38,478 nucleotides of DNA, taken from the IMG/VR virus record IMGVR_UViG_3300037478_000235, positions 1-38,478 of that record. One strand, written 5' to 3'. The translations under genes were made by a program, and so were the position numbers. Position 1 is the stretch's first letter, and each line of letters starts with the position of its first letter. Under the pieces are notes generated by a model, which was not told where the DNA came from, ran no database searches, and saw only the letters and a program-made list of their open reading frames with translations. This DNA comes from a virus (lineage: Duplodnaviria; Caudoviricetes). This document shows, piece after piece, positions 1 to 38,478 of the stretch.

Positions 1-2
1 GC

Positions 3-881
3 CCGCAGAACCTGGCCGAACAAATTGAAAGGATCATCATATCGACTAACAGCAGGTATGCCCGTAACATCATTGCCCTTCAGGATGAACTATACGAGTC
101 CCTTCTCCTGATCCTGAAGAAAGTCGAGGTAACAAGTGAAGGGCTGATAAAGCAGAACGCCAGTAACCGGAAACTACTGCTTCAGGCTCAAGCTGTATTC
201 ACTACTTTCGCCCTTTCACCATCATTCCATAACGCGTTAGAATCCCATCTTTCAGCGATCCCCAGAATCAACAGATTGAATCAGCAGTATTTTGAAGTCA
301 TAAAAGAAACGTTTCAGCCCAACAGGAATTTCATTAAGTCCCTACAAAAGCAAGCAATTGAAACGGTCAACACGCAGATCCTGAGGGATGGATTCGTAGC
401 CCAGGTGAAGGCACCTTTGAATGAGATCCTGAATCAGAATATTAATTCCGGTGGATCATTTTCGGGGATGCTGGATCAAGTCAGAGCCTTCGTGAAAGGT
501 GGTGATGGCCTTGATGGGAGGTTGATAAGCTATTCCCGGGGAATTCTGAGGGACGCGCTATTTAACTATTCCCGTGCCTATCAGCAGAGCGTCACCGCAG
601 ATTTAGGGCTGAAATGGTACAGCTATTCCGGAGGATTAATTGATGACTCCCGGGAATTTTGTATTGAAAGGGCCGGAAGGTTCTACCATGAGGATGAAAT
701 TCGGGCGTGGGCTTCGCTGGAATGGCAGGGTAAGAACCGTTACACAACTGAAAGTTCAATATTCTGGCTTTGTGGTGGCTATAATTGCGTCCATCAGTTG
801 ATTCCTGTTTCTGATGTTATTGTCCCGAAAGCGGATTTGGATAGGATTACTGGCACTGTTCGCACGAATCAACCGGGGTGA
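3..881 (+). CDS. Minor capsid / head morphogenesis protein (SPP1 gp7 / Mu gpF-like), 5'-truncated by the window
   Basis: Frame is open from position 3 (PQNLAEQIERII...), beyond the listed 276 start; C-terminal SREFC...GGYNCVH motif; lies upstream of scaffold and capsid. Confidence 0.7.
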   Translation, partial: PQNLAEQIERIIISTNSRYARNIIALQDELYESLLLILKKVEVTSEGLIKQNASNRKLLLQAQAVFTTFALSPSFHNALESHLSAIPRINRLNQQYFEVIKETFQPNRNFIKSLQKQAIETVNTQILRDGFVAQVKAPLNEILNQNINSGGSFSGMLDQVRAFVKGGDGLDGRLISYSRGILRDALFNYSRAYQQSVTADLGLKWYSYSGGLIDDSREFCIERAGRFYHEDEIRAWASLEWQGKNRYTTESSIFWLCGGYNCVHQLIPVSDVIVPKADLDRITGTVRTNQPG

Positions 882-1098
882 AATTATAGTCCATCCAGCC
901 GTCTTCCATCCAGTTCACACCCTTGAAAGCATCGTCGCTGTAGGTGCATTTAATTAATTCCCGTGGTAATTGGTTGCCCAAAGAGTCTACCCCTGGTGTT
1001 CTTATTCCAGTAAGGCAACCTAATTTATTTGGTTGTCCCTCTATCTCCGGTCCACAGGCCGCGATAATCACAAATAACAATGGAATTAAATACTTCAT
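847..1098 (-). CDS. Small Cys-containing lipoprotein, opposite to the head operon (moron-like)
   Basis: MKYLIPLLFVIIAA-C lipobox; CEQC at C-terminus. Confidence 0.6.
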   Translation of the reverse strand: MKYLIPLLFVIIAACGPEIEGQPNKLGCLTGIRTPGVDSLGNQLPRELIKCTYSDDAFKGVNWMEDGWMDYNFTPVDSCEQCQ

Positions 1099-1202
1099 AA
1101 TCGTGCTTATTTAGGCCATTTTATACAATTATCAATCCAGATTTGTAATTAATTCGAATTATTATTTTATAATTGTATATTCGTTTACGCGATTATCCAA
1201 TT

Positions 1203-1523
1203 ATGGCAGAGTCATTATACGTGACTGTTAAAGACAAAAGACGGGGGATCACCCGCTCCATCACCAAAAGAGCCTACCAATTACAGCAATCCCGATATGA
1301 ATTACTTAACGGAGAGGTAAGTAACCCGCCACAGAAAAAAAAAGAGGTAAAGGCTGCCGCTCCTGTGGAGGCTGAGGTCTTCGATAAATCCAACCCTGGC
1401 GGGGCTACAGTGATCGAGTACGGGCCAGCCATCCCTAACGAGGCCGTGAAAGTAGTACTCGATAATCCTGAAAAACCACCCCGTAAAAAGCCCGGACCAA
1501 AACCAAAGCCTAAAACCACATGA
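1203..1523 (+). CDS. Hypothetical Lys/Pro-rich basic protein
   Basis: ATG at 1203; stop overlaps the scaffold start (ATGA). Confidence 0.6.
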   Translation: MAESLYVTVKDKRRGITRSITKRAYQLQQSRYELLNGEVSNPPQKKKEVKAAAPVEAEVFDKSNPGGATVIEYGPAIPNEAVKVVLDNPEKPPRKKPGPKPKPKTT

Positions 1524-2365
1524 AACTCAAAGACTTTTTTTCGAAGGTTAAGGATTCGGGCAAGATCGACAACGAGGATTTTGTAAAGTTCGTCGAGGCG
1601 GTTCCTGATGTGGATTTTCCGGATACCGCTTTCGGTGCCTTCGAACAGAAGTTTATGACATTCGAGCGGGCTATTGCCGACAAGGAAGTCAAGAGACGGT
1701 TACGCGCTGACATCCTGGACCCGGTGGATAGCGAGATCGCAAAAATCCTTCCCTTACTCGGATACGACAATTCCCATGAGATCGCCAGAGAGGCAGACAC
1801 GTACAAGAAAATAGCAGGACTGACAAAGGAAATCCCGTCCGTGCTTCAGAAAGCGTCTAAAGGCGTAGAGAACGCCGACGAATTCAAAAAGAAACTTTCC
1901 GAGAAGGACAACATCATAACCGATCTTACAAAGAAATTCGAAACCCTTGAATCGGAGCATAAAACAAATGTCGGAGATGTGACAAAAGGGTTTGAAAAGA
2001 AGCTGCACGACTACCGGCTTGACACTGAGTTGGAAAAGTTGAGTTCAAAATATACCTTTGCTGAGGCTTACGAGAAAACCCGTGAGCAGATTCAAAGAGC
2101 AATGTTGGGCGATCTGAGGTCTTCACACAAACTTCAGCTAGCCGATAAAGAAGGGAAGGCCGACATCAGCATTTTAAACGATGACGGTTCTCCGAGATTC
2201 GACGGTAACACTCCTGTTACGATAAAGTCCCTACTTGACAAGGTTTACGAGCCATTTTTGAAAAAGTCCAACGGCACGGAAACACCAGCACCAGGGACAT
2301 TCACCGCACCTGTTACAAAGCCTAACCCGGCATTCCGGGCAGGCGTTCGTAATACGGTTGGTTAA
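1520..2365 (+). CDS. Capsid scaffolding protein
   Basis: Charged coiled-coil protein with Pro/Thr-rich C-tail, directly before the major capsid gene. Confidence 0.7.
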   Translation: MKLKDFFSKVKDSGKIDNEDFVKFVEAVPDVDFPDTAFGAFEQKFMTFERAIADKEVKRRLRADILDPVDSEIAKILPLLGYDNSHEIAREADTYKKIAGLTKEIPSVLQKASKGVENADEFKKKLSEKDNIITDLTKKFETLESEHKTNVGDVTKGFEKKLHDYRLDTELEKLSSKYTFAEAYEKTREQIQRAMLGDLRSSHKLQLADKEGKADISILNDDGSPRFDGNTPVTIKSLLDKVYEPFLKKSNGTETPAPGTFTAPVTKPNPAFRAGVRNTVG

Positions 2366-2398
2366 AAATCAAAGTCGAACATTTCAATTTTTCTTTTA

Positions 2399-3523
2399 AT
2401 GGTACAACCCAGATATAATGTTGTGGGTGCCTGCGAACGTATAATTGCGGAGGCCTCCACACTAGCAGGGCAGAATTATGCCTTTAACATGCAGCGCAAA
2501 ACCGGCGGATTGGATTTCATAACGTCCCCGGAAAATGCCGGGGTGGAAGTGGAAAGCGGACGTCTTATCTCGTCTCAGGGCGGAAGAAAGGCCGCTAAAC
2601 TTCATATCTACTACGATCAGCGGACAAAACCTTGTCAGATTTCACAGGATTGCGACGCCAATGTTTGTGACACCGGCACCACCCCAGTACGTCAGGAAAT
2701 GGACGTTACCATTGGTAACTGTCTTTCCACTCCGGTAAGGGAATACACCGCCGCCGACATGGCCGCACTTTGTAATGACACTGAAACCTTCATGCGCACC
2801 CGTGGATTTAACGACTTGCGTGCTGCCCGTGAACTTCTTTCGGAAAGAATCCTTGCGTACCTGGATGGTGAGATCGGAATCAACTACGAGTTTGATGGAT
2901 CGACTACATTGGCTGGTACCTACAAGAACGTACAGCTTCTGTTCACTATCAACGGTCAGCCTACACCGCAGCCGGGTAATTTCACCGACATGATCCTGGA
3001 TTACCAGAATAACCAATTGGTAGGTGTTCCAGCCGTTATCGGTCAGGGTAACTTTGAGCAATTCGCCATGCTACACAATATGTCCTGTTGCAATTCCACT
3101 ACTCCTTTCGGAGAGGCAAATATCAACGGTGACGCGCGGTGGTACAAGGATCAAGCGGGTAACCAGGTTCTCGGTGACAACAAAGTAATCCTTACAGCCT
3201 TTGGTGTTCACCACTTCCTGTACTGGAATGAAAACAGGAACATTGCAGCCGTTGAGGGATCGAACGCTTCGGATGCTTTTCATATTGTTGTCCCTGATCC
3301 TATGGGTTACCCGATAGACTGGAACTTTGATTTCTATTTCGACCACTGTGAAAAGAAATGGAAATCATTCTACTCCATCATGTGGGGCGCTTTCAACATA
3401 TTCCAAAATGATTCCTTCGCTGCTTCCGGTGAAGATACTTCCCCTGATGTATCGCCCGACTGCGATGATGATCTGGATGGTATGCTGGCAACGTTTGGAT
3501 ACAACATTACAAAAGGTTCCTAA
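2399..3523 (+). CDS. Major capsid protein (putative)
   Basis: 374 aa, follows the scaffold, AT-rich leader; positional call. Confidence 0.7.
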   Translation: MVQPRYNVVGACERIIAEASTLAGQNYAFNMQRKTGGLDFITSPENAGVEVESGRLISSQGGRKAAKLHIYYDQRTKPCQISQDCDANVCDTGTTPVRQEMDVTIGNCLSTPVREYTAADMAALCNDTETFMRTRGFNDLRAARELLSERILAYLDGEIGINYEFDGSTTLAGTYKNVQLLFTINGQPTPQPGNFTDMILDYQNNQLVGVPAVIGQGNFEQFAMLHNMSCCNSTTPFGEANINGDARWYKDQAGNQVLGDNKVILTAFGVHHFLYWNENRNIAAVEGSNASDAFHIVVPDPMGYPIDWNFDFYFDHCEKKWKSFYSIMWGAFNIFQNDSFAASGEDTSPDVSPDCDDDLDGMLATFGYNITKGS

Positions 3524-3526
3524 CGT

Positions 3527-4471
3527 GTGCCCTGCTATGACAACTATATCGGGATAGAGTCCTCTACTCCCAGCAGGTCCGGTTTATATGTGACCAGCTT
3601 GCCGGGAGTTGAGGTAAATCTATTGGAGGATCTCACCACCTCTGATCAGGCGGACTACCTGGCATTCTGGGAATCCATCTATAAGAGGGCATGGGATAAC
3701 CTTGTTTCCGATGTAGCGGCCAAATTAAATGACCGGTTCTTTGTCGATTCCAAGCTAGTAGCAAGGGAGACAAGCGAGTTTCAAACCTCTTTCAATACCG
3801 GGGATTCCTTAGCTGGTGTCAGGGTAGAATTTGACCTTCCAAAATACGCACGACTTCACGTTATCTCTGTTGGGGTATTTTCAGAATCCGAATATGAAAG
3901 CCCTGATTTTGAACTGAATTTCTATGAAGAAGATTCTGATGGAGAGCTTTTACACACCGCTTCAGCGGAACTTGAAGAAGGGCGGAACACAGTAAACATT
4001 GACACTGACTTCGAGGTAAGTTCCCTTTTCATTGCCTACGATCCCGGCGCTTATTCTCTTAGAAAGACAGAGAACAAATACTACCCTTCCAATTATCTCC
4101 ATTTCGACAAGTTCGATTGCACTTTCCCCTGCCGATTCGGAATAGGGGGAGTGCGTCAGATTAACGGGGGCGGACTCAATGTCAAATACGTTGTCTATTG
4201 CTCGATTGAAAAGTTTGTCTGTGAAAACATAAATCTTTTCAAGCAGGCTTTTCTGTGGAAGATAGGCAACGAAATATTAGTTGACCGCAGGTTCGGAAAC
4301 ACTGTGAACTGCTTTACCGCCATGACTTCGGAACGGGCATTAGAACTTACTGAGTTCTACACCAACACCTATATGGATAAGTTAGGGAATTCGGTGGAAG
4401 GAAATATCTATGAAGATCCATTCTGTTTCAACTGCAAAAATTCAGTAACACACAAAACAATACTGCCATGA
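3527..4471 (+). CDS. Virion structural protein (putative head-tail adaptor)
   Basis: GTG start, position after capsid gene; no diagnostic motif. Confidence 0.45.
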   Translation: MPCYDNYIGIESSTPSRSGLYVTSLPGVEVNLLEDLTTSDQADYLAFWESIYKRAWDNLVSDVAAKLNDRFFVDSKLVARETSEFQTSFNTGDSLAGVRVEFDLPKYARLHVISVGVFSESEYESPDFELNFYEEDSDGELLHTASAELEEGRNTVNIDTDFEVSSLFIAYDPGAYSLRKTENKYYPSNYLHFDKFDCTFPCRFGIGGVRQINGGGLNVKYVVYCSIEKFVCENINLFKQAFLWKIGNEILVDRRFGNTVNCFTAMTSERALELTEFYTNTYMDKLGNSVEGNIYEDPFCFNCKNSVTHKTILP

Positions 4472-4504
4472 AGAAACCAAGAAAACCAAAAGGGTGCAAG
4501 GGCT

Positions 4505-4984
4505 GTGGCCGATGAACTGAAAATACTGGTCGATAAAATTAACTCCGCTATACGGTCTGAGAGGACTATGAGGATAGCGATAAGCACTGTATTGGCTGTG
4601 CATAAACCCAGAATCTTTGAACAAGGGTTAGACGCTGATGGAGCTAAAATAGGAACGTATTCCAAGAATCCGATTTCTATTTCGAAGTCAAAGCAGGCGC
4701 GAAATACGGGTCAGACTTATTTCCCGGGAGGGTATGCTGAATACAAGTCCGCAGTAGGTAAGAATCCGGGGTTTGTGATTCTGAGAAACACCGATCAAAT
4801 GGTGTCGGACTACGGCATAAGACAGGCCGGAAATGAGTTCGGGTTAGGGTTCCAGAACACGGAGAATTACGATAAGTCGGTTTGGCTTCAGGACAAGTAC
4901 GATAAGCAGATTTTCGACCACACCGAGAAGGAACTGGATATTTTGACGGCAACTCTTGAGGCTGAAATAGCGAAGGCGATATGA
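4505..4984 (+). CDS. Putative neck / tail-completion protein
   Basis: RIFEQGLDADG...ILRNTDQM resembles virion morphogenesis proteins; positional. Confidence 0.45.
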   Translation: MADELKILVDKINSAIRSERTMRIAISTVLAVHKPRIFEQGLDADGAKIGTYSKNPISISKSKQARNTGQTYFPGGYAEYKSAVGKNPGFVILRNTDQMVSDYGIRQAGNEFGLGFQNTENYDKSVWLQDKYDKQIFDHTEKELDILTATLEAEIAKAI

Positions 4985-5484
4985 AAAGTTTCACTGAAGC
5001 AATCGACGTGTATTATCAGGGGCTTTACCCTGACTTCCTTTTCTATGGACTAGCAGAACTCACTACCAAATCCAAAGACAGGTTTCCGGTTACTGTTAAT
5101 GGTAGGGAAAAAGTTTGCCTGCATGACGATTATGACTGTTTGGTATGGCATCGGGAAATGTCTGTCAGCCAGATAGAGAACGAGGAATTGGCTTTCGGGA
5201 TGGATATACCAGTCGAATTTCAGGTGAGACTACGAACTATCGTAGGCTACAAAATAGCACTTGGTGAGGAATTCAAATATGAATTCGCTGATGTCTTCCC
5301 TAAAGACCTGGATAAAACCGGATACGAGAAGTTAGAAATAATCCCCGGAACAATGGAAGTAGACAGGGAGAAAGTAGCGCGTGAAGAAGAAATACATATC
5401 CAGTACGAAAAACTATTGTGCTGGAACCTGTTTTGGTTCGAGAATACATTTCAATTCGTCTTGTGTCCTGAAACTTCACCCTAA
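4981..5484 (+). CDS. Putative neck / terminator-like structural protein
   Basis: Acidic 167 aa protein, translationally coupled; positional. Confidence 0.4.
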   Translation: MKSFTEAIDVYYQGLYPDFLFYGLAELTTKSKDRFPVTVNGREKVCLHDDYDCLVWHREMSVSQIENEELAFGMDIPVEFQVRLRTIVGYKIALGEEFKYEFADVFPKDLDKTGYEKLEIIPGTMEVDREKVAREEEIHIQYEKLLCWNLFWFENTFQFVLCPETSP

Positions 5485-5903
5485 TGGCTAATCAGAAAGT
5501 ATCCGCAATGACTAAGGTTCCCACGTTAACTGGTGGGATGAAAATAGCTTTAGGGTTGCAGGAGCCCGGGATTGGTAATTATGCTACAGATCCTGATCAG
5601 ATTGCATCGCATGTTCTTTCCAGAAGCGGGACCAGTGAGTATGGCATAACCGCTACATCTAAAACTTTAGATGCAACGAGTAGATTATATGTTTTTACCG
5701 GAAGTATCGCATCAACATGGACGCTCCCAGCACCTGTCGCCAATCTCGACATAGAGATAAAAAGCAGGGGAAGTGCGGACATAACACTGAATAGCAATTC
5801 AGGATCTCAGATTTATGGCGGCGCGGCTCAGGCATCTCTGATTATCGGGCAGGGAGAATCGTATAGATTACACTGTGACGGAACATTTTTCAATATACTA
5901 TGA
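5484..5903 (+). CDS. Fibre/spike-associated protein
   Basis: MANQKVSAM N-terminus and TWTLPAP...IIGQGESYRLHCDGTFF domain typical of phage fibre-associated modules. Confidence 0.5.
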   Translation: MANQKVSAMTKVPTLTGGMKIALGLQEPGIGNYATDPDQIASHVLSRSGTSEYGITATSKTLDATSRLYVFTGSIASTWTLPAPVANLDIEIKSRGSADITLNSNSGSQIYGGAAQASLIIGQGESYRLHCDGTFFNIL

Positions 5904-7018
5904 AACATCTACTTATCATTTTATTTCTGGCTCTCTCCGTTGGCTCTCTGGCGCAGAACCCAATAGTCGGACGCTCAATAAGGCTTACGGGTGAGTTCAC
6001 GGCATCGAGTCTAAGCACAGACCAGGATGATTACGCGTTAGATCCGGGGTACAGGTTCTATAACCTATCGGCATCGGTACCTGTAACCGTCACGGGCATT
6101 ATCGCTATGGGCGCTGGCGCTGAGATAAGCATTATAAATACCAGTTCAAATGCGATAACATTTACCCATGAGGACACGGGGTCAAGCGCAGCCAACAGGA
6201 TAAGTACTTCAGGAAATGGGTTAGTTATTTTAGGTCAGGGAGGGGTGATGAATCTAAGGTATAACGCCAGCACAAGCCGGTGGATAGTGCTTTCCACTAC
6301 GGTTTCGGTTATCGAAAGTCCAGATGAGCCAGTTGGTCAGGCATCAGATTTAACGGTAACAAACATAACAACAACAACAGCAACTGCCACATGGACACGA
6401 GGTGATGGGGCATTCTCTATCCTTTTAATAAGGCAGGGGCAAATCAGCGACCTTCCGCAAGATAATGTTGAATATACTGGTGATTTAAACTACGGTGATG
6501 GTGATGAGATAGGGACAGGGCTTTACGTTCTTACCACTACCACTGGTACGACAGCCGATATAACGGGACTCAGCGCCAGTAATCAGTATGACATGTTTGT
6601 AATGGAATACAACCAATCCGGGGGGTCAATTAACTACAACACCACAATTACTGTTGGTAACGCTCGGCCATTTTCAACTCTGGCATCAGCCTCAACCCCA
6701 ACAGTAGCTTATACAATTACCAGGGTTATTCCTAAGCAAAATGAAATTGAAGTTCAGGGCACAAGGGGTAACGGGGACTTGATAGTTGTTCCTATGAGAT
6801 TGGGTGAAGGGGTTACCGCCACGGGCTATCCTGTCGATGATACCGAGTACACTGCCGGGCCTTTCGGAACCGGAGAAACTACAGAGACTGGTACGTACAT
6901 AACCCACTCCGGAACCGCTGCTAACTTCGAAATGACGGGGTTTCTACGGGACACGGATTACAGTTATCCCAAAGTGATAGAGGCGAGTTCGACGTTTAAA
7001 TATCTGCTTCCACAATGA
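5900..7018 (+). CDS. Signal-peptide protein with fibre-like N-domain and FN3-like repeats
   Basis: MKHLLIILFLALSVGSLA|Q signal; two repeats with WTRGDG / GTRGNG and FVMEYN-type motifs. Confidence 0.6.
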   Translation: MKHLLIILFLALSVGSLAQNPIVGRSIRLTGEFTASSLSTDQDDYALDPGYRFYNLSASVPVTVTGIIAMGAGAEISIINTSSNAITFTHEDTGSSAANRISTSGNGLVILGQGGVMNLRYNASTSRWIVLSTTVSVIESPDEPVGQASDLTVTNITTTTATATWTRGDGAFSILLIRQGQISDLPQDNVEYTGDLNYGDGDEIGTGLYVLTTTTGTTADITGLSASNQYDMFVMEYNQSGGSINYNTTITVGNARPFSTLASASTPTVAYTITRVIPKQNEIEVQGTRGNGDLIVVPMRLGEGVTATGYPVDDTEYTAGPFGTGETTETGTYITHSGTAANFEMTGFLRDTDYSYPKVIEASSTFKYLLPQ

Positions 7019-10000
7019 GAATCTTGCTTTCGATATTGCTCGCATTCGGGATAACGGTTGGGTATTGCCAGCCCGATACCGTACACACCGCATACATTTA
7101 CGTCAATGACTTTTCGTCTCTGGACACCACAGCAGGGCAAGCCTACCTGAACACTTCAGCTAAAGTATACTATTCATTTTTGGCGTTACGCGGTGGACAT
7201 GGAGCTACTATAGCAAATGGGAATATCGGGTTAGTCGATTACGGGCCTGGATCCTTTACGGCTACTGTTTTAAGCAGCCCAACAATAGACAATATTACAT
7301 ACGGTGATAGTGTCCACGTCAATACGCTAGGGGCTACCGGAGTAAATGCGATAACCACAGGACAAAACGGAGCTGGCTGGTTTGATGAGGATTTCCAGGC
7401 GCACATGGCCCTTAAAGTCTATGACGGTATCCCGTCAGGAACTGTCTATGCTTCCGGTAACGTATCTACAGCCGGTACTACGATCTTTACAATATCTTTA
7501 AACACCAGCGGGATTTTACAGATAAGATTCAGAACCCCAACAGCGGACTCGCGTTGGGACTCGGCGGCACCTGTGTTTTTAAACGGGGAAAACCCTTTAC
7601 ACGGCCTTCAGATAAGTTACGACTTCACTAATGACGTGTTCGGAATCTGGCTAGATGGGAACGCTATATCGGGAAGTTTTGCCTCTGGTTCAATGGCAGC
7701 GCTTGATCCTTCGACATGGAGTTCGACTCAGAATTTTGCAATAGGGTCAGCCAATTTACAGGGGACAATAAACAATAACCCGGCAGCTATCTCTATAGTA
7801 GGGTTCGCCGTTACCGACATCACAACAGCTCAGGAACGTGCCGACATCCTGGCTCACCTGACAACGCCCCCGCTCTGGACAGTTAACGAAGTCGCTGGAT
7901 TTACCTATGAAGTTGTAGACGACACCCTGGTCACGTCAGGGTATCCGCTAGGCTTCCAGGACTGGATTAGTCATAATGACTGGACCGTTACGATGGAAGA
8001 ATTCGATATAGGGGATGTAGTTATTTTAGATTCTATAGACACCAACTCCACAGGCACAGGAATCGGAATAAAAAATGATCTGGATACCGAGGCAAATAGG
8101 GGTGTACTCGGGCTTTTTATTACAGATACTAATTCCGCAAACTTTGGCAAAGTTCAGATTTACTCGGGGACCGGATCGGTAAGCCCGACCGCTTTTAATC
8201 TACGCTCTACCTCATCAGGGGCGTTACCCATAGAGCAAGACGATACTGTGGAATTGGTACTTCACAGAGAGCTACAAGGTAATGATGCGTTCTATTCATT
8301 CACTGCCACTGACACGGATAGCGTATCAGTAACCGTAGGATATACTGAGACCGGTCGCCCTTCTTCAGCCTTTTATGGAATAAGCCAAAGAGCCTACATC
8401 TACCAAAATGCAGGAGGGTTTAAAATAAATCCATTCTACGCTTATCGCAGAGGCGTTCAGACCTCACCATCAGAACCGCCACCACCCACGGGGACGTATG
8501 CTGTCCACGTTCAGTTAAGCGGAAGTGACGCCGCCGACTGTAGTGAATCCACGCCATGTCGTACCAATGTAAGGGGGCTGGAAAGAGTTGGGGAAATAGG
8601 AACAGCTAGTACAGATATGTTTACTGGACCAGGAACATTTACTGAGGGTTCGTTTTTAAATCCGCCTACAAATCTTGGTGACTGGGACGGAGCGGGAAAG
8701 AATGTAACGTTTATAAATGGAACGAGTAACCTGTACACATCAACTTCGACAAGTGGTAGGGACAACCTTAATAGATTTTTTGTCAGCCTTATAAGTACCT
8801 CACCGACAACAGTAACGACACGTATACGACACATGACATTCTCCGGTAATAAGAATATCGGGGGCACTGTCAATTCAATTAAAGGCTGCTTTGCTATACG
8901 AAGACGAAACGGCGTAGAGTTATCCGATATAGTCATGCGCAATTTCAACACGTCGGGCTTGAGAATGTGGGACGTGGATGTTTTTACTATGGATAATTTT
9001 CTTGTCGAACGCTGTTCCGGTACTGAGACTTCATACACACACTATCAAATCGAAACAGGAAGTGCTACCCAGGGTGGCGTTGGCGGCTGTGGGGGCGTGA
9101 CTTTAATTAGCTCAGATGAGCCAGAGCCAGGGGATACGTATAATATCAATGTTACAAACGGGGTAATTAACGCACCGGAATTTGGTGAAGGAGCCGGATG
9201 GGGAACCAAGGGCGGCACGGGCGGAAGCAGATATTTTCATAACACCAAAATTCAGAATGTCGTATTTAATGTCGTGGGCACGTCGCAAGATGACGAAGGC
9301 CACCATTTCAATTTGGAATGGCTTGATGTTAACCCGGGGCATATCCTAGTTGATAATGTATTCTTCAACGCGAATATATCGTTCGGCTTGACTGGGGTGG
9401 CCGCCACACACGGGTACACACGCATCACGAATTCCACATTCGATTTTGACGATCCGACCAATATCACTTTTGTAGCGGAGATGCAGATAAGCAAGATCGT
9501 CATAGATCATAATTTTGTAGTCAATGCAAGAAGCGGAGTGTTCGAATCACTCAATAATCAAAACACTTACAAGGGCGGTGAATCCGGTGGTTCACCATTT
9601 GCTCAAGATCATGGTGACTGGTGGATTCATCACAACATCCTACAACTAACCACTGGCGCATCGTTCGCCGGTATATTCGGAGGCCTTACCTGGGATACCG
9701 ATGATCAGATTTTTGAACAAAACACCATCAGATTTTTAACGACTTCCGGTGGGCTTTGGTTTGGCAACGTAGTGAGCAATCAGGCGGGTCATAGTGTTTC
9801 AGGTCTTGTTATTCAGAACAACGCCTACATAAATCAGCCACCACCGTCCTCTAACATGTGGGATACCGGTACAATATCAGGAGGTATATCTCGCAATAAT
9901 AAATCCACTCACTTCAATGTCACCGCATCACGAGCAGGTGTGACTGTCACTAACTCACAAATTCATGGTGCTGGAAATACATTAGGTCTTGGACTCGGCA

Positions 10001-10125
10001 CACCACCAACAACATGGGCAGAGGCTTTCAACGATGATTATTACAGGCCAAAGATTTCGTTAGATAGCGAATTGATAGATAATGGTTTCGGTGGAGTAAC
10101 AATCGGAGCTTTGGAGGAAGACTAG
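7015..10125 (+). CDS. Large signal-peptide adhesin/spike: LamG-like region, Pro linker, parallel beta-helix-like C-half
   Basis: MRILLSILLAFGITVGYC|Q; SEPPPPT linker; repeated I..N / IDHN / IHHN / EQNT / QNNA beta-helix rungs. Confidence 0.6.
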   Translation: MRILLSILLAFGITVGYCQPDTVHTAYIYVNDFSSLDTTAGQAYLNTSAKVYYSFLALRGGHGATIANGNIGLVDYGPGSFTATVLSSPTIDNITYGDSVHVNTLGATGVNAITTGQNGAGWFDEDFQAHMALKVYDGIPSGTVYASGNVSTAGTTIFTISLNTSGILQIRFRTPTADSRWDSAAPVFLNGENPLHGLQISYDFTNDVFGIWLDGNAISGSFASGSMAALDPSTWSSTQNFAIGSANLQGTINNNPAAISIVGFAVTDITTAQERADILAHLTTPPLWTVNEVAGFTYEVVDDTLVTSGYPLGFQDWISHNDWTVTMEEFDIGDVVILDSIDTNSTGTGIGIKNDLDTEANRGVLGLFITDTNSANFGKVQIYSGTGSVSPTAFNLRSTSSGALPIEQDDTVELVLHRELQGNDAFYSFTATDTDSVSVTVGYTETGRPSSAFYGISQRAYIYQNAGGFKINPFYAYRRGVQTSPSEPPPPTGTYAVHVQLSGSDAADCSESTPCRTNVRGLERVGEIGTASTDMFTGPGTFTEGSFLNPPTNLGDWDGAGKNVTFINGTSNLYTSTSTSGRDNLNRFFVSLISTSPTTVTTRIRHMTFSGNKNIGGTVNSIKGCFAIRRRNGVELSDIVMRNFNTSGLRMWDVDVFTMDNFLVERCSGTETSYTHYQIETGSATQGGVGGCGGVTLISSDEPEPGDTYNINVTNGVINAPEFGEGAGWGTKGGTGGSRYFHNTKIQNVVFNVVGTSQDDEGHHFNLEWLDVNPGHILVDNVFFNANISFGLTGVAATHGYTRITNSTFDFDDPTNITFVAEMQISKIVIDHNFVVNARSGVFESLNNQNTYKGGESGGSPFAQDHGDWWIHHNILQLTTGASFAGIFGGLTWDTDDQIFEQNTIRFLTTSGGLWFGNVVSNQAGHSVSGLVIQNNAYINQPPPSSNMWDTGTISGGISRNNKSTHFNVTASRAGVTVTNSQIHGAGNTLGLGLGTPPTTWAEAFNDDYYRPKISLDSELIDNGFGGVTIGALEED

Positions 10126-10286
10126 AATTTGAACTTTAAAACGATATCGCAAATGATTGATACGAATATAAGCCCGGACCACCAGTACACCAGAGGCCAT
10201 ACCAGTGAGGCGTCGTATATGAACATTGTAAATACGGCTAAAACGCCGAAGAAGATCACGGCAGAGGTTACGCTGAGGTACTTCAT
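10122..10286 (-). CDS. Small two-TM membrane protein, opposite to the structural operon
   Basis: MKYLSVTSAVIFF... almost wholly hydrophobic; AT-rich upstream region. Confidence 0.5.
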   Translation of the reverse strand: MKYLSVTSAVIFFGVLAVFTMFIYDASLVWPLVYWWSGLIFVSIICDIVLKFKF

Positions 10287-10414
10287 GATGAATGGTTTAG
10301 AGTAAGAAATATACAAAAAATATACCAGAAATGGCACAATAGGGGCTTTGGAAGAAGATTAAAATTATGGGACGCTGTAACACACGCACAGGACTTTGCG
10401 CTGCTAATGCGATA

Positions 10415-12313
10415 ATGAAAGACGCATTAGGAATAAATTGGTACGGCCCAGGGGGAGGGGCACCGACACCGGCAACACCTAATGAGGTTTCAGGACGTGC
10501 CGAGTTGTTTACAGCGTCAGGAGGTAATGATTGGGCGGGACGTGGGAATATCTTAGACGCAAGTGCACTGCTTTGGCTTTGTGCGTGGCGGGAATCCACA
10601 GGACATACGGATAATGGAGTGGGGCAAATTAACTTAAATCTTTCAGCAGACGAAGGCGACGACTGGGGAACTAAGAACGCCGGCATAACCGGATTTCCAT
10701 ATACAGCAAATATAACAGACGCAACGGGGACGGCAGACTTCCAACTGATAAAACTTCCGAATGGTTCTTTCGTAATGGTCACCCATGAACGGGATACTCA
10801 ATCAGAACTCGCTTCATGGAAATCATTCGGATTGGTAAGGGGTACCAGCGCGGCTACATCATGGGCTTTTGATTACGACTTAGGGCAGCTACTGGTTGAC
10901 GGGGCGATAATAGCGAATAAAACTAGGATTTGGGCTTGCTACGATCACTTCGTACACAACAATGACGTATTCTTTGCCTTCTCTGAGCATCAAGGAGACC
11001 TGACTTCTGCCCGGAATTTACTGTGCAAAACCCCTGATAACTTCGACACCGTTGAACTTGTTTCAGTAGTCGTAGATTACGATGAGGCCCCGACACCTAT
11101 TTTTGAAACCGGTATCGTTGACTTCTCGAACGGTGATATATTGTGGTGGGGTAGAGGCAACCAGCGCACCTTTCTGCGAATAAGTTCAAATGGCGGTCAA
11201 ACGTGGGGCACGCTGACTGAGGTAACTTTCGCAATGGGGAATGTGGGTATTGATCAACCGAGACTTAGGCGTTATGGAAAACTGATCATCGGTTCTGGTA
11301 GAGACATCAGAGCAACAAATCTCAAGTTCACCCGCAATGCAATTTGGCCAAACCACGAAAATACTTGGAGGGCATTAGGAAGTATTCCGTTTGTGAAGGT
11401 AGATTTAGATGACGACTATCTGGGTACTAATGTGGATAACGCCGGAGATACCGGCTATGCAACGGTTGTAAAAAAATCTGATGACTCTTTTTATGCAGTT
11501 GGTGGTTACGGCACATCAGTAGCTGGTTCTATTTTCAAATACGATATAGCAGCAGGAACAGCTGAGACAGAGCACAAACAAAACCTTGCCTTCGATCCCT
11601 CGACAATTAACGCTGGATTCCTACGGCTTCAGATGAACCGCGACAGCGTTAAGGCAGCGAACGGGACGACGTACGTGCACCGGGATTTGTCAACCGGGGC
11701 TTTTACCGTCACTGGTGCGGTTTATGTTTTAGATGGCGTGAAGGGTTGGTTTGACTTTAATGGTAGTTCCCGGGTTGTGGCTACTACAGTTTTCGGCAAC
11801 ACCTTATTCCGGGATTCCTTCTCTGCAGGAATGTGGCTAAAACCTGATGACGGCCAACCCGCGGCCGCCGGCGTGCTTGTACATGATGTGGCGAATCTTG
11901 GAAGCGTCGCAGAGGGACGGGTACAGATATTCTTAAACATAGACGGGACGTTCAGGGTTTTATACTCTATCGGAGGAACCACGGTGAGTGCATTTACGGA
12001 AGCCGCAGTATTTCCCAATGGCGCTACTGTGGCGACTCACGTAGCTGTAACTTTTACTTCAGGAGAACTGATAAGAATTTATGCCAACGGAGTTTTGCAG
12101 CCTCTTGTGCCCGATCCTGACGAGACGCCAGGAGGTGATATTTCAGGACTTACAATGGCGAGCTACACCAATACCACAAATCCTTTACGCTTCGGCCAAA
12201 GACTTCAGGCTCCGGGGACTAATGATCTTGGTTATGCGGGATTAATGAGAGAACTGGAAATAATGCCGGTTGTGTGGGACACTGACGACATTGCCAACTT
12301 AATGCTGAACTAA
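10415..12313 (+). CDS. Sialidase/BNR-like propeller plus LamG (ConA-like) domain protein; candidate receptor-binding protein
   Basis: Asp-boxes SADEGDDW and SSNGGQTW; FSAGMWLKP...THVAVTF...IYANG...YAGLMREL LamG pattern; start may be 10367. Confidence 0.65.
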   Translation: MKDALGINWYGPGGGAPTPATPNEVSGRAELFTASGGNDWAGRGNILDASALLWLCAWRESTGHTDNGVGQINLNLSADEGDDWGTKNAGITGFPYTANITDATGTADFQLIKLPNGSFVMVTHERDTQSELASWKSFGLVRGTSAATSWAFDYDLGQLLVDGAIIANKTRIWACYDHFVHNNDVFFAFSEHQGDLTSARNLLCKTPDNFDTVELVSVVVDYDEAPTPIFETGIVDFSNGDILWWGRGNQRTFLRISSNGGQTWGTLTEVTFAMGNVGIDQPRLRRYGKLIIGSGRDIRATNLKFTRNAIWPNHENTWRALGSIPFVKVDLDDDYLGTNVDNAGDTGYATVVKKSDDSFYAVGGYGTSVAGSIFKYDIAAGTAETEHKQNLAFDPSTINAGFLRLQMNRDSVKAANGTTYVHRDLSTGAFTVTGAVYVLDGVKGWFDFNGSSRVVATTVFGNTLFRDSFSAGMWLKPDDGQPAAAGVLVHDVANLGSVAEGRVQIFLNIDGTFRVLYSIGGTTVSAFTEAAVFPNGATVATHVAVTFTSGELIRIYANGVLQPLVPDPDETPGGDISGLTMASYTNTTNPLRFGQRLQAPGTNDLGYAGLMRELEIMPVVWDTDDIANLMLN

Positions 12314-12356
12314 TGAAAACAACCCTACCTTTACTTACCCTCTCAATCTTTAAAAG

Positions 12357-12521
12357 ATGCTTGTACTATTTTGTCTTTTCTTCACCGGGTTCGCACTGGC
12401 CATGACACGGTGGATAATTATGCAGGGCCGCCACATCCGAAAGCGAGGCATTGAAAATGAAAACTATTACTGGGAAATATTCAAAAAAGTAACTAAAATA
12501 TGGGAAAGAAAGAAGCAATAG
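12357..12521 (+). CDS. 54-aa single-TM protein (absent from ORF track)
   Basis: MLVLFCLFFTGFALAMTRWII...ERKKQ*, translated by hand. Confidence 0.45.
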   Translation: MLVLFCLFFTGFALAMTRWIIMQGRHIRKRGIENENYYWEIFKKVTKIWERKKQ

Positions 12522-12667
12522 CCGAACAGATAAGGGTTATCGAAGCGGCTCTTGAAGTCATCAAAGACTTAATCAACACAGATGATGAAGCAACTGAAAA
12601 CACTGTTCCGGGCGGCGGCGGTCCGGGATCTGGTCCCGGCGGGGGGACAGGGGGCGGCAACCCTTAG
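12500..12667 (+). CDS. 55-aa peptide with amphipathic helix and Gly/Pro tail (absent from ORF track)
   Basis: MGKKEAIAEQIRVIEAALEVIKDLINTDDEATENTVPGGGGPGSGPGGGTGGGNP*; A-rich upstream. Confidence 0.55.
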   Translation: MGKKEAIAEQIRVIEAALEVIKDLINTDDEATENTVPGGGGPGSGPGGGTGGGNP

Positions 12668-13049
12668 CCCTATATTATTTTGGGGATTCGTTGCCACCAT
12701 ATTCTGGACAGGGCCCTATGAAATATCCAACCCTACGCTTACCCTGCATTGGATTGAAGATTCGGAAAATCCGGGCGAACCATTGCGGGTAACGTTAGGC
12801 TGGTTGTTATTCACGTCAGGCAGTCTTGCGTGCATAGGGTTGCATTGGAGGCAATGGTATTTAAGAACCGGTGACATAGTGTGCAATTGGATGTTCGCTT
12901 GCTATCTGTTCGCTATTTATGAAATGCTGGTGGTGTGGGATAAACCGTGGTTCAGATTCCTTTACATTCCCATGACGTCACAAACGCTTGTTTTCTTTGG
13001 TTTCGCCTATGCTTATATTAGAAATAATTGGGTTCGTTACATCAGGTGA
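12582..13049 (+). CDS. Multi-pass membrane protein in the lysis region
   Basis: About 4 hydrophobic segments; start uncertain. Confidence 0.55.
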   Translation: MMKQLKTLFRAAAVRDLVPAGGQGAATLSPILFWGFVATIFWTGPYEISNPTLTLHWIEDSENPGEPLRVTLGWLLFTSGSLACIGLHWRQWYLRTGDIVCNWMFACYLFAIYEMLVVWDKPWFRFLYIPMTSQTLVFFGFAYAYIRNNWVRYIR

Positions 13050-13335
13050 TCTCACACTTCCGGGATGGTTCCTGTTTGTCGCCGGCGGGTTTGTGGCCTG
13101 GATGATATGGGCGACGCGCGCCCTATTCCAGAATAAAGCCAATATAGCGATTAACGAGAACATCAACAGCCAATTCCGGGTTACCATACTTGAGAAGGTT
13201 AACGAGATAAAGGGCGACATGAAGGAAATGCGCGTCGACTTCAAAGAATATACGAAAGAATTCAAGGGGCTTAAAGATCAGATCGTCCAGTTCTTTATCG
13301 AGGAAATCAAGATCCTCAAGAACAGAAGGGAGTAA
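13009..13335 (+). CDS. TM plus coiled-coil protein (holin/antiholin-like)
   Basis: N-terminal TM then charged heptads; upstream of lysin. Confidence 0.5.
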   Translation: MLILEIIGFVTSGDLTLPGWFLFVAGGFVAWMIWATRALFQNKANIAINENINSQFRVTILEKVNEIKGDMKEMRVDFKEYTKEFKGLKDQIVQFFIEEIKILKNRRE

Positions 13336-13649
13336 TGAATGAACGATTCAGCGACAGACTACTTAGGGCAGAACTACAAATCAAAAGACTTGTCTCTGAT
13401 GCTGAGAGCGAGAAGGACACAAGGAAGGAACGTAACGATGGAATAGACCTTGAACTAAAAAAGATAAAGGAGGACATCCAGGGCAACGGCAAGACAGGAT
13501 TGAAACTACAGATATTCAGCAACACAGAAAAGATTGAAGCATTGACAAAGAAAGTAGAAAGCAAGGAATGGCCTAAAGAATTAAAACTAGCTTTTGCGCT
13601 TGGGATTGCGTCACTGATTACATCACTTTTAGCAATATTTTTGAAATAA
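13335..13649 (+). CDS. Coiled-coil protein with C-terminal TM (XhlA/holin-like)
   Basis: C-terminal LAFALGIASLITSLLAIFLK; coupled to lysin. Confidence 0.5.
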   Translation: MNERFSDRLLRAELQIKRLVSDAESEKDTRKERNDGIDLELKKIKEDIQGNGKTGLKLQIFSNTEKIEALTKKVESKEWPKELKLAFALGIASLITSLLAIFLK

Positions 13650-14164
13650 TGGCAAGTTTCAATGTAGCAATAAAGCATGTTCTAAAATGGGAGGGCGGAC
13701 TCGTTGACCACCCTGCCGACCCCGGAGGACTTACCAACAGAGGCATAACGTGGGGTGTTTTCAAAGGATACGCGCATACGGTTTTAGGGATAGACCCGAC
13801 ACGGGAGAATCTGGTAAATCTTACTGAAACACAGGCCAGCGAAATCTATAGACAAGTGTTTTGGCGAAACATAAAGGGTGACCAAATCAACGATCAGAAT
13901 ATTGCCAATGCCCTTTTAGACGGTCATGTTAATATGGGCAGGAACGGAATCAAGTTGATGCAGCGGGAGTGCGGCGCTGAGGCTGACGGAATAGTCGGGC
14001 CTAAGACCATAGACGCTATCAACAACGCTGCACCGTTGGTTCTATTCCAGGGATACATAGATGCACGCAAGATTTATTACCAGAAACTGGCAGACCGAAA
14101 ACCTCAAATGGGAGTATTCCTTACTGGTTGGATAAACAGGATTGACGATTTACGATACACTTAA
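13649..14164 (+). CDS. Endolysin, glycoside hydrolase family 108 with peptidoglycan-binding domain
   Basis: EGG...DHPADPGGLTNRGIT catalytic motif; DGIVGPKT; FLTGWINR. Confidence 0.92.
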   Translation: MASFNVAIKHVLKWEGGLVDHPADPGGLTNRGITWGVFKGYAHTVLGIDPTRENLVNLTETQASEIYRQVFWRNIKGDQINDQNIANALLDGHVNMGRNGIKLMQRECGAEADGIVGPKTIDAINNAAPLVLFQGYIDARKIYYQKLADRKPQMGVFLTGWINRIDDLRYT

Positions 14165-14168
14165 TACT

Positions 14169-14381
14169 ATGAAATCAAAAAGATTGCTTCTGTCTTTCTT
14201 TACCCTGTGCGGTAACTTTTTCTTGTTTTATGTCGGCATAAAAGCTGATATGAAAGGTAATGACCTTGTTCAATTGGGTGTCGGTCTTGCAACAATAAGC
14301 CTACCCGTAATGGGGTATATTTTCGGAGAGACTTACAGACCCTCTGGGGCTATGCATGCAACTCAAAAGCCGACGGTATGA
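14169..14381 (+). CDS. Putative holin (2 TM)
   Basis: Two TM segments, directly after lysin. Confidence 0.5.
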   Translation: MKSKRLLLSFFTLCGNFFLFYVGIKADMKGNDLVQLGVGLATISLPVMGYIFGETYRPSGAMHATQKPTV

Positions 14382-14560
14382 TGCAGATAGTAGAACAAAC
14401 ACACGAAGAAAAACTGGCAATGTACATGAAGTTGCCAAAGAAACAACTGGCTGAAATGCTGATTGAATGCAATACTTTGTTAGATAAACACGGGGTCATC
14501 ATTACGAACACAGGTGACAAGCCTATACAATTCGAGCAAATATTTTACATTAAATTATGA
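14378..14560 (+). CDS. Hypothetical protein
   Basis: Coupled 60-aa ORF. Confidence 0.5.
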   Translation: MMQIVEQTHEEKLAMYMKLPKKQLAEMLIECNTLLDKHGVIITNTGDKPIQFEQIFYIKL

Positions 14561-15048
14561 CTATCCTGATCCCAATATTCCTAACCCTTGGCTTTCCTGC
14601 CTACATGGTTATCACGGACAGAAAAGTTGGAACGGCCTACTCCATAAGTGATAGCTGGTATAGTTGGAAGAAAGTCGGATACCGGGCAGCGTTCATGATC
14701 TTTCTCGCCTACATCGCCGGTGGCCTTATCCTGACAGTTCATTACGTGGAGTGGAAGCACACAGCCTCACCTATACTTTTGATAATAGGAGCCTTTACCT
14801 GTTTTGCTATCGGGATTTACGCTAACTTCAAACAGGGATGGCGGGAGTCTATGGGGCACAATATCTTTTCGGCCTCAACATTCGCGCTGGTGCTGGTTTC
14901 CTTTTACGTTGAAGGGGTTAGGTTTCCGCTGGAATCTTTCGCGTTGATGTCAGCGGTGATACTTCCTATAGACATTCCGAAGAAGACAACGGTAATTGAA
15001 ACGATTGGAATCGCGCTGGCAATCATGGGGGTTTATTATTTGGTATGA
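14557..15048 (+). CDS. Multi-TM membrane protein
   Basis: 5-6 hydrophobic segments; SISDSWY motif. Confidence 0.6.
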   Translation: MTILIPIFLTLGFPAYMVITDRKVGTAYSISDSWYSWKKVGYRAAFMIFLAYIAGGLILTVHYVEWKHTASPILLIIGAFTCFAIGIYANFKQGWRESMGHNIFSASTFALVLVSFYVEGVRFPLESFALMSAVILPIDIPKKTTVIETIGIALAIMGVYYLV

Positions 15049-15413
15049 AAAACACATGGACTATACCGATTAGTATAGTAGGCACCCTTGTCACGATCTT
15101 CGGTAGCGTGACTGGTTGGATGATCACTCATTCCGAACAGGTAACCAGTGTTAAATACATTCTCAACCATCACGAACTATTAAAAGAATCTGTCCAGAAT
15201 GCGGTTACCGAAAGGCTGGAAGTTCACGGCAGGGTCGATGAAATGAACAGGCGATTGCAATATGCGGAACAAAGGCAGGACACGCTTAACCTGAAGGTGG
15301 GCCGGATATTATTCGGCAAACTGCCTTTAGATACAGTGTACCGAGTCAACCGTCAGGGGTTACTTGTGAGGACCCCGGTATCATCACGATGGCTATTCAA
15401 TCCATACCAATGA
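15045..15413 (+). CDS. N-terminal TM plus coiled-coil protein (i-spanin-like topology)
   Basis: TM at about residues 6-28, then helical segment. Confidence 0.45.
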   Translation: MKNTWTIPISIVGTLVTIFGSVTGWMITHSEQVTSVKYILNHHELLKESVQNAVTERLEVHGRVDEMNRRLQYAEQRQDTLNLKVGRILFGKLPLDTVYRVNRQGLLVRTPVSSRWLFNPYQ

Positions 15414-15826
15414 GGTACTTGATACTGGTTCTAATTCTTTCCTCCTGTGGCCCGGCCGCTAAACTACGCCGTGCTGAAAAGCTTATCAACAAAGCGGAGC
15501 AACTTGGAGCCCAATGGCGAGTTGATACTACCTACCAGACAATAGAGGTTCCTGTAGTTCACGTTGAGTTGGATACGGTGGTAGTAACCAAACCCAATGA
15601 CACAATATATCTGGAACAGGACCGCTTGCGGGTTGAGATAATCCGAAGAGCGGACACGATAAGAGTTGCCGCCGAGTGCCTACCTGACACTATTCACGTT
15701 GAAGTTCCCGTTAGAATTGAAAGGGATATAGTAGCCCCCAAACCCTATTGGACATGGTGGAAGGTGGCGGGGGTGTCACTCATTCTTTTGATTGTGGGGC
15801 TGGTTGTCGGGAGGTTGTGGCGGTGA
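15410..15826 (+). CDS. Unimolecular spanin-like lipoprotein
   Basis: MRYLILVLILSS-C lipobox, beta-rich middle, C-terminal TM; last gene of the lysis cassette. Confidence 0.75.
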   Translation: MRYLILVLILSSCGPAAKLRRAEKLINKAEQLGAQWRVDTTYQTIEVPVVHVELDTVVVTKPNDTIYLEQDRLRVEIIRRADTIRVAAECLPDTIHVEVPVRIERDIVAPKPYWTWWKVAGVSLILLIVGLVVGRLWR

Positions 15827-15918
15827 GCTACGACTCTATCCTATTTGTAATTTCCTCATGCGCAAAGCCCAGGAGTATGGCTGAGAGTTCGGCGACACTT
15901 TGAAGTGCATAATTGCTT

Positions 15919-16116
15919 TTAGAGCTGCCATTTTCTGCCGTGATTGCTTCTGAAAGACGATTTGCGTTCTGTTTTGTTGCTGAGATTATTTCCAAATATC
16001 ATTAGTATCACGCCCAATGCCACGTACAAATGGCCGTGAATCCATACAAGGTAAGCGCCGCCGAGTCCGGCACCAAAGGCTATCGTGTGCATGATTATTT
16101 TGCTCGTTATTGTCAT
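15919..16116 (-). CDS. Small membrane protein
   Basis: Two hydrophobic segments. Confidence 0.45.
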   Translation of the reverse strand: MTITSKIIMHTIAFGAGLGGAYLVWIHGHLYVALGVILMIFGNNLSNKTERKSSFRSNHGRKWQL

Positions 16117-16122
16117 ATCTTG

Positions 16123-16266
16123 TTAAGGTTTATCCTTGCTTTTTGAAATTAATTCTTTTACCTTATTTAGTTCGGACAGAGGAACCCGTATTACTTTCGT
16201 GGGTTCTTTTCGCTTCCTGCCAGCGCCTTTGCGCTTGCCGCCGTGGGTGTTCTTTTTCTTTGTCAT
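16123..16266 (-). CDS. 47-aa basic DNA-binding-like protein (absent from ORF track)
   Basis: MTKKKNTHGGKRKGAGRKRKEPTKVIRVP...; GGxRxGAGR motif. Confidence 0.6.
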   Translation of the reverse strand: MTKKKNTHGGKRKGAGRKRKEPTKVIRVPLSELNKVKELISKSKDKP

Positions 16267-16270
16267 AGTG

Positions 16271-16663
16271 TTATCGGAAACGATTAGCAATATATCCTTT
16301 CCTGTCCCTTAGTGCCTCTCTTATTTTCTGATCACACCATTCGACAGGGTATTTACCGGCAGACTTAAAGTCCTCCATTCGGATGATAGTTTTTTCCCAA
16401 CCATTCAGTGGTTTGTTGCGTGACAATTTAACGGCGATACCTTCCATTACCTTTTCATAGTCACCCTTGACGATTTTTCCGGTAAGCATCTGATAGCATC
16501 CTGCCATAGCCGCCCTTACCTCACCGTATTCTGCCCAATTGTAGATATACCTTCCTTCGGCACCACAATGAGGACAATGCGCGCCTGAATCAGGGCCAGT
16601 GTCGTGAACGCCTAAAAATTGAAATGCCATCTTGTGATCTATGCCAGCATCAATTGTTTTCAT
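16271..16663 (-). CDS. Hypothetical protein with CxxC motif
   Basis: CPHCG...GC; has its own AT-rich upstream region. Confidence 0.6.
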   Translation of the reverse strand: MKTIDAGIDHKMAFQFLGVHDTGPDSGAHCPHCGAEGRYIYNWAEYGEVRAAMAGCYQMLTGKIVKGDYEKVMEGIAVKLSRNKPLNGWEKTIIRMEDFKSAGKYPVEWCDQKIREALRDRKGYIANRFR

Positions 16664-16910
16664 AGCCGTTGCGTTTAAGTGATATACTAATATACGGAAT
16701 TAAGTTGATATTAGTTACAACATTCAAGGAATATTTTAGGTTATTTTAGACTTTTCTGGAATTCCCGTTTTAAGACCTCCAACCCCCAAATGAGCTCAGA
16801 TATTCCCTCCCCTGAGATCGTGGCTTAGAGGGGCTGTAATGAGGTCGTTTTTCGGGGGCAGGCACCAAAATTCCTGGGCGACTGACAATATTTGCGATGA
16901 TAGCCCGAAT

Positions 16911-17231
16911 TTACACGCGATGCAATCGTTTGCGGCGAGACTTGACCAGCTCAGTAGTGTCCAACAGCCTTTTCTTTGCGCGTTCATAATTCGTCGATTT
17001 CCAGCCAAAATTTCCCCATGACTTCGATTTGGGGTATAACCAGCGATTTAGCCTGTGGTCCCACATAGGGAACACGACCTCGTAGTGGATAATATCGCCC
17101 GGTTTGGTGACCTCATACAGAAAGGCTTCTTCGGTCCTTTCCAGTTGCCGGAAGCGGAAGCCTTTTACTTCTCCCCGACCAATGAATTCTTTGGGTAGTT
17201 CTTTGCTTAATAAATTTACCATTATTTCCAT
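16911..17231 (-). CDS. Hypothetical phage protein
   Basis: FIGRGEVKGFRF...HYEV...YPKSKSWG. Confidence 0.6.
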   Translation of the reverse strand: MEIMVNLLSKELPKEFIGRGEVKGFRFRQLERTEEAFLYEVTKPGDIIHYEVVFPMWDHRLNRWLYPKSKSWGNFGWKSTNYERAKKRLLDTTELVKSRRKRLHRV

Positions 17232-17273
17232 GACTGTATTATTTCTGCTCCTGTACTATGCCTATGCCCCGGC

Positions 17274-17756
17274 TCATTTGAAATTCAGTTCTGAGAATGA
17301 TTTCCAGCCACGTTCCGTGAACTGTGTCGAGTACACTTCGCCTTTCGGCATGATCGGCCTCCAAAATTCATCGCAGAAAAGGCGGTAGTGCCAAACGCCT
17401 AATTTTTTACCCTCATCAGAGTACGGCGGTTCGGTCCACAATAATTTTTTGTTGCTAGCAAATAGCAGATCAATAATTTTGTTCAATACGGATTTGTCTT
17501 TGCCGCCCGGAAAACTAATGCTTAGGTGATAGCAGCGTTCGTACATTGGATTCTTCCACCAGCCTCCGGAATGATATCCAACGTCGCGGGTGTACAGGAT
17601 TACACACGGATACCTGACAAGATGCCACCGGCAGGATTCAAAATAGTCGGTGCGCCGCCTGCCGTCCCAAACATCTTTAATTGCCGCTGCCGTCATTCGT
17701 CTGCACGCGTCTGGAAGTAAGGTGTATTGATCTAGTACCTTCATTTCTTCTTCCAT
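17274..17756 (-). CDS. Hypothetical phage protein
   Basis: Overlaps DUF1064 end; HLSIS motif. Confidence 0.6.
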   Translation of the reverse strand: MEEEMKVLDQYTLLPDACRRMTAAAIKDVWDGRRRTDYFESCRWHLVRYPCVILYTRDVGYHSGGWWKNPMYERCYHLSISFPGGKDKSVLNKIIDLLFASNKKLLWTEPPYSDEGKKLGVWHYRLFCDEFWRPIMPKGEVYSTQFTERGWKSFSELNFK

Positions 17757-18124
17757 TTAGGTGGCCGTGACTTATGTTCAATCAATACCAGTTCGCAGGC
17801 AGGTTCTATTTCGTCTTTCAGGGCCTGAAGTAATTTCCACTTTATCATCCAGTCCTGTAACTTCACGCCTTTATACTCCCGAAATTCTACGGAGCCGTCC
17901 TTCATTATCACTTTGAAATCGCAGTAATAATTGCAGATCAAAATGCCGTTGACTCTGAGTTCTATTTTGTACTGCGGTATCCATTCCAGAATTTCACCAG
18001 CTTTCTTTAACCAATCAAGTTCTTCGGCGTATGCGGCTTCACCTTTTGAATGATACCACCTACCACCGTATTCCTGACGTATGGCCTTGTACTTGTTAGA
18101 TGCTTTCCTGGTTCGATATGACAT
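17741..18124 (-). CDS. DUF1064-like PD-(D/E)xK nuclease-fold protein; first 8 codons supplied by the TnpB cassette
   Basis: NKYKA...YHSKGEA...YYCDF...EYKG...IKWKL signature. Confidence 0.8.
   Translation of the reverse strand: MSYRTRKASNKYKAIRQEYGGRWYHSKGEAAYAEELDWLKKAGEILEWIPQYKIELRVNGILICNYYCDFKVIMKDGSVEFREYKGVKLQDWMIKWKLLQALKDEIEPACELVLIEHKSRPPKWKKK
18100..18124. repeat. Diverged copy (18/25 nt) of 19279-19303; recoded DUF1064 N-terminus
   Basis: ATGCTTTCCTGGTTCGATATGACAT vs ATGCTTTGCGTGTGCGGTAGGTCAT; minus strand encodes MSYRTRKA vs MTYRTRKA. Confidence 0.9.
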
Positions 18125-18142
18125 TACCTGCTGTTTTTGTGG

Positions 18143-18150
18143 TATATTTG
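18143..18150 (+). promoter_or_regulatory. Bacteroidota-type -7 promoter element for tnpB
   Basis: TATATTTG matches TAnnTTTG and ends 5 nt before the ATG at 18156. Confidence 0.6.
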
Positions 18151-18155
18151 AAATA

Positions 18156-19298
18156 ATGCTGCGGACCTATAAATACAGATTGTACCCGACAAGAAATCAG
18201 TCCGAGGCTATCAATTCGCAGTTCGGCCTTTGTTGTTGGCTTTACAACACGGCTCTGGAACACAGGATAACGGCTTACAAAAAACTCAGTAAGTTTGTAC
18301 TGTACACCTGTCAAAATAAGGAGCTTCCTGAAATTAAAGACGCTTTCCCTCAATTCAAACAAGTCCATTCTCAAGTATTGCAGGATGTTTTGAGACGGCT
18401 GGATAAAGCCTTTCAAAATTTCTTCCGTAGAATTAAGACAGGACAAAAGCCCGGATTTCCCCGTTTCAAATCCGGTGACCGGTATACTTCGATCACTTAT
18501 CCTCAGGGTGGGTTCGCCATCAAAGGCAATCGCCTGGAACTTTCTAAAATAGGACGTGTTAGAATCCGCCAGCATCGTGGCATCGTGGATGGCGGCAAGG
18601 TAAAGACCTGTACCATTACTAAGTCCGGTAACCACTGGTACTGCTCTCTGGTAGTGGAGTATCAACTTATCGCCCCTAAGAAAGTAGTCAGTAATGCGGT
18701 TGGTGTTGATCTCGGCCTTAACTCCTTCGCAGTTCTTTCGGATGGCGTCGTGATCGACAATCCGCGCTACTACCGTAAGTCTCAGGATGAACTTAAAGAG
18801 GTTCAATCCAAATATTCTCTTCAAAAGGGCAAGGCAACGAAAAGAAAGTTGTCGGCCTTGCATCGCAAGGTCTCCAATCAACGCAAAGACTTCCTGCATA
18901 AGGAAAGCCGGAGGATGATAGATACTTACGATCTGATTGCACACGAAGACCTTAACATCAAGGGCCTGGCTCAACTGAGTCTTTCTAAAAGCGTTCATGA
19001 TGCGGGATGGGGAATGTTCATAGCAATGCTCACGTACAAAGCGGAAGAAGCTGGTACGCACGTAGTCGCTGTCAATCCCTATCGCACTTCTCAAACCTGT
19101 TCCAATTGTGGGGCAATAGTCAAAAAGACGCTGGCTGACCGTCAGCATGACTGTCCACAGTGTGGGTTGAGTATGGATCGTGATCTGAACGCTGCTCATA
19201 ATATTTTAAAGTTAGGAACTAGCTTAGCGGAACAGACTTGTCTGTACCCTGAAGCCACCTTTGAGGATGGCAGTTCACATGCTTTGCGTGTGCGGTAG
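18156..19298 (+). CDS. tnpB: RNA-guided endonuclease TnpB (IS200/IS605 family)
   Basis: MLRTYKYRLYPT start; GFPRFK; RuvC-I GVDLG, RuvC-II AHEDL, Zn finger CSNC/CPQC, RuvC-III DRDLNAAHNI; all three acidic residues present. Confidence 0.96.
   Translation: MLRTYKYRLYPTRNQSEAINSQFGLCCWLYNTALEHRITAYKKLSKFVLYTCQNKELPEIKDAFPQFKQVHSQVLQDVLRRLDKAFQNFFRRIKTGQKPGFPRFKSGDRYTSITYPQGGFAIKGNRLELSKIGRVRIRQHRGIVDGGKVKTCTITKSGNHWYCSLVVEYQLIAPKKVVSNAVGVDLGLNSFAVLSDGVVIDNPRYYRKSQDELKEVQSKYSLQKGKATKRKLSALHRKVSNQRKDFLHKESRRMIDTYDLIAHEDLNIKGLAQLSLSKSVHDAGWGMFIAMLTYKAEEAGTHVVAVNPYRTSQTCSNCGAIVKKTLADRQHDCPQCGLSMDRDLNAAHNILKLGTSLAEQTCLYPEATFEDGSSHALRVR
19150..19298 (+). ncRNA. Predicted omega/reRNA: scaffold ends at 19278, guide about 19279-19298; 5' end approximate
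   Basis: GAAGCCACCTTTGAGGATGGCAGTTCAC hairpin and end motif typical of IS605-group right ends; TnpB guides derive from the DNA flanking the right end. Confidence 0.65.
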
Positions 19299-19598
19299 GT
19301 CATAACATTGGCTCTGTAAAATTGAGTTAACGAATGTGGGGTACGCGTCCCGGCTCAGGCTATAGCGTGTTACTTGCTTTTCGACTTTGAATCCTACGCT
19401 CTCGATTAAGATCATGTACCTGTAGACTGTACGGCGATCAACGTGGAGAACCTCAGATAGTCTGGTAATGGTGTATTGTCCTTTGAACATCAGGTCAATC
19501 ATCCTGAATATTCTTTCCAGTTTGGGGGCATTGTACACTCCTTCCGGCTCAACTGACTTAACTGGCCCAGTAAGCCACATATAGTTGCTGCTCGTCAT
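19275..19598 (-). CDS. HTH DNA-binding protein (HTH_11-like)
   Basis: YTITRLSEVLHVDRRTVYRYM helix-turn-helix. Confidence 0.75.
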   Translation of the reverse strand: MTSSNYMWLTGPVKSVEPEGVYNAPKLERIFRMIDLMFKGQYTITRLSEVLHVDRRTVYRYMILIESVGFKVEKQVTRYSLSRDAYPTFVNSILQSQCYDLPHTQSM

Positions 19599-20149
19599 AA
19601 GTCCCTAAGTTTTAACCATTCATTTTCTTCAACCCAGTTCTCATTAGGCTTGCCAGTATGCGGATCAAAACATTCCCGTATCCATTCGTTGTGTAATTGC
19701 AGTTGCTTGACTATACTCGCAGGGGTCGGCCGGACCTTTGTAGCTAATGGCCTTACCTGGCCTTCGCGTTCTATTTGCCTCTTGTCCATTGGCGGTACAG
19801 GACGGCAGGCTGTCTCTAACTGCTTTAGGTACTCAGCTATCAACTTGTCTGTTTCTGCTTTTTCTTCGGGTGTGGAGGGCGCTGGTAGGGGGCTATCCGA
19901 ATTTGGTATCTCCTGCCAGTTCTGCACCACCTTCACCGGCTCAGGTTTTAGATACGTTAGTTTGTTGTGGACGTATTTGCGGAACTCCTGAACGCTATAG
20001 AACTTATACTTTTCAGGATCAGACAGGACCTCGCCGTAAATCAACTGGGCTGCCTGACGCACCGACTTTCCCCTGTGGATCATGGCCATACTGTCAAACC
20101 ACAGGTCGTCGGATACCAGGTCATTGTAAAATTCTTCAAAAGGTTTCAT
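19595..20149 (-). CDS. Hypothetical protein, possibly replication-related
   Basis: 184 aa, coupled to the HTH gene; follows a long non-coding region. Confidence 0.55.
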   Translation of the reverse strand: MKPFEEFYNDLVSDDLWFDSMAMIHRGKSVRQAAQLIYGEVLSDPEKYKFYSVQEFRKYVHNKLTYLKPEPVKVVQNWQEIPNSDSPLPAPSTPEEKAETDKLIAEYLKQLETACRPVPPMDKRQIEREGQVRPLATKVRPTPASIVKQLQLHNEWIRECFDPHTGKPNENWVEENEWLKLRDL

Positions 20150-20571
20150 AGCACTTAAACTGTTACTTTAAATAAATCCCGTTGGACATACCGACTTTTC
20201 TCCCTGGATTTGTTACCTTTGCCACTAGTCGTAGCTTTGAGGTATTTCAATCCATTGAACAAAGGGGGCTTTCTCTAAAACAGATTGTCCCCTTTCTTGT
20301 TTAATCAGTGTCCGTCTCTCCCCTGTCAATTCCTTCAATTAAGAAGGCATGTTTTAACCCATCTAAGAGCGAGTTTTATCAAAGCCTTTCAGCCAATCCA
20401 TTGACTGGGTTTGTCAGTCGTCGACTACCCAGATTAACTCCTCCACTGTTAAACTCTTGCTTTTCAATCAGTCTCTGTTATCTGATCAGGCTGAGCAAGT
20501 TTTGCAGAACCTTTTAATCTATATTTCTAATCCTGGCACCAGCAGGCTAACAAACCACACAAGGAAGGTTT

Positions 20572-20742
20572 TCATTTCTTTATCCTTTCAATTTCGTGCG
20601 CTTCAAAACATTTCAGTCCTGTCCATTCTTTCGGGTAATCCAGCTCAACGCAATAGCGTGTCAGATGCACTCGTGAAAAGTGTTCCAGGGTTTTAATAGT
20701 TCCTGCGCCATCAGGGGTTTGTACTCTGTCGCCGGGTTTCAT
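20572..20742 (-). CDS. Small SH3/KOW-like hypothetical protein
   Basis: MKPGDRVQTPDGAGTI. Confidence 0.45.
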   Translation of the reverse strand: MKPGDRVQTPDGAGTIKTLEHFSRVHLTRYCVELDYPKEWTGLKCFEAHEIERIKK

Positions 20743-20957
20743 AATTCTTTTACCAAATTTTCCCATTTACGCCTCGCATTCTTCTTATTCAGAGCAACTA
20801 TGTACCGACATCCAGACTGTTCGATTAACTGTAGGTATCTAGTGGTTTGCGAGTGATTCGGGCTACCTGAAATGAATATGCTCAAAGGCCTATATTTTGC
20901 CTCACGTATTTCACCAGATGACATATCACATTCCCACATGGTTAAACCTTTCTTCAT
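20739..20957 (-). CDS. Hypothetical protein
   Basis: Coupled ORF in early operon. Confidence 0.5.
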   Translation of the reverse strand: MKKGLTMWECDMSSGEIREAKYRPLSIFISGSPNHSQTTRYLQLIEQSGCRYIVALNKKNARRKWENLVKEL

Positions 20958-21061
20958 CTTCTCGGCGTTAGGTAAACCCTCTCAGACTTAGGGTACACAG
21001 GGGAACAGGAACTGAGAAATAAAGAATATCAGCGTCCAGCAGAGGTAGATAATTAGGCGTT

Positions 21062-21478
21062 TCATACCGGTATGTTAAATCGTTCATTCCAAACTTTTTT
21101 TATCTCCGTCAGCGTTTTAATGTCAACCATTGAGGCCAGAACAGGCGGAATTCTTACCTTGTGTCTGGGATTGTTTACAAGCTGCTTCTCGGGGTAGTCA
21201 CAGAGAATCCATTTCTTCGTGGCTTGGCGCTTCAGGTAGTTATGGCGTATGTCCTCGATTGCGGTTGAGAGGTCCGGCAGATTAAGGCACGATGCCAACA
21301 CGTCAACCGGCATAGTTCGCGGGATTGTCTCATCGGCTAAGTACTCTCTGACCTTCTCTCGCTTATGCGGCAGGTCTTTGTGCCCGATCTTACAGTTAGC
21401 TGCAATCATCTTCTCCAGGGCCTCAATTGGCTCAATGTCAAGGATAAATGCGAGTTGTTTGTAACTTATTTCCGTCAT
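21062..21478 (-). CDS. Hypothetical protein
   Basis: Coupled ORF in early operon. Confidence 0.55.
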   Translation of the reverse strand: MTEISYKQLAFILDIEPIEALEKMIAANCKIGHKDLPHKREKVREYLADETIPRTMPVDVLASCLNLPDLSTAIEDIRHNYLKRQATKKWILCDYPEKQLVNNPRHKVRIPPVLASMVDIKTLTEIKKVWNERFNIPV

Positions 21479-21795
21479 TGCAGTATGTCTATTATTTTGT
21501 CAACAGCTACCTGTAGATCGTCATCTATGATTTCCAGCTTGTCAAGCGCAGACCGAGCCTCACGAATCATTTCCTTGAGGTCGGTAACCTCATCGTTGGC
21601 CGAGTCCAACTCATCCTCAAGTGACCCGATTTCCATTTTTAAATCATTTGCCTCATAGAAAACATTGTGTATTATGTGGTGCCAGTTATTTTTACTAATA
21701 TGCTCCACGAGTTCCTGTAGCAATCCAGTAAACTCAATCTCTGATAATGATTTAAGTTTTTTAAGTAGTACGAATTCCTGTTTTACCGTTATCAT
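21475..21795 (-). CDS. Acidic coiled-coil protein
   Basis: Heptad-rich acidic C-half. Confidence 0.55.
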   Translation of the reverse strand: MITVKQEFVLLKKLKSLSEIEFTGLLQELVEHISKNNWHHIIHNVFYEANDLKMEIGSLEDELDSANDEVTDLKEMIREARSALDKLEIIDDDLQVAVDKIIDILQ

Positions 21796-22163
21796 AACCC
21801 ATTATTTTTAAGTACCACATAACCACCTATGATTATCCCCGCTACAAAGCATCGCACCAACAGAAACTTGTAAGGATCGAACCGGATAATGAACTTCTCC
21901 CACGCCTTACCATTTGTTGTTGACACGTAGTCCCACCTTTTTTTTCTTAACTTGTTAAGCGCAATGTCAAACCATACAAAAGGCGCAACCGCTAAACATA
22001 AATTCGACGGCGGGATAGTAAGTACCCATAGGGTTTCAGTAGAGCAGAGGCCGATTAAGATAACGCGGAGCCATAACGGTAAATCTTTCTTGTTCCATTT
22101 GATAAGGAAGAAGTCAAGAAGCAATTCAAATATGAACGGTATCAGTGGTATCATTTCTTTCAT
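21792..22163 (-). CDS. Membrane protein
   Basis: Several hydrophobic segments. Confidence 0.55.
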   Translation of the reverse strand: MKEMIPLIPFIFELLLDFFLIKWNKKDLPLWLRVILIGLCSTETLWVLTIPPSNLCLAVAPFVWFDIALNKLRKKRWDYVSTTNGKAWEKFIIRFDPYKFLLVRCFVAGIIIGGYVVLKNNGL

Positions 22164-22366
22164 TAAAATAAATCACACAAGTAACAATACTTTTTCTTGT
22201 CTTCGAAGTAGGCCAGAGTTAGCACATGATCGCAGCTTTGGCACCTTCGAAAGTGCGCCCGAACCCATTGTCTTTTGAATGACTTGAATGTCTGCTTAGA
22301 ACGTCCAGCGACAAAGGCATCATTCAGTGCTTGCAATATTATTTCGTCAGGTTCAATCATTCCCAT
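22163..22366 (-). CDS. Small zinc-finger protein
   Basis: CQSC...CYLC. Confidence 0.5.
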   Translation of the reverse strand: MGMIEPDEIILQALNDAFVAGRSKQTFKSFKRQWVRAHFRRCQSCDHVLTLAYFEDKKKYCYLCDLF

Positions 22367-22593
22367 CCTTTTTTAAATTCATGCACACCATAGAAATTAT
22401 TTTCACTAGTGAATACCTTGCCGCGCCTTTCTTCGGTATAGACATATTTGTACATGCCTTTTTTTTCATCCCACTTTAATAGTGCATGCTGACCGTTCAA
22501 AAAGTCGTAGTTGTAATGACTTACTATAGTGATTTTGTCGCCAGGCGATAATACATTGCCATAACTGTCTTTGAATGGTGTTGCTGTTTTCAT
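22357..22593 (-). CDS. Hypothetical protein (YopX C-terminus-like)
   Basis: FKDSYGNVLSPGDKI. Confidence 0.45.
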   Translation of the reverse strand: MKTATPFKDSYGNVLSPGDKITIVSHYNYDFLNGQHALLKWDEKKGMYKYVYTEERRGKVFTSENNFYGVHEFKKGWE

Positions 22594-22778
22594 TTCTTCT
22601 TAGTTACCACATACCAAACTCCAATAAGCAATACAAAGCCAGCGGCGAACCACTTGTAATCCGAAAGGAAATGCCCAAAGGTTTCATTCTGCAGGTAGGA
22701 TATCCCGGCTGCTTTAAGCACAAGCCACAGAGCAGGCAGGGTGATAAAGACAAGTAGAGGGACTAACAAGCGTTTCAT
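22590..22778 (-). CDS. Small two-TM protein
   Basis: MKRLLVPLLVFITLPALWLVL...; coupled to the exonuclease stop. Confidence 0.5.
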   Translation of the reverse strand: MKRLLVPLLVFITLPALWLVLKAAGISYLQNETFGHFLSDYKWFAAGFVLLIGVWYVVTKKK

Positions 22779-23518
22779 TTGAGAAGGGTTAGGAGTTTGA
22801 GTTTCTCCTCCACAGCCAGGGCGATTTTCTTGCATATCAAATCCTGCTCTTCGGGGTTGGCGTCAATCATTATGTGCGTCATAATGTGCTCTGGCTTCAG
22901 ATAATTCGGATCGTATGTCACGAAGTGGCAGCGCTTCCGGCCAGTGAATAACAGGTTAGATTGACACTGCCAGTAATAGGCCGGGTACATTCTCTTAACG
23001 TCCCATTGATCGGTGAGCATCAGGTAGTCTATTTGGGTGTCGATTGCGTAAGGACATTTTACTTCCAGAATATCATCGTCCTCAATCAGCCCATCAGGTG
23101 AGCCTCCACCATGATCCCCGAACGTCACAAAACCAACTGGTTCGACTTTCAGCCCTTTGGTTTCGCTGAAATGTTCAATTGCCCGGGGTTCCATTTCCTT
23201 ACCGTACACGATCGGATAGGCGTAGCTAGAAGGCTTCGGCATGGCAGTAAGTACCTCAGCAACCTTTTCCTTTATGTAACTCATGGCCGAGTCTGCAAGG
23301 ACTTCAGGGGCCAATGCGCGAGTAACTTTAGAACCGGTCCCGGTCTTTGGCCTTTCCTTCAATTCCTCCTGTGTCATGGGCCGGTAACCCGGGGCCATCA
23401 GCTCGGACATTCGGGATGAAGTGAACCGGCCTGCCCGGACGCTATCCCACTCAGCGCTGTTCTGGTCTATGTGTCGCACCGCCCTGGCAGTGTCGATCAT
23501 TTCGTCTAAGAAACTCAT
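22775..23518 (-). CDS. YqaJ-like / lambda exonuclease family recombinase
   Basis: EW...RAGRFTSS, YGKEMEP, GSPDG, LEVKCP, YYWQCQ motifs. Confidence 0.9.
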   Translation of the reverse strand: MSFLDEMIDTARAVRHIDQNSAEWDSVRAGRFTSSRMSELMAPGYRPMTQEELKERPKTGTGSKVTRALAPEVLADSAMSYIKEKVAEVLTAMPKPSSYAYPIVYGKEMEPRAIEHFSETKGLKVEPVGFVTFGDHGGGSPDGLIEDDDILEVKCPYAIDTQIDYLMLTDQWDVKRMYPAYYWQCQSNLLFTGRKRCHFVTYDPNYLKPEHIMTHIMIDANPEEQDLICKKIALAVEEKLKLLTLLK

Positions 23519-24294
23519 GCTTCAGGTTGTTGATGTGTGGCCAATATCTTTCTCAATTCTGCAATCGCCTTAACGTAGTTCTTTCCCGTGCGCTCACCCT
23601 TCCAATTATCAACGTGATAACGGGTATACTGTGCGTCAATCTGAATCAGGGTATTGTAGATTTGAATGAACTCCTTATGCAGTTTGTCCACATCCATTTC
23701 AGGCATCGAGCCGTCCACATCTGAATCTGACGTACTGATCCCTAAAGCCCCTATAAGTGTATAGCGTTTGAGGTATTCTATTGTAGATCCCCTGGCCTGG
23801 ATTGGATTCTTAGATCCGGAGGTATCCGGCTTCGCCATCATTTGCGTTTGCTCTGTGTGCCCGGCTTTATGGGTAACCAAGCACGTAACTTTGATTTCCT
23901 CCACGGAGTCCTGAATCTCCCACCGGTAGGCCAATGACACGTCCTTCAGTGGAACTTTCAATTGTCTGGTTATGTCGGACAGGGTAGCGTAGTGGTACTC
24001 TACCAGCGCATTACCGGCCCGGAAAGAAACCTTTTTAGACTTCCTTAGCTCAGGACATGCCGCCTGGAAATCAGTCAGCGCCTCAAAGAACTGCTCCCGT
24101 GCGATCTTGGCATCCCACTCCTTTTTCATTTCCAGCAGCTTGGACAGTTTCTCGATGTCCAGGTCCTTGTTGATGGCAAGCTCAATCAATTGCGCCGGCG
24201 TTGCCTGTTTGGTGATTACGATTTTGTCGTTCATAGCTTTTTCGGTTACATGGACATCACATCCTTCAGTAAAACTGTGTGCGCTGTTTTCCAT
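23515..24294 (-). CDS. ERF-family ssDNA annealing protein
   Basis: YHYATLSDI and KNPIQARGSTIEYLKRYTL...DVDG motifs; start may be 24234. Confidence 0.88.
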   Translation of the reverse strand: MENSAHSFTEGCDVHVTEKAMNDKIVITKQATPAQLIELAINKDLDIEKLSKLLEMKKEWDAKIAREQFFEALTDFQAACPELRKSKKVSFRAGNALVEYHYATLSDITRQLKVPLKDVSLAYRWEIQDSVEEIKVTCLVTHKAGHTEQTQMMAKPDTSGSKNPIQARGSTIEYLKRYTLIGALGISTSDSDVDGSMPEMDVDKLHKEFIQIYNTLIQIDAQYTRYHVDNWKGERTGKNYVKAIAELRKILATHQQPEA

Positions 24295-24355
24295 TATTTC
24301 TTGCTTGTTTGTTCAAGTTTAAATACCACAGCCAATCCAGCCGCATAGAAGGTTT

Positions 24356-24691
24356 TCATTTCACAAGTATTTTCCTGTTCACCCAATCGGTTTCAATCTG
24401 CTTTCCGAACATCTTAGCAAATTCCACGGCCTCTGAATACCAGAATCTGTAGGTGCAGTCGTTAAGCCGTGGCCACTGGAACACAACTTCCCATTTACCA
24501 AGTTTAAGTCCGTCGTCAATGTAGTCCACACACGCAGCGAATGACTCAAAGCCCCGTATACGTTCACCGTCTGAATACTCCCAAACGTGGCCGATCCTAC
24601 GTGCGTACGGATCAACAGTTAACTGGATTATGTACCCCTGGTACTCGTGTCTTGATACCCCTTGTGCTAAAACTGCGAATAGTCCTTTCAT
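24356..24691 (-). CDS. Hypothetical protein
   Basis: Coupled ORF. Confidence 0.55.
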   Translation of the reverse strand: MKGLFAVLAQGVSRHEYQGYIIQLTVDPYARRIGHVWEYSDGERIRGFESFAACVDYIDDGLKLGKWEVVFQWPRLNDCTYRFWYSEAVEFAKMFGKQIETDWVNRKILVK

Positions 24692-24948
24692 TTTTCAAGT
24701 CGTTTAATTGCATTTTGTAGTACACGTCTTCGGATAGCGGCTCCGCGTTTGGTTAGTGGCCAACAGAAAAAATCCTCATAATTCTTAGGCGGTAGCTTTA
24801 TTCCGAACTGCGCCGGGTTCAATTCTTCATCTGCTGTCACTTCCCATATCGCGTTGCATATACCCCACCCGTACTCCTTTGCATTGATAGCCTGGTCAGC
24901 TAGTTTCAAGGCTTTTTTCAGAATAGAAATCTTTTGCCGGGTTGTCAT
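24688..24948 (-). CDS. Hypothetical protein
   Basis: Coupled ORF. Confidence 0.55.
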   Translation of the reverse strand: MTTRQKISILKKALKLADQAINAKEYGWGICNAIWEVTADEELNPAQFGIKLPPKNYEDFFCWPLTKRGAAIRRRVLQNAIKRLEK

Positions 24949-25202
24949 TTCAATTGATATTTCGGTTCATACTTACACTCTATCTCACACCCTGGAAATT
25001 CCGTTTTCAGCATATCAGTTATAGAATTATACAGATCATCGGGGTGGCACTCAAACCCAGGTTCTACCGAATACTCTACCCCTATTATTCTTACTGTGTT
25101 CATCCACCTTTCAATGAAGTCCACTTCACAAGAAATAGTAACTTCTAATTCTGTATCTTCATCTAAGAAGCCGGCGGTGAATGTGTCGGTTTGAATTGTC
25201 AT
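24945..25202 (-). CDS. Acidic hypothetical protein
   Basis: Coupled ORF, Asp/Glu-rich. Confidence 0.55.
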   Translation of the reverse strand: MTIQTDTFTAGFLDEDTELEVTISCEVDFIERWMNTVRIIGVEYSVEPGFECHPDDLYNSITDMLKTEFPGCEIECKYEPKYQLK

Positions 25203-25630
25203 GGCTTCGTTTCAAGTGAATGGATAAACTCCATAAACTTTGCGGATGGCTTCTTGTCGGGATTGGAAGTCTCAAGGGCCTTTAAATCCTCTGCGTACTC
25301 ATCAGGGAATTTGTAGTAAAAGGTCGCGTACGTAGAATCATAATCGTCATTTTCATCGTAAAGAAAACCAGGAACTTCTCTCAAGTCCTGATTCCACGGA
25401 CCGCTAGGACTGTCATCACCGACAAATCGTTCAGGATAGTTGGCCCTGCACGCTGATTCATTTTCGTAATATTCCCGGTTGCCGCCCCCCGTTCTTGTGT
25501 AAATGGCTATCTTACCATCAGAAAGAAAAGCATCCCGGAACCTCGGTATTTGGCCCAAACGTAGTCCGAGCACACCTAACAGGATACCGGCCTTGTTGTT
25601 AACGCCGAATAAAGAATTGTAAAGACTCAT
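25199..25630 (-). CDS. Hypothetical phage protein
   Basis: MSLYNSLFG...RFRD...YTRTGGGNR. Confidence 0.65.
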   Translation of the reverse strand: MSLYNSLFGVNNKAGILLGVLGLRLGQIPRFRDAFLSDGKIAIYTRTGGGNREYYENESACRANYPERFVGDDSPSGPWNQDLREVPGFLYDENDDYDSTYATFYYKFPDEYAEDLKALETSNPDKKPSAKFMEFIHSLETKP

Positions 25631-25721
25631 CTTTGAAAATTGATTAAGTAAAACTCAATAGCCTTATACCCGTACTTTAAAAGGACAATAGTTATAACTA
25701 TGGTGAGGGTGTGAAGGCGGG

Positions 25722-25931
25722 TCATTCTTCGAGTCTTTGTTTGTCCCTTTTCCACGACTTGTAATTCCGGACAGCGGCTCGAAGATTTCGCTTTTCGACC
25801 TTTAATTCCTGATGTGGTTTGTTGTCTTCGAACCACTTCATTGCAGCTTCTTCCATCTGCTCCTGCCAGTCATCTTTCCATAGTTCGGGGTCGTCAAAGT
25901 CTTCCATGAATTCGTAAAGTGTCATGTTCAA
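25722..25931 (-). CDS. Hypothetical protein
   Basis: Acidic N-half, basic C-half. Confidence 0.5.
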   Translation of the reverse strand: MNMTLYEFMEDFDDPELWKDDWQEQMEEAAMKWFEDNKPHQELKVEKRNLRAAVRNYKSWKRDKQRLEE

Positions 25932-25935
25932 ATGT

Positions 25936-26199
25936 TTAAGCGTTAAGAAACTTTACCGGCTCTTTCCTCGCGTACTTTGCCAGCTTGTCCAGCATCTTGA
26001 TACGTGCGTTGATATGCCGTATCATTTCGTACACCACCCGTTTGGACTTGCACCTTCTTTTGTCCTTGTCTTTATGCGTAGCCTGACAGACCGCTGACTC
26101 TGATATGCCTAGCTTTCTTGCTACCGCTACGTTGTCCCCGTGTTCCCAGTGAAGGTTTATCCAGTCTACCAAGTCGTTGTATGTGCGGGGGGTGTCCAT
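25936..26199 (-). CDS. Cro-like HTH regulator
   Basis: NVAVARKLGISESAVCQA HTH; divergent from the repressor. Confidence 0.7.
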   Translation of the reverse strand: MDTPRTYNDLVDWINLHWEHGDNVAVARKLGISESAVCQATHKDKDKRRCKSKRVVYEMIRHINARIKMLDKLAKYARKEPVKFLNA

Positions 26200-26215
26200 A
26201 TAAGTCTACTTATAT
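26198..26215. promoter_or_regulatory. Palindromic operator copy 1 (ATATAAGT-CT-ACTTATAT)
   Basis: 8-bp inverted repeat; 16 bp identical to 26435-26450. Confidence 0.75.
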
Positions 26216-26400
26216 CAGTACCCAAATTTTTTTAGGTGCTTGTCGAGGGCTGACTCAATAATGTCGCTTTGAGTGAGCCTTTCATCCCTGGTTTCGTACA
26301 GGTGTGTCAGCAATCGTTCCAGCCTGATTTTCACTGACTTAGAGAGCTTCAGCGTAAGATTGGTGTAAGATTCCTGCACGGAGGTTACTTTTTCCGTCAT
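26215..26400 (-). CDS. Ribbon-helix-helix-like regulator
   Basis: NLTLKLSKSV...LTQSDIIESALDKHL; first gene of the leftward operon. Confidence 0.6.
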   Translation of the reverse strand: MTEKVTSVQESYTNLTLKLSKSVKIRLERLLTHLYETRDERLTQSDIIESALDKHLKKFGY

Positions 26401-26429
26401 GTTTTTATATATTTATGTGAATAATGATA

Positions 26430-26437
26430 CAAAGATA
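26430..26437 (-). promoter_or_regulatory. -7 element of the leftward early promoter
   Basis: TATCTTTG on the minus strand matches TAnnTTTG, about 30 nt before the 26400 start. Confidence 0.7.
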
Positions 26438-26450
26438 TAAGTCTACTTAT
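26435..26450. promoter_or_regulatory. Palindromic operator copy 2
   Basis: ATATAAGTCTACTTAT overlaps the leftward -7 element and the repressor ATG. Confidence 0.75.
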
Positions 26451-26859
26451 GGAAAACAAGGGGGGAGCGAAAATATTTAAGAAAAAAGCTGCTGAACGAC
26501 TAAAAGCCCTTATGAGGCAGCATAATATTGAGCAACCAGAATTGGCAAAAGCCACCAACTTGAGTCAGGCCACGATCAGCCACATATTGAATGCGGTAAA
26601 CCGATCTTACAAATCAGCGTTCTTATTGGGGATGTACTTTAAAGTCAATCCTCTGTGGTTAGCCGGAATGGTTGATGATGGGCAAAAGGATTTGAGCGCC
26701 TACGAACAGAAATCAAAGGGTGAACTTGAGAGCGAGGTAGTTATCCTGAGCACCCATAAAGAGTCCCTGGACTCGTACATTAAATTATTGAATCAAAAGA
26801 TCAGGACCAGGGATGATGAAATAAACAGGCTAGGTGGAACAGTTAGTCAGCTCGAGTAA
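26449..26859 (+). CDS. CI-like XRE-family repressor with C-terminal coiled coil
   Basis: RLKALM...QPELAKATNLSQATISHIL...VNPLWL; no S24 peptidase domain. Confidence 0.85.
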   Translation: MENKGGAKIFKKKAAERLKALMRQHNIEQPELAKATNLSQATISHILNAVNRSYKSAFLLGMYFKVNPLWLAGMVDDGQKDLSAYEQKSKGELESEVVILSTHKESLDSYIKLLNQKIRTRDDEINRLGGTVSQLE

Positions 26860-27060
26860 TATCAGCAATGATCCGACTGTGTGTACCTTGCTTTCGATAT
26901 GTAGGCGCTGACAGTTTGTTAACACCCGCCCCGCTCCTTTAAGAACAGCCTTATTAACCTCCACAGATTCGTGCAGGGATTCACACAATAGATTTTGATT
27001 GATGCCGTGCGCGGACAAAACGTTATTCAGCGCAATGGCGGACTGGGCCAACTGTGACAT
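26830..27060 (-). CDS. Hypothetical protein convergent with the repressor
   Basis: 76 aa, AT-rich upstream region. Confidence 0.45.
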   Translation of the reverse strand: MSQLAQSAIALNNVLSAHGINQNLLCESLHESVEVNKAVLKGAGRVLTNCQRLHIESKVHTVGSLLILLELTNCST

Positions 27061-27121
27061 AATTGAGAGGGTTATGTTTGGGATAAATAAGATAAGGAAC
27101 TATATCGTAAAATCCAAAAAA

Positions 27122-28285
27122 TCACCCCATTAACCGTTTTAGTTCTTCATTCACTTCCTCAGTAGTCCATCCGATATAGGCTGAGGTTTGTTCTATAGAC
27201 GAATGCCCGTAGTACTTTGAGAGCTTGAATATATCGCCCCCTCGTTCCATCCACATACGGCCAAAGGTTCGCCGGGCTACGTGGGTGGTAATCATTTTAT
27301 GTTTAGGAAGTAAGTCCACCAGTCTTTCATTACCGCGGTACCTGACTTTTTCAATGGTATCTGTTAGCTTTGCGGCCCTGGCTATCTGCTTAATCCTTTC
27401 GTTGCAATCTTGTTGATAGAGTTTAGGGGCCGTGAAGCCCCAGCGCCTGGCTATGGCAGAAGCTTTAGAGGAAAGCAATATATTCTGATCCAGCCGGGTT
27501 TTAATGACAGAGAAGTCAAGGTATACGTCTTTACCTCTTTTTATGAAGTGGTGGGATCGGAGTTGTTGAACATCGGAAAACCGTAAACCAGTGTAGCATC
27601 GGAAAATGCACTCATCTAAGTACACTTGGTGTTCGGCAAGGGGCTTAAACTGTTCCAGTAGGTTCAATTCTTTTTCAGTCAGCCACACAGGTTTGGGGGT
27701 GATATATTTAAACCGGAACTGCACAAAGTCAGGATGCACTTTTACCCCTTGTGATTGGGCAATGCGCATAACTAATCGTATCTTCCGTACATGGTCATGG
27801 ATGGTGTTATTCTCTTTGCCATCGTCTATGAGTTCATTGATGTAATCGTTGAGACTGTCAAGTGAGAAGTCGAGCGCCAGCGGATCACCGAACTTGACTA
27901 ACCTATCAGATACGGGTTTGAACTTACGCGTATAATTGTTTCGAAGGACTTTAAGGTTGCGGTCCCGGTAGTTAAGCAGTAATTGGGATAGGGTAGGGGA
28001 GTCAGCCGGTCTTTGAACCACCCGGAACCTACGGACATTGGCAGAGGTAACGGGCAGTCCCTGGTACTGAAGTTTGAGAAGGATGTCCTGGACTTCGGCT
28101 TTGCGTTTAGTAAGTATGGCGTTTAAGTCTTTGTATCTTGGCATCTGTGACGAAATAGTCTGTGTAGCCTGATCCCAACAGGCAGGAAAGACTTTCACCC
28201 CGGTTCGGATTGGTATGTTCTTGTACATGAAATACAGGCGCGACAGCCCGTATTTATCCTTAGGCTTGAGGAAGGCTTTGAGCAT
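27122..28285 (-). CDS. int: Tyrosine integrase with arm-binding N-domain
   Basis: YTGLRFSD, HVARRT, YGHS, catalytic Tyr in SAYIG; N-terminal TGVKV...WDQ arm domain. Confidence 0.95.
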   Translation of the reverse strand: MLKAFLKPKDKYGLSRLYFMYKNIPIRTGVKVFPACWDQATQTISSQMPRYKDLNAILTKRKAEVQDILLKLQYQGLPVTSANVRRFRVVQRPADSPTLSQLLLNYRDRNLKVLRNNYTRKFKPVSDRLVKFGDPLALDFSLDSLNDYINELIDDGKENNTIHDHVRKIRLVMRIAQSQGVKVHPDFVQFRFKYITPKPVWLTEKELNLLEQFKPLAEHQVYLDECIFRCYTGLRFSDVQQLRSHHFIKRGKDVYLDFSVIKTRLDQNILLSSKASAIARRWGFTAPKLYQQDCNERIKQIARAAKLTDTIEKVRYRGNERLVDLLPKHKMITTHVARRTFGRMWMERGGDIFKLSKYYGHSSIEQTSAYIGWTTEEVNEELKRLMG

Positions 28286-28516
28286 CTGGATAAGGATTTG
28301 GATAAGAATCCACCGGAAAGATAGTTAATTAAGGGTTAAGTTAAAATTAAGTACATGCTAAGTAAATAGCTATCAAACAGGGCAGTTAAAGAATCCCGAC
28401 AGCCCAGATCCAGGCGCAAACAAACTATTGAAATGGTTCCAGCTGGGCCCACAAAAACCTACCTCACTAGATCAATAGCAGCGATTTCAGAAACTTGTAT
28501 AAGCGTTTGTATAAGA
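28286..28516. other. attP: tRNA-3'-like core (28439-28452) between two pairs of arm-type repeats
   Basis: TGGATAAG at 28287 and 28299, TGTATAAG at 28496 and 28508 (both 12-bp period); core CCAGCTGGGCCCAC. Confidence 0.75.
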
Positions 28517-28724
28517 CAATTCCATTCACTACATTCGTTTATGAAGCCGTTGCAATTCATCAGACCCGCGTCTATTGGCGAAGGAGGGAGCAACGGCCCT
28601 TCAATGTCGAGATTCGCGGGTCTGGTTGTTTTAAGTCCATCATTTGAAAAATGAATCGCTTAATCGAAGACGGCGAAAAGTTAATAAAGGCTTGGCGTGA
28701 ATTTCGAGAAGCCGTGGTGACTGA

Positions 28725-28937
28725 ATGGAGGATAAAACATTTAGTAGAATGGATAGCAAGGAAGTTAGAGTCGATGAAATGAAAGCGCAAAGCATAACTA
28801 GGGGCACGAAGGAAGGGAAATTATATATTAACGCTTCCGATCTGTTTGCCCTTGAGCATGTGCAGGAATTGATTCGGAGAGTGTCGAGATCGAAGGTTTT
28901 GAACGATGTGAATAAAGTAAGGCTACCACAAGGATAA
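28725..28937 (+). CDS. Hypothetical protein
   Basis: 70-aa ORF right of attP; start uncertain. Confidence 0.35.
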   Translation: MEDKTFSRMDSKEVRVDEMKAQSITRGTKEGKLYINASDLFALEHVQELIRRVSRSKVLNDVNKVRLPQG

Positions 28938-29013
28938 AAATTCAACGTATCGGCTTCAGAGGGACTAACGGCCTTCGGAGTCTGGTATTCACGGGCTTGT
29001 TATTTGAAAGCTT

Positions 29014-29448
29014 ATGAAAGTTGTAATCAACAATTGTTATGGTGGGTTTTCAGTTAGTCGGAAAGCCGCTGAATTTATGGCATCGCTTGGGTGTCAACAC
29101 GCGAAAGCTGAGATGGAGGATTGGCATCAACGCCAAAGTTGGCTGGTTCATTTTAAGTTGCATGGTGAATGGCCTGATGATTGCCCATTAGAGAAGCGCG
29201 GATTGCTTGAAATTTCTGCTGAATATGGTAAAGAGGCACATTTCTATGGCTATGGCTACGATGCGGGGCATAACGGCTACGACAGGACTTCCGAATTTCT
29301 TATCAAGGCCATTGAAGAACTTGGCGCAGAAGCTAACGGAAGAAGCGCCGAGCTGAAGATAGTTGAAATACCCGATGGAACCGAATTTCAGATAATGGAA
29401 TATGACGGTAACGAATGGGTTGCTGAGAAACATAAAACATGGAGCTAA
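29014..29448 (+). CDS. Hypothetical phage protein
   Basis: MKVVINNCYGGF...LKIVEIPDG...EYDGNEWVAE, a pattern common in phages. Confidence 0.75.
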   Translation: MKVVINNCYGGFSVSRKAAEFMASLGCQHAKAEMEDWHQRQSWLVHFKLHGEWPDDCPLEKRGLLEISAEYGKEAHFYGYGYDAGHNGYDRTSEFLIKAIEELGAEANGRSAELKIVEIPDGTEFQIMEYDGNEWVAEKHKTWS

Positions 29449-29564
29449 AAGACATTCACTGGTAAGGATGTATTGAGACTGTCTAAATGGATGGCCTTAA
29501 AAAATCCTTCTATTAGGGTAGGCTCCGAAATAGCCGGTCCCGGTGCATCCTGCCAGTGATATTT

Positions 29565-29616
29565 AACCAGCGCCGGGAGGTTTCGAATTAGGGTCTTTTC
29601 CTTCCGGCTGCTGGTT
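29565..29616. repeat. Intergenic inverted repeat (about 16-bp stem, 19-nt loop)
   Basis: AACCAGCGCCGGGAGG pairs with CCTTCCGGC(T)GCTGGTT. Confidence 0.6.
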
Positions 29617-29644
29617 TAAAAGATTAAGACAAAATGAAACAACT

Positions 29645-29917
29645 ATGACTTTTAATGATATAGAACAGGAGGTAGCACCATACAAAAATACATTGGTTAT
29701 TATCAACTTTAAAGTGGTTCTTTTATTGGGGTGCGCTGACGATGGTGAAGATTATTATTATCAGGTATGTGAGAATGTCTCAATGGGCAGGGATAAACAT
29801 TGGATGTCAAGTTGCGTGATGGGATTCATCCCCTTAAAGGGCCATATCAACGTGCATGATTACGAGCACATGGCAGCAATATGGAACCGAAATTCAGGTA
29901 AAACAGTCAGCTTGTGA
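29645..29917 (+). CDS. Hypothetical protein
   Basis: 90 aa; DDGEDYYY. Confidence 0.6.
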   Translation: MTFNDIEQEVAPYKNTLVIINFKVVLLLGCADDGEDYYYQVCENVSMGRDKHWMSSCVMGFIPLKGHINVHDYEHMAAIWNRNSGKTVSL

Positions 29918-29918
29918 A

Positions 29919-30239
29919 ATGAAAACCATCTTAATAATCCTCTGCCTAAGTAGCTTTGCCTCATGCTCTGGTAACAGCGGTTGTGACTACTGGGTTACGC
30001 ATTACACGTCATGTCGAGATGATGATGGTATACCGGACGCTGTTTACTTGTGTCGCGGCTACCAATTACGAACAGGATACGTTACTCTGTATGACGTTCA
30101 ACCAGTAACCCATGTTATGATCAAAGAGGGCAAGGGAGGCTGTTGGAGATTAACTGAACACGTAATTGATAAGGTGGTTCTTTATGGAGACATTACTATT
30201 TCTCAGGCCGAATGTGGCGAACTTGAACCATTTAAATAA
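29919..30239 (+). CDS. Cys-rich lipoprotein
   Basis: MKTILIILCLSSFAS-C lipobox. Confidence 0.55.
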   Translation: MKTILIILCLSSFASCSGNSGCDYWVTHYTSCRDDDGIPDAVYLCRGYQLRTGYVTLYDVQPVTHVMIKEGKGGCWRLTEHVIDKVVLYGDITISQAECGELEPFK

Positions 30240-30248
30240 CTGAACCAC

Positions 30249-30521
30249 ATGAGCCGAAAAAGCGAGATTTACGACGTTAATGGCGATGTTTTACACGAGG
30301 TAGAACCCGTAATGAATAGCTTTTTCCGTATCGGTGGACATTACTACCATTGTACACCTGACTTCATTTTGCACATCAACGACGAAAAGGACTTGATAAA
30401 CAAAAACACTATTGCTTACATATCCGACCGGGAGCAGATCGAATACGTGACTAAGGGCGACTTTGAGGCAGCACTCAGGGAAGCCATATTCAACATCGGG
30501 ATTTATCAATTCGTAAAATAA
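30249..30521 (+). CDS. Hypothetical protein
   Basis: 90-aa ORF. Confidence 0.55.
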   Translation: MSRKSEIYDVNGDVLHEVEPVMNSFFRIGGHYYHCTPDFILHINDEKDLINKNTIAYISDREQIEYVTKGDFEAALREAIFNIGIYQFVK

Positions 30522-30529
30522 CTGAACCC

Positions 30530-30751
30530 ATGAGCGAAGAACTACCAGTAAGCGAAGCGGAAATGAACCGACACTTAACGTTGCTGTTCGAGCAGTCGGT
30601 CGGCTATGAATTCCGCCTAAAATGCACCGAGTTTCGCGCGATATGCCGTGGCGTGGACTGGAAATGGATGATGGTAAAAAGCGACTACGGCAACTTTGCT
30701 GTCCATCTGTGCGAACTGACAGGCCAACAAAAACCAATACCTGAAAATTAA
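30530..30751 (+). CDS. Hypothetical protein
   Basis: 73-aa ORF. Confidence 0.5.
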   Translation: MSEELPVSEAEMNRHLTLLFEQSVGYEFRLKCTEFRAICRGVDWKWMMVKSDYGNFAVHLCELTGQQKPIPEN

Positions 30752-30758
30752 TATTCCC

Positions 30759-30938
30759 ATGAGCGACAACGGAACAGACATAGACGCAAGAATCAAACTC
30801 CTGCAGGAAGAGCGCAAAGCCTACCAGGCCCTGGCCGACTCCAACCAGGCCAAAGCCTCAGAGATCCTAAAGAAAATCCGTAAACTGGAAAAGGAGAAAG
30901 AGCGGCAGGCTAAGAGGTTAAACACCATACTAGGTTGA
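30759..30938 (+). CDS. 59-aa coiled-coil protein (absent from ORF track)
   Basis: MSDNGTDIDARIKLLQEERKAYQ...LNTILG*. Confidence 0.55.
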   Translation: MSDNGTDIDARIKLLQEERKAYQALADSNQAKASEILKKIRKLEKEKERQAKRLNTILG

Positions 30939-31073
30939 TTTCCAGGAATTGCCTAAATTTACCACCATGTTAACACCACAAGGCCATTTCCACAAGTTCA
31001 TTGCCCTCCGGAGGGTAGCATGGACTACTGGTTGTGGCTTCGTGTTTATTGATTAATCAATTCTTTTTCAAAA

Positions 31074-31337
31074 ATGGCAAAAGGTGGTGCGAGAAAGGGA
31101 TCAGGACGCAAACCGTTAGCCATTGAGGACAACGTGAAGGAGGCAATAAAACAGGCCCTTGTTTCCAATGGACCAGACACACTATCCAGAATTTGGTCAA
31201 AAATCATATCAGAAGCTAAGAAAGGATCAGAAAAGCATATCCAAATTTTCCTCAATTACTACTACGGAAAACCAAAGGAGAGCGTGCAGATTGAAGGAGA
31301 CATGACTCTCGAAATCAGACGGCGAATCTATAAATGA
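31074..31337 (+). CDS. terS: Terminase small subunit (putative)
   Basis: GGARKGSGRKP...YYYGKPKESV; coupled to terL. Confidence 0.7.
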   Translation: MAKGGARKGSGRKPLAIEDNVKEAIKQALVSNGPDTLSRIWSKIISEAKKGSEKHIQIFLNYYYGKPKESVQIEGDMTLEIRRRIYK

Positions 31338-32623
31338 TTCTTGATCTTACCTATACCGAAAAGCAATCAGAGCTATTTTTCCCAGAACATTTCCCCAAAT
31401 ATACAGTAGTCCCTAAAGGTCGCCGAGCCGGACTAACAAGGGGTGCGGCTCATGCATTCATTGAGTACGGCCTGGATGAGGACTTCTCATTTTTACCAAA
31501 GGGGGATTTATACTTTCTATGGGGTGATACTGTGTCCACAAATATCGATCGATACTATGAACGATATTTTTTACCAGCACTAAAGGGCGTTCCCGGCTTT
31601 TGCTGGAAATGGAGGGCGCAGGATAGAATTCTTAGAATCGGCAGGCTTACGGTTGACTTCAGATCCGCAGATAGGCCGGAGAACTGGGAGGGATTTGGCT
31701 ACCACGTCATATTCCTGAATGAGGCAGGAATTATTCTTGAGGACGATTATCTGTTTGATAACGCGGTTTTACCGATGCTAATGGACTTTCCAAACGCAAA
31801 ATTGATAGCTGCCGGGGTCCCTAAAGGAAAGAGGCATAAGAACGGAGAACACAAGTATTACAAATTGTATAAAGACGCCTTAGCCGAAACGCAAAACCAC
31901 CGGATTATACGTATGACCGGTAGGGATAACCCATTCATTGCCAGGGAGGAAATAGACTCCATAGCGTCAAATATGGACTCCCTGACCAGGTTGCAAGAGA
32001 TAGATGGGGAGTTCATAGACATCAATCAGAAGAAATTCCTCTATACATTTTCGGAAGATAAGAACGTTATCGACTCATACGAAGTCAATCCTAACATACC
32101 CATTTTGGTTTCTTTTGACTTCAATGTGGAGCCAATGACGGCCACGATAGGACAGAAATTAACAAACAGGCGCGGCATTATCTTCGATTTCATTAAAATC
32201 CTGGTAGGGTCTACAGAGGAAGTTTGCGAGGAATTACAGGTAAAATACCCCAATTATTGGATTGAGGTAACCGGTGACGCCACTGGCCACAACAGAGAGA
32301 AGGCCAGAAAGGGCAACATAACCTCCTACAAGGTGATTCGGAAAATGCTCAGCCTAAGAGACAATGATCTGAAGGTGCCAGCCGGCAACATGGCACATAA
32401 GGATTCCCGGCAGCTCTGCTGCTCCGTATGCCAGCACGCTGAATTCCTCATCACCCGCAAGTGCCAGGAAGTAATTAACGATTGCCTAGATGCTGGGGTC
32501 GATGACAAGGGCGAGCTTATCAAGACAAAAGAACAGGGAAGGCACTTTTTCGATAACGTCAGGTACACGATTCATACGTGGTATCCCGACTTCATCAGCG
32601 CCCCTCACAGATATCAGCGTTAA
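31334..32623 (+). CDS. terL: Terminase large subunit
   Basis: KGRRAGLT Walker A, IFLNEAG Walker B, GVPKG motif III, DNPF, QEIDGEF, SFDFN and HFFDNVRY nuclease motifs. Confidence 0.92.
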   Translation: MILDLTYTEKQSELFFPEHFPKYTVVPKGRRAGLTRGAAHAFIEYGLDEDFSFLPKGDLYFLWGDTVSTNIDRYYERYFLPALKGVPGFCWKWRAQDRILRIGRLTVDFRSADRPENWEGFGYHVIFLNEAGIILEDDYLFDNAVLPMLMDFPNAKLIAAGVPKGKRHKNGEHKYYKLYKDALAETQNHRIIRMTGRDNPFIAREEIDSIASNMDSLTRLQEIDGEFIDINQKKFLYTFSEDKNVIDSYEVNPNIPILVSFDFNVEPMTATIGQKLTNRRGIIFDFIKILVGSTEEVCEELQVKYPNYWIEVTGDATGHNREKARKGNITSYKVIRKMLSLRDNDLKVPAGNMAHKDSRQLCCSVCQHAEFLITRKCQEVINDCLDAGVDDKGELIKTKEQGRHFFDNVRYTIHTWYPDFISAPHRYQR

Positions 32624-32698
32624 TTTTTTCCTCAAATAATTGTCTACACGAGTAAGCGATTAAAGATATTTACTTATCTTGTGCCTACACTCGTACCC

Positions 32699-32839
32699 AT
32701 GAAAACAATCAATAAGACACGAATTTTCAAGTTTCGGATAGGGGAATCTGACTATAAGCAGATGATTCGGCAGGCGCAGGATTCGGGGTTGACGGTGAGT
32801 GAGTATTTGAGAAGGTTAATTCTGATGGACGGAAAATGA
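32699..32839 (+). CDS. 46-aa ribbon-helix-helix (MobC-like) regulator (absent from ORF track)
   Basis: MKTINKTRIFKFRIGESDYKQMIRQAQDSGLTVSEYLRRLILMDGK*. Confidence 0.7.
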   Translation: MKTINKTRIFKFRIGESDYKQMIRQAQDSGLTVSEYLRRLILMDGK

Positions 32840-32931
32840 AAGAAATTGTCATCGCTTTAGTAGTGTTCGTGTTGTTGGCTGTCCTTGTCGCGTTGGTATT
32901 GTGCTTATTGAAACTCATAAAAAAGAAATGA
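32836..32931 (+). CDS. 31-aa single-TM peptide (absent from ORF track)
   Basis: MKEIVIALVVFVLLAVLVALVLCLLKLIKKK*; ATGA-coupled on both sides. Confidence 0.55.
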   Translation: MKEIVIALVVFVLLAVLVALVLCLLKLIKKK

Positions 32932-33479
32932 CCGCGCACATCATAGCATCAGGCGAAACAGCAAAGCATTGGGACGGCTCTGGCTTTTCAATCGGCGTGA
33001 ACGATGCATGGAAATGGGGGCACAAATTGAACTGGCTTGTCGTGATCAACCACCCCTCCAAGTTCTCGAACGAACCAGACCGACTGAAGACAATCAAGAA
33101 CAGCACACCACAAATGTTCTTTTCTCATACCGAAGCATGGCGTCACAACTTCCCGAACATGCAAAAGATCAGGTTAACACGGCCATACGGAAGACTCAGG
33201 AGAGGGGTTTATTACCATTCGTCAACCTCACCTTATTGCGCAATGAGTGTCGCGTTCACTCTGCTGGACAACCTGAAAGAACTGGTATTATGGGGGGTTG
33301 ACTTCACGACCCACAAAGTATTCCACCCCAAATCCAGGAGCCACAAGCCCGAGATCGACGCTTACAAGAGGTTATGCGAGGGCTTGAATAAACACGGCAT
33401 TGAAATATATCTGGGCGCGCCCGGTTCCGCTCTGGAATCATTTCTAAAGGTAAAAGAATGGAAGAAAGTTTATTCGTAG
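32928..33479 (+). CDS. DUF115 / sialyltransferase-like Rossmann-fold glycosyltransferase
   Basis: AHIIASG...SIGVN...STSPYCAM...LVLWGVDF motifs. Confidence 0.65.
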   Translation: MTAHIIASGETAKHWDGSGFSIGVNDAWKWGHKLNWLVVINHPSKFSNEPDRLKTIKNSTPQMFFSHTEAWRHNFPNMQKIRLTRPYGRLRRGVYYHSSTSPYCAMSVAFTLLDNLKELVLWGVDFTTHKVFHPKSRSHKPEIDAYKRLCEGLNKHGIEIYLGAPGSALESFLKVKEWKKVYS

Positions 33480-33664
33480 CCGTCATTCTGTTTAAGAAAA
33501 CATTGCTTGGACCCAACGGCCAGCCCAACCCCACCCGGCAGACTATACGGATAATCAAAGCCACGGACAGAAAGAGCGCAGCGGAGAAGTTGCAAAAGTT
33601 CTGGAAGGAGAAGATGGTTAGTTTTAGCGCGATCTCAAGCGAAATAACTGAAATTATCGAATGA
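33458..33664 (+). CDS. Hypothetical protein
   Basis: Coupled ORF. Confidence 0.45.
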   Translation: MEESLFVAVILFKKTLLGPNGQPNPTRQTIRIIKATDRKSAAEKLQKFWKEKMVSFSAISSEITEIIE

Positions 33665-34302
33665 CCTTTTGCGCTATCACACCCACGCGCGGGGACAGGC
33701 CCGAACTCCTTCAGCATTGCAAATGGCAAGCGTCACGCATGACTGTGAAACCGGCAAAGCACTACATCATTGATTACCGGCCATTGACTCATGAGAAAGA
33801 CTTGGTTCAAAGACTTCGCGCGGGAATATCGCTTGCCAGGGAGGACGGCTTTGATTTCGCGTTCATTGTGGAAGACGATGACTACTATCCTGCTGATTAT
33901 TTTGAGACCATGACCGGCAGCGGGTGGGACTTTATTGGCGACGACAGGACGATTTATTACCACATCAGGAGCAACGGTTATGCAATAGAGAACCACCACT
34001 GGCGCGCATCACTATTCACAACAGGGTTTCGTATTTCAGCACTCGATGGATTTGACTGGACAAGATTAAAACCCAGTACGGTGTTCGCTGACATTGCGCT
34101 TTGGGAATTCGCGCGAAGGAGACGTAAGACGCATTTCGTTAAAACAGGCGCTATCGGCATCAAACACGGAGTCGGTTTAACGGGAGGAATAGGCCATCGG
34201 CAAAGGTATAAGAACTTCGATAAGGATTGGTCTTTCCTTGCCTCAAAGGTAGACGCTCACAGTCTTGAATTTTATAAATCACTTCAATTACAAATAGCAT
34301 GA
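33661..34302 (+). CDS. GT-A fold (GT2-like) glycosyltransferase
   Basis: AITPTRGDR N-terminus; FIVEDDDYYP DxD motif. Confidence 0.8.
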   Translation: MTFCAITPTRGDRPELLQHCKWQASRMTVKPAKHYIIDYRPLTHEKDLVQRLRAGISLAREDGFDFAFIVEDDDYYPADYFETMTGSGWDFIGDDRTIYYHIRSNGYAIENHHWRASLFTTGFRISALDGFDWTRLKPSTVFADIALWEFARRRRKTHFVKTGAIGIKHGVGLTGGIGHRQRYKNFDKDWSFLASKVDAHSLEFYKSLQLQIA

Positions 34303-34613
34303 CAACAGAAGAAAAAGAAACACTGAAACACAAATTGGCCGGTTTGAAGGAAAAAAGCGGCAAGTATTTGGATGTCTTCTTCGGAGACTATTGCGATCAC
34401 AGGAGAAAGGATGAGCCAGCTTACAGGCTTACATCAGGAACAAAGGCCGCATTGACCCTATTCGAGCCATTGTCCGATAATGATTTTCAGGATTGGCTTA
34501 CGGCCATCAGGGAAGCAAGCGAGAAAGTTGATCTAGCTAAGGCGCTGGTTGAACATAAAAAACTGAGTCCTGATTTCTTTGAGTCGATTAAAGCGTCGAT
34601 AGAGGACTTGTGA
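34299..34613 (+). CDS. Hypothetical protein
   Basis: Coupled ORF. Confidence 0.55.
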   Translation: MTTEEKETLKHKLAGLKEKSGKYLDVFFGDYCDHRRKDEPAYRLTSGTKAALTLFEPLSDNDFQDWLTAIREASEKVDLAKALVEHKKLSPDFFESIKASIEDL

Positions 34614-35302
34614 TCTCCCTGCTCCATCCTACACGATCCCGGCCTGAGAAATCTCAGCAAACTACAGCTATGTGGCTACGAAGGGCAAAGGAACCGGTAC
34701 AGCTAATTGTCTCACTGGACGCCGACGATCCGACCCTGAAACAATACCAAGCTATCTACCCGGACGCCCTAATCAACCCCAACAAATCAGCGGTGGAAGC
34801 TGTAAACCTAGCCGCCAAACACGCTACCGGAGACATTATGATAGTTCTTTCTGATGATACTGAGTGTCCGCCGTCGTGGGATCTTGCTATCCGTAGGGCT
34901 GTAGCTGATAAGAAAGATTACGTCTTAAAAGTCAATGACGGCATTCAGAACTGGATAGTAACCATGCCGATAATTGACCGGGAATATTACAATAGGTTCG
35001 GCTACATTTATCATCCTGCTTACGCGCACATGTTCGCGGATACCCATTTCAGCCATGTAGCGGACGCACTTAAAAGAATTATTTGGCGCAACGATATAAC
35101 GTTCAGGCACTGTCATTATTCGGTAATGAAACGCAGGCCCGACAACGTGAACAGACGCGCTGATTCCACGTGGAATGAGGGCAAGCGAACTTATTTGAGG
35201 ATGCTCAGGGATAATCTGGGGCTACCTTCAGAAGTCAACATTATGAGGCTCTCACGATACGGGAACGAACATTTGAGGTGGATTGCAAAGAACAGAAGAT
35301 GA
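34610..35302 (+). CDS. GT2-like glycosyltransferase
   Basis: ISLLHPTRSRP, AVNLAAKHATGDIMIVLSDD, MFADT. Confidence 0.85.
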   Translation: MISLLHPTRSRPEKSQQTTAMWLRRAKEPVQLIVSLDADDPTLKQYQAIYPDALINPNKSAVEAVNLAAKHATGDIMIVLSDDTECPPSWDLAIRRAVADKKDYVLKVNDGIQNWIVTMPIIDREYYNRFGYIYHPAYAHMFADTHFSHVADALKRIIWRNDITFRHCHYSVMKRRPDNVNRRADSTWNEGKRTYLRMLRDNLGLPSEVNIMRLSRYGNEHLRWIAKNRR

Positions 35303-35844
35303 AACTATCTATCCTGATACCGCACCTTAAATCTTACGATCTTTACCTCGATAGGTTACGCGCTGCCCTTGATCCGCAACTGAACAGCGATATTGAGCTT
35401 ATAATATTCACCGACTACGGAGAGTGGACAATTGGAGCCAAAAGGAATTGGTTACTTCACCGTGCCAAAGGTGAGTACGTTTGTTTCATAGACTCTGATG
35501 ATCTGGTAAGCTCGGATTATATTAAATTAGTAATGGCCGGGATAGCTAACGGTGTAGATTGCTGCTCCCTTACTGGCGAGATAACAGACGACGGCAAGAA
35601 CCCGCGAAAGTTCGTGCACTCCATGATGTTCAATTCCTGGTATGAGAAGAACGGCGTTTACAGGCGGCCGCCGAACCACCTCAACACCATAAAGGCCAGC
35701 ATCGCAAAGCGGATAGAATTCCCTGATAAGAAGCACGGCGAGGATCACGTATGGAGCGACAAACTAAAGAAGGCCGGACTGATCAGGACAGAGCATTGGA
35801 TTGAAGAAACTATTTATTACTACCTACACCGCAACAACAAATGA
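35299..35844 (+). CDS. GT2 family glycosyltransferase
   Basis: KLSILIP, IGAKRN, AKGEYVCFIDSDD, GED. Confidence 0.9.
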   Translation: MKLSILIPHLKSYDLYLDRLRAALDPQLNSDIELIIFTDYGEWTIGAKRNWLLHRAKGEYVCFIDSDDLVSSDYIKLVMAGIANGVDCCSLTGEITDDGKNPRKFVHSMMFNSWYEKNGVYRRPPNHLNTIKASIAKRIEFPDKKHGEDHVWSDKLKKAGLIRTEHWIEETIYYYLHRNNK

Positions 35845-36143
35845 AAAAACGCAAGGTAATCGACGTAGACAATTTGCCAGCTAGGATACCTGGATTAAGC
35901 ACTCTTATTATTGCTATTGCGCTCGACCATTGGGCTGCTCCGGAGTGGGTATGGGGTGTCGCCGGAGTTTTTGTGCTCGCAAAATGGTTGGTATTTTTCG
36001 CAACAATTCGTAAGGAGGAAGGCGTGGACATTTTTGAGGATAAGCCACCGTTAATTGATCAGTTTGAGGAGATGTCAAAATTCAACCAGAAATTGCAGGA
36101 GTTATTGGATAAGAACAAGAAAAAAGCAAATGAAAGCAATTAG
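35841..36143 (+). CDS. Two-TM membrane protein
   Basis: Hydrophobic hairpin with charged tail. Confidence 0.55.
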   Translation: MKKRKVIDVDNLPARIPGLSTLIIAIALDHWAAPEWVWGVAGVFVLAKWLVFFATIRKEEGVDIFEDKPPLIDQFEEMSKFNQKLQELLDKNKKKANESN

Positions 36144-36978
36144 TTACGCGATCTTCGGCTACAAACGCCACATGCAGAACTCATACCAGTTCGACACTTA
36201 CATGAGAGGGCTATGGGTAAATTTCAGGGTAAACAGGGTGCTGTATCCGGGGTGGCAGATAGTTATTAATACCGATGATGAGACTGTAAATTCACATTAT
36301 ATCGTACTATTCGACTACATGATGACGGCAGGACAACAAAGAATTTGTCCATCAAAGCAGTCTTTATGTCTGTCTATGCTATGGCGTTTAAAACCTGCCT
36401 TTGAACGGAACTCAGAATTGAAGTCAGTATTTAGTCACGTCATTTGTCGCGACTGCGAATCAATCGGAACATACCGCGAAGCACAAATGGTGCAGGAATG
36501 GATAGCTGAAGACAAGACCTTGCACTGTATCACCGACTCCATAAGCCACAATATCCCGATGATGGGGGGCATGGTAGGGTTTAGGCCTGCTTACCTATCT
36601 CAAAGGATGGGCGTTAATACCTGGGATCAGCTCATGGCGCTGAATCCCGGAATAGATTTCAACCGCAAGGGATCGGATCAGGACTTCATGAACCGGATAA
36701 TGTACCACAAACTCGCCGACAGCGCAACGGAACATTTCATTTTGGGTATGAAGCATACAGTCACACCTACCGGGGGCAGGCATTACGAGGTGCCGGATAT
36801 TGAAGTTGATGGTGTTGATCCTATCCACAAGTCATTGAACGATTGCGCCGGACACGTTGGAGCGAGTGGCTTTTATGAAGCGCCTATGATCAAATGGCTT
36901 AACGAAACCGACCCATTCCGGGAGGAATACGCAGACATTGAAAGGCAGTTTCCACAGATATGCTTTTGGAGAAAATGA
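36130..36978 (+). CDS. Putative glycosyltransferase-like protein
   Basis: ISYAIFG...YPGW...MLWR...ICRDCES...MMGGM...DQDFM. Confidence 0.6.
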   Translation: MKAISYAIFGYKRHMQNSYQFDTYMRGLWVNFRVNRVLYPGWQIVINTDDETVNSHYIVLFDYMMTAGQQRICPSKQSLCLSMLWRLKPAFERNSELKSVFSHVICRDCESIGTYREAQMVQEWIAEDKTLHCITDSISHNIPMMGGMVGFRPAYLSQRMGVNTWDQLMALNPGIDFNRKGSDQDFMNRIMYHKLADSATEHFILGMKHTVTPTGGRHYEVPDIEVDGVDPIHKSLNDCAGHVGASGFYEAPMIKWLNETDPFREEYADIERQFPQICFWRK

Positions 36979-37484
36979 TCTACCCGCGTGAAAATTGGCT
37001 GACAAACGACGAACACGGTATTCAGATGCCGTGGTACACAAGGCCGTGTTTAGAGGTTATCGATAAGTGGGACTTTAACGGAAAATACATATTTGAGTAT
37101 GGCGTGGGGTATTCTACTTTGTGGTATCGTTCGCGCGGGGCGATATGCTTCGGGGTAGATATGAATAATCATTGGTACAGTATAGTTTATAACTATGATT
37201 TAAGGATGGCTTTGGCTTTTAATGAGGGGCAATATTTATCATGTATAGATGATTATAAAACAGTGTACGATATTGTCATTATTGACGGCAACTTCCGAGA
37301 CGACTGCACCGAATACGCTTTGCGGAACCTTAAACCAGGAGGAAAACTTATCCTTGACAACTGGCTCCAACCTGAAGTAGAGGAATTCTGGCCTAAGACT
37401 GAAGCCCTGATTAAAGGAATGCCTATTGAAATATACAAAGAACCTGACCATGCCAATTGGCAAACAGCAATTGTAACCGTATGA
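36975..37484 (+). CDS. Class I SAM-dependent methyltransferase
   Basis: IFEYGVGYST, YDIVIIDG, LKPGGKLILDN. Confidence 0.88.
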   Translation: MIYPRENWLTNDEHGIQMPWYTRPCLEVIDKWDFNGKYIFEYGVGYSTLWYRSRGAICFGVDMNNHWYSIVYNYDLRMALAFNEGQYLSCIDDYKTVYDIVIIDGNFRDDCTEYALRNLKPGGKLILDNWLQPEVEEFWPKTEALIKGMPIEIYKEPDHANWQTAIVTV

Positions 37485-38281
37485 AAAAGTACGCCGTCAT
37501 CAGCTATAACAATAATCCGGATTACATCTATTTCGCGCCACTCACGATGTGGGCATGGGAAAGGTTAGGATGGAACCCTGTTTTGATTTGGGTTGATGGT
37601 GAAGGCATAATGCCGTTTAACGCGATGATTTCACTGCACTCCAAATCTGACCTACACACAATAAAAGTAAGCGAGATTGAAGGGTATAGATCATGCACCA
37701 TTGCACAGATTTCCAGGCTGTATGCCGCCTGTAAACTTGATGGATACATATTGACGAGTGACGCCGATATGCTTCCTTTGTCCGATTACTGGCAGCCCAA
37801 CCATAGACCTACAGTATGGGGTTATGATCTTACGGGGTACTCTGAATACCCTATTTCGTATATCGGAATGAATGATTCACAGTGGCTTCAGGTAATGGGA
37901 ATCAATAGGAACGAGGACATCACAGAGCAAATTGCAGATGATTTGGATTGCCTTGATAATGCAAAAAGTGATGATTTCTATACCTATTGGGGTGTGGATC
38001 AGCAGTATATCACCCGCAGGCTGAAGAAATTCAACCCTACAATAATTAACCGGGGCCAGTATCCTAATGGATTCGCTCGCGGAAGGGTAGACCGTGGATC
38101 CTGGACACTGGATCACAGGGAATTCATCGACTGTCACATGCACCACCAGATTTACCACAAGGGCAAGGAATGGAAGTTTGAGCAGACAATGGAAATGCTA
38201 CGGAAGGTATGGCCAACTGAAAATTTCGATTGGTTTGTCGAGTATCACAATGAGTTCAAAAAGCTAACAGGACACGCATGA
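37481..38281 (+). CDS. Putative GT-A glycosyltransferase
   Basis: AQISRLYA, ILTSDADM DxD, WGVDQ. Confidence 0.6.
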   Translation: MKKYAVISYNNNPDYIYFAPLTMWAWERLGWNPVLIWVDGEGIMPFNAMISLHSKSDLHTIKVSEIEGYRSCTIAQISRLYAACKLDGYILTSDADMLPLSDYWQPNHRPTVWGYDLTGYSEYPISYIGMNDSQWLQVMGINRNEDITEQIADDLDCLDNAKSDDFYTYWGVDQQYITRRLKKFNPTIINRGQYPNGFARGRVDRGSWTLDHREFIDCHMHHQIYHKGKEWKFEQTMEMLRKVWPTENFDWFVEYHNEFKKLTGHA

Positions 38282-38478
38282 TTATAGGGCATGGGTCACT
38301 CGCTAAGTTACTAAAAGACCGTGAGGGGGCTATTTTGTTTGCGTCAGGGGTAAGTAATAGCCTTTGTGCGGATGACAAAGAATTCTACAGAGAGGAAAAC
38401 CTTTTATTCTCTTTAGCCGGGGATAGCAGATCATTATTCTATTTCAGCACCATATCTCAGTACACAGTTGAAAGCCCG
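38278..38478 (+). CDS. NAD-dependent epimerase/dehydratase-like protein, 3'-truncated (absent from ORF track)
   Basis: MIIGHGSLAK...LFASGVSNS...EFYRE...FYFST. Confidence 0.75.
   Translation, partial: MIIGHGSLAKLLKDREGAILFASGVSNSLCADDKEFYREENLLFSLAGDSRSLFYFSTISQYTVESP

Follow-up and report, generated by a model that had tools for sequence, protein, structure and literature searches.

Why would a phage carry the gene for an RNA-guided nuclease eight codons inside one of its own genes, and why is the start of that interrupted gene present twice, once on each side of the insert? The first-pass annotation of this locus had proposed a TnpB cassette that targets the gene in which it sits, carries a recoded rescue copy of that gene, and spreads by homing. 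The stretch of DNA analyzed here (hereafter the window) is a whole virus record of 38,478 bp with an estimated completeness of 77%, and the run containing the phage, X1, is a sediment metagenome. Since the window encodes an integrase, ERF, YqaJ, a terminase, and an endolysin, its source is a temperate tailed phage. The Arm-DNA-bind_5 domain of the integrase, together with TAnnTTTG at 18143–18150 (+), which we take to be the Bacteroidota promoter motif and which is found 25 times in the window, suggests a host among the Bacteroidota; a scan for sigma-70 promoters and terminators gave results at chance level only. Mid-contig, a repressor-like HTH gene and integrase at 26449–28285 separate the early region from a second gene cluster, and many ORFs between 32900 and 38300 look, by eye, like glycosyltransferases or methyltransferases.

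The interrupted gene encodes a 127-aa DUF1064 protein on the minus strand (17741–18124; Pfam PF06356, E = 7e-9; PHROG 190, “Holliday junction resolvase,” E = 9e-15). Its best fold match is TnsA, with a middling Z of 8.6 (rmsd 3.6, 103 aligned), and the product is likely a Holliday-junction resolvase with a PD-(D/E)XK-type fold. The cassette occupies 18100–19278 (1,179 nt) and contains an intact tnpB, with neither tnpA nor a left-end hairpin. From left to right, the tetranucleotide TTAG (18096–18099, +), which on the minus strand falls within codons S9–N10 of DUF1064, is followed by a replacement gene start reading MSYRTRKA (18100–18124, −), a 31-nt spacer formed by the A-rich minus-strand leader of DUF1064 (18125–18155), the 380-aa tnpB (18156–19298, +), and an IS605-type right end, GAAGCC-hairpin-GTTCAC (19251–19278, +), whose last bases, TTCAC, lie at 19274–19278. 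Directly beyond is the displaced original start (19279–19303), which reads MTYRTRKA on the minus strand and forms the predicted guide on the plus strand. An upstream HTH gene (107 aa; 19275–19598, −) overlaps this segment, and its product ends in HTQSM, vs. HTQSI in the corresponding protein of a relative (P0228). Because the right end supplies a stop codon (TGA) for the HTH gene and the replacement start is in frame, both overlapping genes survive the insertion; the next methionine of DUF1064 after its start is residue 74.

These letters and positions agree with the first-pass annotation, as do two further observations on the paired starts: they differ at 7 of 25 nt (positions 8, 10, 11, 14, 17, 20, and 22), and their similarity begins at the first base past TTAG/TCAC, with 18 of 25 bases matching from there on and 3 of 12 in the stretch leading up to it. 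The 7/8 peptide match between the two starts is unique among the 76,908 24-nt windows of the genome, where the runner-up reaches 5/8, and the probability that seven random substitutions leave 7 or more of the 8 residues unchanged is 5e-4. The peptide is kept in the DUF1064 frame and lost in the other overlapping frame (VISNQESI in the replacement vs. DLPHTQSI in the original), so the constraint lies on the DUF1064 frame. The 25-nt repeat consists of two diverged copies and does not represent a target duplication; the insertion lies directly 3′ of the tetranucleotide without duplication, giving an empty junction of 18099 to 19279. An assembly error does not account for the cassette junction: a single X1 contig of 1,304 nt (depth 8.3) covers 18005–19308 without differing letters. 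This spanning contig is non-independent support, since the source sample may be X1 itself.

TnpB contains HTH, OrfB_IS605, and zinc-ribbon domains (Pfam) and is ISDra2-like by alignment to PDB 8bf8 (E = 5e-57) and by a model in which the last ~27 aa, translated through the right end, are of low confidence. Alignment to ISDra2 shows the RuvC catalytic triad present (D185, E264, and D343), and the zinc-finger cysteines are intact. The right end at 19278 is likewise borne out by multi-copy relatives, which stop exactly at GAAGCC-hairpin-GT(T)CAC (e.g., the pairs L044/L081 and L052/L059), and it has the form by which IS605 ends are recognized, a hairpin ending in TCAC/TCAA. The segment 19251–19278 is predicted to be the 3′ part of the omegaRNA scaffold. 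Bases 19186–19190 are complementary to the right end at 5 of 5 positions, a full complement found in just 4 of 106 related loci and without covariation; the RNA fold of 19140–19303 is not better than that of shuffles (z = −0.94), and an Rfam scan of 17500–20000 returned no matches at E ≤ 1. A left-end hairpin was not found in or around the spacer, the DNA fold of 18090–18160 reaching −0.5 kcal/mol, whereas four genuine left ends range from −6.6 to −13.8, and tnpA was not found in the one record searched (a contig ~77% complete; the control search gave a signal in 6 of 14 genomes). IS1341 elements lack tnpA by definition.

A guide starting at 19279 is retained as a prediction, whereas the 25-nt length originally given to it is not, ~16 nt being probable (PMC10097598). 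Such a guide would be identical to the cassette's own replacement copy at positions 1–7 and would mismatch it at three positions (8, 10, and 11) within the TAM-proximal 12; in ISDra2, double mismatches within 12 bp abolish cleavage (PMC10097598). We assume that the replacement site resists cleavage, and this stays an assumption because guide positions 1–7 match the cassette's own copy. Among other TTAG-preceded sites in the genome, none has fewer than 6 mismatches in 16 to the guide. As a rule, IS605-type elements insert directly 3′ of their own TAM (10.1101/2023.03.14.532601), so the TAM of the cassette would be TTAG. Insertion at TTAG was otherwise seen only in relatives 33–34% identical; the closest multi-copy relatives among the fetched loci (44–49% identical), which have VHSQVLQ and SxTYPQ segments similar to those of the window TnpB, are inserted after TTTAT or TTTAA. 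Closer TnpB relatives exist at 69–81% identity in a protein search, and the relatives' loci from DNA scans reach 63% (partial) and are mostly 30–53% identical, among the matches listed. An antisense ORF of 367 aa (18096–19199, −) runs over tnpB and ends at a TAA inside the putative TAM; it could be a codon by-product, and an expressed antisense ORF has been described in a cyanophage tnpB (10.64898/2026.02.14.705889).

Removing the cassette should restore an empty allele, as the first-pass annotation had predicted, and such alleles were recovered both as DNA and as protein. Among the four runs compared, one contig, from X1, joins 18099 to 19279, skipping exactly 1,179 nt. It has a depth of 12 and 29 nt on its short side; joints with a short side of this length often derive from other organisms, and we read this one as probably representing relatives. 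Three X1 contigs covering the DUF1064 body stop at 18095–18097 and differ from the window at 10/108, 6/106, and 7/91 positions. Their depths (3.7 + 3.4 + 5.0 = 12.1) appear to account for that of the junction, which suggests at least three cassette-free strains in X1. Excision from the window's own phage is an unlikely source of the junction: the window contig runs through 18099 without a break, and the junction is deeper than that contig, its depth matching that of the three diverged contigs combined. At the protein level, P0224 (from a JGI 21.4-kb contig) and P0225 (from Logan; 94% identical to the window DUF1064) begin MTYRTRKASNKY and read directly into the DUF1064 body, and the HTQSI ending of P0228 requires TTAG beside the original start; all three are known as proteins only. 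The DUF1064 bodies of closer relatives are 90–94% identical. A search for the empty-allele pattern gave one match in viral_contigs and none in metagenome_contigs, and one relative, L020, carries GTTAG plus the target at 25/25 identity, so that TTAG abuts both the empty-allele junction and the L020 target. The filled allele occurs in one background only among the four runs, plus a 151-nt X2 contig identical to tnpB.

What the guide would recognize becomes clearer from L020, a mosaic relative that is collinear with the window and shares 22 blocks with it across 16 kb of window sequence. Several of the shared blocks are 25–35 bp long, 100% identical, and placed at gene junctions, and two of them correspond to the opening 30 and the closing 34 bases of DUF1064. 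The second of these, a downstream linker made of the last DUF1064 codons and the start of the next gene (17740–17773, −), is identical at 34/34 positions in L020, which has no DUF1064 body at this site; the slot between the two ends holds NinG (PF05766) and two unknown genes (L020:1329–2313), and the DUF1064 head is a 16-codon relic mini-ORF between other genes. Contig joints from X1 and X2 also end at shared blocks (16852/17245, 19304/20536, and 21824). Judging from this one fully read relative and the contig joints, the predicted guide target is a conserved module linker, and its position at a module boundary would be why the original start is so conserved; the first-pass annotation had overlooked this linker, as it had the survival of the upstream HTH gene. 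The block pattern makes this phage family a clear case of modules shuffled at their boundary sequences, and it fits the old proposal that mosaicism in phages arises through short sequences of this kind (PMC3029335). Junction blocks matching L020 at 87–100% lie at window positions 16784–16852, 17245–17279, 17740–17773, and 19279–19304, with further ones at 20536–20568, 20964–21069, and 21802–21825. P0122 and P0228 are both on 1,918-bp JGI contigs, possibly the same one; if so, an empty-type HTH ending adjoins a DUF1064 protein starting MAVYRQVKSKN, with the same tail linker. A search with 19 nt of the guide returned three contigs, of which L101 and L103, lacking TTAG and lying in unrelated contexts, were discounted as chance matches. 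None of five candidates from a scan with the 138-aa neighbor was confirmed, and a DUF1064 profile had four matches in 401 genomes of the order of L221's genome, both linkers being absent from the two strong ones.

The first-pass annotation also called for a survey of tnpB loci whose guides resemble their own flank, and the layout was found at two more, L086 and L195, with TnpBs ~45–49% identical to that of the window and displaced copies that each begin at the base after TTCAC. The first survey compared 8-residue peptides at 177 loci, 129 of which passed filters, and in 400 control pairs. At 7/8 residues it returned five loci vs. 4/400 controls; by eye, the window and L086 are real, and L004, L143, and L175 were dropped as likenesses between left-end and right-end hairpins. 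The loose 6/8 test did not discriminate (36/129 loci vs. 80/400 controls). The second survey, anchored on the right end, covered 257 loci (145 with the motif) and 300 controls; the window, L195, and L199 scored above all 300 controls and L086 did not. In a metagenome contig, L086:230–1907 is a TnpB cassette with a foreign 60-codon 3′ end of a small gene (122/183 identical), adjoining an ArdC-domain gene. The cassette at L195:1–1776 carries a ~24-codon replacement 3′ end of a DegV gene and is located in a Candidatus Nealsonbacteria genome bin, apparently outside a phage. L199:1064–2740 was ambiguous (AT-rich, ~24 similar nt, with the whole L23 gene between) and was not counted; its tnpB separates rplW from rplB within an operon of ribosomal-protein genes, and the bases past its right end resemble the upstream rplD/rplW junction.

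The replacement start has diverged more than its surroundings, with 7/25 differences vs. 84/936 in the bodies of seven contigs (P = 0.005) and vs. 23/305 in three junction contigs (P = 0.002). Gene-body divergence is ~8–9%, and the original start is unchanged in L020. The notion of a recoded rescue copy stands only in part: the replacement start is in frame, and capture of a foreign allele is a likelier origin for it than re-spelling in place. The divergence of the L086 copy, with its many residue changes, likewise favors capture of foreign alleles. In our reading, the foreign start survived because it escapes the guide. A donor phage with the replacement spelling was not found, the DNA search giving one match (L020, with the original spelling) and the protein search none among 103 proteins.

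We lean toward a history, probable on the record of the sequence, in which recombination with a diverged allele rescued an IS605-type insertion, which lost its left end and now persists by cutting, and copying itself into, empty relatives. An IS605-type element would have inserted at TTAG and removed the DUF1064 start; recombination with a diverged allele would have replaced the left end by a new start, and beside the TAM only a start mismatching the guide would have survived. TnpB loaded with right-end RNA would then cleave TTAG together with the original start in a cassette-free phage resident in the same cell, and carrier-templated repair, probably via the phage's YqaJ and ERF, would copy the cassette and the replacement start together, so that converts keep a working, resistant DUF1064 gene. 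With its left end lost, the element could move only by such cut-and-repair copying; plasmid-to-plasmid spread that is TnpB-dependent and TnpA-independent has been reported (PMC13565253, section 6.1).

The same features might instead record a one-off repair, in which an IS605-type insertion recombined a single time with a diverged allele and did not spread meaningfully, TnpB doing no more than selecting against a matching start. This accounts for everything seen in the sequence, including the exact TAM boundary and the foreign-looking start; the cassette is in one genomic background only, and in so mosaic a phage family such recombination would be frequent. A dead-end insert would, however, be expected to decay, and this cassette, despite losing its left end, has kept an intact ORF, triad, and right end; moreover, perfect targets are present in the same run, X1, and the layout recurs in unrelated lineages. 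We consider a one-off repair doubtful, if worth keeping in view. With comparable reserve, we entertain as a tentative extension of the homing history a home-and-rescue drive on the module linker itself, which would cut every linker-keeping relative and swap NinG for DUF1064 plus TnpB, with repair through the two flanking linkers, whichever resolvase module the rival holds. If that were true, the guide RNA would be a directed force in phage mosaicism.

It is distinctly unlikely, in our estimation, that TnpB serves first as an anti-competitor weapon, destroying co-infecting or resident relatives at the shared linker with copying secondary. The linker is 100% kept in L020 despite differing flanking genes, where local homing would have almost no left homology, and phage–phage interference by a homing endonuclease has been reported (PMC11620839; PMC13565253). 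Against this, the 90–94% identical DUF1064 bodies of closer relatives would support conversion, and nothing suggests retargeting of the guide, which is just the flank of the insertion; a weapon is in any case compatible with homing and not exclusive of it. Chance similarity or an assembly artifact is very improbable, for although just 25 nt are involved and a 6/8 match is common in the control pairs, the 7/8 match is unique in the genome and placed exactly at both junctions, a single contig spans the whole cassette, and, to the extent that the empty alleles found as DNA and protein are real, both explanations are already refuted. The favored homing history is unusually testable at this locus because the carrier and empty alleles share one sediment run and their sites differ by seven bases.

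Among known systems, the homologous nuclease of IS200/IS605 elements (ISDra2, PDB 8bf8/8h1j; ISGst; PMC10097598, 10.1101/2023.03.14.532601) is the natural starting point. As in the homing of these TnpBs, the cassette is predicted to use a right-flank guide, a target made of the TAM plus the empty site, and insertion 3′ of the TAM. Unlike them, it lacks tnpA and a left-end hairpin and brings along a substitute for part of the gene it interrupts; self-protection is assumed to lie in the mismatches of a near-copy beside the TAM rather than in the left end, and the predicted target is another phage rather than the sister chromosome. If this is true, TnpB can abandon transposition and live on as a homing nuclease fixed at one site, at no cost from sitting in a gene. 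IStrons offer a partial parallel, being TnpB elements made harmless to the interrupted gene (PMC10690162). They splice from RNA, whereas the cassette restores the gene in DNA and has no Rfam match, so that no group I intron was found, and only 31 nt separate the replacement start from tnpB.

Free-standing phage homing endonucleases (T4 Seg/Mob; ICP1 HEG islands; PMC13565253, PMC10055350) are also intronless homing systems, and they share with the cassette the distinction of self from rival by substitutions in neighboring genes, the co-conversion of flanks, and a site at a phage exchange boundary. The cassette differs in being RNA-guided, transposon-derived, and located inside its target gene, part of which is duplicated, and it ties boundary-sequence mosaicism (PMC3029335) to a nuclease predicted to break DNA there.

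Together with TnpB transposon homing, the nearest precedents are the fungal mitochondrial mORFs of Allomyces atp6 and Glomus atp6, atp9, cox2, and nad3 (PMC3630166), in which a gene-inserted endonuclease likewise brings a foreign version of the gene end that it displaced, and the native end on the far side is nearer to relatives than the carried copy. Those are protein-guided LAGLIDADG or GIY-YIG enzymes that carry C-termini in mitochondria, whereas here a phage TnpB, on the opposite strand, carries an eight-codon N-terminus and the displaced piece is itself the guide. The homing-type table in PMC13565253 has no class that combines TnpB with a replacement gene piece, and we found no description in the literature of a TnpB carrying a replacement piece of its target gene, an earlier mention being possible. 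If the homing history is true, the home-and-rescue logic of engineered drives has arisen naturally with a guide RNA. In its anatomy the cassette is well supported as an RNA-guided variant, new as such, of the known strategy that pairs an endonuclease with a foreign gene end.
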